Assembly (NCBI GenBank): GCA_002395155.1 | Contig: DGWD01000034.1 | Coordinates: forward strand, 1,529-65,528 | DNA: 64,000 bases | Source of the DNA: Treponema sp. UBA4267 | GTDB taxonomy: Bacteria; Spirochaetota; Spirochaetia; Treponematales; Treponemataceae | Direction: 5' to 3' | In this document: piece by piece, positions 1-64,000 of the stretch | Layout of the letters: each line of letters begins with the position of its first letter | Position numbering within the stretch: the first letter of the stretch is position 1 | The notes under the pieces: generated by a model | What the model was told of the DNA's origin: nothing | What the model saw: the letters and a program-made list of their open reading frames with translations, nothing else | The model's database searches: none | Translations under genes and position numbers: made by a program

Positions 1-74
1 GAAATTTATATTTCTTTAATCTTTATTCTTTTATATTCTTTTTCTCTCCGAACTATATCCTTTTGCTCTCCGAA

Positions 75-3000
75 CTATATTCTTTTAATTGCCAAAAGTG
101 TAAGGTCATCTGACTGTTCATCTTCCTGCATCTGATCATAATCTATATAGTTAGTTCCATTTTCCGCATTATCGGATTTTTTTGCAGCGTAGAATTCGTA
201 TCTGTTAAAATATTTTGATAAAAAGTCATCTATCTGGCGGTCTACTTTTACGTAGTCTGTATTTTGAACTGAAGGTGACTTATATAAACGGAAAACTTTT
301 TCCATTGATGCCAATGCAAGTATTGCTTCTCTTACTGTTCCTTCGCAGGCTGTAAAATCAAAGTCAAGCCTTTCGTTTGAATCTGGATTATCTACCTTTG
401 TAAGAACATACTTTTTCCGGTTATAAACACTTTCTATAATCTCAGAAACTCTTTCTGGACCAAATTCTTCTTTTGCATCTTCAGTTTTTATTTCTACTTC
501 TTCCTGATGTGTTTTTGGATTCATTTTGCGAACTTCAACATTATTTTGTCGAACTGTGTAGTCGAATTCACGGATTCTTCTTGTTGATTCTTCTATACCG
601 TCGGTATAAAGGAAGAGTATATCTCCCTTATTCAAAATTGTTTTTTCTACCTTAAATCCACCGCGCATTGCTACTAAATCCGAAGTAAAGACGCCGGCTG
701 TTGGAGCTGAAGCCAGGGTAATTAGCTTCATCTTCTTTTTTGAGGCCTCGTATATATGAACCAGATTATCTCCGGCATTGCACATATAAAGTTCGCCTGT
801 TTTTACATTCAAAAGACAAATGATTAAGGTAGCAAATTTTCCCTTAAGCCCCAGACCTTCAATAAAGTCGTTAATCTGTTCTACCAGCACATTGAGTTTT
901 GTTCCGTTTTTCTTAAAAGTCCAATTTTCAAAGTAACGGCGGAAAATTGTAGCAACTACAGTCATGATGATGGCGGCAGGAATACCGTGTCCTGAAGCAT
1001 CGCATTTAATAATTCCGAACCATTCTTCATCTAACTTTTTATAGTCAAAGTAGTCACCGGATACGCCAGATTCACCTTCGTAGTAGCCATAACACTGTAA
1101 CTGTTCGCCATTATATTCTGCATAGGTATTTTTATTATTTAAAGCACCTGATGCAAGTGGAAGAAAGGCTTTTTGTACGGCTTTACCGTCCATGGCCAGA
1201 GCTTCTTCTTCTGCATTTGCAACCAGTTCATGGGTCATGTTATTTACCGCATCCCCTAAACGTCCTACTTCATCTTTTGTTTTAATTTCTACGTCTTTTC
1301 CTTTGAGTAAAGCCTTATTTTTTGTCTGTCCAATCATAATTACATGAGCTTCCAGCTTTTTTATAGGACGTACAATCAAGGATGCAAAAATTATTGAACC
1401 AAAAACTCCAAAGAAAACTGCAAGAATTGCAACAATTGCGGCAAAGAATAAAATACTTCTAATTTCACGGTTTAAGCTTTCTATAAGTGTTTGTGTTGAA
1501 AGTTCAAGATAAACCAGACCATGTATATAGTTTCCAGAAGTTCCTTTTCTATACATTACAGGGCGATAGAAAATAAAGTCGGTGTTGGAACGATCCAAAT
1601 TTGCAGTATCAAAATTAGGATAGGAACCTGCGGCATTTTTTGAATATTCTTCAAGTTTTGCATCAACCTGGTTTCTTAAATCTACAATGATATCGGACAG
1701 GCGATCTGCTTCTTTTGTATCTTCTTCCAGACCACTTGCATACAAAACTGTTGCCTGCTGGGAAAGTTCTTCTATCCTGTCTGAAAGTTCCTGTAAATCG
1801 GCCTTAATCACCTGGTCTAACTGGGCAAGTTCTTTTGTTATTTTTGTTACAACATCATCAGTTAAATTTGACTCGCCATAAATCAGGGTGTATGTGTCCA
1901 TTTTAAGAGAAATATCTGGATCGTTTGTTGCCCAAATGTAGTTTAATTCCTGAGCTGATGTAGAATCCATTTTCTGTCCAATGATTGTTACGTATTTTAC
2001 TTCATCCATAGCCTCTTTTTGGCCTGGAAGTGCTGTAAGTTCCAGGAGGTTATTTGCAGGGAAGAAGTTTTTTACACCAGAAAAGAGGCTTTCAAGTAAT
2101 ACTTCGGTACGATTTGCAAGACCAGCTGCCATGGTTGCTTCCTGAAGTCTTATTACTCTAAATCCATTTTCAATTGTAACAGCCAATACAATCATAACTA
2201 CAAGAGAATATGTAAATCTTATAAGTTTTCGTTTTAAGCTTGGTAATCGTTTCTGTTTTCTGTTCAGATCTTGTCCTGTTTTTGATAGTGGCATAGCAGC
2301 TCCTTCTAATAATGCATTTATTTCTTTTGTAGTTAATTGTTTTGTATATATATTTTGAATCAGTGTTGTAGAAGCAAAAATAAGTAGAAAAACCAAAACA
2401 CAAAGAATTAAGAATCCTATAATTAAACTTATTGCAATCTGGTATTTGTACTGTTTAAAATTTGCGTTAAGTTTTGACTGAGTCTGGTATTCCGCTTCAA
2501 TTTTAAGAGTTCCGTTTTGGGCAACCTTAAGAATTCTTTCTGTAAAATAAAGTCCCCTATCTGTATGATAAAGTCCAATTCTGTAACTTCCTTCTTCAAG
2601 GTCTACTCCCAGATTTACATTTGTAATTTTTGTATTTGACTGTACCCTGTATTTATTTTCATTTTTATCTAAGATAAGTTCGTATGGTTGCTTTCCATCT
2701 TTATCTATATAAATCTTACTAATTGTTCCGTCGTAGGTAAAACCGCCTCCAGAAATAGTTAAAATTATATTTCCTAAATCATCCTGTTTTTGAGTAACAG
2801 AAGTGATGTAGGTTGAAGGCTGGAATTTATTTAAAATAAAGAATTGACTTGAAACAGGTCCAAGATTTCCAACTTCATCAATTGCCGCAACTGACAAAAG
2901 ATAAAGTCCATTTGGTTTATTATAATACCTTGGGGTTGAAAGACCCTTAGTTTGAACATTTGCAGACATTCTTCTGTTTTTAGATAATTCATTTTCATAG

Positions 3001-4745
3001 CGACTTTCGAGCTTCTTTTTTATTTCTTCTACCCTTTCATCAGAAAGTTTCATAGGGTGTTTTTTTGAAACTGCAATGCTTTTTGGAATATCTGCAATGT
3101 GATCTATTCTATAAACATATCCTTCTGTATCTTCCGAGGCAGAAGGCTTCCAGTGCAGACTATAATTATTTGAATTTATAAAGCCATATTTATCGATGTT
3201 TTCTATATTAATTTCTGGTGCTTGTGGTGGTGTAAGATCCAGATGATATTCAACAGAGACTGGCTCTGACCAGTTTCCAGCGTAATCGACAATTCTTGCT
3301 GTAAGATAATAGTAGCCATCTTCTGTAGCTTTTGTTTTAATTTTATTTTCGCGAGTAAAGTGTTCTATCTGCTTAGGAGGTTCTTTTGCACTATCCCTTG
3401 ACCAGGTAAAAGAATAACCTGCAATATTTGAAGAGTCCTCCGGAAAATCAATCCTTATCTGTACATTTTCAGAGCGGGAAGCTTTTCCTTTTTTATATGA
3501 TAGAGGATTAAGAGTTGGAGTTTTTACACTTTTATCTGGAGAAAGTATTGCAATTGAGTTTTTACTATTTGGAGTAATTTGCTGCCAGATAAAGGAAAGA
3601 ATCTGATTTCCATCTACATCATTTGTAATTAATGGGCAGGCAAACATATTTGAATTACGGTCTTCTACCAGGCTTGTTTCTTCCCAGTAAGAACCGTTTT
3701 TTCTAGCCATATAAACCGATTCCCTACCCCGTCTAGTATCAAACCAGGTTGTATATAAATGGTCTTCATATTCAAAAAGAATTGAACGGTTGGCACTTCC
3801 CTGACTTCCAATAGATTCAGCAGTTCCTTTTACGAGCCCCTGTTTTGTTATTTGAGCAACCCAGATAGAAGATTCTACAGTGTCTGTTCGTTCCCAAGTC
3901 AAATAATATGTACCTTTGTAATTATAAAGATATGGTCTCTGATTCTGATAATTGTGAAATTCCTTTCTGCTTTGTGAATTAAGGGAATTTCTATCTGTAA
4001 GTAAAACTGGGGCTGTCCAGTTATTTCCATTTCCTGAACGAGAAGTCAGATAAAGCTGGTAAGAAAGTCGGTTTGTTTCTGCGGATGTATATTGGGCCTG
4101 AAAAACCAGAATATCTTCTGCTTCTGTTTTAAGCAAAACGGGGATAAAAGGATTTCTAAAACTCTGAACTGGCTGGAACTGGACAAAACGGGACCAGGAC
4201 TTTCCGTCGGGAGAGTCTGCTGTAAAGATTGTGAAGGTATTTTCTTCTCCGACAGAAGTAAACATTTTATAGCCGCCAGCTTTTGTTGAGTAAATTCTTG
4301 GAGCAACCATTGTTGATGTAGCAGGAAGTTTTGTTTCTTCGAAAGTAAAAGCCTGATCTGATGATGAAAAGACTGAAATTTGTCCATAATCTGAAGCAAC
4401 TGCTACGGCAAACCTTCCATCATCAAGTATTGCAGCTGTATAAATATCTGGAACTTCATCGCCGGAATAATTAAAAGGACCGGCAAATCGTCTGTTTTCA
4501 AAAAAATCGGTAAAACTATTGTATTTTCGAATTGAAAGATAAATTGCTTTATTTTTACTGTCTACTTCTTCCCACAAAATATAGGAGTCCTGGCCGTTTG
4601 TAAGACTTACAGGAAAACGTGAATCTGTATCGGTTATTACCAGTGGATTTTCCCAATATAAAGTTTGGGCAAAAAGAAAACCTGATGCCATAATAAGGAG
4701 AAAAAGAGAAATTATTTTTTTGTGTAAATTAAGTACGCGCATCAA
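75..4745 (-). CDS. Large membrane-bound SpoIIE/PP2C-type Ser/Thr phosphatase with HAMP domain and extracytoplasmic beta-propeller/Ig-like sensor regions (TP0854-like)
   Basis: Signal peptide; Asp-box-like motifs (SPDGKSW, SRSGNGNNW); FN3/Ig-like motifs (DYAGNWS, DEVGN); three hydrophobic TM segments; HAMP (RPIKKL...DEVGRLGDAVNNM); PP2C motifs SGDYFD, DASGHG, TDG, SDDLT. Confidence 0.85.
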   Translation of the reverse strand: MMRVLNLHKKIISLFLLIMASGFLFAQTLYWENPLVITDTDSRFPVSLTNGQDSYILWEEVDSKNKAIYLSIRKYNSFTDFFENRRFAGPFNYSGDEVPDIYTAAILDDGRFAVAVASDYGQISVFSSSDQAFTFEETKLPATSTMVAPRIYSTKAGGYKMFTSVGEENTFTIFTADSPDGKSWSRFVQFQPVQSFRNPFIPVLLKTEAEDILVFQAQYTSAETNRLSYQLYLTSRSGNGNNWTAPVLLTDRNSLNSQSRKEFHNYQNQRPYLYNYKGTYYLTWERTDTVESSIWVAQITKQGLVKGTAESIGSQGSANRSILFEYEDHLYTTWFDTRRGRESVYMARKNGSYWEETSLVEDRNSNMFACPLITNDVDGNQILSFIWQQITPNSKNSIAILSPDKSVKTPTLNPLSYKKGKASRSENVQIRIDFPEDSSNIAGYSFTWSRDSAKEPPKQIEHFTRENKIKTKATEDGYYYLTARIVDYAGNWSEPVSVEYHLDLTPPQAPEINIENIDKYGFINSNNYSLHWKPSASEDTEGYVYRIDHIADIPKSIAVSKKHPMKLSDERVEEIKKKLESRYENELSKNRRMSANVQTKGLSTPRYYNKPNGLYLLSVAAIDEVGNLGPVSSQFFILNKFQPSTYITSVTQKQDDLGNIILTISGGGFTYDGTISKIYIDKDGKQPYELILDKNENKYRVQSNTKITNVNLGVDLEEGSYRIGLYHTDRGLYFTERILKVAQNGTLKIEAEYQTQSKLNANFKQYKYQIAISLIIGFLILCVLVFLLIFASTTLIQNIYTKQLTTKEINALLEGAAMPLSKTGQDLNRKQKRLPSLKRKLIRFTYSLVVMIVLAVTIENGFRVIRLQEATMAAGLANRTEVLLESLFSGVKNFFPANNLLELTALPGQKEAMDEVKYVTIIGQKMDSTSAQELNYIWATNDPDISLKMDTYTLIYGESNLTDDVVTKITKELAQLDQVIKADLQELSDRIEELSQQATVLYASGLEEDTKEADRLSDIIVDLRNQVDAKLEEYSKNAAGSYPNFDTANLDRSNTDFIFYRPVMYRKGTSGNYIHGLVYLELSTQTLIESLNREIRSILFFAAIVAILAVFFGVFGSIIFASLIVRPIKKLEAHVIMIGQTKNKALLKGKDVEIKTKDEVGRLGDAVNNMTHELVANAEEEALAMDGKAVQKAFLPLASGALNNKNTYAEYNGEQLQCYGYYEGESGVSGDYFDYKKLDEEWFGIIKCDASGHGIPAAIIMTVVATIFRRYFENWTFKKNGTKLNVLVEQINDFIEGLGLKGKFATLIICLLNVKTGELYMCNAGDNLVHIYEASKKKMKLITLASAPTAGVFTSDLVAMRGGFKVEKTILNKGDILFLYTDGIEESTRRIREFDYTVRQNNVEVRKMNPKTHQEEVEIKTEDAKEEFGPERVSEIIESVYNRKKYVLTKVDNPDSNERLDFDFTACEGTVREAILALASMEKVFRLYKSPSVQNTDYVKVDRQIDDFLSKYFNRYEFYAAKKSDNAENGTNYIDYDQMQEDEQSDDLTLLAIKRI

Positions 4746-7700
4746 TCTTATTCTTTAAGTCCTTTATCTTCTGAGAATTTGCATTAGAAGTCTTTTTTAA
4801 AAGCTGTTCTACAATTGCATTAGCTCCTACTACATTATTATTCTGCAACCTTTGAATTGCAAGCTGGTAAAGTCTTTCATCTTCGGTTGAGAGTACTGTA
4901 GAAGTTGTACCACCAATTATAGTCGTAATCTGGTCTTTGAGTTCAATTGCCTTTTGATTGTTTGAATCCAAAGCCAAGGCCTGATTCAATTTATCAAGAG
5001 CTTCCTGAAGTTTCTTGGTATTTGAACCGGCACTATTAAAGGTCTTTTGTGCATCTGCAATGAGACGACGTGCCTTATTTGCTCCACTATTATCAACAGG
5101 TTTTTGTCTTATTCCTATATCAATTTCTACCTGATAAATAAGGTCTTTTAATCCCGGATAATCAGGTTGTAATTCTGCATAATCCAAAAGATTTGCATAG
5201 CCTTCTTGTCGAGTTTCTTTGCTCTGGCACATAAGTTTTGCGGTCTGTATCTTTTGGGCAAACTCTTCCTTAAATTTCTGTGGATCTTTTAGTCGATTAA
5301 TTCTTAAAGTAAGAATTGCAGCTTCCTGATTCAAAGGATACACATACTGAAGTTTCTGTATATTCAAAAGTGCTGAATCTAAATCTGCAAAACCAGCTTC
5401 CTTATTTCCATCTCCAATTTTTCGACTTCCTTCATCAAAATACTGATAAGCAAGATTAAGAAGCTGGGACATTTCTGGATACTGTGGTGCCGATGGTAAA
5501 ATATCACGGCCGGTCTTCATGGAAATTGCAGTATTTACAAAGTTCAAAAGGTTAGATATTTCTTCATCCTCTGTAACATTTGTAACTGCCCAACGAGTTT
5601 TAGCCTGATTTAGATATTTTTCAGCATCTTCAAAACGTCCATTAAAGTAAGCATCTTTTGCTTTTGTTTTGAGCTCACGAACTTCTTTTACAACAACTTC
5701 ATTTTCAATTTTGGCAATTTCTTGTCCCAGTTCCTGAAGTTTCTGATCAACCTGAACTCGCAGTTCTTCATCATTAAGATTTGCAAGAGACTCATCGTAT
5801 TTTGATACTGCATCCTGAAGTTTTTTACGGGCTGTATCAAAATTTTCATTTTTAAGGGCATTCTGAGCTTCCCTATATCTAATATCCGCTTCGTTACGAG
5901 CCAATTGGGAAGCAACAATTTTTGTCTGAGCCAGATTTGCATTTTCCTGAGCCAAACTTCTTAAGCCCTCAATATTATTTTTTTGATTATTAAGATAAAT
6001 ACTTGCTTCATCTATAATCCCCACAAGTCTTTCATCCCCCTTCCATTCCTTGTGGTTTTCCATTGCAGATGATATTTCTTTTTCGTACCCATTTATTTCG
6101 CTTATATCCAAATCAATTTGTTTTTGAACATACTGGGAAATTTTGAGGGCAATATCCGGGTAGGCATAATTAATTCCAAAATCTAATTCAGGATTTTGAT
6201 TAAAGCTGTCCTGGTAGTAAGTTACCTTCCTGATATCAGCATTAATTTCGTTAATTACAGACTGTGGAATCTTTGTAAAAAAGCCCTGTCTGTATTTTTG
6301 ACTCGACTCGTTATATTTTACAAGATCTGCATAAAGAGTATCAGAGTTTTCCTTGTAATACTGAGTAATTTGGGTCCATGCAGATGTAAGTAATTCTGAT
6401 GATTTAGAAAAAATACCGTCCAGAAGTTTGTTATAATTTTGAGCAAGGCCATCCCAATCCTGGTGTTTACTTTCTTTATAAGGTTTTGTCCATAAAAAAG
6501 AGTCCAATTCCTGTTCAGAACGATTTCCAACCAAATCACCAAGTCTTGCATTTGAATCAAAAAGGTCGTAAAGAGCCTGGCTTCTATTTTCACCTGATTC
6601 TTTATCTTTTATCTGAGCTAGCAAAACTTCCTGTTTAGAAACAGTTTCCTCCACCTTGTTCCATACTTCTGTAATACGCAGACTTTCTCCACTCAAGAAT
6701 TTTACATAATCAGTCAAGGCATAGTATTCTTCATAAGGATTTGCAAGATAATGAGTTTGATTTTTTTCTGGTATCTGATAAAAGTCCAAAACCTTTTGTT
6801 CAAGATTTACATATGATTCGATGGTTTTAGCATATTCTGGAGTAATACCCGACTCGTATTTTGCATAATTTTTACTCAAAACTTCAAAAACAGCTTGATT
6901 CATCTGCCCAACCAGAGCATTCCACTGGCCGTCAATAGCCCCTAATATTCCAGAATTAGGAACTGAATCAACACCATAAACAAAACGGAACATAAAAGGC
7001 AAAAAGGAAGCATCTGTAGCATCGGAATCTAATTTTTGTATCTGAGCAAATTTTTCCTGCATCATAAGGCCATCATCAATTACTGACTGCCGTAACTTGT
7101 TATAATTCCTCATGTAATTTTGAACATTCGAAAAACGCTGCAGGGCAAGTTCATACTGTTCCTGGCGAACAGCTTTTATAAAATCATTTATAGAATCCTG
7201 AATTTTTGGCAGATAGTTTCTTTCTTCAAAAGTATTTATTTGAGTATCTAAGTCAGCTAAAATTGCATCCACTTCTGCAATAATTTCAGGTTTTTCTTCC
7301 CAACGAATGTCAAAATCCTCCCTGTAAAGCCAGAATCCTTCTTTTGTTTTTTCAACAGCCGCTATAAATTGACCATTTCGTGTATTTTCCGCACTTTGAT
7401 TTTGAATTTCCAAAAACTTTGCACGGAAATAGTTAAATTCAGCAGATTTTTTTAAGTCAGCAATGAACTGAAGATTCTGATCCGAAGGATGTCGCTCAAA
7501 TCTTTCCAGCTGAGCTGTAATTTCATAAATTTCCTTGTTATTTCCAGGATCGGTTTGAATAAGGTCTATTAATTTTTCAGCCAGAATGGAATATTGTCTT
7601 CTGGCAACCATAATTTTATGAATACGAATCTGGGCATTGTCAAAATTTTCCGGCTTGTTTTTTATATAAACATTTAAAAGGCGAAGTGCTTCATCATATT

Positions 7701-7821
7701 CTGTTCTACGAATCAGACGGTCAATTTCAAAAAGGGATACATCATCTTTAGTCTGTGCACATATACAGTTAGCAGAAAGAGAAAAAAGGATTATCAGACA
7801 AAACAGAAGTTTACCTTTCAT
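4729..7821 (-). CDS. Exported all-helical TPR-like protein (TP0855-like)
   Basis: 1030-aa ORF with signal peptide and TPR-like helical repeats (YDEALRLL, FEDAEKYLNQA, ALDKLNQALALD); overlaps the start of the phosphatase gene. Confidence 0.7.
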   Translation of the reverse strand: MKGKLLFCLIILFSLSANCICAQTKDDVSLFEIDRLIRRTEYDEALRLLNVYIKNKPENFDNAQIRIHKIMVARRQYSILAEKLIDLIQTDPGNNKEIYEITAQLERFERHPSDQNLQFIADLKKSAEFNYFRAKFLEIQNQSAENTRNGQFIAAVEKTKEGFWLYREDFDIRWEEKPEIIAEVDAILADLDTQINTFEERNYLPKIQDSINDFIKAVRQEQYELALQRFSNVQNYMRNYNKLRQSVIDDGLMMQEKFAQIQKLDSDATDASFLPFMFRFVYGVDSVPNSGILGAIDGQWNALVGQMNQAVFEVLSKNYAKYESGITPEYAKTIESYVNLEQKVLDFYQIPEKNQTHYLANPYEEYYALTDYVKFLSGESLRITEVWNKVEETVSKQEVLLAQIKDKESGENRSQALYDLFDSNARLGDLVGNRSEQELDSFLWTKPYKESKHQDWDGLAQNYNKLLDGIFSKSSELLTSAWTQITQYYKENSDTLYADLVKYNESSQKYRQGFFTKIPQSVINEINADIRKVTYYQDSFNQNPELDFGINYAYPDIALKISQYVQKQIDLDISEINGYEKEISSAMENHKEWKGDERLVGIIDEASIYLNNQKNNIEGLRSLAQENANLAQTKIVASQLARNEADIRYREAQNALKNENFDTARKKLQDAVSKYDESLANLNDEELRVQVDQKLQELGQEIAKIENEVVVKEVRELKTKAKDAYFNGRFEDAEKYLNQAKTRWAVTNVTEDEEISNLLNFVNTAISMKTGRDILPSAPQYPEMSQLLNLAYQYFDEGSRKIGDGNKEAGFADLDSALLNIQKLQYVYPLNQEAAILTLRINRLKDPQKFKEEFAQKIQTAKLMCQSKETRQEGYANLLDYAELQPDYPGLKDLIYQVEIDIGIRQKPVDNSGANKARRLIADAQKTFNSAGSNTKKLQEALDKLNQALALDSNNQKAIELKDQITTIIGGTTSTVLSTEDERLYQLAIQRLQNNNVVGANAIVEQLLKKTSNANSQKIKDLKNKIDART

Positions 7822-7916
7822 TTTTTTGTTTTGTATTATAAATTATTTTCGGCAAAATAAGATATAATACTTATAGTAAAGAAAGAAAAATCCGAAAAAA
7901 GAAATAAGAATAGAAA

Positions 7917-9230
7917 ATGAGAAAAAAACATTTTTTAAAATCTTTATTTTTACTCACAATCTTAGGCCTTTTTTCAAATAAGGGTCTTAACGCACTGTCT
8001 TATTCCGACTTAATCACAAATCTTTCTGATATTTTTTATAGTTTCCTGGATGAAAATGAAGGACAAACCTCCTTCCGTTCCCTTTTAATTCCTTTTGGAG
8101 GAAGAAGCGAAAGTTTAGGTGGTGCTTACACAGGTCTATGTGACGATATAAACTTTCTCCAGTACAATGCGGGTGCAGGTGCCGTACAAAAAGAAAGCCA
8201 GATAGCACTTTTTCATAACATGTGGATTGCCGATTCAAAAATGGAAACAATTGCCGCAACCACAAGATTCAAAAACATTCCCCACTTAAGCCTTGGAGGA
8301 TTTGTTTCCTGCTTTTATCTGCCATTTACTGAATATAATATTTTTGGTGATAGAGTTGCAGCCTCTTATTATTCAGAAACTCTTGCCGCCATCAATTTTT
8401 CATACAATTTTTTAGCGGGCTATGATTTTAAAGGTTTTTCTTTGGGAGCCAATTTAAAAACAGCCTGGCGAGGCATGCCAAACTATACGGACAATAATAC
8501 AAACGAAGTTATAAACAATTCTGGCCTTGCCCAAAGTGGACTTGCCTTTATGGGTGATTTAGGACTGCTTCTTCAATTCAACTTTCTAAAATTTTATTAC
8601 TCCCGTGATCCTAACGTTAGAATTGGTTTTTCTGCTCAAAACCTGGGTGTTTCTTTAACCGGATGGGGTCAACAAGTTGTTTTAGATGATCCTCTGCCAA
8701 GTCTTTTAAGTGCAGGAATTTCTGTAAAACTTGTAAAGCCAGTTACTCTATCTTTGGAATTCCAACAGCCTATAAATTTGCAAAACTTGTCCACATATCT
8801 AAAACCATATATTGCGAGCGGTATTTCCCTTGAATTTACAAATTTCCTTAGCGTTTTGGGAGGCTTTGCCATAAAGGGTGGAAATCCAAGATTCAGTGCG
8901 GGATTTGAATTTGAAGTTGCAAAAGTTCGTTTTAATTTTAACTACACACTTGATTTTACTTCATCATTTTCACCACTTAATAAACTAAGTTTATCTTTAA
9001 AACTTAAATTAGGTGATAAGGGAAGAAGCATAATCGACAAACAGGTTGATGAATATTACCAGCAGGGACTTATTTATTATGCAGAGGCAGATTACCAGGC
9101 TGCAATTGAAGTATGGAAGGAAGCTTTAAAATTAAATAAGCGCTTTGATCCGGCAAAACTTGGAATACAAAGCGCCCAATATCAAATTGATATGTTCCAG
9201 TTAATCAAAGAAAGTCTCCTCCTCGATTAA
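7917..9230 (+). CDS. UPF0164-family (FadL/PorV-like) outer-membrane beta-barrel protein with C-terminal TPR
   Basis: Signal peptide; FRSLLIPFGGRSESLGGAYTGLCDD motif typical of treponemal UPF0164; amphipathic strands; C-terminal TPR (YQQGLIYYAEADYQAAIEVWKEALKLN). Confidence 0.8.
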   Translation: MRKKHFLKSLFLLTILGLFSNKGLNALSYSDLITNLSDIFYSFLDENEGQTSFRSLLIPFGGRSESLGGAYTGLCDDINFLQYNAGAGAVQKESQIALFHNMWIADSKMETIAATTRFKNIPHLSLGGFVSCFYLPFTEYNIFGDRVAASYYSETLAAINFSYNFLAGYDFKGFSLGANLKTAWRGMPNYTDNNTNEVINNSGLAQSGLAFMGDLGLLLQFNFLKFYYSRDPNVRIGFSAQNLGVSLTGWGQQVVLDDPLPSLLSAGISVKLVKPVTLSLEFQQPINLQNLSTYLKPYIASGISLEFTNFLSVLGGFAIKGGNPRFSAGFEFEVAKVRFNFNYTLDFTSSFSPLNKLSLSLKLKLGDKGRSIIDKQVDEYYQQGLIYYAEADYQAAIEVWKEALKLNKRFDPAKLGIQSAQYQIDMFQLIKESLLLD

Positions 9231-9273
9231 GCAACAAATACAATTTTCTTGACTTAGCTTATCTTTTCTTAAA

Positions 9274-10866
9274 CTATCTTTTCTTAGAGAAAATTCTGTA
9301 GTTCATCCATGGGAAGATAGAATCTCTTGCTTCCAAGGTTGTAAGCCATTCTGTACTTACTGTATTTGAACCTAAAGAATCAAATACTGCTGTAAATGCA
9401 GTTATAGACTCCTTAAATCTTCTTTCGGCAAAAATAGGATTTTCTGCAATATCAATTGTTTTAGGTAGTCTAGAACTCTGTGCAAGCATTAATTCTTTGG
9501 CACCTAAATTCAAAAGACGAGTTTTTAAACCTGTATCATTAGGGAAACGATCTGCAAGGTCAATCATTCTTTCGCAAGCCTTTCGAATGTATCTCATCAT
9601 CCAGCAATTCTTACTTGAAAGAAGATTTTCTCCATACCCTTCTCCACATGCGGCAGAATAATATGGACTTATTTTTTCAAGATTAAACTGATCTTCACAC
9701 ATAGAAGCACAGCCAACCAAAGTTAAATCATATTCATTTGCATGTCGTATAAGAGCTTCAAGCCAAATAAGACCTTCATTCCAGTTCTTAAAATATTTGT
9801 CTACATCAAAAGCACAAACTTCTGTTACAAATTTTTTGTCTTTTAGATAAAGAGCAGCCTGTGATAAAGTCTGACTTCGATTTTTCAAGAAAGACAAGGC
9901 ATCTTCATTAGCCTGATTAAAGGCAATTTCTGGATCATAAATCTGTCCATCATCATTTTCAAAATCTCTATTCCAGTATTTAAAACCTGTAGAATAACGA
10001 CTTCCACCTTCTTCCAAAAGTGGTGTTAATTCAGAAATTTCAAGTTCATATCCAATATCACGATTTTGATTTTTATAAGCAGATTTATAAATTACTCCTT
10101 CTTCACCAAGTAACTCATCTTTAACTGCAGGAGAATTTGAAAACAAAACAAGAGAGTTTTCTGATCTACAAGGATAGAATATTCCGCATTCTGGAGCTTT
10201 TTCAGCAAGTAAAGTTGATCTTGGATCTAAAATTGTATATGTATACCCATAAGCTTTAATTAATTTTTCAATTCCAGGTGTATAGCCTAATTCTGGAATC
10301 CAAAATCCTTCTGGAACAATACCAAAAAACTGGCGGAAAGCATGGAGTCCACATTCAATCTGGGCAGAAATAATTTCCTTCAAATCTGCAAAATGTGGCA
10401 TAAAAATATCTGTACCACATGTACCCAAAAGTTCTATATAACCCTTTTCAAGATATTTTGCAAAAGCAGGAATTAGTTTCTTTTCATACTTTTCTTCAAA
10501 CAATTTTTTTGTTTTAAGATTTTCGTCAATATAATTTTGTACAAGTGTCTTTATCTGAGGATTTGAAGAATTTCTTTCAAGTTCCTTTAATCCAAGTTCA
10601 TTTTTTTTATCAAGCCAGGCAATATAAGAGTCTTGTAATTCTTCATCTGAAAGTAAATTACAAAGGATTGGTGGTAAAACTAAACCTATGCAAAAACTAA
10701 CATTATCTGCAACTAACCTATCAAGCATTTCAAGCAATGGAATATAGGTTTGTGAAATTGATTCATAGAAAATGTTCAAGATAGGTGCGTTGACATGTGC
10801 ATCTTCACCTGTATGGCGTATAAATTCTTGATTAGCTTTAATTATCAGGCTTAAATTTTTCTGCAT
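9274..10866 (-). CDS. GH57 / DUF1957 branching-enzyme-like protein with degenerate motifs
   Basis: TYIPLL, GFWIPELGY (nucleophile Glu), RDIGYE, TGFKYW, ELMLAQSS, C-terminal LEARDSIFP. Confidence 0.8.
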   Translation of the reverse strand: MQKNLSLIIKANQEFIRHTGEDAHVNAPILNIFYESISQTYIPLLEMLDRLVADNVSFCIGLVLPPILCNLLSDEELQDSYIAWLDKKNELGLKELERNSSNPQIKTLVQNYIDENLKTKKLFEEKYEKKLIPAFAKYLEKGYIELLGTCGTDIFMPHFADLKEIISAQIECGLHAFRQFFGIVPEGFWIPELGYTPGIEKLIKAYGYTYTILDPRSTLLAEKAPECGIFYPCRSENSLVLFSNSPAVKDELLGEEGVIYKSAYKNQNRDIGYELEISELTPLLEEGGSRYSTGFKYWNRDFENDDGQIYDPEIAFNQANEDALSFLKNRSQTLSQAALYLKDKKFVTEVCAFDVDKYFKNWNEGLIWLEALIRHANEYDLTLVGCASMCEDQFNLEKISPYYSAACGEGYGENLLSSKNCWMMRYIRKACERMIDLADRFPNDTGLKTRLLNLGAKELMLAQSSRLPKTIDIAENPIFAERRFKESITAFTAVFDSLGSNTVSTEWLTTLEARDSIFPWMNYRIFSKKR

Positions 10867-10880
10867 TTCTTAAATCCTTT

Positions 10881-11540
10881 CTAAAACGAATGTCTATGAT
10901 TTTTGTAATGTTCTGTTAAGATTTTTTTCATTCCAGAAAGTTCAATTACTGGCGAAAAATCTGTTTGACGACCAAGCTGCAAATCATTCAACATTGCAGC
11001 ACCCTGAGGAATTGTTATAACAGGTGAAAATGCAAGAACCTTTCCACTTTTTGCAGTTACATAAACCAATTCAATTTTAATATATTTTTTTCCAGCAGGA
11101 ATAAGAACATACTGTTCCTGAGAGTCACTTGAAGTTTGAACTTCAAAAGCTTCAACAGGCACTGTATCTTTTGGATCCTTTAGGGTACAAATTCTAAGTT
11201 TCAAAGTACAATCTGGAATTTCTTTTAACTTTGTTGCATCAGATTCACTGATATTCCAGAAAACAAAAAGCCAGGCAGGATTTCGTAAAACGCCAGAAAC
11301 CTGAGTTTCGTTATAATTACCTGTAAGAACTTCTGATGTATCAATGTTTTCACCAGTAGAAATTATCATTTCCTCGTCATTGTTATTTGACTCTTCTGCA
11401 ATAATTTCAAGTAGTTCTTCAATAAGAAAGCGTCTGTCCAAATCCTCAGGTACATCCACGCCATATTCGTCTGCGAGTTGTACTAAATCAGAAAAAGAAA
11501 GAGTTTCAAGATATGTGCGACTAATAGCTTCTTCTCTCAT
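10881..11540 (-). CDS. DUF4912-domain protein
   Basis: YNETQV..LRNPAWLFVFWNIS matches the DUF4912 signature; the family is usually adjacent to GH57 genes. Confidence 0.75.
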   Translation of the reverse strand: MREEAISRTYLETLSFSDLVQLADEYGVDVPEDLDRRFLIEELLEIIAEESNNNDEEMIISTGENIDTSEVLTGNYNETQVSGVLRNPAWLFVFWNISESDATKLKEIPDCTLKLRICTLKDPKDTVPVEAFEVQTSSDSQEQYVLIPAGKKYIKIELVYVTAKSGKVLAFSPVITIPQGAAMLNDLQLGRQTDFSPVIELSGMKKILTEHYKNHRHSF

Positions 11541-11633
11541 AGTTACATCATAATCGTAAAAAAAAAGATAAGTGTCAATATTTCAAACTTGATAAAAATA
11601 ACATAAAAATTTTAATTTTTTTTGAAAAAAGAC

Positions 11634-11660
11634 TAAAGTATTTTTGCCATACCCCGATAT
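11634..11660 (+). promoter_or_regulatory. Sigma28 (FliA)-type promoter
   Basis: TAAA(11634-37)-N16-CCGATAT(11654-60) matches the spirochaetal flagellar promoter consensus TAAA-N16-CCGATA. Confidence 0.7.
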
Positions 11661-11735
11661 TTAAAACATCTGGTAATAATCTTCGGGTGGGTAAGACATC
11701 CAGACACCTGAGTGTTAGAACCGAATTGTTTACTT

Positions 11736-11813
11736 AATACGTCGAGTCAAGGCACGCATACGCTTAAAGCCTTGACTTCGCCGTTTTTAGGGTTTGTAAT
11801 AAACCCTAAATAA
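11736..11813. repeat. Dispersed two-hairpin element, family A, copy 1
   Basis: Near-identical to 49894-49972; stems agtcaaggc/gccttgact and tttagggttt/aaaccctaaa. Confidence 0.9.
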
Positions 11814-11814
11814 T

Positions 11815-11854
11815 AAAAGTTGAAAAGTGTGTGAGACTTTTCAACTTTTTTTTT
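11815..11854 (+). terminator. Rho-independent terminator
   Basis: aaaagttgaaaagt-N7-acttttcaactttt followed by a T run. Confidence 0.85.
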
Positions 11855-11927
11855 GCTATTTTTCCTATAAATTTGCTTAATAACTATTCTTTTTCAGTCA
11901 ACTTGCCGATATATTATAAGGGTACAT

Positions 11928-13451
11928 ATGGAAACCATTGATCTGGAAAGTCTCCACGAAGATGCCTCATTTTCTGGTGATTTATTAATCGACAGTACAT
12001 TTCTTCTCTTACCAAAAACTGCTAACGTTTCAGCAGAAATGATAAAGGCCTTAAAATTCTGGGGCTTTAATTCTGTTTTATGCGATGGTACTATAAGCCT
12101 TGGCGGTGATATTGGAATTACACCTGTTGATGAAACCGAAGAAGCCGATGAAGAACCTAAGGAAAAAATTGGCGAGAATATAAAAAAGGCAATTGAAGAT
12201 TCCAAAAATATTCAGCTTGGTAATTCTGATCAGGCTAGAATAGAAATGGTTCAAGGTGTTTATGAAGAATACATGAACTACATTGAACAGGTTTTCACCC
12301 ATTATGCTACACATAAAGAAATTGATCAGAAAGAAATAGAAGAAACAGTTCAGGAACTTTGTATCTTTATAAAAGAACACAGGCGTTATATTTTACGTGT
12401 TAATGCAACAATTGACGCCAGCAAAAAGAACTTCCTTGTAATTCATTCAATGCGTACAACTGTGTTGGCACTTGCAATTGCCCTTCAGTTACACATTCCT
12501 CTTTCTAAGATGATTGATTTGGGAGTCACTTGTATTCTTCACGAAATTGGAATGTTACGCATTCCTCCTCAGCTTTACATGACTTCCAGAAAACTTAATC
12601 CTAATGAAAAAGCTCAAATTACAAAGCATACACTTTTTGGTTATACAATTGTAAAAGATTTAGGTTTCAGTCTTCCAATCCAGCTGGGTGTACTTGAACA
12701 TCATGAAAAAGAAAATGGAACAGGTTATCCAAGACACTTAACCGGCGACAAAATTTCTCCTAATGGAAAAATAATTGCTGTTGCCTGTACTTACGAAGCA
12801 ATTTCTTCACCTCGTTCCTATAAAGATGAACGTTCAACTTTTGATGCCTTAATCGAGCTTATTCAAAATAAAGATCATATTTATGATGATTCAATCTTAA
12901 AGGGCTTACTCTATACAGTTTCTCTCTACCCTATTGGAACTTATGTTTATCTTTCTAATAGAAAAATTGCAGAAGTAATTGATTCAAACCCAGAAAATCC
13001 AAAATGCCCTGTTGTACAAATGCTTACAGAAAAAGAAGCAGATGGTTCATTAAAAGTTGTACAGACAGGAAAAGATAATGTAACTATTTTAAGAATTCTT
13101 ACAAAACAAGAAAAAGAAGATATTCTTAAAGTTATAGATGAAAAAGAACACGGAAAACCAATTCCTCTTGAACCTGTTTCAGATAATGAAATTCCAGATA
13201 TTCCAACAGTTAATACTCCAGCCGACAAAGATAAAGCTGCAGAATCTGTTCAAAAGCCAATTGCTAAACCACAGACTCCAGCTCCAAGTTCTAATACAGT
13301 AAATACTGCAAAGCCAAGTCCAAGTCCTGCTCAAGCTACAAGGCCAGTTCAGGCTGCTCCAAAGGTAGAAAAGCCTGCTCCAGAAAGCAAAAACACTAAT
13401 AATGATAGTGGAGACGGCATGGAATCTGTAGATATTTCTGATTTTATGTAA
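11928..13451 (+). CDS. HD-GYP-family protein (HE variant) with Pro/Ala-rich disordered tail
   Basis: IHSMRT, LHEIG (HD to HE), HHEKENGTGYP, LYPIGT; sigma28 -10-like GCCGATAT at 11905-11912 upstream. Confidence 0.85.
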   Translation: METIDLESLHEDASFSGDLLIDSTFLLLPKTANVSAEMIKALKFWGFNSVLCDGTISLGGDIGITPVDETEEADEEPKEKIGENIKKAIEDSKNIQLGNSDQARIEMVQGVYEEYMNYIEQVFTHYATHKEIDQKEIEETVQELCIFIKEHRRYILRVNATIDASKKNFLVIHSMRTTVLALAIALQLHIPLSKMIDLGVTCILHEIGMLRIPPQLYMTSRKLNPNEKAQITKHTLFGYTIVKDLGFSLPIQLGVLEHHEKENGTGYPRHLTGDKISPNGKIIAVACTYEAISSPRSYKDERSTFDALIELIQNKDHIYDDSILKGLLYTVSLYPIGTYVYLSNRKIAEVIDSNPENPKCPVVQMLTEKEADGSLKVVQTGKDNVTILRILTKQEKEDILKVIDEKEHGKPIPLEPVSDNEIPDIPTVNTPADKDKAAESVQKPIAKPQTPAPSSNTVNTAKPSPSPAQATRPVQAAPKVEKPAPESKNTNNDSGDGMESVDISDFM

Positions 13452-13459
13452 TTAATTCA

Positions 13460-14221
13460 TTAATTAAAGAACATTCTGGTTCTTTCTACATCCTCGTTAA
13501 ATTTTTCATCAATTACAGGAGGATGTTCATTAAAATATAAGATTTGTTCTAGTTCAGGCTGACATTTTACGCCCCAAATAGGAATTACACTTTCATATTG
13601 CTGAAGGAATCCGAATGCCAAAGGAAGGTTATCAATTACCCCACCCCCTAAAGGCTGCATTGCAATAAAACCAACATCATGTTCTTCGCAAAGTTTAACC
13701 AGTTCTATTGTTTCATCAGAACTAAGTACACTAAAAGGGAACTGAATTGTTTCATACAAATCTGAAAGAACTGCCTTTTTAGCGGTTTCAAAGTTGGTAG
13801 TAACAATTCCAATGTGCTTTATTTTTTTATCTTCTTTAGCTTTTAAAAGGGTATCGTAAATTTTATCGGCTGCACCTGGTAAAGGTAAAAATACCTCAGT
13901 TTCAAATTGATAAAGATCCAGGCAGTCGCAGTGCAGCGTCATAAGACTTGTTTCCAAATCATTTGAAATTTCACAATAAGTCTTTGAATTTGTAGTTGTA
14001 GAAAGAATAACATTTCTGCGGATGTCGTAAAGGGCATCCCCAAGAAGTTTTTCGCTTTCAGGATTTCGCCTTGAAGTATCAAAGAAATTAACACCTGCAT
14101 CATAAGCCTTACGAACAATTAAGGCAGCTTCTTCATCACTACCAGCATCGTTTAGACGCATAGCCCCGAACGCAACACGAGAAATGAGAAGATCTGTTTT
14201 TCCTAAACGTACATATTCCAT
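13460..14221 (-). CDS. Aldo/keto reductase
   Basis: LGKTDLLISRVAFGAM, GVNFFDTS, SEKLLG, GFIAMQPLGGG. Confidence 0.9.
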   Translation of the reverse strand: MEYVRLGKTDLLISRVAFGAMRLNDAGSDEEAALIVRKAYDAGVNFFDTSRRNPESEKLLGDALYDIRRNVILSTTTNSKTYCEISNDLETSLMTLHCDCLDLYQFETEVFLPLPGAADKIYDTLLKAKEDKKIKHIGIVTTNFETAKKAVLSDLYETIQFPFSVLSSDETIELVKLCEEHDVGFIAMQPLGGGVIDNLPLAFGFLQQYESVIPIWGVKCQPELEQILYFNEHPPVIDEKFNEDVERTRMFFN

Positions 14222-14231
14222 ATTTTTTAAA

Positions 14232-14290
14232 GTTTTAGGTTTTAGGTTTTAGGTGCTAGGTGCTAGGTTTTAGGTCCTAGCACCTGACAC
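14232..14290. repeat. Heptamer tandem array (TTTTAGG/TGCTAGG) with short inverted end
   Basis: Six 7-bp units followed by cctagcacct, the reverse complement of aggtgctagg. Confidence 0.9.
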
Positions 14291-15775
14291 TTATCTGTTT
14301 CTTTCTACAGGTTTATAGTTACGAATTGCTTTCTGAATGAATGGAATCAAATCATCCAAAGCAACTCTTTCCTGCTTCATTGAATCACGGAAACGAACTG
14401 TTACAGTGTTGAACAATTCATTCTTAGAACCATCTTCTTTTGTTTCCTGAATTGTATCATAGTCTACAGTTACACAGTATGGAGTACCAACTTCATCCTG
14501 GCGGCGGTAGCGTTTTCCTACAGTTCCAGAAACATCGTAATCAGTTACAAAGTCTTCTTTAAGAACATGCTGGATTTCCTTAGCTTTTTCAGCAAGACCA
14601 TCTTTCTTCATCAAAGGAAGAACTGCAACTGTGATTGGTGCAAGACGTGGGTCGAGGTGGAGGACAGTCCTGTAATCATCTTTTCCATCTGTACCAACGT
14701 TTTCTTCTTCGTATGCTTCACAAAGGAACATAAGGAAGTTTCTGTTCAATCCGGCAGAAGTTTCAACTACATAAGGAATGTATTTCTTGTTTCCATCTTC
14801 CTGATCGATGTAAGACATATCTTTCTTTGAATAAAGCTGATGCTGAGAAAGGTCAAAGTCTGTACGAGAGTGAATTCCTTCAACTTCTTCAAAACCAATT
14901 GGGAAGTTGTAAGTAATATCGTAAGCATCTTTAGCATAATGAGCCAACTTATCGTGGTGGTGCCACTTAAGCTGTTTTTCAGGAATACCGTACTTGAGGT
15001 AGAAAGCCCAGCGTTCCTTTCTCCATCTTTCGAATGTTTCATCTTCTGTACCAGGCTTACAGAAATATTCCATTTCAAGCTGTTCAAATTCACAGGTACG
15101 GAAAATAAAGTTCTTAAAGATGATTTCGTTACGGAAAGATTTACCAACCTGAGCAACTCCAAAAGGAACCTTCATACGGTTTGACTGAACAATATTCTTG
15201 AAATCTGTAAAAATACCCTGACAAGTTTCTGGACGAAGGTAAATTAAGTGTGAATCGTCTGCGATTGGTCCCTGATATGTTTTGAACATAAGGTTAAATT
15301 CGCGAACGGCTGTGTACTTGCGGTTTTTGCTTCCACAAGTTGGACAGTTTATATTTGCGTCGATGAAAGCTTTCATTTCATCATGTGTCATTGTATCAAC
15401 TGGTTTTCCTGGATTAACATCTGGATTTGCAGCAATAAAGTCTTCAATTAATTTATCTGCACGATGTCTTGCATTACATTCAAGACAGTCAACCATTGGA
15501 TCTGAAAAGTGATCAACGTGACCAGAAGCTTTCCATGTTTTATGATGCTGGAAAATTGCAGAATCAAGTCCTACAACATCATCATGGAGCTGAGTCATAT
15601 AATGCCACCATGCATTCTGAATATTTCTCTTAAAATCTACACCAAGTGGACCATAATCCCAGGCACCTGCCTGTCCACCATAAATTTCAGAAGCCTGATA
15701 TACAAAGCCTCTTCTCTTACAAAGACTGATAATTTTATCTAAGGTACATGCGTGTGTATCTTTTTCGTTTGCCAT
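14291..15775 (-). CDS. glyQS: Glycine--tRNA ligase (alpha2 homodimeric type)
   Basis: SLCKRRGFV, WDYGPLG, YLRPETCQGIF, GKSFRNEI, FIFRTCEFEQLE, PYVVETSAG, GKRYRRQDEVGTP. Confidence 0.97.
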   Translation of the reverse strand: MANEKDTHACTLDKIISLCKRRGFVYQASEIYGGQAGAWDYGPLGVDFKRNIQNAWWHYMTQLHDDVVGLDSAIFQHHKTWKASGHVDHFSDPMVDCLECNARHRADKLIEDFIAANPDVNPGKPVDTMTHDEMKAFIDANINCPTCGSKNRKYTAVREFNLMFKTYQGPIADDSHLIYLRPETCQGIFTDFKNIVQSNRMKVPFGVAQVGKSFRNEIIFKNFIFRTCEFEQLEMEYFCKPGTEDETFERWRKERWAFYLKYGIPEKQLKWHHHDKLAHYAKDAYDITYNFPIGFEEVEGIHSRTDFDLSQHQLYSKKDMSYIDQEDGNKKYIPYVVETSAGLNRNFLMFLCEAYEEENVGTDGKDDYRTVLHLDPRLAPITVAVLPLMKKDGLAEKAKEIQHVLKEDFVTDYDVSGTVGKRYRRQDEVGTPYCVTVDYDTIQETKEDGSKNELFNTVTVRFRDSMKQERVALDDLIPFIQKAIRNYKPVERNR

Positions 15776-15923
15776 TTTTTACTCCTTTTTCGACTCTGGC
15801 GTGGGCCGTTTTAGATATTTTTAAATAGCAGCACAGGTTTGCACTACTTTTTAAAGTTGCTTGTAAAGGTACCATAAAAGGGGGGATAATTTCAATTATA
15901 CTCAGATAAAGAGAATAAATTAT

Positions 15924-16832
15924 TTATGAACTTTTATTTTCATCATCATCAGCAGCATCAACTTCTTCAAGTTCTACAACTTCATCATTATTCTCCAATG
16001 CTTCTTCAGCCTTTTCAACCAATCTTGAATTATAATCTGTATAATCTGGAGGAAGGTTATCTATCAAATCTTTCATATTATTATCCAGACTGTTGAATAC
16101 AAAATTGTGAATTTTTTTAATGATATCTCGGGATGTTCCATCTACAAAAAGTGCAATCAGAAGCAGGTTATCATTATTTTCTTTTACAGCATAAACAGTA
16201 ATAGAACACACAAATGAAAAACGTTCCATTGTAATAGAAACGTTATGCATAAATGTATCCTTTTTTATATATTTGGAAAGTTTTAAAGGCAAAACTGCTG
16301 CAAAGCCCATAATACTCATATCAATAAGTCTTAAAGAAAAAAGCTGTTCTCCAATAGTCAGATATCCGTTTACATCATTTCTCTCTTTCAAATCCAGACG
16401 AATACACTTACGAACACCCTTTGCCCCATTGATACGAAGGATTCCTTCCAACTGTTTTTTAGTTTCTTCAATCTTTTTATCCAGCTTTACAAAACCGCCT
16501 GGAAGTTTAAGATTCATAAGAAATCTTTCCTGCTCCTTTGGTTTTGTTTTTACAGACAAAATACCAAGAAAAATTGATTTTAAAGATTCATCCCTTTCAA
16601 AAGATTTTATGAAATTAAACCAGCCGTCAATGGTCAAAACATCATCAATAAAAATAAAACAGATGGCATTTTCAAAATGTCTTAAAAGAGGCTTTGCATA
16701 TGTTAATTCAGTAATCTTATAAACCTCATACTCTTCATTTTTCAATGAATCTATTACATAGTTTTCAATAGACAGAGGAGGATTTAAAAAGAATACTTTT
16801 CTTCCCAAAAGGGGATTTTCTCGATTTTCCAT
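15924..16832 (-). CDS. PilZ-like domain protein (paralogue 2)
   Basis: RKCIR (RxxxR) and DMSIMG (DxSxxG) c-di-GMP-binding motifs; paralogue of the adjacent gene. Confidence 0.65.
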   Translation of the reverse strand: MENRENPLLGRKVFFLNPPLSIENYVIDSLKNEEYEVYKITELTYAKPLLRHFENAICFIFIDDVLTIDGWFNFIKSFERDESLKSIFLGILSVKTKPKEQERFLMNLKLPGGFVKLDKKIEETKKQLEGILRINGAKGVRKCIRLDLKERNDVNGYLTIGEQLFSLRLIDMSIMGFAAVLPLKLSKYIKKDTFMHNVSITMERFSFVCSITVYAVKENNDNLLLIALFVDGTSRDIIKKIHNFVFNSLDNNMKDLIDNLPPDYTDYNSRLVEKAEEALENNDEVVELEEVDAADDDENKSS

Positions 16833-16949
16833 AGTATAGACTTATATTTTACCATACCATACTAATTAGTAAATGTTTTTGTATAAATATGAATTCAGAC
16901 AGTCAGACTAAAAGCTGATAAAACGTTCAAAATTTTCGGAATAATATGA

Positions 16950-18071
16950 TTATTCAGTTTCAGGGTTTTTACCTTCAGTTGCAGATTCTTTTTCATCAGT
17001 TTTTTCTTCCGAAGCTGCTTCAACTTTTTCATCTTTATTATCTTCTTTCTTTGCTTCGTTGCTCTCTGCACCATCAGATTTCTCTGACTTTTGTTCACTT
17101 TCTTCTTTTTGTTCTGAATTACTTTCAGCAGGAGCATCTGATTCAGCTTTATCGCCAGCAGATTTTTCCTGTTTACCTTTTTCAGAATCTGATGATGAAG
17201 AATCGTCCAGTTCTTCTACATCTTCAACAACTTCTTCCTCACTTGCAGAATCATCTTTGAAGCGAACATTGTAATCTGTAAAATCCAGATTAACTGAAGC
17301 AATTAAATCCTTCATCCTCTTTTCAAGATTTTCAAAAACAAAATTGTGGATTTTTTGCAAAACTTCTTTAGATGTACCGTCAACTAAAAGAGCAACAAGA
17401 ATACACTGATCTCCAGCAAGAGTTACACCATATACATTGATTGAGCAGACAAAGGAATAACGCCCCATTGTAATAGAAACATTATTCAAAAAACTTCCTT
17501 TCTTAAAATATTTAGAAATGCGGGCCGGCATAACAGCTGCAAAACCCATTTGACTTATATCAATCAATCTAAATGAAAAAAGCTGAGTTCCAAGAGAAAA
17601 ATATCCGTTTACTTCTTTACTATCTTTAAGTTCTAGTCGAACACACTGGCGAATACCTTTTGCACCATTGATTTTGAGAATACCTTCCAACTGGTTTTTA
17701 GTTTCCTCAATTTTTTTATCCATCATTACAAAACCACCAGGTAGTTTAAGGCTCATCAAAAAGCGTTCCTGATCTTTAGGCTTTGTTTTTACAGATAAAA
17801 CTCCAAGAAAAACTGATTTTAAAGAAGGATCATCCTGGAAAGAGGCAATAAAATTATACCAGGCATCAAGGCTTAAAACATCATCTACAAATATAAAACA
17901 AATTGCATTTTCAAAAAGACTAAGAATTGGTTTTGCAGCAGTTACATCTGTAAGTTTGTAAACCTCATACTCCTCATTTTTTAACGCTTCAATTACATAA
18001 TTTTCAACGGAAAGCGGAGGATTAAGAAAAAATACTTTGCGACCTAGTAAGGGGTTTTCACGATATTCCAT
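16950..18071 (-). CDS. PilZ-like domain protein (paralogue 1) with acidic low-complexity tail
   Basis: RQCVR and DISQMG motifs; about 100-aa E/K/S/D tail. Confidence 0.65.
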   Translation of the reverse strand: MEYRENPLLGRKVFFLNPPLSVENYVIEALKNEEYEVYKLTDVTAAKPILSLFENAICFIFVDDVLSLDAWYNFIASFQDDPSLKSVFLGVLSVKTKPKDQERFLMSLKLPGGFVMMDKKIEETKNQLEGILKINGAKGIRQCVRLELKDSKEVNGYFSLGTQLFSFRLIDISQMGFAAVMPARISKYFKKGSFLNNVSITMGRYSFVCSINVYGVTLAGDQCILVALLVDGTSKEVLQKIHNFVFENLEKRMKDLIASVNLDFTDYNVRFKDDSASEEEVVEDVEELDDSSSSDSEKGKQEKSAGDKAESDAPAESNSEQKEESEQKSEKSDGAESNEAKKEDNKDEKVEAASEEKTDEKESATEGKNPETE

Positions 18072-18101
18072 AATAGCAATGCATATTTTATCACATCAAA
18101 A

Positions 18102-19094
18102 TTAATTATCAATAACCCTTCTAAATTGCTCTTGTGGACATTTTTGAAAAAAATCTTCTATTTTGTTTTTCAAATCATCAATATCTTTTGCATTCAAAAA
18201 CTGGGTTTGAGCATAATGAGAAAACTTAAAATTTTCCGAATAATAAGTAAAGAATCTTTGCAATCTGGTTTTCCAGAATTCCTTTGGCTGGTAAATTTGA
18301 ATATCGGTGATGTAGTCAAAGGCCAGCTGCTTCATATCAATTTCTGGAATATCTAACCCCTTTAACTGGGCAAATATCCAGGGATTTTTTACCGCTGCTC
18401 GAGAAATCATTACTCCATCAACATCAGGGCAAACTTCCAAAGCATGATTGTATGAAGCTTTATCTTTTATATTTCCATTTAAATAAACTGGAATGCCCTG
18501 ATTTTTATAACGTTTTGAAAGTTCCTGGCAGTAAAAGTATCGGGCAGGTCTTATAAGTTTTTCTTTTTTTGTTCTAGGATGAAGGGTCAAAAGCTGAACC
18601 TTATTTTCTATCAACATATCGCAAAAATTATAAAAACTCTGATCCGTAAAATTGTCATCGCCAAGACGGAGTTTTACACTAAATCTCTTATTATCTCCAT
18701 TTTCTATATTGTGATTATGGATAACCTGCCCAATAGCCTGAACCATTTCTCTTGTTTCTTCGATTGGTTTAAGCATCCAGCCAATTCCTGCACCAAAACG
18801 GTATATATCTGGAGCTGAACACCCCATATTTATATCAAGACCTATACCAGGCAATTTTATAAGAACTTTCGATGCTTCAACCATATTTTTAGTGTCGTGT
18901 CCGGTAAGCTGCCAGACAATTTTTTGAGGCTGAGGAGAAGGATTTATATAAAATTTTTCAAAGGGACCTCCGGTAAGAAGTGTTCCTGCATTTATCATCT
19001 CTGTATAGTATTCATCACATCCGCCAAATTTTTCTATTAAAATTCTAAAAGCGGGATGTGAAATAGTCGCCATTGGACCACAAATTAATTTCAT
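18102..19094 (-). CDS. tRNA-dihydrouridine synthase family protein
   Basis: GPMA, YYTEMI, DINMGC, SVKLRLG, LHPRT, NGNI, GVMISR. Confidence 0.92.
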   Translation of the reverse strand: MKLICGPMATISHPAFRILIEKFGGCDEYYTEMINAGTLLTGGPFEKFYINPSPQPQKIVWQLTGHDTKNMVEASKVLIKLPGIGLDINMGCSAPDIYRFGAGIGWMLKPIEETREMVQAIGQVIHNHNIENGDNKRFSVKLRLGDDNFTDQSFYNFCDMLIENKVQLLTLHPRTKKEKLIRPARYFYCQELSKRYKNQGIPVYLNGNIKDKASYNHALEVCPDVDGVMISRAAVKNPWIFAQLKGLDIPEIDMKQLAFDYITDIQIYQPKEFWKTRLQRFFTYYSENFKFSHYAQTQFLNAKDIDDLKNKIEDFFQKCPQEQFRRVIDN

Positions 19095-19183
19095 AATCCT
19101 AATATAACAAATAATCGTTGAAATATCAGTGTTTTGGTATTAATTTATAATATAGAATAAAACTATTTTTAGGGGATGTTTTT

Positions 19184-19921
19184 ATGTTTGAAAGAAAAAA
19201 GTACAAGGATTTTGCCAAAAAACAGCTAAAAGGACGCTGGACAGTTCCTGTATTAATGACATTGTGTATTTTTGTAATTATGGAACTTTTTTCATTTCCA
19301 AATTACATAAGATTTTTTAATTCTGATTTTGTAGATTATATAAATAGTCTTAACTCAGGAAATTTTGATTATCAAACTTATTTCAATTTTATAAATGATA
19401 TTTCATACAATTCAACATCATTTATTACAAGCCTTATTCAATCCCTTGTTGAAGGAATCCTAACAATGGCTGCTATTGGCCTCTATCTAAAAATGTCACG
19501 TTCTCCAGAAGGTGTTTCATTTAAGGTATTTATTGAAGGTCTAAATAACTGGGCAAGAGCAATTCTTGCTACCTTGTGGCAATTTATCTGGGTTTTTCTT
19601 TGGTCTTTACTCTTCATTATTCCTGGAATTGTAAAATCTTTTGCTTATTCTCAAATGTTCTATATTTTAAGCGAATACAAAAATGTTTCTGTAACTAAGG
19701 CAATGAAAATAAGTATGATTATTACAAAGGGACATAAAGGAGAATTATTTGTAATGGGATTAAGTTTCCTTGGCTGGATGATTCTTTGTGCATTTACCCT
19801 TTGTATTGGTTATCTTTGGCTTGTTCCATACATGGAAATGTCTTATGTTAATGCTTATCATGCAATGTTAAAAGAAGCTCTAGAAACTGGAAGAATTAAA
19901 CCGGAGGATCTAACCGAATAA
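19184..19921 (+). CDS. DUF975-family membrane protein
   Basis: FLWSLLFIIPGIVKSFAYSQ...GHKGELFVMGLSFLGW...LWLVPY signature. Confidence 0.9.
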   Translation: MFERKKYKDFAKKQLKGRWTVPVLMTLCIFVIMELFSFPNYIRFFNSDFVDYINSLNSGNFDYQTYFNFINDISYNSTSFITSLIQSLVEGILTMAAIGLYLKMSRSPEGVSFKVFIEGLNNWARAILATLWQFIWVFLWSLLFIIPGIVKSFAYSQMFYILSEYKNVSVTKAMKISMIITKGHKGELFVMGLSFLGWMILCAFTLCIGYLWLVPYMEMSYVNAYHAMLKEALETGRIKPEDLTE

Positions 19922-20946
19922 TGAAAAAAGGGTTTAAATCAGGATTAATTGTCCTTATTGTAATTATTTTAATTATTATTGGATTATCAGTTTTTTCTGT
20001 AATCCATCCTGTTTCGTATTTTAATTTTTCTGTTTTTGGTGATAGTGAAAACTCAAGTCCTTCTACCATTCAAATAGTTGCAAACGACAACAAAGACAGT
20101 AAAAAAACATACGGAAAAAAGTTTATTGCCGCTTTAAAAATAAAAGGAACAATTCAAGAAGCAAATTCTTCTTACAATCAGGCATGGCTTATTTCTACAA
20201 TAAAGTCTCTTAAAGACAACAAAAACAATGTTGCCCTTGCAGTTTTTATAGACTCACCAGGAGGAGCTGTTTACCAGGCTGATGAAGCATATCTTGCTCT
20301 CGAAGACTATAAGACAAGCGGAAAGCCTGTTTATGTGTATCAGGGTTCTATGGCAGCTTCTGGAGGCTACTACATTTCTTGTGCCGCAAACCAGATTTAC
20401 GCAAACCGCAACACTTTAACTGGTTGTATTGGTGTATTGATGGGAACTTCATTTGATTTAACAGGCCTTTTTGACAAAGTTGGCATTAAATCAGAAACAA
20501 TACATTCTGGTAAAAACAAAAATATGCTCAACTACAATGAACCTATAACAGATGAACAAAGAGCTATCATGCAGTCTCTTTGCGATGACTGTTACAAGCA
20601 GTTTGTAAACATTGTTGCAAAAAGTCGTCATATGCCTACACCAAAGGCTATAGCTTTATCTGATGGTCGACTTTACACTGCAAACCAGGCATTAGAAAAT
20701 GGTTTAGTTGACCATATTGATTCCTGGGAAAACATGATAAAAGATCTTTCAGAAAAAGAATTAAATATGCCAGGAATTAAGGTTAATACCTATCAGTATT
20801 ATAAAAAACAAACTTTTGTAGATATGATGATGGGGAAAGCCCATGCAATTTCCAACGCAAATGCAGCTGCAAGTCTAGGCTTACCAGAAGCAGTCATTGA
20901 AGATATGAATAATTTTTCTATGACTCCAATGTATTTGTACAAATAA
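19921..20946 (+). CDS. sppA: Signal peptide peptidase A (S49)
   Basis: DSPGG, SMAASGGYY, SGKNK, DGRLYT..QALENGLVD. Confidence 0.92.
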   Translation: MKKGFKSGLIVLIVIILIIIGLSVFSVIHPVSYFNFSVFGDSENSSPSTIQIVANDNKDSKKTYGKKFIAALKIKGTIQEANSSYNQAWLISTIKSLKDNKNNVALAVFIDSPGGAVYQADEAYLALEDYKTSGKPVYVYQGSMAASGGYYISCAANQIYANRNTLTGCIGVLMGTSFDLTGLFDKVGIKSETIHSGKNKNMLNYNEPITDEQRAIMQSLCDDCYKQFVNIVAKSRHMPTPKAIALSDGRLYTANQALENGLVDHIDSWENMIKDLSEKELNMPGIKVNTYQYYKKQTFVDMMMGKAHAISNANAAASLGLPEAVIEDMNNFSMTPMYLYK

Positions 20947-21931
20947 TTTTATAAAGGCCTGCTTTTTTACCGTTTACCAGAGTATGAAGGCAGGCTTCTA
21001 TTTTATATCCCAATTCAGAAACAACTTCATCCAGTTCTTCCTTTCTTGCAGATAAAATAACCATTCTTCCTTCATCCTTTAAAATCCTTTCAAAAGAAGC
21101 AAACATTTTTTTGTAAAAAGTTTTTACATCGCCAATATCTTCATAAAAACCCCATGGCGGATCTGTAATTACAAGATTTATAGATTTATCTTCAATATGA
21201 GAAAGATTAAAGGCATCTGCCTGGCGTAAATCTAAACATGGATTATCTTTGAGTTGTTTTTTCTGACTGTTCATAGATATTTTTTCGTTATCAATATCTG
21301 AGGCATAAAGTTTGGAAAAATGAAACTTTTTTACCAATTGAACAGGAATTGAACCATAACCGCAAAAAGGTTCAAGAATTACATCATCTTTTTGAATATC
21401 TGCAAAAGATGAAATTAAATATGCGATTTCTGGTCTGAGTTCTCCTTTATTAAGATTTTTTTCTGTAAATTCACGTTTTGTAATCAACTGTCCACAAAAT
21501 GCAAAACCTTCCCGTCTTATTGAATACCAGATTTCTGTTGTTGGAGAAAGCCTGTCCAAAGTTAAACGACTATTTTGTAAAACAATTTCCTCTGCCCTTC
21601 TGGCAATATTCTTATCAACCTTGGCAAATTGATTTTCTTGACTGAACCTAACTCTGAAAGTACCTTTATTAATAAGGTAATATTTTTTTTCCGATGAAAC
21701 TGCCCCAACCATAGAAGGAAAATTCAAGCCCTTACCTTTCCAGGTTTTTAAAACAAAAAAAGTATTATTAAAATAAATGATTTTTTCCAGATCCCTGGAA
21801 TTTCCAGCATATTGATAATGAACAAGTCCATCATAAATAGAAATTATTTTACAAGAAGGAAGCCTTTGTACTAAATCCTTTTTAACAACATCCTGAAATC
21901 CTGTAATAAAAGAAGAAACGTATTCAGCCAT
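20918..21931 (-). CDS. SAM-dependent RNA methyltransferase (TRM11/UPF0020-like)
   Basis: GELRPEIA, EPFCGYGSI, VITDPPWG. Confidence 0.85.
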   Translation of the reverse strand: MAEYVSSFITGFQDVVKKDLVQRLPSCKIISIYDGLVHYQYAGNSRDLEKIIYFNNTFFVLKTWKGKGLNFPSMVGAVSSEKKYYLINKGTFRVRFSQENQFAKVDKNIARRAEEIVLQNSRLTLDRLSPTTEIWYSIRREGFAFCGQLITKREFTEKNLNKGELRPEIAYLISSFADIQKDDVILEPFCGYGSIPVQLVKKFHFSKLYASDIDNEKISMNSQKKQLKDNPCLDLRQADAFNLSHIEDKSINLVITDPPWGFYEDIGDVKTFYKKMFASFERILKDEGRMVILSARKEELDEVVSELGYKIEACLHTLVNGKKAGLYKIICTNTLES

Positions 21932-22029
21932 ACCCGAAAGTATATAAATTTCCCAAACTTAAATCCACCATCATAATTCAACCTCCAACAATCCATCCTT
22001 TCCCACAACACACATCAACCTCCAACACC

Positions 22030-22165
22030 CTATCACCTAGCCCCTAGAACCTAGCACCCTACCACCTACCACCTACCACCTAAAACCTAAAACCTAAAAC
22101 CTAACCCCTATCACCTAAAACCTAGAACCTACAACCTAGCACCTAAAACCTAAAACTAAGACTAG
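22030..22165. repeat. Degenerate heptamer tandem array (CCTAAAA/CCTAGCA/CCTACCA), about 18-19 units
   Basis: Visible 7-bp periodicity; same unit family as 14232-14290 on the opposite strand. Confidence 0.9.
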
Positions 22166-22191
22166 ACACTCACAATAAAATCAATTATAGT
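22163..22191 (+). promoter_or_regulatory. Sigma70-type promoter of the infC operon
   Basis: TAGACA-17 bp-TATAGT. Confidence 0.65.
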
Positions 22192-22264
22192 ATGAAGATA
22201 CACGCTATATGTTAGAAATGTGTTCTGTAAACAAAGTTGTTTAACAACAACACTAGGAGGATAA

Positions 22265-22805
22265 TTGGCATACGTGAATAATAACAATAACAATAAGGGG
22301 CAGCGAATTAATGAAATGATTCGTGTGCGTGAGGTACGTCTTATCGATGATGAGGGCAATCAGCTAGGAATTGTAGCAACACCAGAAGCACTCAGAATGG
22401 CACAAGATAAGGATCTTGACCTTGTTGAAGTTTCACCTAATGCAAATCCACCGGTTTGTAAAATACTTGATTATGGCAAATACCGATTCGAACAGGAAAA
22501 AAAGCTCCGTGACGCCAAGAAGAATCAGAAGGTATTGAAGCTTGAAGGAAATCCGCATGCAGCCAAAAATAGGCTCCGGAGATCTGGATACTAAGGCCAA
22601 ACATATACAGGAATTTCTGGACGAGGGTGACAAGGTTAAAGTCACAATCCGTTTCCGCGGACGTGAACTTGCTCACACAGAGCTCGGCTTTGAAGTTCTG
22701 AATGAGGTGTTAAAGCGACTTACCTCGGCGTACAACATTGACAAGCCAGCCGCTATGGATGGAAGAAATATGTCAATGACAATCTCAGCAAAAGCCGCAA
22801 AATAA
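22265..22805 (+). CDS. infC: Translation initiation factor IF-3, split by a +1 frameshift at about 22541-22545
   Basis: N-domain [15 protein letters not shown]...[12 protein letters not shown] in 22265-22543; C-domain KEIRMQPKI...[14 protein letters not shown] in the +1 frame to 22805; TTG start after GGAGG. Confidence 0.95.
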
Positions 22806-22817
22806 GAGGTTTAGAAA

Positions 22818-23018
22818 ATGCCTAAGATGAAGACAAAGAAGTCAGCTGCTAAACGTTATTCTTTAACAGGCACTGGCAAAGTAAAACACAAGAAGCAGAA
22901 CCTTCGTCATATTTTGACAAAGCGTTCACCAAAAAGAAAGAGAAATCTTCGCGCAGCAGGTTATGTTGCTGAAGCAGATGCAAAGAAAATCAGAAAGCAG
23001 ATGCTTCCATACGGTTAA
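22818..23018 (+). CDS. rpmI: 50S ribosomal protein L35
   Basis: [19 protein letters not shown]; position after infC. Confidence 0.97.
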
Positions 23019-23030
23019 TGAGGTGAATAA

Positions 23031-23390
23031 ATGTCAAGAGCAATAGACGGAACAAAAAGAAAGAATCGCCGCAATAAGATTTTGAAACTTGCTAAAGGTT
23101 TCCGTGGCGACAGAAAATCAAACTATAAACCAGCAAAAGATGCTGTAACAAAAGCACTTGATCACGCTTATGTTGATCGTCATGACAAGAAACATGAATT
23201 CCGCTCATTGTGGATTGCTCGTATTAACGCTGCAGTTCGCGAAGAAGGAATCACATATTCACAGTTCATTAATGGAGTTAACAAAGCTGGTATTAAATTG
23301 AACCGCAAGGCTCTCTCTAATATGGCTATTGAAGACCCTACAGCATTTAAGGCAGTTGTTGAAGCTGCTAAAAAAGCTATTAAGGCTTAA
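23031..23390 (+). CDS. rplT: 50S ribosomal protein L20
   Basis: [28 protein letters not shown]. Confidence 0.98.
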
Positions 23391-23412
23391 CTTTTATAAA
23401 GGAAGTTAATCT

Positions 23413-24057
23413 ATGATTTCACTTGATCAGGTATATCTTCTGGAACAAAAGGTAGAAAGTGCTGTTGCAAAAATACAACAGCTACAAGCTGAAAACGATG
23501 CTCTTCGCAACAAATGTGCAGAGCTCACAAATGCGCTTTCAGCAAAGTCGGAGCAACTAACTACCATTGAAACAGATCAAGACCAGATTGAAAGTGGAAT
23601 CAAAAAAGCACTTGACCGCTTAAGTTCAATTGAAAATTCAGTACTAAAAACTGTTTCTGCAATGGCAACAAGCGGTCAAGCTGCTCCTACCTCTAATCAA
23701 ACTGTAAGACAAACAGTTATTCAAAAAGAAACTCCAAAACAGGAAATTAATTTAAATCAAAATCAAACAAGTTTTACAGCAAAAGAAGTTGCTCCAAAAG
23801 AAGAACTTTCTCCAAGCTTTGCAACAATGACTCAAATGTTTGATGACAAAAGTCCTGCACAAACGCCAAATCCTGAGGCTTCAATTCCTGAAACACAGTA
23901 TACAGAAGCCGAAGATAATTCAAATACTAATCCCTTAATGAATCCTTTTATGCAGTATGATGATTCAAACGGGGCTTCTGATGAAATTTTTCAAGAAGAT
24001 ATTCCAGATGAGGAAGAAGACAACCAGGAAGATGACCTGGGCTTCGATATTTTCTAA
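23413..24057 (+). CDS. ZapB-like coiled-coil protein with acidic disordered tail
   Basis: LEQKVESAVAKIQQLQAENDAL coiled coil resembling ZapB; directly upstream of zapA. Confidence 0.65.
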   Translation: MISLDQVYLLEQKVESAVAKIQQLQAENDALRNKCAELTNALSAKSEQLTTIETDQDQIESGIKKALDRLSSIENSVLKTVSAMATSGQAAPTSNQTVRQTVIQKETPKQEINLNQNQTSFTAKEVAPKEELSPSFATMTQMFDDKSPAQTPNPEASIPETQYTEAEDNSNTNPLMNPFMQYDDSNGASDEIFQEDIPDEEEDNQEDDLGFDIF

Positions 24058-24371
24058 TGGGCAAACTTCATATTGAAATGCTTGGATCAAATTTTACAAT
24101 CCAGGCAAATGGCGATGATCAATATTTAGAAAAACTCCTGGGATACTACAAAAGAATTACAGAAGATGTAAAAAAAATCGATTCTATTAAAAATCCTCTC
24201 CAGGTGGCAATTCTTTCTGGCATTATAATTTGCGATGAATTATACAAAGAAAAACAAAATAAAGTTGCTATGGAAAACGGGGACTACAAGGCTGTTGAAA
24301 ACTCTATGGATACACAGGAAATAGAACGTAGAACTGCCGAAATGATCAGCAAAATCGATAAGGTATTATAA
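24057..24371 (+). CDS. zapA: Cell division protein ZapA
   Basis: IEMLGSNFTI...YLEKL...VAILSGIIICDEL pattern; size 104 aa. Confidence 0.8.
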   Translation: MGKLHIEMLGSNFTIQANGDDQYLEKLLGYYKRITEDVKKIDSIKNPLQVAILSGIIICDELYKEKQNKVAMENGDYKAVENSMDTQEIERRTAEMISKIDKVL

Positions 24372-24833
24372 TTGGCAAAAGAAATCAGTATTTGGATAGA
24401 TGCCGACTCCTGCCCCACTCTTGTAAGAAATCATGTAGTAAAAATGGGTAATCGCTTAAACTGTAAGGTTTATTTTGTTGCAAATAAATATATTCCTTGC
24501 AATCAAGATGGACAATTCCAAATGATTATCTGTAAAGAAGAAAAAGATTCTGCTGACAATTATATTTTTGATCATGTTGCAGCAAGTGATTTAGTCATAA
24601 CTCGAGATATTGTTTTTGCCAAAAGACTTATTGAAAAAAACATTTGTACTATAAATGACAGAGGACGAATTTTTGACAAAAATAATATAAAAGAACTACT
24701 TTCTACCCGTGATTTTGACTTACAATTGGCAAATATAGGACTTGTAAAACACTACAATGAAGGATATGACAAAAAAAAGTTCGCAGCTTTTGCGAACTCT
24801 TTTGACAAGGTAATCCATAATTTATTGAAATAA
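24372..24833 (+). CDS. YaiI/YqxD (UPF0178, DUF188) family protein
   Basis: IWIDADSCP, DSADNYI, DLVITRDI, INDRG. Confidence 0.9.
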   Translation: MAKEISIWIDADSCPTLVRNHVVKMGNRLNCKVYFVANKYIPCNQDGQFQMIICKEEKDSADNYIFDHVAASDLVITRDIVFAKRLIEKNICTINDRGRIFDKNNIKELLSTRDFDLQLANIGLVKHYNEGYDKKKFAAFANSFDKVIHNLLK

Positions 24834-24841
24834 GCTTTAAA

Positions 24842-26092
24842 TTAATCTTCCGGATCATCAGGGTAAGCCATTTGAATAGAACAAATACGGTCTTTTACCT
24901 GAATAAAAGCAAGTACAACTTCTGGATCAAAATGTGTGCCAGATGAGTTTTGAATTTCTGCAAAGGCATCTTCAATTGACCAGGCTTCCTTGTAACAACG
25001 CTTATGACTCAAGGCATCAAATACATCTGCAACAGCTACAATTCTTGCACTCAAAGGAATATCTTTTCCAGTTAATGGAGGACAAATAGGAAGAACACCT
25101 TCCTTTATATCAAACTGATTAAGTTTAATATCTCCTGGATATCCAGAAGGACCACCGTCCCAACGATCATGATGATGAAGTGCAATTTCCATAGACATTC
25201 TATCAAGAGGAGACTCAGGTGGATCAAAAAGCTGAGCACCAATTACAGTATGTCCTTTCATAATATTTCTTTCTTCATCAGTAAAACGAGGGAAAGTCTT
25301 TTTAAGAATAACATCAGAAATACCAACTTTTCCAACATCATGAAATTTAGCGGCAATCTTTAAGTTATCTCTATATGAATGAATTTCTTCTTCTGGAATA
25401 TTATGATTAAAGGCCCAGCGGTCGTAGATTTCAAGTGAATATGAAGAAACTCTTTCAACATGTGGATAAGTTTCTTTTGGATCACGAAATTCTGCCATTT
25501 TAAGCATACGTTTTACCATATTTGAAGTAAGGTAAGCGTGTTGTAAGGCCTGTACCGCACTAGATGCAAAATGGGTAATTAAAAGTTCTGCTTCTTCATC
25601 AAAAGCAATAACTCTGCCTTCTTCATCTTTTGCATTGATAATCTGAAGAACTCCAAGGAGATTTCCATTAGCCATTTTTAATGGCAGGGTATACATAGAT
25701 TTTGTATGATAATCGGTAGTAAGGTCTGTATTTTTATTGAACTTGTATACAGTATCTTCTGGAAGAGCATAACAATCTGGAATATTAAGTGGCTGTCCAG
25801 TAAGTGCAACATAACCACAAATCTGTTTTTCGTTGATTGGGAATGAAAAACATGTATATGGAAGCTTATCTCCAGGAGCTAACTCCTTAAGATGAGTATC
25901 ATTCTGTCCATATTTAATTTTAAGTTTGTCACCTTCTACTACATAAATAGAACCAGCATCAGCATTAACGATATGACGAGTTTCTGTAAGAATACGCTCC
26001 AAAAGAACATCAACATCCTGTATTTCTCCTAGTTGACGTTCAATTTCTATAATTTTTTGTAACTTATCATCATTTCTGTTTACTTTTGCCAT
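24842..26092 (-). CDS. GAF + HD-GYP cyclic-dinucleotide phosphodiesterase
   Basis: GAF (ADAGSIY, GVLQIIN); ETYPHVERV, HDVGK, HHDRWDG..GYP, ADVFDAL. Confidence 0.92.
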   Translation of the reverse strand: MAKVNRNDDKLQKIIEIERQLGEIQDVDVLLERILTETRHIVNADAGSIYVVEGDKLKIKYGQNDTHLKELAPGDKLPYTCFSFPINEKQICGYVALTGQPLNIPDCYALPEDTVYKFNKNTDLTTDYHTKSMYTLPLKMANGNLLGVLQIINAKDEEGRVIAFDEEAELLITHFASSAVQALQHAYLTSNMVKRMLKMAEFRDPKETYPHVERVSSYSLEIYDRWAFNHNIPEEEIHSYRDNLKIAAKFHDVGKVGISDVILKKTFPRFTDEERNIMKGHTVIGAQLFDPPESPLDRMSMEIALHHHDRWDGGPSGYPGDIKLNQFDIKEGVLPICPPLTGKDIPLSARIVAVADVFDALSHKRCYKEAWSIEDAFAEIQNSSGTHFDPEVVLAFIQVKDRICSIQMAYPDDPED

Positions 26093-26124
26093 AGTATTTT
26101 ATTATCCTAAAAGTTGCGTAAAAA

Positions 26125-26997
26125 TCAAGACATAATAGTTATTTGTTTTTGCAAAATTGTAAAAAATATTGGTCCTGCTCCATTTTCTTTATCTGGCAAA
26201 ATCTGGTAACCATACTTTGTTTTTTCAAAACCAGGAAGTTGAATATTTGTACAATTTTTTATTTCATCTAACTGAGGATCTGGTTCAAGAAGCTTAAATG
26301 CATTTCCATCTTTATTAAATTTTTTGTAAAGTCTTTCAATCATTTCATCATTTTCTTGGGGACAAAGGGCACAAGTTGAATATAAAAGTATTCCACCAAC
26401 AGCTAAAAGTCTGTAAGCAGATGATAAAAGAGCCCACTGCTCCATACTTACCGTTTTAATTCTAGAAAGTGACCAGGTATTCAGGTATTTTGGGTCTGCA
26501 ATTACATGTCTTTCAGAAGAACATGGGGCATCTAAAAGGATACGGTCAAAACATTCACTTTGTCGTTTACACCAGGTTGCTCCATCACTGCAGGAAACTG
26601 TAATTCTTTGCGAAATTTCTGATGGAAGACAAGTTTCTACAACAGTTGCAAGCCTGTGTTTTCTTTCGGCGGAACGTTCGTTGGAAGAAAGTCTGGCATC
26701 TTCATCCATTCTTGAAGCTAAAACTAAAGTTTTACCACCTGGGGCGGCACATAAATCCAAAATATTTTCTGCACCTTTTAATGGCAGACAAAGAGCCGCC
26801 AGAACTGATGCTGAATCTAAAAAGTATTCTTTTTGGGCACCTGGAACATGATAAGAAACAGCCTGATTTTCCTTAAAAAATGCCTCTTTTAAAGCAGGCC
26901 ATCGTTGTCCGTAAAGCTCTGAATAGTATGTTTCGAAGCCTTGAGAACCAAAAAGTTTTTCTTTTTTATTTTCTTTATCACCTGATTTTTTCTTCAT
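26125..26997 (-). CDS. RsmB/NOP-family RNA m5C methyltransferase
   Basis: DLCAAPGGKT, LLDAPCS, YSTC. Confidence 0.92.
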   Translation of the reverse strand: MKKKSGDKENKKEKLFGSQGFETYYSELYGQRWPALKEAFFKENQAVSYHVPGAQKEYFLDSASVLAALCLPLKGAENILDLCAAPGGKTLVLASRMDEDARLSSNERSAERKHRLATVVETCLPSEISQRITVSCSDGATWCKRQSECFDRILLDAPCSSERHVIADPKYLNTWSLSRIKTVSMEQWALLSSAYRLLAVGGILLYSTCALCPQENDEMIERLYKKFNKDGNAFKLLEPDPQLDEIKNCTNIQLPGFEKTKYGYQILPDKENGAGPIFFTILQKQITIMS

Positions 26998-27040
26998 TAA
27001 ACAATTCTCTTAAACAATTTCTTCTATAAAAAATCTAACT

Positions 27041-28237
27041 TTATTCCAGCACAAACAAACCTGCTTTTTCTTTATATTCAAGTATTCGTAAAAGTGCCTG
27101 ATCAATTTTTTTGGCAAAGTCCGAATCTTCCTGGGCTTTTTTATAAATTACCCTGGCAGCCTTACCAAAACGTTTTTCCGAAATCATTATACAGTCAACG
27201 CCTGCATCAATTGCCATTAAAGCAGCTTTCTCTGGAGGGTATCCATTATCTGCAAGGGCACCCATAAAAATATCATCAGAAAAGATTATGCCCTGGTATT
27301 TGTAGGTATTTCTAAGAATATCAGTAACCCAAACTTTTGATAGACAGGCTGGAACTCCAGGATCAATTGCAGAAGTTCTGGCGTGAGACATTAGAATGGC
27401 ACTTGGATTATATTTTAAAATTTCTTCAAAAGACCTAACAGATTCCTTCAAGTCTGCTTCAGATAGTTTTATTTCTGGAAGACCTGTATGAGGATCTGTG
27501 TTAGTGTTTCCAGGAAAATGTTTTACTACAGTTGCAATATGATTATTTTCGTAGGCATTTACGCAGGCACGACCATAATTCAAAACCTGTTCAAAAGAAC
27601 CAAAACTACGGCCGTCCAAAAAATCTTCGTTATCGGGAGTACAAACTTCTATTACAGGAGCAAGATTCATATGAAAGCCCATAGACTGCATTTGCAGGGC
27701 CTGTTCCCTGTATATTTCATAAGATTGAGCAATTGAATTATTTTTTGCCACATCCTGATTTGAAGGAAGTTTTGTATTTAATTTTTTAAGGCGACTAACC
27801 CAACCACCTTCCTGGTCTACAGCAAGATAAGGGGGAATTATTTTGTTTTGCCTGCAATAGTCGTTTATTGAATTATTAAAATCTTTTTGAGCTTGAACAG
27901 AATCAGCTATATTATAAGAAAAAAAGAGGTATCCGCCGGCAACAAGAGGCCTTTCTTCATCATCATCTTTATCTGTTATAGCCTTCATATTTTCGTAGGT
28001 ACGGAATTTGGTATTTCCTTCAAGATTTTCTATAAAAAGTTGAGCAACCTTATTTTCCAGAGGCATATTTTTTATATAGTCTGTAAGTTTAGCCTGGTGG
28101 ATTTTTTGATTTTCAATTATATATGAATTAAAATTACTTTGAGTTTGATGATTTATAATTTCCTTCTTTGTCTGTTTATCTGTACAGGAAATAAAAAAAA
28201 GAGGGATTAAGAAAAACAAAATACTTCTGAACTTCAT
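27041..28237 (-). CDS. nagZ: GH3 beta-N-acetylhexosaminidase, lipoprotein
   Basis: Lipobox FFISC; AVDQEGG.V.R; KHFPG...DPH; IFSDD. Confidence 0.8.
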   Translation of the reverse strand: MKFRSILFFLIPLFFISCTDKQTKKEIINHQTQSNFNSYIIENQKIHQAKLTDYIKNMPLENKVAQLFIENLEGNTKFRTYENMKAITDKDDDEERPLVAGGYLFFSYNIADSVQAQKDFNNSINDYCRQNKIIPPYLAVDQEGGWVSRLKKLNTKLPSNQDVAKNNSIAQSYEIYREQALQMQSMGFHMNLAPVIEVCTPDNEDFLDGRSFGSFEQVLNYGRACVNAYENNHIATVVKHFPGNTNTDPHTGLPEIKLSEADLKESVRSFEEILKYNPSAILMSHARTSAIDPGVPACLSKVWVTDILRNTYKYQGIIFSDDIFMGALADNGYPPEKAALMAIDAGVDCIMISEKRFGKAARVIYKKAQEDSDFAKKIDQALLRILEYKEKAGLFVLE

Positions 28238-28287
28238 AAGACAATTATAACAAAAATCACTTCTATTGAGTAGAGAATTGCAGGTAT

Positions 28288-28316
28288 TTGATTGAGCTAC
28301 TTATTTACTATATAAT
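28288..28316 (+). promoter_or_regulatory. Sigma70-type promoter of SDR-pncB (short or leaderless transcript)
   Basis: TTGATT-17 bp-TATAAT, 8 nt before the ATG at 28325. Confidence 0.55.
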
Positions 28317-28324
28317 ATATATTT

Positions 28325-29188
28325 ATGAAGCGTATTGCAGTAATTACAGGAGCAAGTTCAGGTCTTGGTAAGGCATTTGCCCAGCAGGTAAGTCAAAAAT
28401 ATACTTTTGATGAAATTTGGATTTTGGCCCGTCGCGAAGACAAACTCAAAGAACTGGCAGATCAAATTAATTCGAATGCAAAGTTTAAAACTGTTAGACC
28501 TGTAGTTATGGATGTTTCTGGACGACAAGGTGCAGAAGCTTTTAAGGCCTTTCTTGAAGAAGAAGACAAAAAACTAAAATCTATTGAAAGTGGAATTGAA
28601 ATTGGTCTCTTAATCAACAATGCAGGTTTTGGAACTTACGGTCCTTTTGAAGAAACTTCGATTAATCGCGAAATGGACATGATTGACCTAAACTGTACCG
28701 GCCTTACTGGAATGTGTGGAATTGCTCTCCCCTATTTAAAAAAAGGTTCTGTCATAATCAATACTTCATCTCTTGCGGCTTTTATGCCTCTTGGTAATTT
28801 TGCAGTTTACGGAGCTTCTAAAGCCTATGTACTTAGTTTTTCAATTGCACTAGCAGCTGAACTAAAAGATAAGGGGATAAAGGTATGTGCCCTCTGTCCA
28901 GGTTCTGTAAGTACTGAGTTTGCAAATGTTGCATCTAACGGTGCCCGCAAAGAAGTAAAAGGTGGCATTAATCCAGACAAAGTTGTTGCCCAGTGTTTGA
29001 AGAGAGCCTTTAAGGGCAAAAAGATTTCTATGTATAGACCTAAATGGCGTTTTACAGCTTTATTAAGCAGATTTGTAGGCCGTTATTTAGTTGCTAGATA
29101 TACTTATAAATACAATAAAAGACCTCACAATCCAGATGAGGATATTAAAAAATCGGATGGGGAAATTTCTATTTCAGATTATATGTAG
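28325..29188 (+). CDS. Short-chain dehydrogenase/reductase
   Basis: TGASSGLG, NNAG, YGASK. Confidence 0.95.
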   Translation: MKRIAVITGASSGLGKAFAQQVSQKYTFDEIWILARREDKLKELADQINSNAKFKTVRPVVMDVSGRQGAEAFKAFLEEEDKKLKSIESGIEIGLLINNAGFGTYGPFEETSINREMDMIDLNCTGLTGMCGIALPYLKKGSVIINTSSLAAFMPLGNFAVYGASKAYVLSFSIALAAELKDKGIKVCALCPGSVSTEFANVASNGARKEVKGGINPDKVVAQCLKRAFKGKKISMYRPKWRFTALLSRFVGRYLVARYTYKYNKRPHNPDEDIKKSDGEISISDYM

Positions 29189-29197
29189 GGGTAAAAT

Positions 29198-30658
29198 ATG
29201 ATTAACAGTGCTCTTTTTACAGATTTTTATGAATTGACTATGGCCCAGGGCTATTGGAAGGACAATATGAATCAGAAGGTTGTATTCGATATGTTCTTCC
29301 GAAAAAATCCATTTAATGGAGGATTCTCAATTCTTGCAGGAAACGAAACTTTAATGGATATCATTGAAAACTTTCGTTTTAGCGAAGAAGATATTCAGTA
29401 TCTTGCAGACCAGAAAATCTTTGAAGAAGGATTTTTAAATTACTTAAAAGATTTCCATTTTACTGGGGACCTTTACACAATGGATGAAGGAACTGTTATA
29501 TTCCCTCAGGAACCTTTAGTTCGCATTCACGCAAACTTGATTGAAGCTCAGATTTTGGAAGGTCTTGTTCTTAATCATGTAAACTTCCAGTCTTTAATTG
29601 CTACAAAAACAGCCCGCATTTGGCTTGCAAGCAAAAAAGCTCCTATTATGGAATTTGGTTTACGCCGAGCTCAGGGGCCAGATGGTGCTATGTCGGCAAC
29701 AAGAGCTTCTTACATTGGTGGTGCAGCAGGAACTTCAAACACTCTTGCAGGTAAAGAATACGGCATTCCTGTTATGGGAACTATGGCTCATTCTTGGATT
29801 ATGTCTCATTCATCTGAACTGGAAGCCTTCCGTGAATATGCAAAAATCTATCCTACAAACTCTGTATTCCTAATCGATACTTACGATACTTTGAAATCTG
29901 GAATTAAGAATGCAATTATTGCTGGTGGAGAACTGGTTGAAAAAGGCTACAACTTTGGTGTTCGTCTTGATTCTGGTGATATTGATTATTTGACCCGCGA
30001 AGTTCGCAAGGAACTTGATAGAGCTGGTTATCCTCAGGCTAAGATTTCGGTTTCAAATGAATTAACCGAAGAAATTATTTCTACACTTGTTGCTCGTGGA
30101 GCTCCAATTAACTCTTGGGGTGTTGGAACTCACATGGTAACTGGTGGTAATGAATCTTCTTTCACAGGTGTTTATAAACTTGCGGCACGTCATGATAAAG
30201 AAAGCGACAAGATGATTCCTGCAATGAAATTCTCAGATAATCCAGCAAAGACTACAAACCCTGGAATTAAGAATGTGTACCGCCTTTACGATTCAAATGG
30301 AATGGCTTTGGCAGATATTCTGGCTCTTGATGGTGAAACTATTGAAGCTGGAAAAGAATATCGCTTCCATCATCCTATGGTTGATTACCGTCAATTTACA
30401 TGTAAAGCTGCAAAAGTTGAACCTCTTTTGAAAAAACGTATAGAAGACGGAAAAAGAATTACAAAACGTCTGCCAGATAACGAACAACTCAAAATAAGCA
30501 GAACTACTATGCAGAGCCAGCTTGAAACTTTTGATGAATCTTATAAGAGAATATTAAATCCACATATTTATAAAGTTTCACTTACAGAAAAATTAATGGA
30601 ACTGAAAAAGGATTTTATTGAGAAAAATATGTGTAAGGCCACTGGTGGCCGTTGTTAA
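29198..30658 (+). CDS. pncB: Nicotinate phosphoribosyltransferase
   Basis: TDFYELTM, EFGLRRAQG, GTMAHS, LIDTYD, GVRLDSGD, VYKL. Confidence 0.96.
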   Translation: MINSALFTDFYELTMAQGYWKDNMNQKVVFDMFFRKNPFNGGFSILAGNETLMDIIENFRFSEEDIQYLADQKIFEEGFLNYLKDFHFTGDLYTMDEGTVIFPQEPLVRIHANLIEAQILEGLVLNHVNFQSLIATKTARIWLASKKAPIMEFGLRRAQGPDGAMSATRASYIGGAAGTSNTLAGKEYGIPVMGTMAHSWIMSHSSELEAFREYAKIYPTNSVFLIDTYDTLKSGIKNAIIAGGELVEKGYNFGVRLDSGDIDYLTREVRKELDRAGYPQAKISVSNELTEEIISTLVARGAPINSWGVGTHMVTGGNESSFTGVYKLAARHDKESDKMIPAMKFSDNPAKTTNPGIKNVYRLYDSNGMALADILALDGETIEAGKEYRFHHPMVDYRQFTCKAAKVEPLLKKRIEDGKRITKRLPDNEQLKISRTTMQSQLETFDESYKRILNPHIYKVSLTEKLMELKKDFIEKNMCKATGGRC

Positions 30659-30706
30659 ATAGCAAAGCGTTAAAAAAATTGCGAAAGCAATTTTTAGCTT
30701 TACCAC
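30630..30706. repeat. Dispersed two-hairpin element, family B, copy 1 (overlaps the pncB stop)
   Basis: TGTGTAA-[ggcca/tggcc]-GTTGTT..ATAGCAAAGCGTTAAAAAAATTGC-gaaa-GCAATTTTTAGCTTTACCAC; shared with 48187-48273. Confidence 0.85.
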
Positions 30707-30708
30707 AT

Positions 30709-31437
30709 TTAAGGTAAATAAAGCGGCTGTATGTTTTTCATCGAAGCAAACAGCCGCTCTTTTTTTGCTTCATCACCATCTGTTAAAGTTTCAAGTTTAG
30801 CTCTTGCCTCTTTACGGGCAGAATTATCCTGAAAGTTACAGGTGCAGGTATAGCCCGCATATCCTCCCTTCTGAGCTTCTTCAATCAGGCGGGATTCACT
30901 TACATAACACAAGGGACGAATGACCGTAACAGGAAAATTGTCATACTTTAGTTTTGGTGGCATAGATGATAATTCACCCTTGTTCAACATATTCATTAAA
31001 AGAGTTTCAAGCATATCATCCATATGGTGGCCAAGGGCAATTTTGTTGTAGCCGTTTGCAATGGCATAATTCAAAAGCTCAGTGCGGCGCTGAGTAGAAC
31101 ACCACCAGCAGCTCATCTTCTGCCCAGGTTTTACTCGTTCCAAAACATTTACATTAAGCTGCTCAAAGGGAACATTCCACTCGCGGAACTTATCCATAAT
31201 CCCTTCTGGAAAATCTGGTGCAAAATCACTTTTAATAAAAAGAGCTTTATACTCAAAACTTGTATCAAGATTCCCTGAACGCACAGGCCTTTTTGCCCTA
31301 TCAGAAAAATATTTTATAAGGGCTGTAGAATCTTTTCCGCCACTAGCTCCAATAAGAATGCGGTCACCTTTTTCTATCAGATTGTAGTCAAAAACTGCTT
31401 TATCGATGAGACTTGAAAGTTTGGGAGGCTTTTTCAT
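30709..31437 (-). CDS. ttcA: tRNA 2-thiocytidine biosynthesis protein (PP-loop ATPase)
   Basis: SGGKDS, CWWC, ALGHHMDD, IRPL, C-terminal CTC. Confidence 0.85.
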   Translation of the reverse strand: MKKPPKLSSLIDKAVFDYNLIEKGDRILIGASGGKDSTALIKYFSDRAKRPVRSGNLDTSFEYKALFIKSDFAPDFPEGIMDKFREWNVPFEQLNVNVLERVKPGQKMSCWWCSTQRRTELLNYAIANGYNKIALGHHMDDMLETLLMNMLNKGELSSMPPKLKYDNFPVTVIRPLCYVSESRLIEEAQKGGYAGYTCTCNFQDNSARKEARAKLETLTDGDEAKKERLFASMKNIQPLYLP

Positions 31438-31470
31438 AGGGTTGTATTATAACATAAACTCTGTAGAAGT

Positions 31471-32097
31471 TTATATCTTTTTCAAAATCTGTTTTCCTGC
31501 TTTATAAAAACAAAAACTTAGAATTCCACTTAAAATTTTATCAACAAAGTTTTCCACCAGCCCTGCAAGATTATTTACAAAAAATAAGTTGGGAATTACG
31601 ATATACATTCCCTGAACAACTGTATTTGCACTGGGACGACCTGTATTTGCGGCAAAAACTAAATCAGCAATAATATTACCTAAAATCGCATTTGAAATAG
31701 CAGCCCAAAATCCGGCCCATAGAAAAGCTTCAAAAGAAAAAGATTCATATTTAGGAAAGGATTGTCTTCTATAATAAAAGAACACAAGCCATGCAAAAAC
31801 TGCAGTACAAATATGACAAACAGAAAACAAAATTGAACAGTGGGTAAAAATACTAAGAACTATATTTGATAAAAGGGCACATACAATTGCGGGTATTAAT
31901 CCGCATAAACTTGCCAGACCTATTGTTAGTAAAGAATCAAGATAAAGCGGAAACACAAGGATTTCTGCAAGAACAGACCCTGCATAGTTTACAAAAATGC
32001 AAAACACAGTAGCTAGAAAAATAAAAATCACTCTTATAAAATTAATTTCTTCGTATGAGAAAATACCGAATAATTCTTGTTGTAAATCTGCTTTCAT
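31471..32097 (-). CDS. Integral membrane protein, ECF S-component-like
   Basis: Six hydrophobic segments; PLYLDS and DKILS motifs; adjacent to the response regulator gene. Confidence 0.6.
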   Translation of the reverse strand: MKADLQQELFGIFSYEEINFIRVIFIFLATVFCIFVNYAGSVLAEILVFPLYLDSLLTIGLASLCGLIPAIVCALLSNIVLSIFTHCSILFSVCHICTAVFAWLVFFYYRRQSFPKYESFSFEAFLWAGFWAAISNAILGNIIADLVFAANTGRPSANTVVQGMYIVIPNLFFVNNLAGLVENFVDKILSGILSFCFYKAGKQILKKI

Positions 32098-32099
32098 AA

Positions 32100-32783
32100 T
32101 TAAATTATTACTCCAAGTTTTCTAGAGGCACGTAAAAGTTCAAGTCTATCTTTTATACCAAGTTTTTGATATATGATTGACTTCTGATTGATTACAGTTT
32201 TTTCAGATTTTCCTAAAAGTTTTGCAATTTCGCTGGTACTTTTTTCTTGGGCCAAAAGAAGAAAAACCTCCTGCTCTTTTGGAGTAAAGGTTTTATAGTT
32301 TTCAAAAAGTTCCTGAACGCGAAGTTCTTCATAATCTGTATTAGAACCCTTGTTTTTTGAAATTAAAGATTGCATCACTTCTTTTGCAGCTTTGTTGTAA
32401 TACATACTTCCATCAGAAACGAACTCAATTGCTTTTTCAATTTCTCGAACTTCACAGTCTTTTGTAATATACCCCTGAATGTTTTTCTTTAAGGCCGCTT
32501 CAATATGAAGCATATCTGAATACATTGTGTAAATGATTATGTTTAACTGTGGAACAATTTTTCTAAAATCGTCAATAAAATTCAGACCGCTTTCACCATT
32601 AATATTTATGTCTAAGATGGCGTTTTTTATATCACTATTATTATTGAGAATTTCTACTGCTTCTTCTTTGGTAGAGGCATTGTAAAATTTAAGATTCTGG
32701 TTTTCCTTGCTTAAAAGAAAACTAATTCCATCGCGTAAGCCGGAGTGATCATCAACGAACAATATTTTTAATTGTAATTGCAA
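32100..32783 (-). CDS. NarL/LuxR-family response regulator
   Basis: VDDH, ILDINI, YTM, GYITK; C-terminal TPKEQEVF..STSEIAKLLGKSEKTV. Confidence 0.95.
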   Translation of the reverse strand: MQLQLKILFVDDHSGLRDGISFLLSKENQNLKFYNASTKEEAVEILNNNSDIKNAILDININGESGLNFIDDFRKIVPQLNIIIYTMYSDMLHIEAALKKNIQGYITKDCEVREIEKAIEFVSDGSMYYNKAAKEVMQSLISKNKGSNTDYEELRVQELFENYKTFTPKEQEVFLLLAQEKSTSEIAKLLGKSEKTVINQKSIIYQKLGIKDRLELLRASRKLGVII

Positions 32784-33777
32784 TTGTGGTTCCTCCCTTT
32801 CCAGAAATTTCTACAGTACCACCAAGTTTTTCAACTCTGGAACGGATATTTACCAGGCCATAATGATTTTTTTCATCAACCTTTTTTGTTGTAATTTCTA
32901 CTTCAGAAAAGCCCAGTCCATTATCTTCAATAATAAAACGGATAAATGAACCAATATCAGTAATTTTTAATGTAAGGACAGTAGCCTTTGAATGTTTAAA
33001 ACAGTTGCTCAAAGCTTCCTGCAGAATTTTAAGTAACTCCATTTGAGTGTCAGCAGAAAGTCCTTTAATAAGTTTGGAGGCACACAAGAATTCGGTTTTA
33101 ATTCCAAAGTTTACCTCAAATGATTTTAAGTTTTGCTGAATAATTTCTTCAAAGTTTTGATTAAAGTCCAAATGGGTAGAATCAATCATATATCGAACTT
33201 CTTTAAATGCCTGTTCTGAATAATAAACAGCTTTTTCCTTTTCATCATTCTGTATAAAAAGTTTTAAGGCGGCCAGATCTTGGGCTACTCCATCATGCAA
33301 ATCCTGACTAAATTTTAGTTTTGCTCTATTAAGACTCTGTATTCGTAAAAGTTCATTTTTTTTGCTTAAAGTTTTATACAAAACAAGAACACTGGAAATC
33401 AAAAGTAGAAAAAATGAAGAGATAAAAAGACAGTCATAACCAAAGTTAATGGATTTTTGATTAAGACGAATTAAATTTACAAGACGAAAAACTTCTTCAA
33501 AACTGTTCTCGGTTTCATTTTCTAATTCACTAAAAATTTTAGAAACAACATTAAACTGGTTTTCAATTTCTTCACTATAGTATGTAAATGGTGCAAGTTG
33601 CTTTTTAAGTGAAACAAGCTTTTCATCCTTATTCTCTATAATAAGACTATTAATAATAGAAATTATTTCATCATATTTTTTTTGTGACTCTATTTTCAAA
33701 TAAACTGTAAAGACAAAAATCAAAAGAGAAAGAGAAATAAGAATATATTCGATTTTGAAAACATTTTTAATTTTCAT
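32752..33777 (-). CDS. HisKA_3 sensor histidine kinase
   Basis: Two TM segments; QDLHDGVAQDL, QEALSN..KHS, DNGLGF, GLVNIRSR, GGT. Confidence 0.95.
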   Translation of the reverse strand: MKIKNVFKIEYILISLSLLIFVFTVYLKIESQKKYDEIISIINSLIIENKDEKLVSLKKQLAPFTYYSEEIENQFNVVSKIFSELENETENSFEEVFRLVNLIRLNQKSINFGYDCLFISSFFLLLISSVLVLYKTLSKKNELLRIQSLNRAKLKFSQDLHDGVAQDLAALKLFIQNDEKEKAVYYSEQAFKEVRYMIDSTHLDFNQNFEEIIQQNLKSFEVNFGIKTEFLCASKLIKGLSADTQMELLKILQEALSNCFKHSKATVLTLKITDIGSFIRFIIEDNGLGFSEVEITTKKVDEKNHYGLVNIRSRVEKLGGTVEISGKGGTTIAITIKNIVR

Positions 33778-33809
33778 AAGATCATTATAGCATACTTCAT
33801 CTTTTACGT

Positions 33810-33826
33810 TCGGGAACTTTTCCCGA
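33810..33826. promoter_or_regulatory. Palindromic operator candidate
   Basis: TCGGGAA-ctt-TTCCCGA, GC-rich in an AT-rich divergent intergenic region. Confidence 0.55.
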
Positions 33827-33939
33827 GTGTATATAGGATTTCAAACTCAAGACAATTACTTAAAAATCTATATATTGTGTAAGCAAGTATAAAAGCAAGA
33901 AAGAGTTTTTAATTAAAAATATTCACACAAGGTATTATA

Positions 33940-35478
33940 ATGAAACGTTTTTTAATTGTAATTTCTTTTTTATCTCTCTGTTTCCTTTGTTCCGCAGAAG
34001 ATAATTCCTCAATTCCACGATATAAGGGCTTTGCCGCAGGTGGAGACATTCTCAGTCAATTTGCAATTGGTGATTACTCAAAATTTGCAATAATGAATCT
34101 TGGAGCATCTCTTACCGGAGAATATACAATTCCACTTGAGCTTCCAAAGAATATGGATTTAGGGTTGGCGGTTCGTGCAGACTTTGCCCATGTTTTTGTA
34201 AAATCTGGACAGAAATTAAAATCTGATGAAGAAATCCGTGCATTTGGTGCAGCCTGGCTTCGCATTCCTTTTATTTTAGGAAATCAGTTTTTTGCTTTTC
34301 AACCGGAGATTGGAGGCGGCCTTTCTGTATTCCTTTCAAATTACGAGAGTGGAGGACAGATAAAAAGCGGAACGTATCTTTCTCCTCTTATAAGTATTGC
34401 TCCTTCTTTCCGCTGGATTCCACCAAAAGTCCAGCAGCTCGAAGTAGAAGCCTCTCCACTCTTTACACTTGTTCCAGAAAATTCAAAAGCTACAACATTG
34501 CTTGGCTTAAGGTTGGGCGCAATCTGGCACTTCCAGATGAAAAACGATAACAGTGCAGAAGAAAAGAAAAAGGCTAAGCTTGAAAAGGCAGAAGAGAAAC
34601 GTCAGAAAAAAGAAGCTGGACGTCTGGAAGCAGAAGAAAAACGAAGAAAAGAGGAAGAAGAACGTCTGGCTGCTGAAGAAAAACGTCGCGAACAAGAAGA
34701 AGAGGAACGCCTCAAAGAAGAAAGACGAAGACGAGAAGAAGAAGCCGAACGTGCTCGCCTCGCAGAAGAAGAAAAACGCCGCGCCGAAGAGGAAGCTGAA
34801 AAAGCTCGCCTTGAAGAAGCTGAACGCAAACGCAAGGCTGAAGAAGAGGCTGAAAAAGCACGCCTCGCAGAAGAAGAAAAACGCCGCGCCGAAGAAGAAG
34901 CTGAGCGTGCACGTCTGGAAGAAGATGAACGCAAACGTAAGGCTGAAGAAGAGCGCAGACTTGCAGAAGAAGCCGAATCTGAAGAAATAGCAGAGAAAGA
35001 GCCTGAAACAGAAGAAATTATAGAAGCTGAACCTGAGCCGGAAAGCCCATTAGAGCCTGCCCAGCCGAAAATCATTACAGAGCGTCTTGTTCTCAAACGT
35101 ATTCTCTACTTCAGCAAGAATGGTGCCGTATTTACAGGCCTCAGCCGCGAACAGATTCGCCAAAACGAAAAGACAATTGATGAAGCCGTAGAACTCATCA
35201 AAAAACATCCGGAATGCACAGTATTAATAGAAGGTTATGCAAACAACATCAGCGGAAGCGAAGAAGAAGACCGCACAGCCTGTATGCCACTTTCACTGTG
35301 GCGTGCAGAATACATAAAGAAAGAACTCAAAAAACGCGGAATTGATGAAGATAAAATTGAAACTGTAGGAAAAGGCGGAGCAAATCCTCTTGCAGACAAA
35401 GCAGACCGCAACAACTGGTGGAAGAACCGCCGCGTAGAATTCTTAATCACATACGAAAGCGAGGTTGAAAATGAATAG
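33940..35478 (+). CDS. OmpA-family protein: N-terminal beta-barrel, long E/K/R/A helix, OmpA-like peptidoglycan-binding domain
   Basis: Signal peptide; barrel ending LGLRLGAIWHF; repeated EEEAEKARLAEEEKRRA; IEGYAN, LSLWRA, NRRVEF. Confidence 0.88.
   Translation: MKRFLIVISFLSLCFLCSAEDNSSIPRYKGFAAGGDILSQFAIGDYSKFAIMNLGASLTGEYTIPLELPKNMDLGLAVRADFAHVFVKSGQKLKSDEEIRAFGAAWLRIPFILGNQFFAFQPEIGGGLSVFLSNYESGGQIKSGTYLSPLISIAPSFRWIPPKVQQLEVEASPLFTLVPENSKATTLLGLRLGAIWHFQMKNDNSAEEKKKAKLEKAEEKRQKKEAGRLEAEEKRRKEEEERLAAEEKRREQEEEERLKEERRRREEEAERARLAEEEKRRAEEEAEKARLEEAERKRKAEEEAEKARLAEEEKRRAEEEAERARLEEDERKRKAEEERRLAEEAESEEIAEKEPETEEIIEAEPEPESPLEPAQPKIITERLVLKRILYFSKNGAVFTGLSREQIRQNEKTIDEAVELIKKHPECTVLIEGYANNISGSEEEDRTACMPLSLWRAEYIKKELKKRGIDEDKIETVGKGGANPLADKADRNNWWKNRRVEFLITYESEVENE
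34725..34975 (+). repeat. Coding tandem repeats in the OmpA charged linker
   Basis: cgcctcgcagaagaagaaaaacgccgcgccgaaga occurs twice; gaacgcaaacgYaaggctgaagaaga occurs twice. Confidence 0.85.
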
Positions 35479-37051
35479 AAGAAATCACCATCTCTTAAAA
35501 ACAGGAATAAAACTCTTTGCAACTCTCTTTATCATATTTGTAGCAATAGAGTTTACAGCATGTTCAAATCATATTATGGATATTACAGAAGCTCTTCCGC
35601 AAGTGGAAGAATCAAAGGAGTCAAATAATAAAGATAGTGAAAAAACTACAGAAAATGGTGGTGGTACTGCAAGTGGAGGCGGCACAACAAGTGGCACTCC
35701 AGCCGAAGGTGGCGGGGGTACAACAAATGGAGGCGGTTCAAGCGGCGGATCTAATGGAGGCTCAAACGGTGGGGAAACGCCACCTCCTTCTACACCTACC
35801 CCAGGTGCAGCTACATACAATATTACAGTTGCAAGTGGAATTGAAAATGGAAGCATAAGCGTAAGCAAAACCACAGCAGCTGCGGGTGAAACTATTTCAA
35901 TTACAGTTAATCCAGCTTCTGGTTATGAACTTGAAACAATTACAGTAAGAGATTCAAGCGGAACCTCCCTTACAGTTACAAACAACACTTTTGTAATGCC
36001 AGAAAGTAATGTAAGTGTAAATGCATCGTTTAGAGTTACTGTAACTTACTATAACATAAGTATTGAAAGTGGTATTCCACACGGAACAATAACTGTAGAT
36101 AAAACTACAGCAACTGCGGGTGAAACCGTCACAATTACAGCAACTCCTGATAATGGATACGATATGGCATTTTTTTATCTAAGTAAGTTACCTTTTACCG
36201 CATCAAGCCGGCAAAAAATCATAGGCTACTCTTTCATAATGCCATCTTACGACGTATCAATATCTACACAGTTTCTTCCAGCTACAATATCACTTAAGGA
36301 AGGAGGTAATTTTAGAACTAATACAACTATCACAATAGGTTATGAATCAATGACAAAATTCTTACATAGTACGACACCTCCAGAAACAGGAACTTATTTT
36401 TATAACATAGCTTCAGATGAATGTATGCCATGCTATATATGGAAAGAAGGATCCACGTTATATTATTACGCGAAAGGCTATACAGACACATATCCACCTG
36501 TAAAAAAAATATTACTAAAAAATGGATATAATTTTTCTGGATTTTGGGCTGTTACTGAAATTGATCTTGAATACTTTGATACTTCGAATGTTACTAGCAT
36601 GTCTTCTATGTTTAGTGGGTGCCATAAACTTACATCATTAAATCTTGAGAATTTCGATACTTCAAATGTAACTGACATGAGTTATATGTTCTATGATTGC
36701 TGTGACCTTACATCATTAAATCTTGAGAATTTCGATACTTCAAATGTAACTAATATGAGTTATATGTTCTCTGATTGCTATAAACTTACATCATTAAATC
36801 TTGAGAATTTCGATACTTCAAATGTTACTAATATGAAAGAAATGTTTTATTATAATTACACACTTCAAACTATAACAGTATCATCAAGATTTGTATTAAC
36901 AAATGTCATAAGATCCAATGATATGTTTTATCGTTGTTACGAATTAGTAGGTGGAAGTGGAACTAAATGGAATAGTTCACATTTGAATATAGAATACGCC
37001 CGTGTAGACAATCCACCAGATGCGCCAGGATATTTCACACTTAAACAGTAA
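35465..37051 (+). CDS. Surface lipoprotein with Gly-rich linker, two InlB-B/Flg_new-like repeats and BspA/DUF285 leucine-rich repeats
   Basis: Lipobox FTAC; AAAGETISITVNPASGY and ATAGETVTITATPDNGY; 26-aa repeats LTSLNLENFDTSNVTxMxxMF; C-terminal PGYFT. Confidence 0.88.
   Translation: MKMNRRNHHLLKTGIKLFATLFIIFVAIEFTACSNHIMDITEALPQVEESKESNNKDSEKTTENGGGTASGGGTTSGTPAEGGGGTTNGGGSSGGSNGGSNGGETPPPSTPTPGAATYNITVASGIENGSISVSKTTAAAGETISITVNPASGYELETITVRDSSGTSLTVTNNTFVMPESNVSVNASFRVTVTYYNISIESGIPHGTITVDKTTATAGETVTITATPDNGYDMAFFYLSKLPFTASSRQKIIGYSFIMPSYDVSISTQFLPATISLKEGGNFRTNTTITIGYESMTKFLHSTTPPETGTYFYNIASDECMPCYIWKEGSTLYYYAKGYTDTYPPVKKILLKNGYNFSGFWAVTEIDLEYFDTSNVTSMSSMFSGCHKLTSLNLENFDTSNVTDMSYMFYDCCDLTSLNLENFDTSNVTNMSYMFSDCYKLTSLNLENFDTSNVTNMKEMFYYNYTLQTITVSSRFVLTNVIRSNDMFYRCYELVGGSGTKWNSSHLNIEYARVDNPPDAPGYFTLKQ
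36629..36825 (+). repeat. 78-bp-period coding repeat with a perfectly conserved 41-bp block
   Basis: cttacatcattaaatcttgagaatttcgatacttcaaatgt at 36629, 36707 and 36785. Confidence 0.95.
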
Positions 37052-37093
37052 AGAATGCAGATGATGCTTCAGAATCATTAAGGAGACACTAAA

Positions 37094-37654
37094 TTGAACG
37101 AGAAATCATGGACTAAACAAATCTGTAATATATTAAACGAGGAATTTACTAATAAAAAAATGAATCTCCATGCAGAAACTTTAAAAAAGCTTCCATATGA
37201 AAAAACACTTTATTCTTTTAATCAGAATTGGAAAGCAAATTATTCTAAAGAAATAAATTATGAAACAGATTTATTTATATATGAAATAAAAAATAATTTA
37301 ATAATTCCACGTATAGTAATTGAAGCAAAATTCAAAAATATAACGACACATGATGCCATAACTTATAATTTCAAAGCTAAAGAGCATAAAAATATTATAC
37401 CCTTTCTTAGATATGGAATTATGATAGGTAATAATAAAGAAAAGACTTTATCATGGAAAATATTCAATCATGGGGAAAATTTTGATTTTATGTATAGTTT
37501 CAAAAAACAAAGTCCAGATTCATCTGAACGTAAAGAATTTCTTGAAATAATTTATAACGAAATAAAATATAGCAAAGAATATGAGACAATTATACAAAGC
37601 AGAGGAAAAAAATCAGGTATTCATTTATTTGAAAAAAGTTTGAAAATTAAATAA
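37094..37654 (+). CDS. Hypothetical protein, putative PD-(D/E)XK nuclease fold
   Basis: AAGGAG RBS and TTG start; ETDLFI...IVIEAK motif; very low GC. Confidence 0.55.
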   Translation: MNEKSWTKQICNILNEEFTNKKMNLHAETLKKLPYEKTLYSFNQNWKANYSKEINYETDLFIYEIKNNLIIPRIVIEAKFKNITTHDAITYNFKAKEHKNIIPFLRYGIMIGNNKEKTLSWKIFNHGENFDFMYSFKKQSPDSSERKEFLEIIYNEIKYSKEYETIIQSRGKKSGIHLFEKSLKIK

Positions 37655-37659
37655 AACTT

Positions 37660-37782
37660 TTAAACGCATTTTACAATCGCAGTAAAAAACTCTGCACTCC
37701 ACAAATCCAGTTTACGTTCGTCCTGAATAAAGGGGCGAACGTCTTTTTTTGCGGCTTCAAAATCAATTTCTTTGAAATGTTC
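37660..37782 (-). pseudogene. C-terminal remnant of an AbiEii-like nucleotidyltransferase toxin
   Basis: Manual translation EHFKEIDFEAAKKDVRPFIQDERKLDLWSAEFFTAIVKCV* resembles the IDFxxAKxDVxPFI...LDxWS C-terminus of that family; no start codon. Confidence 0.6.
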
Positions 37783-37794
37783 GCTATTGACTGT

Positions 37795-38811
37795 TTATTT
37801 ATCAACTAACTGTTTTACTTCATTTATTTCCTTTATGAGCTGTTCTGTTGTAGGCAAATAAAAATTATATTCACTTGCATGAATTGTAGAATTATCTTCT
37901 GGGAGAGACATTTTTACTACTGTATCATTTTTTAAAGCACACAGAAGAATGCCTATTGTTTTATTTTCTTCCGGTAGTTTTTCATTACGGTCATAGAAAT
38001 TTACATACATCTGTAGTTGTCCTAAATCTTGATGTGTAAGTTTTCCTGTTTTTATTTCAACAATGACAAAGCATTTCAAAAGGCGATTATAATATACCAT
38101 ATCTATAAAGAATTCATCATCTTCTATCAAAATTTGTTTCTGTCTAGCAACAAAAGAAAATTCTTTACCCATCTCAAGCAAAAAATCTGTTATATGAGAA
38201 ATGATTGCACTTTCAAAATCTTTTTCAAAATACTCAGCTTTTCTTTCTAATTCTAAAAATTCCAAAATCATAGGATCTTTTATTATTTCTTTTGGTGATT
38301 CCGGAATTCGTTCTTTTCTAGCAACTGCCAGAACAGCTTCCTTATTATTACTAAGCAGAAGCCGTTCATACAACTGACTATTTATTTGTCTTTCAGTTTC
38401 TCGTGTAGTCCAGCCATTGTTTACGGATTCTAATTCATAATATTCACGTTTGTCAGGATCTGATATCTGTATTAATCTTCGATATTGACTCCAGTTCAAT
38501 TGCGACCGCAGTGTGGTCGCAATTGGATACAAACAATAAAATTGTCTCGCTCGTTCTAATTGCCGTTTATTAAATCCACTCCCATATTCAGATTCAAGCT
38601 TTTCTGCAAGTTTTTTTATCAGATAGCTTCCATAATCCGCTCTTTCTTTTTTCTGCTGTTCTTCTTCAAAAATTCGTCTTCCCAAACTCCAATACATCTG
38701 TACTCTGCAAAAGTCAACACTCTTTACCGCATTACTGCGTGAAAACTCAATAATTTTCCTCGCATCATCTAAAATATTTAATGATTTGATATGAAGTAAT
38801 TCATTTTTCAT
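37795..38811 (-). CDS. YhcG/DUF1016 PD-(D/E)XK nuclease-domain protein
   Basis: YWSLGRRI, LNWSQY, IKDPMILEFL, FVARQ, IDMVYY..VEIK, GQLQMY; ATG at 38811 preceded by GGGGA. Confidence 0.93.
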   Translation of the reverse strand: MKNELLHIKSLNILDDARKIIEFSRSNAVKSVDFCRVQMYWSLGRRIFEEEQQKKERADYGSYLIKKLAEKLESEYGSGFNKRQLERARQFYCLYPIATTLRSQLNWSQYRRLIQISDPDKREYYELESVNNGWTTRETERQINSQLYERLLLSNNKEAVLAVARKERIPESPKEIIKDPMILEFLELERKAEYFEKDFESAIISHITDFLLEMGKEFSFVARQKQILIEDDEFFIDMVYYNRLLKCFVIVEIKTGKLTHQDLGQLQMYVNFYDRNEKLPEENKTIGILLCALKNDTVVKMSLPEDNSTIHASEYNFYLPTTEQLIKEINEVKQLVDK

Positions 38812-38934
38812 ATTATCCCCCAACAAAACAAAAAAAAATGGCTGAACGCTTTTATGCATTCAGCCATTAAATACTTCATATATAATATAGACTCAATTAA
38901 CACATTTTTGACAAAATTTTCTAAAAAAATCCCT

Positions 38935-38960
38935 AAAAAAAACACTTTCCGAAGAAAGTG
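38935..38960 (-). terminator. Intrinsic terminator downstream of the duplicate GGGtGRT gene end
   Basis: cactttc-cgaa-gaaagtg with an A run on its left (U tail on the minus strand). Confidence 0.65.
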
Positions 38961-38965
38961 CTTTT

Positions 38966-39044
38966 ATGGATTGCTTCGGCCCTGAGCCTCTCAATGACGG
39001 ACATTATCTGTCATTGAGAGGAGCGTAGCGACGTGGCAATCTAT
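38966..39044. repeat. REP-like long imperfect palindrome (GATTGCTTCG...CAATGAC / GTCATTG...GCAATC type)
   Basis: gattgc..cctctcaatgac pairs with gtcattgagagg..gcaatc; recognisable as a widespread intergenic palindrome type. Confidence 0.75.
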
Positions 39045-39045
39045 A

Positions 39046-39078
39046 TTAGAATGAACCAGCTACTGCTACAGCACATGC
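39046..39078 (-). pseudogene. Duplicate 3' end of the GGGtGRT gene (ACAVAVAGSF*)
   Basis: GCA TGT GCT GTA GCA GTA GCT GGT TCA TTC TAA encodes the same peptide as 39253-39285. Confidence 0.85.
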
Positions 39079-39195
39079 CTACAATCGAAGAACCGTTAAA
39101 AAAAATTGTGCGACAGTGCAATTTTTTAGGTTCATCGAAAGAATGGCTCGCCGCGAGACTAGCGAGCGGCGGCAACGGCTTGCAGTAGCATGTGC
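39071..39195. repeat. Multi-hairpin element related to family B
   Basis: gaacc-gt-taaaaaaaattg/caatttttta-ggttc stem, gctcgc/gcgagc stem, terminal inverted repeat gcacatgc/gcatgtgc. Confidence 0.7.
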
Positions 39196-39199
39196 CTAT

Positions 39200-39235
39200 A
39201 AAAAAAAGAGCTCCGTTTATTCACGGAGCTCTTTT
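39200..39235 (-). terminator. Intrinsic terminator of the nifU-like/GGGtGRT operon
   Basis: aaaagagctccgt-N6-acggagctctttt with an A8 run on its left. Confidence 0.85.
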
Positions 39236-39252
39236 AATCATTCAAGATAGAA

Positions 39253-40290
39253 CTAGAAACTTCCAGCAACTGCTACGGCACACGCAACAGTACATCCTAC
39301 CATAGGGTTGTTTCCCATTCCCATGAAGCCCATCATTTCTACGTGAGCTGGTACTGATGACGAACCTGCGAACTGTGCATCTGAATGCATACGTCCGAGA
39401 GTATCAGTAAAGCCGTAAGAAGCTGGACCTGCAGCCATGTTATCAGGATGGAGTGTACGACCTGTACCACCACCAGAAGCTACAGAGAAGTATTTCTTAC
39501 CAGCAAGGAGGCGTTCCTTCTTGTAAGTACCTGCAACTGGGTGCTGGAAACGTGTTGGGTTTGTAGAGTTTCCTGTAATAGAAACATCAACATCTTCGTG
39601 CCACATAATTGCAACACCTTCGCGTACATCGTCAGCACCGTAGCACTTTACGATAAGGCGGTCAGGGTTAGATCCATATGGAACTTCCTTAACAATCTTA
39701 AGAGCCTTGTCAGTACCTTCGCCATTGAAATAGTCGAATTCAGTCTGAACATATGTAAAGCCGTTAATACGTGAAATAATCTGAGCAGCGTCTTTTCCAA
39801 GACCGTTCAAGATAACGCGGAGCTTGTTCTTACGAACTTTGTTAGCGTTAGCAGCAATCTTAATAGCACCTTCAGCAGCAGCGAATGATTCGTGACCTGC
39901 CAAGAATGCGAAACACTGAGTTTCTTCTGAAAGAAGACGAGCACCAAGGTTTCCGTGTCCAAGACCTACTTTACGGTCATCAGCTACAGAACCTGGCAAA
40001 CAGAAGGCCTGCAAGCCTTTACCAATATTTGCAGCAGCTGTAGAACCTGTCTTATCGCCAGTTTTTTCAGCTTCCTTAATAGCAATAGCAGAACCGAGAA
40101 CATATGCCCATTTAGCATCTTCAAAACAAATCTGCTGTGTAGACTGACAGATTTCGTATGGATCGAAACCGTGTGATTTACAAAGATCACGAGCTTCATT
40201 TAATCCTGCTTCACCTTCTTTAAAACCATATTCTTTAAGAGCCTTATTCACCTGAGGAATGCGGCCTTCAAAATCTTCAAATAATGCCAT
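39253..40290 (-). CDS. GGGtGRT protein (function unknown)
   Basis: SVASGGGTGRTLHPDNM, LAGHESFAAAEGA. Confidence 0.95.
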   Translation of the reverse strand: MALFEDFEGRIPQVNKALKEYGFKEGEAGLNEARDLCKSHGFDPYEICQSTQQICFEDAKWAYVLGSAIAIKEAEKTGDKTGSTAAANIGKGLQAFCLPGSVADDRKVGLGHGNLGARLLSEETQCFAFLAGHESFAAAEGAIKIAANANKVRKNKLRVILNGLGKDAAQIISRINGFTYVQTEFDYFNGEGTDKALKIVKEVPYGSNPDRLIVKCYGADDVREGVAIMWHEDVDVSITGNSTNPTRFQHPVAGTYKKERLLAGKKYFSVASGGGTGRTLHPDNMAAGPASYGFTDTLGRMHSDAQFAGSSSVPAHVEMMGFMGMGNNPMVGCTVACAVAVAGSF

Positions 40291-40300
40291 TATATTCCTC

Positions 40301-41002
40301 CTATTCCTTTCTAGGGTCGATAAGTTTTACCATACCCTGATCAGCAGTTACACGACCATAGTGAGTACGTGCACCTTCGATAGCTTCCTGTGCAGGTTTT
40401 CCAGCCTTAAGAGCATCCATTAATTTACCAAAGTTGATACAGTTGTAACCAATAATCTGTCCATCTTTATCAACAGCACAAGTTTCTACATAACCTTCTG
40501 TCATTTCGAGATAGCGAGGACCTGTTTTGCGTGTAGCAAACATTGTTCCTACCTGAGAACGGAGGTTCTTTCCAAGGTCTTCAAGAGAAGCACCAACTTT
40601 AAGTCCACCCTTAGAATAAGCTGACTGAGTACGACCGTAAACAATCTGCATGAAAAGTTCGCGCATAGCAGTGTTGATAGCATCACAAACGAGGTCAGTA
40701 TTCAAAGCTTCAAGCAAAGTTTTTCCGATAAGAATTTCAGATGCCATAGCAGCTGAGTGAGTCATACCAGAACAACCAATAGTTTCAACGAGAGCTTCTT
40801 CAATAATGCCGTCTTTAACATTAAGAGAAAGTTTACAAGCACCCTGCTGTGGGGCACACCAACCGATTCCGTGTGTAAAACCAGAAACGTCTTCAATTTT
40901 TTTTACCTTTACCCATTCCCCTTCTTCAGGAATTGGGGCAGGTCCATGATATGCGCCTTTTGCCAAAGGACACATATGTTCCACTTCTGCAGTGTATACC
41001 AT
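40301..41002 (-). CDS. NifU/IscU-like iron-sulfur scaffold-domain protein, partner of GGGtGRT
   Basis: GWCAPQQGAC, TIGCSGMTHS, DLVCDAIN; start moved to ATG 41002 because of the AAGGAG RBS. Confidence 0.88.
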   Translation of the reverse strand: MVYTAEVEHMCPLAKGAYHGPAPIPEEGEWVKVKKIEDVSGFTHGIGWCAPQQGACKLSLNVKDGIIEEALVETIGCSGMTHSAAMASEILIGKTLLEALNTDLVCDAINTAMRELFMQIVYGRTQSAYSKGGLKVGASLEDLGKNLRSQVGTMFATRKTGPRYLEMTEGYVETCAVDKDGQIIGYNCINFGKLMDALKAGKPAQEAIEGARTHYGRVTADQGMVKLIDPRKE

Positions 41003-41094
41003 GAAATGCTCCTTAAATATAGAGAAAAAAATTATGTGAAAGGAAAAACTCTGAAAGGAGTAAGCAGTATATCTTTTTGCAGATGCCTGCCAAC

Positions 41095-41121
41095 GACTCA
41101 TTAGCCACAATTAGTCATTTC
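41095..41121. promoter_or_regulatory. 27-bp repeat / palindromic operator candidate, copy 1
   Basis: gactcattagccacaattagtcatttc; one mismatch to 41251-41277. Confidence 0.6.
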
Positions 41122-41197
41122 CTTTTAGATAGAATCTTCCTATCTTTCCATATTAATATAGAAGAATATCGTTTTTTATTAGATTTATCAATCATAA

Positions 41198-41226
41198 TTG
41201 ACACAATATGAAACAATCATTAAACT
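41198..41226 (+). promoter_or_regulatory. Sigma70 promoter of eno
   Basis: TTGACA-17 bp-TAAACT. Confidence 0.75.
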
Positions 41227-41250
41227 AGGATTTGTTAGTATTACCTAACT

Positions 41251-41277
41251 GACTCATTAGCCACAATCAGTCATTTC
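41251..41277. promoter_or_regulatory. 27-bp repeat / palindromic operator candidate, copy 2
   Basis: gactcattagccacaatcagtcatttc in the eno leader. Confidence 0.6.
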
Positions 41278-41280
41278 TAA

Positions 41281-42630
<1,350 letters not shown>

Positions 42631-42650
42631 TCTCCGATAACTTTGACTAA

Positions 42651-42685
42651 AAAAAAGTCAGAACCGTTTTGGTTCTGACTTTTTT
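42651..42685. terminator. Bidirectional intrinsic terminator
   Basis: aaaaaagtcagaacc-gtttt-ggttctgactttttt between convergent genes. Confidence 0.9.
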
Positions 42686-42707
42686 ATTTTAAAGATTTAT
42701 TGCTATT

Positions 42708-44003
42708 TTACTTATCTTTCTTAATTGGTTTTACAAAGAAAATTGAAAGACAAAGAGCAACAATATAAAGGCAACCAGTAACAATCAAAACATTCTGATA
42801 ACCAGTTGGATTTACTTCAATTCCATGAAGCATAATTTTTTCACCAGTACGAGAAACAATTGCATTTGCCATCTGGTTTCCTGTAAGACCTGCAAAAGCC
42901 CATGCAGAAAGTGTAATTCCATGAATTGCAGAAATTGAACCCATTCCGTAGTGGTCAGAAAGTAAAGTTGGAACGTTAGAGAAGCCTCCACCATATCCTG
43001 CATTTACAATAAAGATCAAAGCAAGAACGAAGATGATAAGGAGAATGTTTCCATCACCTTTTGCAATACCCTTTGTAAAGAATACAATAGCTGTAAAGGC
43101 AATTGAAAGAATGAAGATTAATTTATAAACAGTATTACGGTCTTTCATGTGATCAGCCCAAGCAGAGAAACCAAGACGACCACCTGCATTAAAGATAGCT
43201 GAAATTGTAGAAATAATACCGACAGAACCTGCAAGGCCAATACATTTAACAATCATCTTTTCCTGAGAAATTAGAGCAAGACCACAAGTAATGTTCAAGT
43301 AGAACATAAGCCAGATACCTACATAAGAAATGATTGGTTCACGTTTAAGAGTAGCAATAATTCCTTCATCCTTAGATTTATTCTGTGGTTCAACCCAATC
43401 AGCAGGTTTAGCAAGAAGAAGGTGGCCTACAAACATCATTACAAAGTAAATAGCTGCAAGGATATAGAACATTTTGAAGATTTCACCATTCTGGTTGTCG
43501 CCAAGAAGTTTCTGCATAATTGGAGAAGCAATTGCTTTTGCGGCACCAAAACCTGCAACTGCAAGACCTGTAGCAAGGCCTTTTTTATCTTTGAACCAGA
43601 GCATCAAAGTCTTTACAGGAGAAAGATAACCTGTTCCCAAACCAATACCCATGATAAATCCGTAAGAAACATAGATGCCAACTAAAGCTAAAACACTATG
43701 CTGATGATTTCCACCATACCAGATAAAGAAACCTGTACCAGCCATACCTGCGGCAAAAGTAATTGTAGCAATCAGAGAAGATTTATGAATATTCTTTTCT
43801 ACAAGATTGCCCAAGAAGGCAGCTGACATACCCAGGAAAAAGATGGCAAAAGAGAAAGCCCATTCAACGGCTCCTTTTGAAAAGCCAATATAATTAGCAA
43901 TTTCCTGACTAAAGATTGACCAACAGTATACAGTACCTATACTGCAGTGAAGTAACAAAGCTGGAATAGCACCTCTAATCCACTTGTTTTGAATATTTTT
44001 CAT
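42708..44003 (-). CDS. OFA-family (oxalate/formate antiporter-like) MFS transporter
   Basis: IGTVYCWS, GIGLGTGY, WFKDKKGLATG, FNAGGR, YGGGF; start ATG 44003 after GGAG. Confidence 0.9.
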   Translation of the reverse strand: MKNIQNKWIRGAIPALLLHCSIGTVYCWSIFSQEIANYIGFSKGAVEWAFSFAIFFLGMSAAFLGNLVEKNIHKSSLIATITFAAGMAGTGFFIWYGGNHQHSVLALVGIYVSYGFIMGIGLGTGYLSPVKTLMLWFKDKKGLATGLAVAGFGAAKAIASPIMQKLLGDNQNGEIFKMFYILAAIYFVMMFVGHLLLAKPADWVEPQNKSKDEGIIATLKREPIISYVGIWLMFYLNITCGLALISQEKMIVKCIGLAGSVGIISTISAIFNAGGRLGFSAWADHMKDRNTVYKLIFILSIAFTAIVFFTKGIAKGDGNILLIIFVLALIFIVNAGYGGGFSNVPTLLSDHYGMGSISAIHGITLSAWAFAGLTGNQMANAIVSRTGEKIMLHGIEVNPTGYQNVLIVTGCLYIVALCLSIFFVKPIKKDK

Positions 44004-44141
44004 ATAAACTCCGTAAAAAAAGTGTGTTTTATATTTTATCATAAAATAAAAATTAATAAAATTATCTAGCAGATATTTTCTTTTTCATTTTGTTGTAAAA
44101 ATAAGGTTTGACTAGTAAAATATAAAGGATAAGAGTTCCTG

Positions 44142-45527
44142 ATGAAAAATAAATCCATAACAAAACTAACAAAATATCTTCTCGAATGGATCAAATCTAA
44201 TTTGATTGCCCCTAGAGAACTTAAAATTAAAAGAATAAAAAGAAACAACCATTATTTATTGTTCTTTTCTGCTGCATTTGGACTTTTTGGTTTAACTTTT
44301 TCATTTGTAACTCTCTTAAAGAATGATTTTAAGTTTAATAAAGATATTTGGTTTGAGTTTAATTATTATGCCAGCTATATCTTTATGGCAGGAATTATTT
44401 TTCCATGGTGCTTTTATCTAAACAGGCATCCAGAAAAGATAGCATTAAAAGTAATTCAACCAATTCATTTTGGTCTTATTGCCTTTTTAACAAGTATTTT
44501 TCTAGTTTTCCAACATCAACCAACCTTAAATGCTTATATTATTCTTGTATGTGTAACTGTACTTTTACCAATTGCCTTTTTTATTGAACCAGTTATTTAT
44601 GACCCTGTTGTTACAATTATGCTTGTTGCTATAAGTCCTAAAATTCATACACTTTTTGGCACAGGCACAATGATAAATAACTTTCTCTATCTTATTGTTT
44701 TAAATATTCTTGCCGTAAACCGTTGGCGCAGTGTTATCAGGGATTTTAATCACGAACAAAAGCTGGAAGAAAACATCAAAAACATAAAGAACGAAATTGC
44801 CCTTGCATCACAAGTTCAGAAGACTTTTTTTAAGCATAATAATACCAATTTTAAAGATTGGGCTATTGCTCATTACAATAAACCTATGACCGGTGTTTCC
44901 GGAGATTTTTTTGACATTTATAGTCATGATGATGAGCTGGAAGGAATTGGAATATTTGATGTTTCTGGTCATGGAATTGCTTCGGGCTTGGTAACCATGC
45001 TGGTAAAGAACATCATCAACAATGAGTTTCAGGAAGGTAAAAAGGATGATTTATTAATTGTTCTTGAAAGAATAAATCAAAGTGTTTTAGAAGAAAAAGG
45101 TGATGTAGAAAATTATCTAACTGGAATTCTTGTAAGGATTGATGGAGATAAAGTCAATTTTGTAACAGCAGCTCATTCACTTCCGATTTTATATAGAGCA
45201 ATGGAAGATAAAGTAAGCTACATAGAACCTAACGGACAAAAGTCTTATGGTGCAATTGGAATGAAAAACGTTCCATCAAAATTTGCAGAATATTCAATAA
45301 CTATGAATAAAGGTGATGAATTAATTTTCTTTACAGATGGAATTACAGATGCTACAAATGAAGTAAATAATTCTTTTGGAAAAGAAAGACTCTTAAAATC
45401 TGCAATGCGTAATGTTATAAGACCACTTTCAACTCAAATTGACTGTATCATTAGTGATGTAAAAACATTCTCTGCAAATGTTCCACAAAACGACGATATT
45501 ACTTTGATTATTTTGGAAAAGAAATAA
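44142..45527 (+). CDS. Multi-TM SpoIIE/PP2C phosphatase
   Basis: About 6 TM segments; VSGDFFD, DVSGHG, FTDG, DDIT. Confidence 0.9.
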   Translation: MKNKSITKLTKYLLEWIKSNLIAPRELKIKRIKRNNHYLLFFSAAFGLFGLTFSFVTLLKNDFKFNKDIWFEFNYYASYIFMAGIIFPWCFYLNRHPEKIALKVIQPIHFGLIAFLTSIFLVFQHQPTLNAYIILVCVTVLLPIAFFIEPVIYDPVVTIMLVAISPKIHTLFGTGTMINNFLYLIVLNILAVNRWRSVIRDFNHEQKLEENIKNIKNEIALASQVQKTFFKHNNTNFKDWAIAHYNKPMTGVSGDFFDIYSHDDELEGIGIFDVSGHGIASGLVTMLVKNIINNEFQEGKKDDLLIVLERINQSVLEEKGDVENYLTGILVRIDGDKVNFVTAAHSLPILYRAMEDKVSYIEPNGQKSYGAIGMKNVPSKFAEYSITMNKGDELIFFTDGITDATNEVNNSFGKERLLKSAMRNVIRPLSTQIDCIISDVKTFSANVPQNDDITLIILEKK

Positions 45528-45540
45528 TGCAGCTAAAAAT

Positions 45541-45750
45541 CTAACAAAAAAGTGTACACATGCCACTTTTACGATAATAATCTATCAATTTTTCTATATC
45601 AGTCCTGCTGCAGTTAAAATCTTTTGCAAGACAATCCATACAAAGAAACTCTTTGGCTCCCCTGTTTACCAATTTGCGGTAAATGGCAATATCATCTGCA
45701 AATAATTCCTGACCACATCTAAAACAGGACTGATAATTTGATTCCGACAT
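45541..45750 (-). CDS. Small Cys-rich (zinc-ribbon-like) protein
   Basis: CFRC...KLVNRG...CMDCLA...GMCTLFC; starts 3 bp after the GH27 stop. Confidence 0.7.
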   Translation of the reverse strand: MSESNYQSCFRCGQELFADDIAIYRKLVNRGAKEFLCMDCLAKDFNCSRTDIEKLIDYYRKSGMCTLFC

Positions 45751-45753
45751 TTT

Positions 45754-46905
45754 TTACTGACGAACAAGCTTTGCTCTGAACATTAAAGAACCATGGCTTT
45801 CTACTTTAAAACAAAGTCTTTCTGTAAATTTACCAAGACTTTCATGTTTGTAACAGTCATAAACTTCAAGAGCACGTCCAGATGAATATGGAAGTCCAAT
45901 ATCATAAAGCTGCAAAGACATTTCTGCATTTTTGTCGGTAAAGTTGAACATTCCAATTGCATAGTCTCCACCACACAAAGGTTTAATAAGACTAAATACA
46001 TTTTCTGGATTATTCCACTGACGAACACAGAAAGGTCCACGACATTCAGGATCCTGGTTAATTGCGATTACATCTTTATTAGTCAAAATCTCTTTTGCTT
46101 TTGCAGACATTTTTCTAACATCACAACCAATCATCAATGGAGAATTCATTATTGCCCACAAAGCAAAATGTGTCTGATATTCTACATCAGTACATCCACC
46201 AACGGCATTAATAAATTCATTATTGCTGCTTCCATGCATACCAACAACGAGCATATCCATATCATTGTGACAGAAAGGAGCCCCATAGGCCTGTTTATCA
46301 AGCTGACTTTTTGCAATATTGGCGATAGAAGTCCAGCTGTCCTGAATATCACCAGTTGAGCGGAAAAGATTTGCTCCTGCACCGCGAATCCAGGAATGAA
46401 CGTTATCGCTACCCCAGTTGCAGGCAGAAAAAACTATATCACGACCACAGTTACGAAGAGCCATGCCCATTCGACGGTACAAAAGAGGACCATCTGCACT
46501 GGCAGGTTTATAACAGAAGTCGTATTTAAGATAGTCTACACCCCAGGAAGCAAATGTCTGAGCATCTACAAATTCATGTTCAAAACTTCCAGGATAACCT
46601 GCACAAGTATGAGTACCTGCACAGGAATACATACCAAACTTTAAGCCTTTAGAATGAACATAGTCAGCAACAACCTTCATTCCATTTGGAAATTTTTCAT
46701 GATCAGGTACAAGACGGCCTTTTGAATCACGCTGTTTTTCGCTCCAGCAGTCATCAATTACGATATACTCATATCCTGCATCACGAAGTCCACTTTCAAC
46801 AAAAAAATCAGCTGTTGTTTTAATTAACTCTTCATTAATATTCCAGGAAAAAGTATTCCAGGAATTCCATCCCATTGGTGGAAGGGCTGCTAAAGGCTTT
46901 TTCAT
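45754..46905 (-). CDS. GH27 alpha-galactosidase
   Basis: PPMGWNSWN, IDDCW, GVDYLKYDFC, RSTGDI, NDMDML; start ATG 46905 after GGAG. Confidence 0.95.
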   Translation of the reverse strand: MKKPLAALPPMGWNSWNTFSWNINEELIKTTADFFVESGLRDAGYEYIVIDDCWSEKQRDSKGRLVPDHEKFPNGMKVVADYVHSKGLKFGMYSCAGTHTCAGYPGSFEHEFVDAQTFASWGVDYLKYDFCYKPASADGPLLYRRMGMALRNCGRDIVFSACNWGSDNVHSWIRGAGANLFRSTGDIQDSWTSIANIAKSQLDKQAYGAPFCHNDMDMLVVGMHGSSNNEFINAVGGCTDVEYQTHFALWAIMNSPLMIGCDVRKMSAKAKEILTNKDVIAINQDPECRGPFCVRQWNNPENVFSLIKPLCGGDYAIGMFNFTDKNAEMSLQLYDIGLPYSSGRALEVYDCYKHESLGKFTERLCFKVESHGSLMFRAKLVRQ

Positions 46906-46909
46906 ATTT

Positions 46910-48175
46910 TTACTCCGTTGGACGTTTTTTGAGGTTCTTGCTTTCTGTAATAGCCTGACCTTCACCAACCTGCTGTTCCATCATAGCACGTACCTTGAGT
47001 GGAAGACCTGCAAGTGTGATAAAGCCCTGTGCATCTTTATGGTTGTAAAGTTCTCCAGTTGTGAATGAAGCAATTGATTCATTGTAGAGAGAATATTTAG
47101 AACCAGAACCAGCACCACGAACAGCACCTTTTACAACTTTTACTTTTGACCAGCCAGTTACATTTTCTTCTGCCTTGTCAATAAATGCCATACAAGAATC
47201 CATTAAAGTTGTGAACCATTTTCCTTCATAAATAAGGTCAGCCATTCTTAAAGAAACGTGCTGTTTGAAGTGGTAAGTTTCTTTATCAAGACAGATATGA
47301 TCCATCATTCTGTGAGCGTAGTAAAGGATTGCTCCACCTGGAGTTTCGTAAACACCACGGCTCTTCATTCCTACGAAACGGTTTTCACAAATATCTACAA
47401 GACCAACTCCGTTACGTCCACCAATTACGTTCAATTCATTGAGGAGTGAAAGAGCGTCCATTTTTTTACCGTTCAAACCAACAGGAATACCCTTTTCCCA
47501 GTCGATTGTTACATATTCACCATCATTTGGAGCTTCTTCTGGAACAACAGTATTTTTAAGCATGTGCTTGTAGTTTGGTTCGTTTTCAGTTTTTTCAAGT
47601 TCAAGACCTTCGTGAGAAAGGTGCCAGATATTTTCATCGCGTGAGTATGACTGATCCTTCTTCATTGGAACTTCGAGTCCGCGGTCTTCCAGGAATTTAA
47701 TTTCTGCTTCACGGCTGTCCATATTCCATTTATCATCACGCCATGCAGCAATTACTTTAATATCTGGAGCAAAAGCCTTAATAGCAAATTCAAAACGAAC
47801 CTGGTCGTTTCCTTTACCAGTTGCACCGTGACAAATTGCAACAGCCTTTTCCTGGCGGGCATATTCTACTAAGATTTTTCCAATTAATGGACGAGCTGTT
47901 GATGTTCCTAAAAGATATTCATCTTCGTAAACAGCATTTGCTTTTAAAGCTGGCCATACATATTCTTCAATATATTCCTGTTTTGCATCTACAACATAGC
48001 AGGCAGCAGCACCAGTTTTAAGTGCACGAGATTTAATTGCATCCCAGTCATCACCCTGACCAACATCAATACAAACAGCGATAACATCATAGTTATAGTT
48101 TTCTTTTAACCAAGGAATGATAACAGTTGTATCAAGTCCTCCTGAATAAGCCAAAATTACCTTGTCTTTTGCCAT
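46910..48175 (-). CDS. argG: Argininosuccinate synthase
   Basis: LAYSGGLDT, HGATGKGNDQVRFE, YSRDENIWH, GMKSRGVYETPG. Confidence 0.99.
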   Translation of the reverse strand: MAKDKVILAYSGGLDTTVIIPWLKENYNYDVIAVCIDVGQGDDWDAIKSRALKTGAAACYVVDAKQEYIEEYVWPALKANAVYEDEYLLGTSTARPLIGKILVEYARQEKAVAICHGATGKGNDQVRFEFAIKAFAPDIKVIAAWRDDKWNMDSREAEIKFLEDRGLEVPMKKDQSYSRDENIWHLSHEGLELEKTENEPNYKHMLKNTVVPEEAPNDGEYVTIDWEKGIPVGLNGKKMDALSLLNELNVIGGRNGVGLVDICENRFVGMKSRGVYETPGGAILYYAHRMMDHICLDKETYHFKQHVSLRMADLIYEGKWFTTLMDSCMAFIDKAEENVTGWSKVKVVKGAVRGAGSGSKYSLYNESIASFTTGELYNHKDAQGFITLAGLPLKVRAMMEQQVGEGQAITESKNLKKRPTE

Positions 48176-48186
48176 ATATAGCCTCC

Positions 48187-48273
48187 TGTGTAAGCCCGCC
48201 GGTCAGAGCGGGCGGTGTTCGATAGCAAAGCGTTAAAAAAAATTGCGACACAGCAATTTTTTAGCTTTACCAC
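48187..48273. repeat. Dispersed two-hairpin element, family B, copy 2 (argG leader)
   Basis: TGTGTAA-[gcccgc/gcgggc]-GGTGTT..ATAGCAAAGCGTTAAAAAAAATTGC-gacaca-GCAATTTTTTAGCTTTACCAC. Confidence 0.85.
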
Positions 48274-48276
48274 TAA

Positions 48277-48325
48277 AATGCATAAATATACAAAAAATAT
48301 ACAATTTTCCGTAAATATATGCAAT
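48277..48325. promoter_or_regulatory. ARG box(es), ArgR operator
   Basis: AATGCATAAATATACAAA (48277-94) fits WWTGMATWWWWATDCAWW; a weaker second box at 48308-25; upstream of argG. Confidence 0.65.
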
Positions 48326-48343
48326 ATGAAATACAAGTAGAGA

Positions 48344-48931
48344 TTACAATTCAAAAATGATTTTTTTGTAATTATCACAAGAAAGTTCCAGGTCTTTTAC
48401 TTCTTTATCTTTTTGCAGATGGAGGATAAATGAATCATTTTTTTGCTCGAGAGACCAAATTGCTGCTTTATCATTGTTAAACTTTTTGATTAAGTGGGCT
48501 TTTATAAACTCGCCAAGCAGGAGATTTACTTTTTCCTTATGCAGATATCTTGTTTTTTTAGCAGAAAGTTCCTGCAAATACTTTTGACGGTTTTGCAAAC
48601 ATTCTTCGATTTCTGGAAAAGGATTATTTGGAAATTTTGCATCGGCAATTTTTACAAAATCACTACCAGAGCCCTGCATAAAAGAGCCCTTAATCTGGTT
48701 TTGAATATAAAGACGAAGCTTTACAGTATCACTTATAAAAAGTTCCCAAGTAACATATGATGAAGAATAATTTATATTCGCTTTTACTTCAGGATGCCTT
48801 CTTTCAAAATCTTCAAAAACTTCTTTACACTGCTCCATAGGAAGACCTTTTGCATTTGTCCTAACCATATTTTTATGGAGCATGTGTACTAAAATTTCCT
48901 TCCAGAAATCCGATTCTACATCATCATACAT
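48344..48931 (-). CDS. Hypothetical protein
   Basis: 195-aa ORF starting 3 bp after the PAP2 stop; no motif recognised. Confidence 0.65.
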   Translation of the reverse strand: MYDDVESDFWKEILVHMLHKNMVRTNAKGLPMEQCKEVFEDFERRHPEVKANINYSSSYVTWELFISDTVKLRLYIQNQIKGSFMQGSGSDFVKIADAKFPNNPFPEIEECLQNRQKYLQELSAKKTRYLHKEKVNLLLGEFIKAHLIKKFNNDKAAIWSLEQKNDSFILHLQKDKEVKDLELSCDNYKKIIFEL

Positions 48932-48934
48932 AAT

Positions 48935-49882
48935 TTAAGCTGCCTTTTTCTTACTTAAAAGATTTGTAAATGAAGTATAAAGTAATGGATATAGATAAAG
49001 GATAATGAAAAAACTTACAAAGTGTTTGATAAAGCCTGCAATATTTGGACCACAAACTTTAAAGATATTTGAAATACCAAAGTTCCATGCAATCAAAATA
49101 ACACTTCCGCATAAACTGCAAAGAATTTTACTTTTTTTAGTTGAAGGATTTTGGAATTTTAGACAGTGTCTTTCCAACCACCAGCCCATAAAAAATCCCA
49201 TTGCAGAACCAGAGATTTTATAAGCATCTCTAAGCATTTTTGCAGGATCTACAAGCAGACTTCCATCATCAGCATATTTTACAGGATATGACTTTAATGT
49301 AGTGAACAAAAGGAAAATTACAACAAGAACAATTCCTACTACAGCAACAAGGGTATCTTTAGAAGGATTTTTTGTTATAAAATATTTTACAAAAGAAACA
49401 AGACAAAGCATAAGGGCTGTATGACAAATTGCCACCAGCACATCTTTTAAGGTATGAGCACCAAGCCAGTTTCTTGATAATGCTACAAGAAAAATAATTA
49501 CAATAAGAAAAATTACTAAGGCTTTACGCTTTTTTAAACTTAGAGCCAGTCCTCCAAAAAAGGAAGCTGCAGTTGTTGTATGTCCACTTGGAAATGAATA
49601 ACCTGTGGCAGAAGATTTTGCAAGTGGATCTACATGTAGTCTGGAATCTAAAATCCATGGTCTATTGATACAGAAAATATCTTTTAAGCATTCATTAACA
49701 GTAATAGCTCCTGCATAGCCCATTATAATATAAGCACCATCATCTTTATTTAAAGACCAGTAAACATTTGCCACTATTAAGGCTGATAGATATAAGGATA
49801 CTTCTGAAATGAATAAAAAGAAATATGTGATAAAAGAAGGAGCTGCCTCTCTAAGGCATTGCAAAGCATATAAATAGTCCAT
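48935..49882 (-). CDS. PAP2-family membrane phosphatase
   Basis: KDIFCINRP, PSGH, SRNWLGAHTLKD. Confidence 0.93.
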   Translation of the reverse strand: MDYLYALQCLREAAPSFITYFFLFISEVSLYLSALIVANVYWSLNKDDGAYIIMGYAGAITVNECLKDIFCINRPWILDSRLHVDPLAKSSATGYSFPSGHTTTAASFFGGLALSLKKRKALVIFLIVIIFLVALSRNWLGAHTLKDVLVAICHTALMLCLVSFVKYFITKNPSKDTLVAVVGIVLVVIFLLFTTLKSYPVKYADDGSLLVDPAKMLRDAYKISGSAMGFFMGWWLERHCLKFQNPSTKKSKILCSLCGSVILIAWNFGISNIFKVCGPNIAGFIKHFVSFFIILYLYPLLYTSFTNLLSKKKAA

Positions 49883-49893
49883 ATGACCTCCCG

Positions 49894-49972
49894 AATACGT
49901 CGAGTCAAGGCACGCTCACGCTTAAAGCCTTGACTTCGCCGTTTTGAGGGTTTTGTAATAAACCCTCAATAA
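49894..49972. repeat. Dispersed two-hairpin element, family A, copy 2
   Basis: Near-identical to 11736-11813 with a compensatory change in the second stem. Confidence 0.9.
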
Positions 49973-50013
49973 ATATAGTTTACACTAAAACTATATAAAA
50001 GTAAGTATTTATT

Positions 50014-51306
50014 TTAAAATGGAAGAAATGTTGATTTATTTCCTGGCAGTGTTTTTATCCAGTTTGATGCTTTTTCGTAGGCAAGTCGGGAATCCAAAAT
50101 CCATAAAATATTTTTACAGGAGGCATTTACTTGTGGAATTGCACCTTCTCCATCGGTAAAAATTATCATTCCACTGTACTGAGTTCGGTTTTCTGCATAA
50201 AAATCAATCGGAGGCTGAAAGTTAGTTCCTCCCCTTCCCTTAATTTCTTCCAGATTTATTTTTTTTCGGAAGGTTATTGGTTTGGTATTTTTTAAGTTGA
50301 CATCAAAGAAAATCAAATCAATTTTTTCTATAATCCCAAGAAAGAAAAAGTTTTTTATGGCATGGCTAAAATGTTCAAAACTCTGGTCTGTAATGGAACC
50401 ACTTACATCTATAGCAATTAAAATATTGGCTTTACGTTCATAACGCGATCCCATTGCCTTAAAACCATAACGACGACTCGGTCTCATACGGGTTAATTTT
50501 CGGTTTGCAGAAACAATATTCTGGCGAAACTGAGTAAGAGCTCTCCTGTAATCAAAAGAAAAATCACAGGAATCTTTTAGCTGCCTCTGGAGATTTCCGC
50601 CCAGAGCTCCCCAGCCCTGATCAATTTCTGCCTTCTGAATATTTTCTGTAATTTCCTGCTGGGCTTCCTGATTTTCTTCCCAAAGATCGGCGGCATCGGA
50701 CTGGAAGTTTCCATCTCCTTCTGCAGAACCTGCATTTTGTCCAGCAATAGAAGTTTCCTGAACAAGAAATAAAATCCAGCGGTAGGCTTCTTCAAAAGTT
50801 AAATCATCTACAAAAGTAAGAAGTCCAGTTTTTCTATCTATATTTAAGTTTCTTTGGAAAAATTTTTCTTCATCTGTGCCTGCCCATTTTTCACCAAGAG
50901 GATTTATAAGATTATGAAAACGAGTCGCCTGATTTTTCAGATATTCGATTGAAGGAAGATTGATTTCGTTTACAATTGGAGCTTTATCTTTTACAAGCAG
51001 CTGATAAACAATTGCATCACTGGCTAAAGTCATAATTCCAGGCTTTGCATTATAGGGCTTACGGCTATAAGGATGATGAAGAAGAATTCTGTAAACTTCA
51101 AAGGTAAAATAGGCAGAAAGCTGGGAAAGGCTGGCATTTTTCAAAAGACTTGGAGAATATTCTATACGCCCTTGTCCAGATCTCATTGGTGAATTCATCA
51201 GAGGGTTTGCAATCAGGGAATGAGTGCTTGCGATTGAAAATAAAAGCGGCTGATTGTAAAACCAATCTGTAACTATAGCCTTTAACTTTTTTTCCAACTC
51301 TTGCAT
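50014..51306 (-). CDS. DUF2201 / VWA-domain protein (partner of MoxR-like ATPases)
   Basis: RPSRRYG, MIDAS DVSGS, GRGGTNF, FTDG. Confidence 0.88.
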   Translation of the reverse strand: MQELEKKLKAIVTDWFYNQPLLFSIASTHSLIANPLMNSPMRSGQGRIEYSPSLLKNASLSQLSAYFTFEVYRILLHHPYSRKPYNAKPGIMTLASDAIVYQLLVKDKAPIVNEINLPSIEYLKNQATRFHNLINPLGEKWAGTDEEKFFQRNLNIDRKTGLLTFVDDLTFEEAYRWILFLVQETSIAGQNAGSAEGDGNFQSDAADLWEENQEAQQEITENIQKAEIDQGWGALGGNLQRQLKDSCDFSFDYRRALTQFRQNIVSANRKLTRMRPSRRYGFKAMGSRYERKANILIAIDVSGSITDQSFEHFSHAIKNFFFLGIIEKIDLIFFDVNLKNTKPITFRKKINLEEIKGRGGTNFQPPIDFYAENRTQYSGMIIFTDGEGAIPQVNASCKNILWILDSRLAYEKASNWIKTLPGNKSTFLPF

Positions 51307-51428
51307 AAAAATTGCCTCAAAAACTTACCCATAAATAATTTGTGAAACTTTTACTCATACTTTATAATTATATATCAAATATTTAAAGATGTTCTTTATA
51401 CATCAATTTTTAAAATTAGGAATTCAAA

Positions 51429-53297
51429 ATGACTTTATTTCAATTATTTATGTTTTTCTTTGCACTTTCGACAATTGTTGGTGTACCCCTTCTTTCATCC
51501 TTTCAGATTGTACAGATTAAGGGTTCAACATATTCCGACTGGGCATCCTCTTTAATTGCAACACTAGGACCTGCGACAGGAATCTTTATCCTCATCAGTA
51601 TTGCAACCTATTTTATGTTAAAACCTCTGATGCAGACCATTAAGGATGCAGCAAGCAGGGACTTAAGTGAAGATGAGCAGCACAAGGCTAGAAATATTTT
51701 AAAAAAAGTAAACCTTATTTCTATTATTTCTATTATGGTTGGTTACCCTATTGGTAATGGAGCGACAATTGTAATAAAAACGCTGACAGGAAAAGTAAAT
51801 TACAACCTTACGGATATTTTAATCATCCTTGTCTTGATTTTCTGTTATGCACTTATGGCGATTCAGTATTCAGTAGTTTGTTTTAACAGCATGGCCCGAA
51901 AGGAAATGGCAAAGCTTAAAATTCACTCGACTTACGGCTACAAAAAAACATCTTTTTCCCGCTCTTTAATTTTTACATTCCTGACAATTGCCATTACAAT
52001 CAGCTGGCATATGTTCTGTTGTGCATATTCCGCAGTTAGGCATGAATGGACAATGGAAGTTTTTAAATCAAAGGCAATTATAGCATTCGTTATGGCCTTT
52101 ACAATTACAACACCGCTCTTAATCATTATTCTGAACCAGCTCAAAAAACGATTCACCATCACAATCAGGCAGATTGAGAACCTTCGTTCTGACGGAGACC
52201 TTATGACCCGACTGAATCTTGGTACTTTTGATGATTTTGGCGAAGTTATGACCGAAATGAACCTTTTAATGGATTTTCTTAGAGATTCCCTTACGACCCT
52301 TAAAAATGAGGCTATTCACGTTGACTCAGATGCAAAGGAACTTTTACAGGTAACAGAAAATTCCACAGCCGGAATGACACAGATTGTTGCCAGCTTCAAG
52401 CAGATGAGTGGCGAAAATTCCCAGACTGAAAACCTTCTTGAGCAGGCAAAAACAAATATTGCCAGACTTAATGAAGATGCCGGTAAGGTTAGTGCTTTTA
52501 TGGAAACTCAGGCTGATCAGGAAGTCACAAATGCAAAATCTATAACTGATATGTTCAACAACTTCCACGTAATTTCAAATATGACTAATAAGGCCCAAAA
52601 TCTTTCAGCTGAGCTGTCAAAAGCTTCCAGTGCAGGTTCTGATGAAGTACAGCGAACCCAGTCTATTATGACAGAAATTTCAGATAAGGCTCGTAAAATG
52701 ATTGAAACAGTTACAATGATTGAAAAAGTTGCAACCCAAACCAACCTGCTTGCTATGAACGCTGCAATTGAAGCTTCCCACGCTGGTGAAGCCGGCAAAG
52801 GCTTTTCTGTAGTAGCTGGCGAAATTCGCAGTCTTTCTGTTTCTACACAGAACTCTGCAAAGCAAATCAGCGAGTTAATTAACGAAATGGCAAATGCAAC
52901 TGAAACTGGTACCCAGCATATGAATGATACCCGTCAGGTATTTGATTCTATTTTAAGAGGAATCGAAGAGCAAACCAAACTTGTTGATGAAATTTCCGAA
53001 ACAGTAAAACAGCAGTCTAATCAGGCAAGTTTAGTACTTGAAAAGACAAAGGAAGCCGTAGAAAAATCTTCAGATGCTAATAAACTTCTTAAAAACCAGG
53101 CAAACTACACCAAAGAAATAAAAACAGGAATTGATACAATCGTTGACCTTTCCTTGAAGGTTGCCCAGTCTATGAAGGAATCTGAACAGGTTGTCAGAGA
53201 CTTCTCTAATTCTTTCTCAACTGTAAAGGAAAAAGCAGAACTAAACAGAGCTTCCGTTTCCAACATTACAGATGAATTAAATAAGTTCAATATGTAG
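51429..53297 (+). CDS. Methyl-accepting chemotaxis protein with multi-TM sensor region
   Basis: About 6 TM segments, HAMP-like GDLMTR..DDFGEV, QTNLLAMNAAIEASHAGEAGKGFSVVAGEIRSL. Confidence 0.96.
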   Translation: MTLFQLFMFFFALSTIVGVPLLSSFQIVQIKGSTYSDWASSLIATLGPATGIFILISIATYFMLKPLMQTIKDAASRDLSEDEQHKARNILKKVNLISIISIMVGYPIGNGATIVIKTLTGKVNYNLTDILIILVLIFCYALMAIQYSVVCFNSMARKEMAKLKIHSTYGYKKTSFSRSLIFTFLTIAITISWHMFCCAYSAVRHEWTMEVFKSKAIIAFVMAFTITTPLLIIILNQLKKRFTITIRQIENLRSDGDLMTRLNLGTFDDFGEVMTEMNLLMDFLRDSLTTLKNEAIHVDSDAKELLQVTENSTAGMTQIVASFKQMSGENSQTENLLEQAKTNIARLNEDAGKVSAFMETQADQEVTNAKSITDMFNNFHVISNMTNKAQNLSAELSKASSAGSDEVQRTQSIMTEISDKARKMIETVTMIEKVATQTNLLAMNAAIEASHAGEAGKGFSVVAGEIRSLSVSTQNSAKQISELINEMANATETGTQHMNDTRQVFDSILRGIEEQTKLVDEISETVKQQSNQASLVLEKTKEAVEKSSDANKLLKNQANYTKEIKTGIDTIVDLSLKVAQSMKESEQVVRDFSNSFSTVKEKAELNRASVSNITDELNKFNM

Positions 53298-53307
53298 TTT
53301 ATAAAAA

Positions 53308-54375
53308 TTACATATTTGCAACTAAATTAAAAAGCTTCTTATAAAGCCCTGGAGCCTTTGTTGAAATAAAATAAAGACTTTCAGGGTATTTTTCTGCCTT
53401 AAGAAGACTTTCAAAGTGGGCTTGTAATTCTTTGTGTCCGCTATCTAACAAATAATCAAAATAAGCTTCCAGATTTTTAGATAGTTTTTCTTCATCATCC
53501 TTATTATAGGACTTGCTTTCTAAAAATTTTAAAAGCCCCGTATTCAAGAGACTAAGTTTTGAAGAGTCCAGTTTTTCAAGAAGCGTAATATGCTTAGAAA
53601 AATCACTTGTAAGCAGATCCTTAGCAGAAGTCAAATCATTCTGACAAGCGTGGCGGAAAAATAAAGCGGCAACCTTGCTTCCTATAATTCCACTAACCAG
53701 TGGTTTTTGTAAATCTGTAAGTTCTTCAAAGCCTTTGATAATTTGCGAAGTTCTTTCCCAGGAACGGCGGTCTGGTGAACGCTCCAGATTTTCGGCAAGC
53801 CCTTCATCATCACCAGTGTCAAGATACTCAGGATTATCTTTAATAAAGGAAATAATTCTTGGGTCGATTTCGGATTTATTTGCCCAATCTAACCAGTCAT
53901 CTACGCTTGGCTGGAACTCATAGATATTAAATCGAGAAACAAGGGCTGGGTCTAAATCTGTAAGCTGATATTCGTTTCCCTTGTTTACGGCAGAAATAAT
54001 TCGACTTCCCTGTGGAAGAGATTTTCCTGCCAGCTTGCGATTCAAAGTTAAATCCATAATTGTCTGGAGTACTTCTGGTCGAGCTCGATTCAACTCATCT
54101 AAAAACAAAACAACAGGCTCATTATCTAAAGGAAACCAGTATGGCAGCATAAAATCGGTCTTGCCAGTTTTTTCATTTTTTTCAGGAAGGCCTATTAAAT
54201 CGCCAGGGTCGCTCATTTGACCTAAAAACAGAGTAACAACTTTTTCCCCTTTATTAGAAAAATAGTCCTCCAGAATTCTTGATTTTCCAATTCCGTGTTT
54301 ACCTACCAGCATGATATTCTGTGAAGCTGGAGTATGGTCCAAAATATAAGTGAGTTGTTTTGTATTTATAGTCAT
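53308..54375 (-). CDS. MoxR-like AAA+ ATPase
   Basis: GKHGIGKS, DLIGLP, LFLDELNRA, LDPALVSRF, RSWE. Confidence 0.92.
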   Translation of the reverse strand: MTINTKQLTYILDHTPASQNIMLVGKHGIGKSRILEDYFSNKGEKVVTLFLGQMSDPGDLIGLPEKNEKTGKTDFMLPYWFPLDNEPVVLFLDELNRARPEVLQTIMDLTLNRKLAGKSLPQGSRIISAVNKGNEYQLTDLDPALVSRFNIYEFQPSVDDWLDWANKSEIDPRIISFIKDNPEYLDTGDDEGLAENLERSPDRRSWERTSQIIKGFEELTDLQKPLVSGIIGSKVAALFFRHACQNDLTSAKDLLTSDFSKHITLLEKLDSSKLSLLNTGLLKFLESKSYNKDDEEKLSKNLEAYFDYLLDSGHKELQAHFESLLKAEKYPESLYFISTKAPGLYKKLFNLVANM

Positions 54376-54423
54376 AAAAATGAGTTTAGCAGAACTTGAA
54401 CAAAGTTGGAAGTTATAGCTGTT

Positions 54424-56328
54424 TTATCCCATTTCCGGATGCTGACGGTGGAAGGCCTCTTTTACTTCGTACATCATTTCATCACACTTTTCTACAGCTT
54501 CTTCCAATGTCATAGTTGAATTTGGAGGCACTGAATAAGTTCCAACGCTGGCAGAAAGTAGATATGGAAGCTTCATGATTGAGGTTTTCTTTGTAATTCT
54601 ATCTGTAATGATTTTACAATAATCTTCACCCTTGTAATTTTTTGAGTTTCCGACTACAAGGAATTCATCTCCACCATAGCGGATTGGAAGCCAGTTTTTA
54701 GGAATTACTTCCATAACCGCAGCCGCAATTGTTTTTACAGCAAGGTCGCCGTGAAGGTGTCCAAAATTATCATTAATAAACTTCATCTTATTTATATCAA
54801 CGAAGAAAAGTACTGTAGTCAGGCCGTTTTTCTTATTTTGAGCAAAGAATGGTTTTGCAATTTTTTCAAGACCTACTCGGTTTATAGTTCCAGACAAGGC
54901 ATCGCGCGTAGAAAGACGTAGATACTGCTGGCTCATCTGCTTGAACATATTCTGCTTTCTAAAACGTTCTACTGCTGAACCAAAAGCCATTGTCCATCTA
55001 TAACCATAATGTTCTCTTAACATCAAAAGGTTATTCTTACAAACAAAATAACCGTGAACATAAGAGTGATTATAAATAGGCATGAAGAGATAAAGATTAT
55101 TAGATTCCGTCTTCATTTTAGAAGGCATTAAATCTCTGGTGTTTATAATTTCTCTTGGATATTTTTCATTATTCTGGATTGAAGTTATAGCCTGCATTTG
55201 ATTTCCATAATTCAAATTGGCAGGGAGAGTTTCGGCAGTGTTTATAAGAACCGAAGTCCAGTCTGATTTTAGGAAGATACAGAAATCAGAACCTTCAAAA
55301 TGATGAGACTTTTGGAAGAAGATGTCCAAATTTGTCATGAGAGTAAACACATCTGTCGCCTCGGTAAAAATTTCATCCATAATTTCCAAATGTGAATTGA
55401 AAGTTTCGTTTTCGTTGGAATAGGACATTATATCAATAGGCAACCTTTTTTGTTTATCGCTATTTTCTTCTGTACAACCACAAGAAACTCTGTAAACTGG
55501 GCTGGATTTTATTTTTATAACTTCAAGATCAAAATAACCGGCCATTACCTTTCTTGCGGCTTCATAACCAACTATATCTGCATTACTTTTTACTGTAGTT
55601 AATGATGGATTCATGCTGCTAGAAAAAACTAAATCATCATAACCAATTACTTTTAACTCCTGAGGAATTTGAATGCCAAGTTCATCGGCTCTTTTAATTA
55701 CAGCCATTGCCATAAGATCGCTTGCACAAACAATTGCCTGAGGTCTTTGTTCTGGATCTTTTAAGATTTCATCAATACTTTCATAAGCACATTGATAATT
55801 TGTTCTTTCTACGGTGTAGGTTTTCTGTGGATTAAGGGTAATTCCATTATCCTGAAGAGCAGTTCTGTATGCCTTATAACGTTCACTAAAATCTATGGAA
55901 TTTTCTTTACCTGTAAAATAGGCAAATTCTTTTACACCATGTTCTTTGATTAAATGACAGATTAATTCATAAAAACCAGAGTAATTGTCAATTTTTATAC
56001 ATGGAATATCTTTTAATTGGGCATTTATAGAAATGGCAGGAACTTTTGCCTGTAAAATTCTTTGTCTTTCTTTTTCAAGAATTCTTGGATTTTTGATTAA
56101 GTCTGCAAGAATAATTACGCCATCATAATCTTCGTAATTTACAAGGCGGTAGATTGAGTAACCATTGAAATTTGGATAGCCTGAAAATTCTGTAAAATCA
56201 TAACATGAAAAAAGATAGATATCGGTATCGCTCTCTTTAAGAGCTTTTTTTACACCTTTTACAAAATCTTCAATAAAATAGTTAGACCAACCATTTGTCA
56301 AAATTGCCAGTTTCTTTTTCATGTACAC
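54424..56328 (-). CDS. Diguanylate cyclase with LacI/PBP1-type ligand-binding domain
   Basis: IDNYSG, AIVCASDLMA, IPQELKVIGYDD, PSLTTV; INDNFGHLHGD, RYGGDEF. Confidence 0.92.
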   Translation of the reverse strand: MYMKKKLAILTNGWSNYFIEDFVKGVKKALKESDTDIYLFSCYDFTEFSGYPNFNGYSIYRLVNYEDYDGVIILADLIKNPRILEKERQRILQAKVPAISINAQLKDIPCIKIDNYSGFYELICHLIKEHGVKEFAYFTGKENSIDFSERYKAYRTALQDNGITLNPQKTYTVERTNYQCAYESIDEILKDPEQRPQAIVCASDLMAMAVIKRADELGIQIPQELKVIGYDDLVFSSSMNPSLTTVKSNADIVGYEAARKVMAGYFDLEVIKIKSSPVYRVSCGCTEENSDKQKRLPIDIMSYSNENETFNSHLEIMDEIFTEATDVFTLMTNLDIFFQKSHHFEGSDFCIFLKSDWTSVLINTAETLPANLNYGNQMQAITSIQNNEKYPREIINTRDLMPSKMKTESNNLYLFMPIYNHSYVHGYFVCKNNLLMLREHYGYRWTMAFGSAVERFRKQNMFKQMSQQYLRLSTRDALSGTINRVGLEKIAKPFFAQNKKNGLTTVLFFVDINKMKFINDNFGHLHGDLAVKTIAAAVMEVIPKNWLPIRYGGDEFLVVGNSKNYKGEDYCKIITDRITKKTSIMKLPYLLSASVGTYSVPPNSTMTLEEAVEKCDEMMYEVKEAFHRQHPEMG

Positions 56329-56419
56329 TCCAAGAAAATAACAATGTTATTATAACATGAATTGATAAGATTTTTTTAATAAATTATTAAATTTAAGTCT
56401 TACATTTAATATTTAAGGA

Positions 56420-57001
56420 TTATCTATTATATAAAATAAATGTATTTCTGGCATTTGGATTTAATTTTGGTATTTTTTTAGTAAGATATTCATTTACCAG
56501 AGGATATTGTTCAGCTACAGAATTTACAGACCAGAAAGCGGATGATTTTATTGCAGAATGAACCATCACATCGTCAGGAAGGAAACTGTAAAGATATTTA
56601 AAGTCATCTCTGTATTCTTCATCATCCGCAAAAAAGGCAAAAAGCAGTTCATAATCAACAGGACATTGCAGGGAAGAATCAACATTTTCAATAGCAAGCT
56701 TTTCTAACAAGTCAGAAGCTTTTTTATCCCATATAAGAGAATCAAAATTCATATTTAATCCATCTAAAAATAAATCTTCTGACTCTATGTAATTAAAAAT
56801 GTAATCAAGATAAAGAGAATCTTTTGTTTCAAAATACATATTCCAGATTTTATCCAGAGTTTTTCCACCATTTATTGAAAAATCCGGTTTGCTTAAATCA
56901 ATTTCTTCTTCTGGCTGTACTTTTGTACTTTTACAGGAAAATACAGTCAGCAGAAACAGTCCAAACAAAAAAAGGAAAAATGTATTTTGAAACTTCTTCA
57001 T
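56420..57001 (-). CDS. Hypothetical lipoprotein
   Basis: Spirochaetal lipobox TVFSC-KS. Confidence 0.7.
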   Translation of the reverse strand: MKKFQNTFFLFLFGLFLLTVFSCKSTKVQPEEEIDLSKPDFSINGGKTLDKIWNMYFETKDSLYLDYIFNYIESEDLFLDGLNMNFDSLIWDKKASDLLEKLAIENVDSSLQCPVDYELLFAFFADDEEYRDDFKYLYSFLPDDVMVHSAIKSSAFWSVNSVAEQYPLVNEYLTKKIPKLNPNARNTFILYNR

Positions 57002-57026
57002 TCTTTCTCCAGAAAAAACTTATACT

Positions 57027-59282
57027 TTATGAACGATAGAAATTAATCAGACAACCTGCAAGAATAATTTTGCGTTCGTCGTCTGTAAGATCTCCTACAG
57101 AAAGTTCAAATTCTTTTATACTTCCGTCTTTTTTGATTGCATAAGCTGTGATAGTTGGCAACTTTTCTGCAATCATCTTCTTAACGCCTGGAAGGAATAC
57201 GTAATCATCATTTGCAAAAGGAAGATTTTTATCTCCATCTTTATAAAGGAATGGTAGCATACCCCAGTTGATAAGATTTGAACGATAGCGTTTTGTAGCA
57301 TATTCATTTGCAATATTTGCAGAAGCTCCCAATACACGCTGACAAGAAGCAGCCTGTTCGCGGGCAGAACCGTCACCTGGTTTTACTGCAAAGATTGTAG
57401 AACCAATTCCTGTATTTGCAGTAGTAACTTCAGGGAACTTTGTCTTGATTGTTTTTACAGCCTTAGCAATTTCTTCTGACATATTTTCAAAAGCAACATT
57501 GTTCTGGCGTTTTTCTTCTTCTGCACGAACTTCTTTTGCACGTCCAACATAAGCTGGATCCTTGCGGCTCAAAGTAAATTCTGCAAGTCCAAGAGGATTT
57601 GAACGGAATGATGAAGTTTCTCCAGAAGGAATAAGTTCATCAGTTGTAGTTACAGGATCGTGAATTTCTGAAACAACTTTAAGAATAAGATTATCTGTAA
57701 GAGCAGTCATTTTTGGCCAGTCTTTAATATTTGGACCAAACTGAATTTCAACTTCAGGATGAGCCACTCCCTTAGAATCGTATACACGTTTTTCGTAAAT
57801 TGTCTTATCAAAGAAGTATTTCTTTCCGCTGAATTCTGTATCAACTTCTGTAGCGGCTGTAAGGAAACCTTTATTTGCGGCAGTTGCGGCAATTGAACGG
57901 GCATCCATAAGAGCAACTGAAGCAAGCTGACCATTCTGGATTTTTGAACCTTCACGGTTAGGGAAGTTTCTTGTTGAATGGCGGATAGAAAGTGCACCAT
58001 TTGCAGGAGTATCACCAGCACCAAAACATGGACCACAGAAAGCAGTTTTTACAATTGCACCGGCATCAACAAGTGCGGAGAAAGCACCGTTTTCCATAAG
58101 AGCCTTGTAAACTGGCATAGAAGCAGGATATACATCAAGAAGGAATTTTCCGTTTCCAGAATCTTTTCCTTTCAAAATATCTGCAGCGGCACAAATGTTT
58201 TCATAACCACCACCAGCACAGCCTGCAATTACACCCTGATCTACATAAAGTTTTCCGTCGATAACCTTATTTTTAAGAGTGAAATTTACTTTATCACCAA
58301 ATGAAACTTTTGCACGTTTTTCAGTTTCTTCGAGCAAGTCCATAAGGTTTGCATTTACTTCATCAATTGTATATGCACATGAAGGATGGAATGGAAGAGC
58401 AATCATAGGACGGATTTCATCAAGATTGATTTCGATAGCTCCATCATAATATGCTCCATCTTCTGGATTCATTTCTTTATAAGCCTGAGGACGATAATGA
58501 GTTGCGTACCATTCTTCAATCTTAGAGTCTGTTTTCCAGATAGATGAAAGACAAGTTGTTTCTGTAGTCATTACATCAACACCAATACGGAAATCTGCAG
58601 AAAGATTGTCTACACCAGGCCCAATAAATTCCATTACCTTGTTTTTCACATAGCCGTTATTGAATACAGCCTTGATAATTGCAAGAGCCACGTCCTGTGG
58701 TCCAACACCAGGATTTACTTTTCCTGTAAGATAAATTGCAACTACTCCAGGGTAAGCAACATCGTATGTTTTGTTTAAAAGCTGTTTTGCAAGTTCTCCA
58801 CCGCCTTCACCAATGGCCATTGTTCCTAATGCACCATAACGGGTATGACTGTCTGAACCCAGAATCATTGCACCACATTCAGCAAGCATTTCGCGGGCAA
58901 ACTGGTGAATTACTGCCTGATGAGGAGGAACATAAATTCCACCGTATTTCTGGGCACAGGTAAGACCGAACATATGATCATCATCATTAATTGTTCCACC
59001 AACAGCACAAAGAGAGTTGTGACAGTTTGTCAAAACATAAGGAAGAGGGAATTTTTCAAGTCCAGAAGCACGTGCTGTCTGAATAATTCCTACATAAGTA
59101 ATATCGTGTGAAGTGATTTTGTCAAATTTGATTTTAAGATTTTTTTCGTCACCAGCAACATTATGTTTCTGTAAGATTGAATATGCCAGTGTTTTTTTTG
59201 CACCATCTGCAGGATTATTGCCAGCGGCAGATTCTACAAGTTTTCCGTTTACAAGGTATGCACCCTTTTCCCAAAGTTTCAT
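57027..59282 (-). CDS. Aconitase-family hydratase (YbhJ-like)
   Basis: [49 protein letters not shown]. Confidence 0.92.
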
Positions 59283-59367
59283 AACAGCTCCAAAAATAAT
59301 AATATCATTTGTAATTATACTTCAAATGTATCATATTTTTAAAGTTAGGGGTAGAGATTTAGAATGA

Positions 59368-60897
59368 TTACTTAGATTCGCTTTCCTCATCTTCAAGTTG
59401 CAGCATTTTTTTAATTCTGTTTTTTATTGAAGAATTGGTTTTCTTTTCATAATAAAGGGCCTTCATTTTTGTAGCGGCAGCTCCAAATTTATTTGTTTTA
59501 TACATATCAAGACCAAGGCTGATTGTTGTTGTATCTTTTGATTCCAGATATTTTAAACAAATTGATTCATAAGAAGAGTTTTCGTATTTTGCAAGTTCCT
59601 TTCCAATTGCATAGCGAAGATCCTTGCGTTTATCATCCTTTACACATTCCTCTGCAAGCTCAAGAATTTCTTTTTGACCTGCATGACCATCTTTTAGCAA
59701 AACTTCAACAATTTTCTTTTTAGTTCCATCTCCAACTTTTTTGTTGGTAAGCTGTTCAACCAGGTATTCGTTTCCTTCGCTGGTATTTAAATTAGAAAGT
59801 GCAGAAACGGCTTCTTCCTTTATCACTTTTTCACTGTCATTTTTTATGCGGTATATAAGATAAGGGGCAGCCTCTTTTAACTCAAGTTCCTTTGCAGTTT
59901 TTATAGCTTCCTGTCTTACTCGCCAATGTTCATCGCGGATTCCCTGCAAAATTACTTCTTTAGCTTCTACAACATCGGGAAAGTTTTTTAAGCCTTTTAT
60001 AACATACTGACGAAGATTTGGATCTGTAGAATCAAACTGTTCTATAAGAATTGGAACCGACTCCTTTTTTTCCATAAGACCAATTGTTTCGGCGGCATAC
60101 ATTCTTACATAGACGTTTTCATCTTCATCTTCCAGGAAAGAAACAATTTTTTCCCAGGTTTCAAGGGCATGCATTTTACCGCAGGTACGCATTAAAGACT
60201 GACGCTGAACATCGCTTAAGTCTTCACGATCAAGGTATTCAACCATGTAGATAGCCTCGGCAGGTCCACCTATTTCGCCAATACAATCTATAGCGTCATT
60301 AAAATAATTTTCGTTTTCAGTTTCAATAAGATTAAGAACTGCAGGAATTGCTTCTTTTGTTTTTACAGCAGAAATATATTTAAACGAAGCTTTTACTACA
60401 TCAGCCTTTTCATCGTAAGGGTCATTTAAGAGTTCTACAGCATAATCTTCAAGACAAGGATCTTCCAGTTTTGTAAAATACTTAAGAATTTTTTCTTTTA
60501 TTGTTGAGTTTTTTGTAACTTGGAAAAGATCATAAATTTCCTGGGTAAAACGAGGATCATCATTTGTAATTAATTTATCAAGTAATTCTGAAATTTCAGA
60601 AGGAAGCCCATATTTTATTGTATTGAGATGTTCTTCTTCATCTTCTTCACTTTCATCCTTTTCGGCAGCTTTTTTTGCCTTTTCAGAATCTATTGCCTTA
60701 GGTCTTTTTGCATCAGGAATTTCTGAAAGGCCAGGTTTAGAAGCCTTTACAGCTGAAGCTGAAGATGAAGATGATGATGATGTTGTTGTTGAAAGTTCAC
60801 TTTCTGTTGTAGGAGTTTCCTCTTCTACATCAGCCTCCTGAGAAAAAATCGAAAATGACAAAAATGATAGAGCAATTACAAATAAAAGTTTTTTCAT
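59368..60897 (-). CDS. Exported HEAT-repeat protein
   Basis: Signal peptide, Ser/Glu linker, repeats VRMYAAETIG, VRQEAIKT. Confidence 0.85.
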   Translation of the reverse strand: MKKLLFVIALSFLSFSIFSQEADVEEETPTTESELSTTTSSSSSSSASAVKASKPGLSEIPDAKRPKAIDSEKAKKAAEKDESEEDEEEHLNTIKYGLPSEISELLDKLITNDDPRFTQEIYDLFQVTKNSTIKEKILKYFTKLEDPCLEDYAVELLNDPYDEKADVVKASFKYISAVKTKEAIPAVLNLIETENENYFNDAIDCIGEIGGPAEAIYMVEYLDREDLSDVQRQSLMRTCGKMHALETWEKIVSFLEDEDENVYVRMYAAETIGLMEKKESVPILIEQFDSTDPNLRQYVIKGLKNFPDVVEAKEVILQGIRDEHWRVRQEAIKTAKELELKEAAPYLIYRIKNDSEKVIKEEAVSALSNLNTSEGNEYLVEQLTNKKVGDGTKKKIVEVLLKDGHAGQKEILELAEECVKDDKRKDLRYAIGKELAKYENSSYESICLKYLESKDTTTISLGLDMYKTNKFGAAATKMKALYYEKKTNSSIKNRIKKMLQLEDEESESK

Positions 60898-62036
60898 TAC
60901 AGCCCCTGATGGAATTTTTCAAGGAAGTCTTTTCGGTAGGCTTCAAAACGATCTTCGTTAATTGCCTGCCTAATTTCCTTTATCATATTATGTAAAAAGT
61001 ACAAATTATGATAACTTGCAAGGATTGAGCTTAAAATCTCCTGCTCCTTAAAAAGATGCCTTAAATAACTTCGGGAATAAGTCTGGCAAACTTTACACTT
61101 ACATTCAGGATCTACAGGGCCAAAATCATGAATCCAGCGTTCCTGTTTTATAGAAAGCATTCCCTTGTGGGTAAAGTATGAACCGTTTCGGGCATTGCGA
61201 GTTGGCAGAACACAATCAAACATATCAATTCCAGCTTGAACAGAATCAAGAATATACTCTGGTGTACCAATTCCCATTACATATTTTGGCTTATCCTCTG
61301 GTAAATATTTTACAGTATGATTTACAAAGTGGGTAAATTCTTCTCCAGTCTCCCCTACGCTAAGCCCCCCAATTGCAATACCAGGCAATTCCTGACTTGC
61401 AACAAATTCTGCACTCTGCTGACGAAGGTCTTCAAAAAAGTTTCCCTGAACGATTGGAAAAAGAATTCCCTGGTATCCTTTTTCTCTCTGATTTTCCCAT
61501 TCCTTCTTAGCACGCACCAGCCAGTCCGAAGTAATTTTTAAGGCTTTTTCGGCTTCCTTTCGTTCAACCCCAGCACCTGTACATACATCCAGTTGCATTT
61601 GAATATCGGAGTTAAACTTTGCCTGAGTTTCAACAACATTTTCTGGAGTAAACATGTGGTAAGAACCATCAATATGACTCTGGAACTTAACCCCTTCAGG
61701 ATTGATTTTTCTTAATTTTGAAAGAGAAAACACCTGAAAACCACCAGAATCTGTAAGAAAATTTCTTTTCCACTGAGAAAATCCATGGAGTCCGCCTGCT
61801 TCCTTTATAAGATCCGGACCAGGGCGGAGGAAAAGATGATAGGTATTTGCAAGAATAATTTCAAAATCTATATCTTCAAGAAAGTCCTTAGGCATTGCCT
61901 TTACAGTCGCATTTGTTCCAACAGGCATAAAAACAGGAGTCTGAACATCTCCATGTGGAAGATGAAGAACACCTGTTCTTGCTTTGCCGTCAGAGGACTT
62001 GTGTTTGATGTCAAAAATTTTCAAAACTTGGGCCAT
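60897..62036 (-). CDS. tgt: Queuine tRNA-ribosyltransferase
   Basis: TPVFMPVGT, NTYHL, TDSGGFQV, GGLSVGE, DMFDCV, CKCKVC..H. Confidence 0.98.
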   Translation of the reverse strand: MAQVLKIFDIKHKSSDGKARTGVLHLPHGDVQTPVFMPVGTNATVKAMPKDFLEDIDFEIILANTYHLFLRPGPDLIKEAGGLHGFSQWKRNFLTDSGGFQVFSLSKLRKINPEGVKFQSHIDGSYHMFTPENVVETQAKFNSDIQMQLDVCTGAGVERKEAEKALKITSDWLVRAKKEWENQREKGYQGILFPIVQGNFFEDLRQQSAEFVASQELPGIAIGGLSVGETGEEFTHFVNHTVKYLPEDKPKYVMGIGTPEYILDSVQAGIDMFDCVLPTRNARNGSYFTHKGMLSIKQERWIHDFGPVDPECKCKVCQTYSRSYLRHLFKEQEILSSILASYHNLYFLHNMIKEIRQAINEDRFEAYRKDFLEKFHQGL

Positions 62037-62051
62037 AAAAAATCCTTATAA

Positions 62052-63131
62052 TTAAGTTCTAGAATAACGTAAAAGAACTACACTGACTATTGTAAAGAAA
62101 ATTACAGGAGACCAGGCTCCCATAAAAGCAGAAATATAGCCATGCTTAGCAAAAACCATTGTCACCATCATGCTTACATAAAATAAAACAGAAGCAGAAA
62201 TACAAGATGCAAGACTGATTAAGAGAACGTTTTTGCGGGTTCTACCTGTTAATCCAATAGAAAGAAAAACTACAATAAAAATGATAAAAGGGAAAGAATA
62301 TTTTTTATAATATTCAGATAATTCTTCATTGTAAGGAAGACCTGCTTTTTTAAGGTGATTGATGTACTCCTTAGCATCTTTTGCAGTTACCCCCTGTATA
62401 TCAACATTTGTTTTTCTAAATATTTCGTATGATTCAGTAAGACTGGCAAGATACTGAGATTCCACTCCTTCCATCACTTTTAAAGTATCATCTTCTGGAA
62501 TATATTGAATAGGAGACTGTAAAACCCAAACTTCATTTTCTGGACTCCACTGAGCAAGCCCACTATAAACAATAGCCTTAAGATTTTTATTTTCATCACG
62601 AAAAAGAACAAAAAGATTTTGCAGTCTTTTGTTACTTTCTGTGTAGCGGCCAGCCTTATAAATTATTTTTCCATTATCAGAAATTACAATTACATCGTTG
62701 TTGTTTTCATTATTTACTTTTTTTAAGAGGGTGTTTTGCAAAGTTACTTTTTTTTCGTAATTTTCAACTACAAATTTATTTTCAAAAACAAAGAGTCCAA
62801 AAACCATAAAAAGACTTATTACAAGGATTGGAGCAGTAAACTTAAAAAGAGAAACTCCAGAAGCAAAAAGTGCTGTAATTTCATTATTTGCATACATTTC
62901 GCTCAAGGCATAGGATGTTGAAAAAAGAATTGCAACTGGAACTGCATACCAGAATGTTTTAGGTGCATAATACACCATCACCATAAGAATATCGCGAACT
63001 GAACATGAGTTCTGTAAATAAGTTGCAATATTGATAAAGAGATCTACAAGATTTAATACTAAGGCAAAGAAAAGAAGAGTTCCCATAAACAGAGGAATTA
63101 TTTTTCTGAACAGATATATTACTAGTTTCAT
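62052..63131 (-). CDS. lptG: LptF/LptG-family permease
   Basis: NEITALFASGVS motif; 3 TM + periplasmic domain + 3 TM; second gene of a tandem pair. Confidence 0.8.
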   Translation of the reverse strand: MKLVIYLFRKIIPLFMGTLLFFALVLNLVDLFINIATYLQNSCSVRDILMVMVYYAPKTFWYAVPVAILFSTSYALSEMYANNEITALFASGVSLFKFTAPILVISLFMVFGLFVFENKFVVENYEKKVTLQNTLLKKVNNENNNDVIVISDNGKIIYKAGRYTESNKRLQNLFVLFRDENKNLKAIVYSGLAQWSPENEVWVLQSPIQYIPEDDTLKVMEGVESQYLASLTESYEIFRKTNVDIQGVTAKDAKEYINHLKKAGLPYNEELSEYYKKYSFPFIIFIVVFLSIGLTGRTRKNVLLISLASCISASVLFYVSMMVTMVFAKHGYISAFMGAWSPVIFFTIVSVVLLRYSRT

Positions 63132-63134
63132 CAG

Positions 63135-64000
63135 TTACTTCCTTAAAAGAACTAAAAGAAAGCCTATACCAAAGGCCCCTATTACAAAATCAGGAACCCA
63201 TATACACCAAAAGGCAGGCAATCCAATTCTAGTTACAAATAACTGGCCCATAATCTGCATAGCCCAATAAATTACACAAACTACAATTCCAATAAACAAG
63301 CCAACCATCTGACCATTATGCTTACCAAACAGAAAGGCAATTGAAAAAGCAAGAAAGGCAAAGAAAATAGAACCAAAAGGAAGAGCAAATTTCTTATGAA
63401 ATTCCATTGTCCAAATATTTAATCTTGGTTTTTGAGAGGCATCTATTTCTGCAACCTTTTTAAGATCAGACAAAACCTTTGTTAAATCGTAGGTAGTCAT
63501 TTCTCGGGCAGAACGGGATGTAGCACCCATAATAGTTGTATCAAAAATATTTAAAATTGTTTTTTCGGACTTCATCACATCATAATTATGGCGATTATAC
63601 AAATCTAAAGAAAAAACTGTTGCATCTTCCATATTTAATTGCATTAAAACGCCGGCTTCTTTGGCACCAACCAAGGTTGACTGTCCGGCAACAATAATCC
63701 TTTCTTCTTTATCTTTTGACTCAAAAAGGATGATGTCGGAAACATTATTTCCAGATACCTGACCAATAACTACATTTACTTTATCCAGGCGTTTTACAGA
63801 ATTAGATTCTAATTCAATTGAAGGTGTTGAATGCATAATTTCACGCATTAATTTGTTATAACGGACGGTTCCCAAAGGTAGCAGATAATCGTTTACAAAA
63901 AATGAACCTATAGAAATCATAAGTCCTAAAAAGGCAACTGGAACTAAAATTCTTATGAATGAAAAACCTGCTGCACGGAATATTAAAATTTCGTTACTTG
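63135..64000 (-). CDS. lptF: LptF/LptG-family permease, 5' end outside the window
   Basis: Frame stays open to the window edge (SNEILIFRAAGFS...); EFHKKFALP; C-terminal WVPD. Confidence 0.8.
   Translation of the reverse strand, partial: SNEILIFRAAGFSFIRILVPVAFLGLMISIGSFFVNDYLLPLGTVRYNKLMREIMHSTPSIELESNSVKRLDKVNVVIGQVSGNNVSDIILFESKDKEERIIVAGQSTLVGAKEAGVLMQLNMEDATVFSLDLYNRHNYDVMKSEKTILNIFDTTIMGATSRSAREMTTYDLTKVLSDLKKVAEIDASQKPRLNIWTMEFHKKFALPFGSIFFAFLAFSIAFLFGKHNGQMVGLFIGIVVCVIYWAMQIMGQLFVTRIGLPAFWCIWVPDFVIGAFGIGFLLVLLRK

Follow-up and report, generated by a model that had tools for sequence, protein, structure and literature searches.

A putative site-specific mini-cassette and the probable replacement 3' end of the GGGtGRT-family gene in Treponema

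The window, that is, the whole stretch of 64,000 nucleotides that was analysed, belongs to Treponema sp. UBA4267, and the locus described here lies on contig C43 of this source genome (G000); the other labels beginning with G or L denote compared genomes and loci. On the minus strand, at positions 39253-40290, the list of open reading frames (ORFs) places a GGGtGRT-family gene of 345 aa whose protein ends in ...GCTVACAVAVAGSF and a stop, i.e. ACAVAVAGSF-stop. Its orthologues in 80 Treponema species show 83-99% identity. The last 10 codons, assigned below to a putative cassette, constitute the working 3' end (E, 39253-39282, minus strand; TGT GCC GTA GCA GTT GCT GGA AGT TTC TAG). The crossover lies directly upstream, at GCG↓TGT (arrows mark crossovers throughout), and the end reads GCG TGT GCC ... 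TAG. It is followed by a spacer and intrinsic terminator that appear to travel with it (T1, 39196-39252, minus strand; stem arms 39204-39216 and 39223-39235 followed by a run of T). Further features of the same strand are an inverted copy of gene sequence from both sides of the crossover (R'', 39177-39196; reverse complement GGCTTGCAGTAGCA↓TGTGCC), a GC-rich box of the form CTCGC-N5-CTCGC (39150-39173), present 5' of the module in most family members and folding into a small local hairpin as single-stranded DNA, and the module F1 (39077-39149), recognised with alignment A1 and covariance model R1 (87 bits, E = 1e-18). This copy of F1 is composed of GAGCC, an outer stem, CTAAAA, a variable inner hairpin, a TTTTTTAAC bulge, the outer stem again and CGATTGTAGGC.

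Behind the module, a junction base A and a second gene end (E') occupy 39046-39076 on the minus strand (TGT GCT GTA GCA GTA GCT GGT TCA TTC TAA), 207 bp downstream of the working end. The stretch 39046-39078 reads GCA TGT GCT ... TAA, is preceded by an in-frame TAG and again encodes ACAVAVAGSF-stop. The two ends form a direct repeat with 78% identity over 32 nt and differ at 8 bases, 8/8 synonymous, including an AGT/TCA serine switch, with the stop at the same position. The double end with one and the same peptide, to which an earlier note on this DNA had drawn attention, is real, and each end has its own terminator, at 39204-39235 for the working end and at 38943-38960 for the orphan; the latter stem belongs to T2 (38938-38965, minus strand), the probable original terminator of the gene, which is similar to the native terminator of G007. 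Two details of the same description needed correction. The orphan is homologous to the gene end from TGT (39075) onwards, but the GCA before it consists of the module end ...GTAGGC plus A, and the inverted junction copy with one bulged base was confirmed by the single-stranded DNA fold but extends further, over 39177-39196. The fold of 39060-39200 (minus strand) is closed by pairing of the stem 39185-39196 with the junction, with one bulged G, and its z-score is -4.8, 0/200 shuffles folding equally well. According to the ORF list there is no ORF inside 39046-39252 and thus no integrase gene in the element, and an Rfam scan of 36000-42000 at E ≤ 1 returned two chance matches only. A DGR-style template/variable repeat was ruled out since the differences show no adenine specificity.

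The central 73 nt (39077-39149) match about 15 places in the source genome and many in sister genomes. In an alignment of 22 copies, GAGCC, the outer stem, an invariant CTAAA and an inner hairpin of free sequence are followed by a 3' half with an invariant TTTTTAACG containing an unpaired AAC, the returning outer stem and CGATnGTnGGC; 8 of the 13 base pairs in the predicted stems show compensatory changes. Searches with R1 detected F1 in 51/101 genomes of the genus, often in more than 40 copies and at most in about 50, and in 0/125 genomes from 58 further genera of the same order. F1 is a structured family restricted to a single Treponema genus, which belongs among the Treponema of rumen and gut (T. 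saccharophilum, T. ruminis, T. pectinovorum and sp. JC4).

Many copies of F1 are accompanied by a duplicated flank. In the source genome, 14/26 full-length copies are followed by a repeat of sequence from 30-240 nt upstream (z = 6-30), with the breakpoint of the duplication 0-3 nt past the GTnGGC box of the module. Arrays of units that consist of a gene or tRNA 3' end, a terminator and the module are present on five other contigs of this genome, including C1 (six units), C37 (three copies of an end encoding VKINGDYRT-stop, in which up to 7/9 codons differ, all synonymously), C45 (three units at tRNA-Leu(CAA)) and C10, and an orphan tRNA-Met end was also found there behind a module. Units with a captured gene or tRNA end carry 20-66 nt of it, and the whole element measures 94-210 bp. 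In the near-complete genome G092, 21/24 copies are in arrays at tRNA genes; some of the arrays observed finish in a module with no final orphan. Most copies of G043 are solitary, occupying operon spacers in which the GGC end adjoins a stop codon, and flank duplication was detected at only 2/21 of its copies; no usable empty site was found for a solitary copy, as the spacers are too diverged between species to define boundaries or a target duplication. The element of the window had been taken to be specific to the GGGtGRT gene and a scar or minimal form. Instead, the family occurs also at tRNA genes and at the ends of other protein genes, often as tandem arrays, and the window copy appears to be a complete representative of a genus-wide, non-autonomous mini-cassette family.

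Comparison of the regions downstream of GGGtGRT genes revealed a second ...CTVACAVAVAGSF-stop 110-280 nt downstream of the first in 12/80 species' loci with the strict motif; the double end is also present in this window and in G017, and with four more loci that retain eroded orphans it occurs in at least 18 species, which indicates that the site is reused and not a one-off. Every double-end locus has a module between the two ends, either F1 or the unrelated family F2 (GGGCAGCCGTGCGAG...GGTTGCGAC). The junction is always directly 5' of one of the two Cys codons in ATG GTA GGN↓TGY ACN GTN GCN↓TGY GCN. The second is used in this window and in L131 and L135, and the idea that the window orphan is a copy with a 12-nt deletion was dropped for that reason. 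At the first site the gene sequence, GTAGGY↓TGY, equals the end box of the module itself, and this shared GTAGGY may explain the frequent targeting of the GGGtGRT gene. Among 14 working/orphan pairs, 96/100 base differences are synonymous, against 27% expected (P about 6e-50, a pooled count of pairs that are not fully independent, the genomes being related). Since such a pattern cannot result from in-place drift of a copy that is not translated, the two ends must have evolved apart, each as a functional gene end in a lineage of its own, before they were brought together.

The body of the GGGtGRT gene of the window has 18 TCN and 0 AGY serine codons, and 37 GCT/GCA alanine codons versus 1 GCC and 0 GCG. 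GCC and AGT occur in the working end and GCG directly precedes it, all three being absent or nearly absent elsewhere in the gene; the orphan is made up of preferred codons only. Under the codon usage of the gene body, the orphan has a log-likelihood of -7.4 and the working end one of -16.3; across loci the orphan is the closer of the two to the gene body in 9/13. The genes that neighbour the corresponding loci of L131, G015 and G007 map to 29198-31443 of the window, on the orphan side. Because of its codon usage, this ancestral-side flank and a terminator resembling that of G007, the orphan can be regarded as the native end, as had also been proposed in the earlier note, and the working end has the appearance of an import with foreign codons. 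The orphan end and its terminator are separated from the ancestral neighbour gene (30709-31437, minus strand) by an accessory block of 7.4 kb (31471-38859) that contains two-component genes, two LRR/lipoproteins, a PD-(D/E)XK ORF and YhcG. No module was found within it, and no third gene end at its far side, so that its link to the cassette is only positional.

The nearest single-end relatives were also considered as arbiters of the native end, and were not decisive since their ends are mosaic. T1 together with the GGA AGT end is common to G006, L131 and L199. The sister species G006 has the same E and T1 with neither module nor orphan, and reading the element as a cassette requires a later deletion there. 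L199 has an F2 module behind the same start of E, T1 and R'', and L135 has the same R'' and F1 behind a different terminator, combinations which imply that the parts of the cassette recombine in a modular way.

An R'' equivalent to that of the window is present in 12/15 cassette loci versus 1/37 single-end loci. It matches the resident gene at 21/21 positions in L133 and L162, 20/21 in L193 and 17/17 in L131, and cassettes at tRNA genes have it as well (GACTTGAAC versus G↓TTCAAGTC; GTCGAACCA versus TGG↓TTCGA). The reverse complement of the window R'' is GCAGTAGCA↓TGTGCC and the resident gene reads ACTGTTGCG↓TGTGCC, with three synonymous differences before the crossover. Past the crossover the sequence agrees with the E of the cassette itself (GCC), and before it with alleles of other species, as expected of an imported cassette. 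For most of the other species, R'' agrees with the resident gene, also over the 3-6 nt that precede the duplicated segment. This agreement is not predicted by import of the cassette alone and calls for local origin or templating; it may reflect either a local origin or quasipalindrome correction by template switching.

These data indicate that 39077-39282 is probably a non-autonomous site-specific mini-cassette of about 200 bp, consisting of E, T1, R'' and F1, that integrated into the GGGtGRT gene. Integration would have taken place at GCN↓TGY, ten codons before the stop; the E of the cassette would now finish the protein, and the original end (39046-39075) would have been displaced 207 bp downstream and orphaned. 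That an element integrated within the gene and supplied a replacement end had already been suggested, and it agrees with the native character of the orphan, the foreign character of the working end and the recurrence in other genomes. The cassette may move as a circle or as a single strand in which R'' pairs with the module end and the start of E, giving a stem that would mimic the duplex target and be capped by the module. A tyrosine recombinase acting in trans would then exchange strands between the folded site and the gene, in a reaction modelled on that of integron attC with attG/attI or of CTX-phage attP with dif. The cassette itself could form through recombination between a module located 3' of a gene and a pseudo-site further upstream, GTAGGY↓TGY in the GGGtGRT gene.

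With respect to the enzyme, no recombinase gene linked to the element was found, nor was an excised or circular form of the element observed. The earlier statement that no integrase is present holds for the 64-kb window, but not for the genome, in which an integron integrase gene, intI, is located at 6368-7645 of contig C13 (TIGR02249, 430 bits versus a cut-off of 265), followed by canonical attC sites (R'' ATAACAA, R' TTGTTAT). F1 constitutes the central part of true attC sites in cassette arrays of G000 (contig C6), G043 and G158, and the array of G158 adjoins intI. Some genomes with intI have 21/24 (G092), 9/18 (G080), 6/47 (G105), 4/27 (G005) and 4/19 (G060) of their F1 copies in tandem arrays, and in G000 the 14/26 copies with a duplicated gene end behind them can be set beside these, versus 4 of about 150 F1 matches listed for five genomes without intI, a loose association seen in related genomes and not in independent samples. 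G048 and G098 have intI and no arrays, and G017 has a double GGGtGRT end and no intI. Strict dependence on intI was ruled out by F1-rich genomes that lack it, with 32-51 copies each: G043 (99% complete, 51 copies), G006, G058 and G111. Protein-gene cassettes, including that of the window, have no GTT/AAC triplet at the crossover, which is located 1 nt past GTnGGC versus about 17 nt in the true attC sites of G000; tRNA-gene junctions are at G↓TTC with matching ..GAAC R'' boxes. On this basis the integron integrase is tentatively preferred as the candidate enzyme, short of being a probable one, and XerCD or another tyrosine recombinase comes next. The only island-type integrase of G000, a tyrosine integrase on contig C7 beside tRNA-Gly, is an ordinary one and unrelated to the element.

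The proposed element would work like an integron attC cassette or a folded CTX-type attP, combined with the replacement-end strategy known from integrases directed at icd or tRNA genes. As in integron attC sites, a folded hairpin is conserved in structure and not in sequence, with a variable centre, bulged bases and complementary outer R''/R' boxes that contain the crossover; as in integron cassettes, units are arranged head to tail, those of F1 being ORF-less, and F1 is the core of true attC sites near intI. On the other hand, the R box of the F1 cassette is target-specific, with 12-21 nt taken from the host gene, and not the generic RYYYAAC/GTTRRRY, and the crossover is 1-3 nt past GTnGGC and not inside the distal R' box. 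The R''/R' pair with a G↓TT crossover that defines attC is lacking in the window, where the outer boxes are complementary (GCACATGCTAC / GTAG-G-CATGTGC) but have TAC/GTA, with the junction GGCA↓TGT; the tRNA-borne relatives have GAAC/G↓TTC. In addition, the window copy (C43) is not in an array beside intI (C13) and attI, whereas other F1 copies are, each F1 cassette restores the 3' end of the gene that it interrupts, and many host genomes have no intI. Integrons of Treponema have been described (Wu et al. 2013, PMC3607928), and insertion of integron cassettes outside integrons, at non-canonical genomic attG sites, has been reported together with excision "outside the insertion point", which alters the chromosome (Loot et al., bioRxiv 10.1101/2022.09.11.507474).

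In CTX-phage and other IMEX, a folded single-stranded attP is recombined with dif by XerCD (PMC3442271, PMC3089051). As proposed for the F1 cassette, two inverted segments fold there to give a mimic of the duplex target, strand exchange depends on a tyrosine recombinase supplied in trans by the host, and integrated copies can be tandem; F1 cassettes, however, are located at gene and tRNA 3' ends instead of one dif site, and the element, of about 200 bp, comes with neither genes nor a phage. Integrative elements at the 3' ends of icd and tRNA genes share with the F1 cassette the duplicated end, its synonymous differences, the orphan at the far junction and crossovers in the tRNA T-loop, but are kilobases long and have their own integrase, whereas the F1 cassette has 94-210 bp and no gene, forms arrays and carries an inverted copy of its target. 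Phage 21 and e14 integrate at icd in this way, carrying a replacement gene end. Integration of phage mv4 at tRNA-Ser is a further case (bioRxiv 10.1101/2023.11.06.565760). A literature search for an existing description of the element found none, and it is plausible that it was undescribed, as the earlier note had it, but its architecture is near to known folded-hairpin recombination sites.

There is a real chance that the element represents a new mechanism of cassette formation. The origin of integron cassettes and of their attC sites is a long-standing open question, and the genus offers natural intermediates: bare modules, modules in true attC sites, module-only tandem units, and end-capturing units with a matching inverted box. 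It is conceivable, if rather doubtful, that these are "programmable" attC-like cassettes and a previously unseen stage in the genesis of cassettes, in which a module behind a gene gains an R'' templated on the site in that gene, and then excises and integrates with the 3' end as cargo. If so, a pool of exchangeable gene-end and tRNA-end cassettes would exist among rumen Treponema species, and if IntI or Xer acts on them, the origin of attC sites and cassettes would be open to direct study in a natural system. The family offers a route for swapping the last codons of conserved genes between species, and would explain the recurrent break in gene order beside the GGGtGRT gene. Were the enzyme found, the 73-nt module with a target-matched stem might serve as a small sequence-addressable integration site.

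Several other explanations were weighed. F1 could be a REP/MITE-like repeat moved by a transposase, the double end being an allelic replacement by homologous recombination after DNA uptake, with the endpoint of recombination in the last codons of the gene and no dedicated site-specific reaction. REP/BIME and MITE-type repeats (REP-RAYT, Correia, ERIC) are, like F1, high-copy hairpins located just past stop codons and restricted to one genus. This explanation would suit intI-free genomes, where most copies stand alone in operon spacers, next to a stop codon and with no duplicated flank, and recombination within the gene is indeed common, the serine codon family having switched 13 times on the gene tree at the gene end and 9 times at another serine column. 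It would not account, however, for a breakpoint fixed 0-3 nt past GTnGGC and at two Cys codons with both F1 and F2, for an R'' almost confined to cassette loci, or for junctions in the tRNA T-loop, which are typical of site-specific integration. F1 does not have the usual terminal inverted repeats or target-site duplications, and duplication of 20-66 nt from an upstream gene end that keeps its coding capacity is not known for REPs. The Y1 (RAYT) transposase (PF01797) was absent from G043, G006, G007 and G058, with 32-51 F1 copies each, and mobilisation of the RAYT/IS200 type was ruled out on that ground. We consider this explanation unlikely.

The double end might also have arisen in situ with no recombinase, as a tandem duplication by slippage or template switching between GTAGGY in the gene and the box of a downstream module, followed by divergence. 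The identity of GTAGGY↓TGY in the gene with the module end box is what such a process needs; the near-identical tandem units of G092 and of C1 and C45 in G000 resemble local amplification, some arrays finish in a module, and at most loci R'' reproduces the resident gene perfectly, the outcome expected of template switching. However, 96/100 synonymous differences cannot come from drift in a copy that is not translated, the working end of the window has foreign codons and its R'' a foreign allele, and the flank and terminator of the orphan differ from those of the working end, with no second T1 and module. A duplication in place is therefore improbable for this locus. A third explanation, that F1 is a 3'-UTR or terminator RNA element selected for mRNA stability or termination, in which R'' would pair with the end of the coding sequence in the mRNA and the double ends would be by-products, appears very unlikely. 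The inner hairpin between an A run and a T run has the form of a bidirectional terminator and is the only terminator in some cassettes (G015), covariation is strong and R'' co-varies with the resident coding sequence; but R'' and the module of the window lie behind the strong T1 and would rarely be transcribed, an R'' paired with the T-arm of a tRNA would interfere with folding of that tRNA, and the orphan ends are left unexplained. Finally, a chimeric assembly, with two strains collapsed into one at the gene end, can practically be dismissed, even though the source genome is a draft of 45 contigs and 85% completeness, since the same architecture occurs in at least 18 independent assemblies, among them the isolate genomes of Treponema sp. 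JC4 (L133) and C6A8 (L135), each with a module and R'' between the ends that a chimera could not create.

Between the orphan end of the window and its terminator, a second palindromic repeat unrelated to F1 was detected at 38966-39040 (GGATTGC..CCTCTCAATGAC..GTCATTGAGAGG..GCAATC). It is present as a single copy in G000, and relatives of it adjoin orphan ends in L015, L202, L160 and G043.

What lies downstream of the GGGtGRT gene differed between almost all of the species compared. In the window this flank contains a 7.4-kb accessory block (31471-38859), an insertion between the old terminator of the gene and its ancestral neighbour genes, carrying two-component genes, two LRR/lipoprotein genes, a PD-(D/E)XK ORF and YhcG. 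A second family of palindromic repeats, with the variants GGATTGC...GTCATTGCGAGG...GCAATCC and GGGGTCCCTGAG...GAAGGGGCC, was present in the window (38966-39040), at loci L015, L160 and L202, and at L055 of another Treponema genome (G043), usually immediately following an orphaned end, the second copy of the gene end beyond a cassette. Within the gene, the codon of the invariant serine 173 codons before the stop switched between AGY and TCN nine times on the gene tree, and thus recombination inside the gene may be frequent and independent of the end cassettes.

The structured F1 hairpin module was also found in other settings. Bare head-to-tail arrays of 91-97 nt units, without a captured gene end, were located in the genome of the window (G000:C10:118044-118232) and in two others of the genus (G092:C1:875362-875705 and G105:C25:7474-7643); these units look like empty cassettes. 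Upstream of tRNA-Arg(CCT), five 168-nt units each look like a tRNA with F1 in place of the anticodon arm, the GAGCA of the D-arm occupying the position of the GAGCC of F1, and the real tRNA is the last in the row (G092:C1:1998400-1999300, L119-L123; also G000:C45:33533-33900).

G000 carries an 'inverted' chromosomal integron (C13:1-7645 and C6:18300-30200), in which intI is transcribed towards its cassettes. Its array is divided between contigs: the attC sites on C13 are short, and those on C6 are long and have an F1 module nested in them. A 475-aa tyrosine integrase directly adjoining tRNA-Gly(TCC) (G000:C7:17107-18857) has no relation to F1 and is arranged as is usual for genomic islands.

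Short relatives of the F1 inner hairpin (GGTAAnCCTAAAAAATTGC..GCAATTTTTTTTAACGG) were detected at 48187-48273 and 30630-30706 of the window, G000:C13:8154-8221 and G000:C6:96724-96768. After each come GCTAT, a GC hairpin (CACCGnCCGC...) and CTTACACAGGAGG, with start codons directly downstream, one of them that of an ammonium-transporter-like gene. These stretches resemble a conserved 5' leader more than a cassette.
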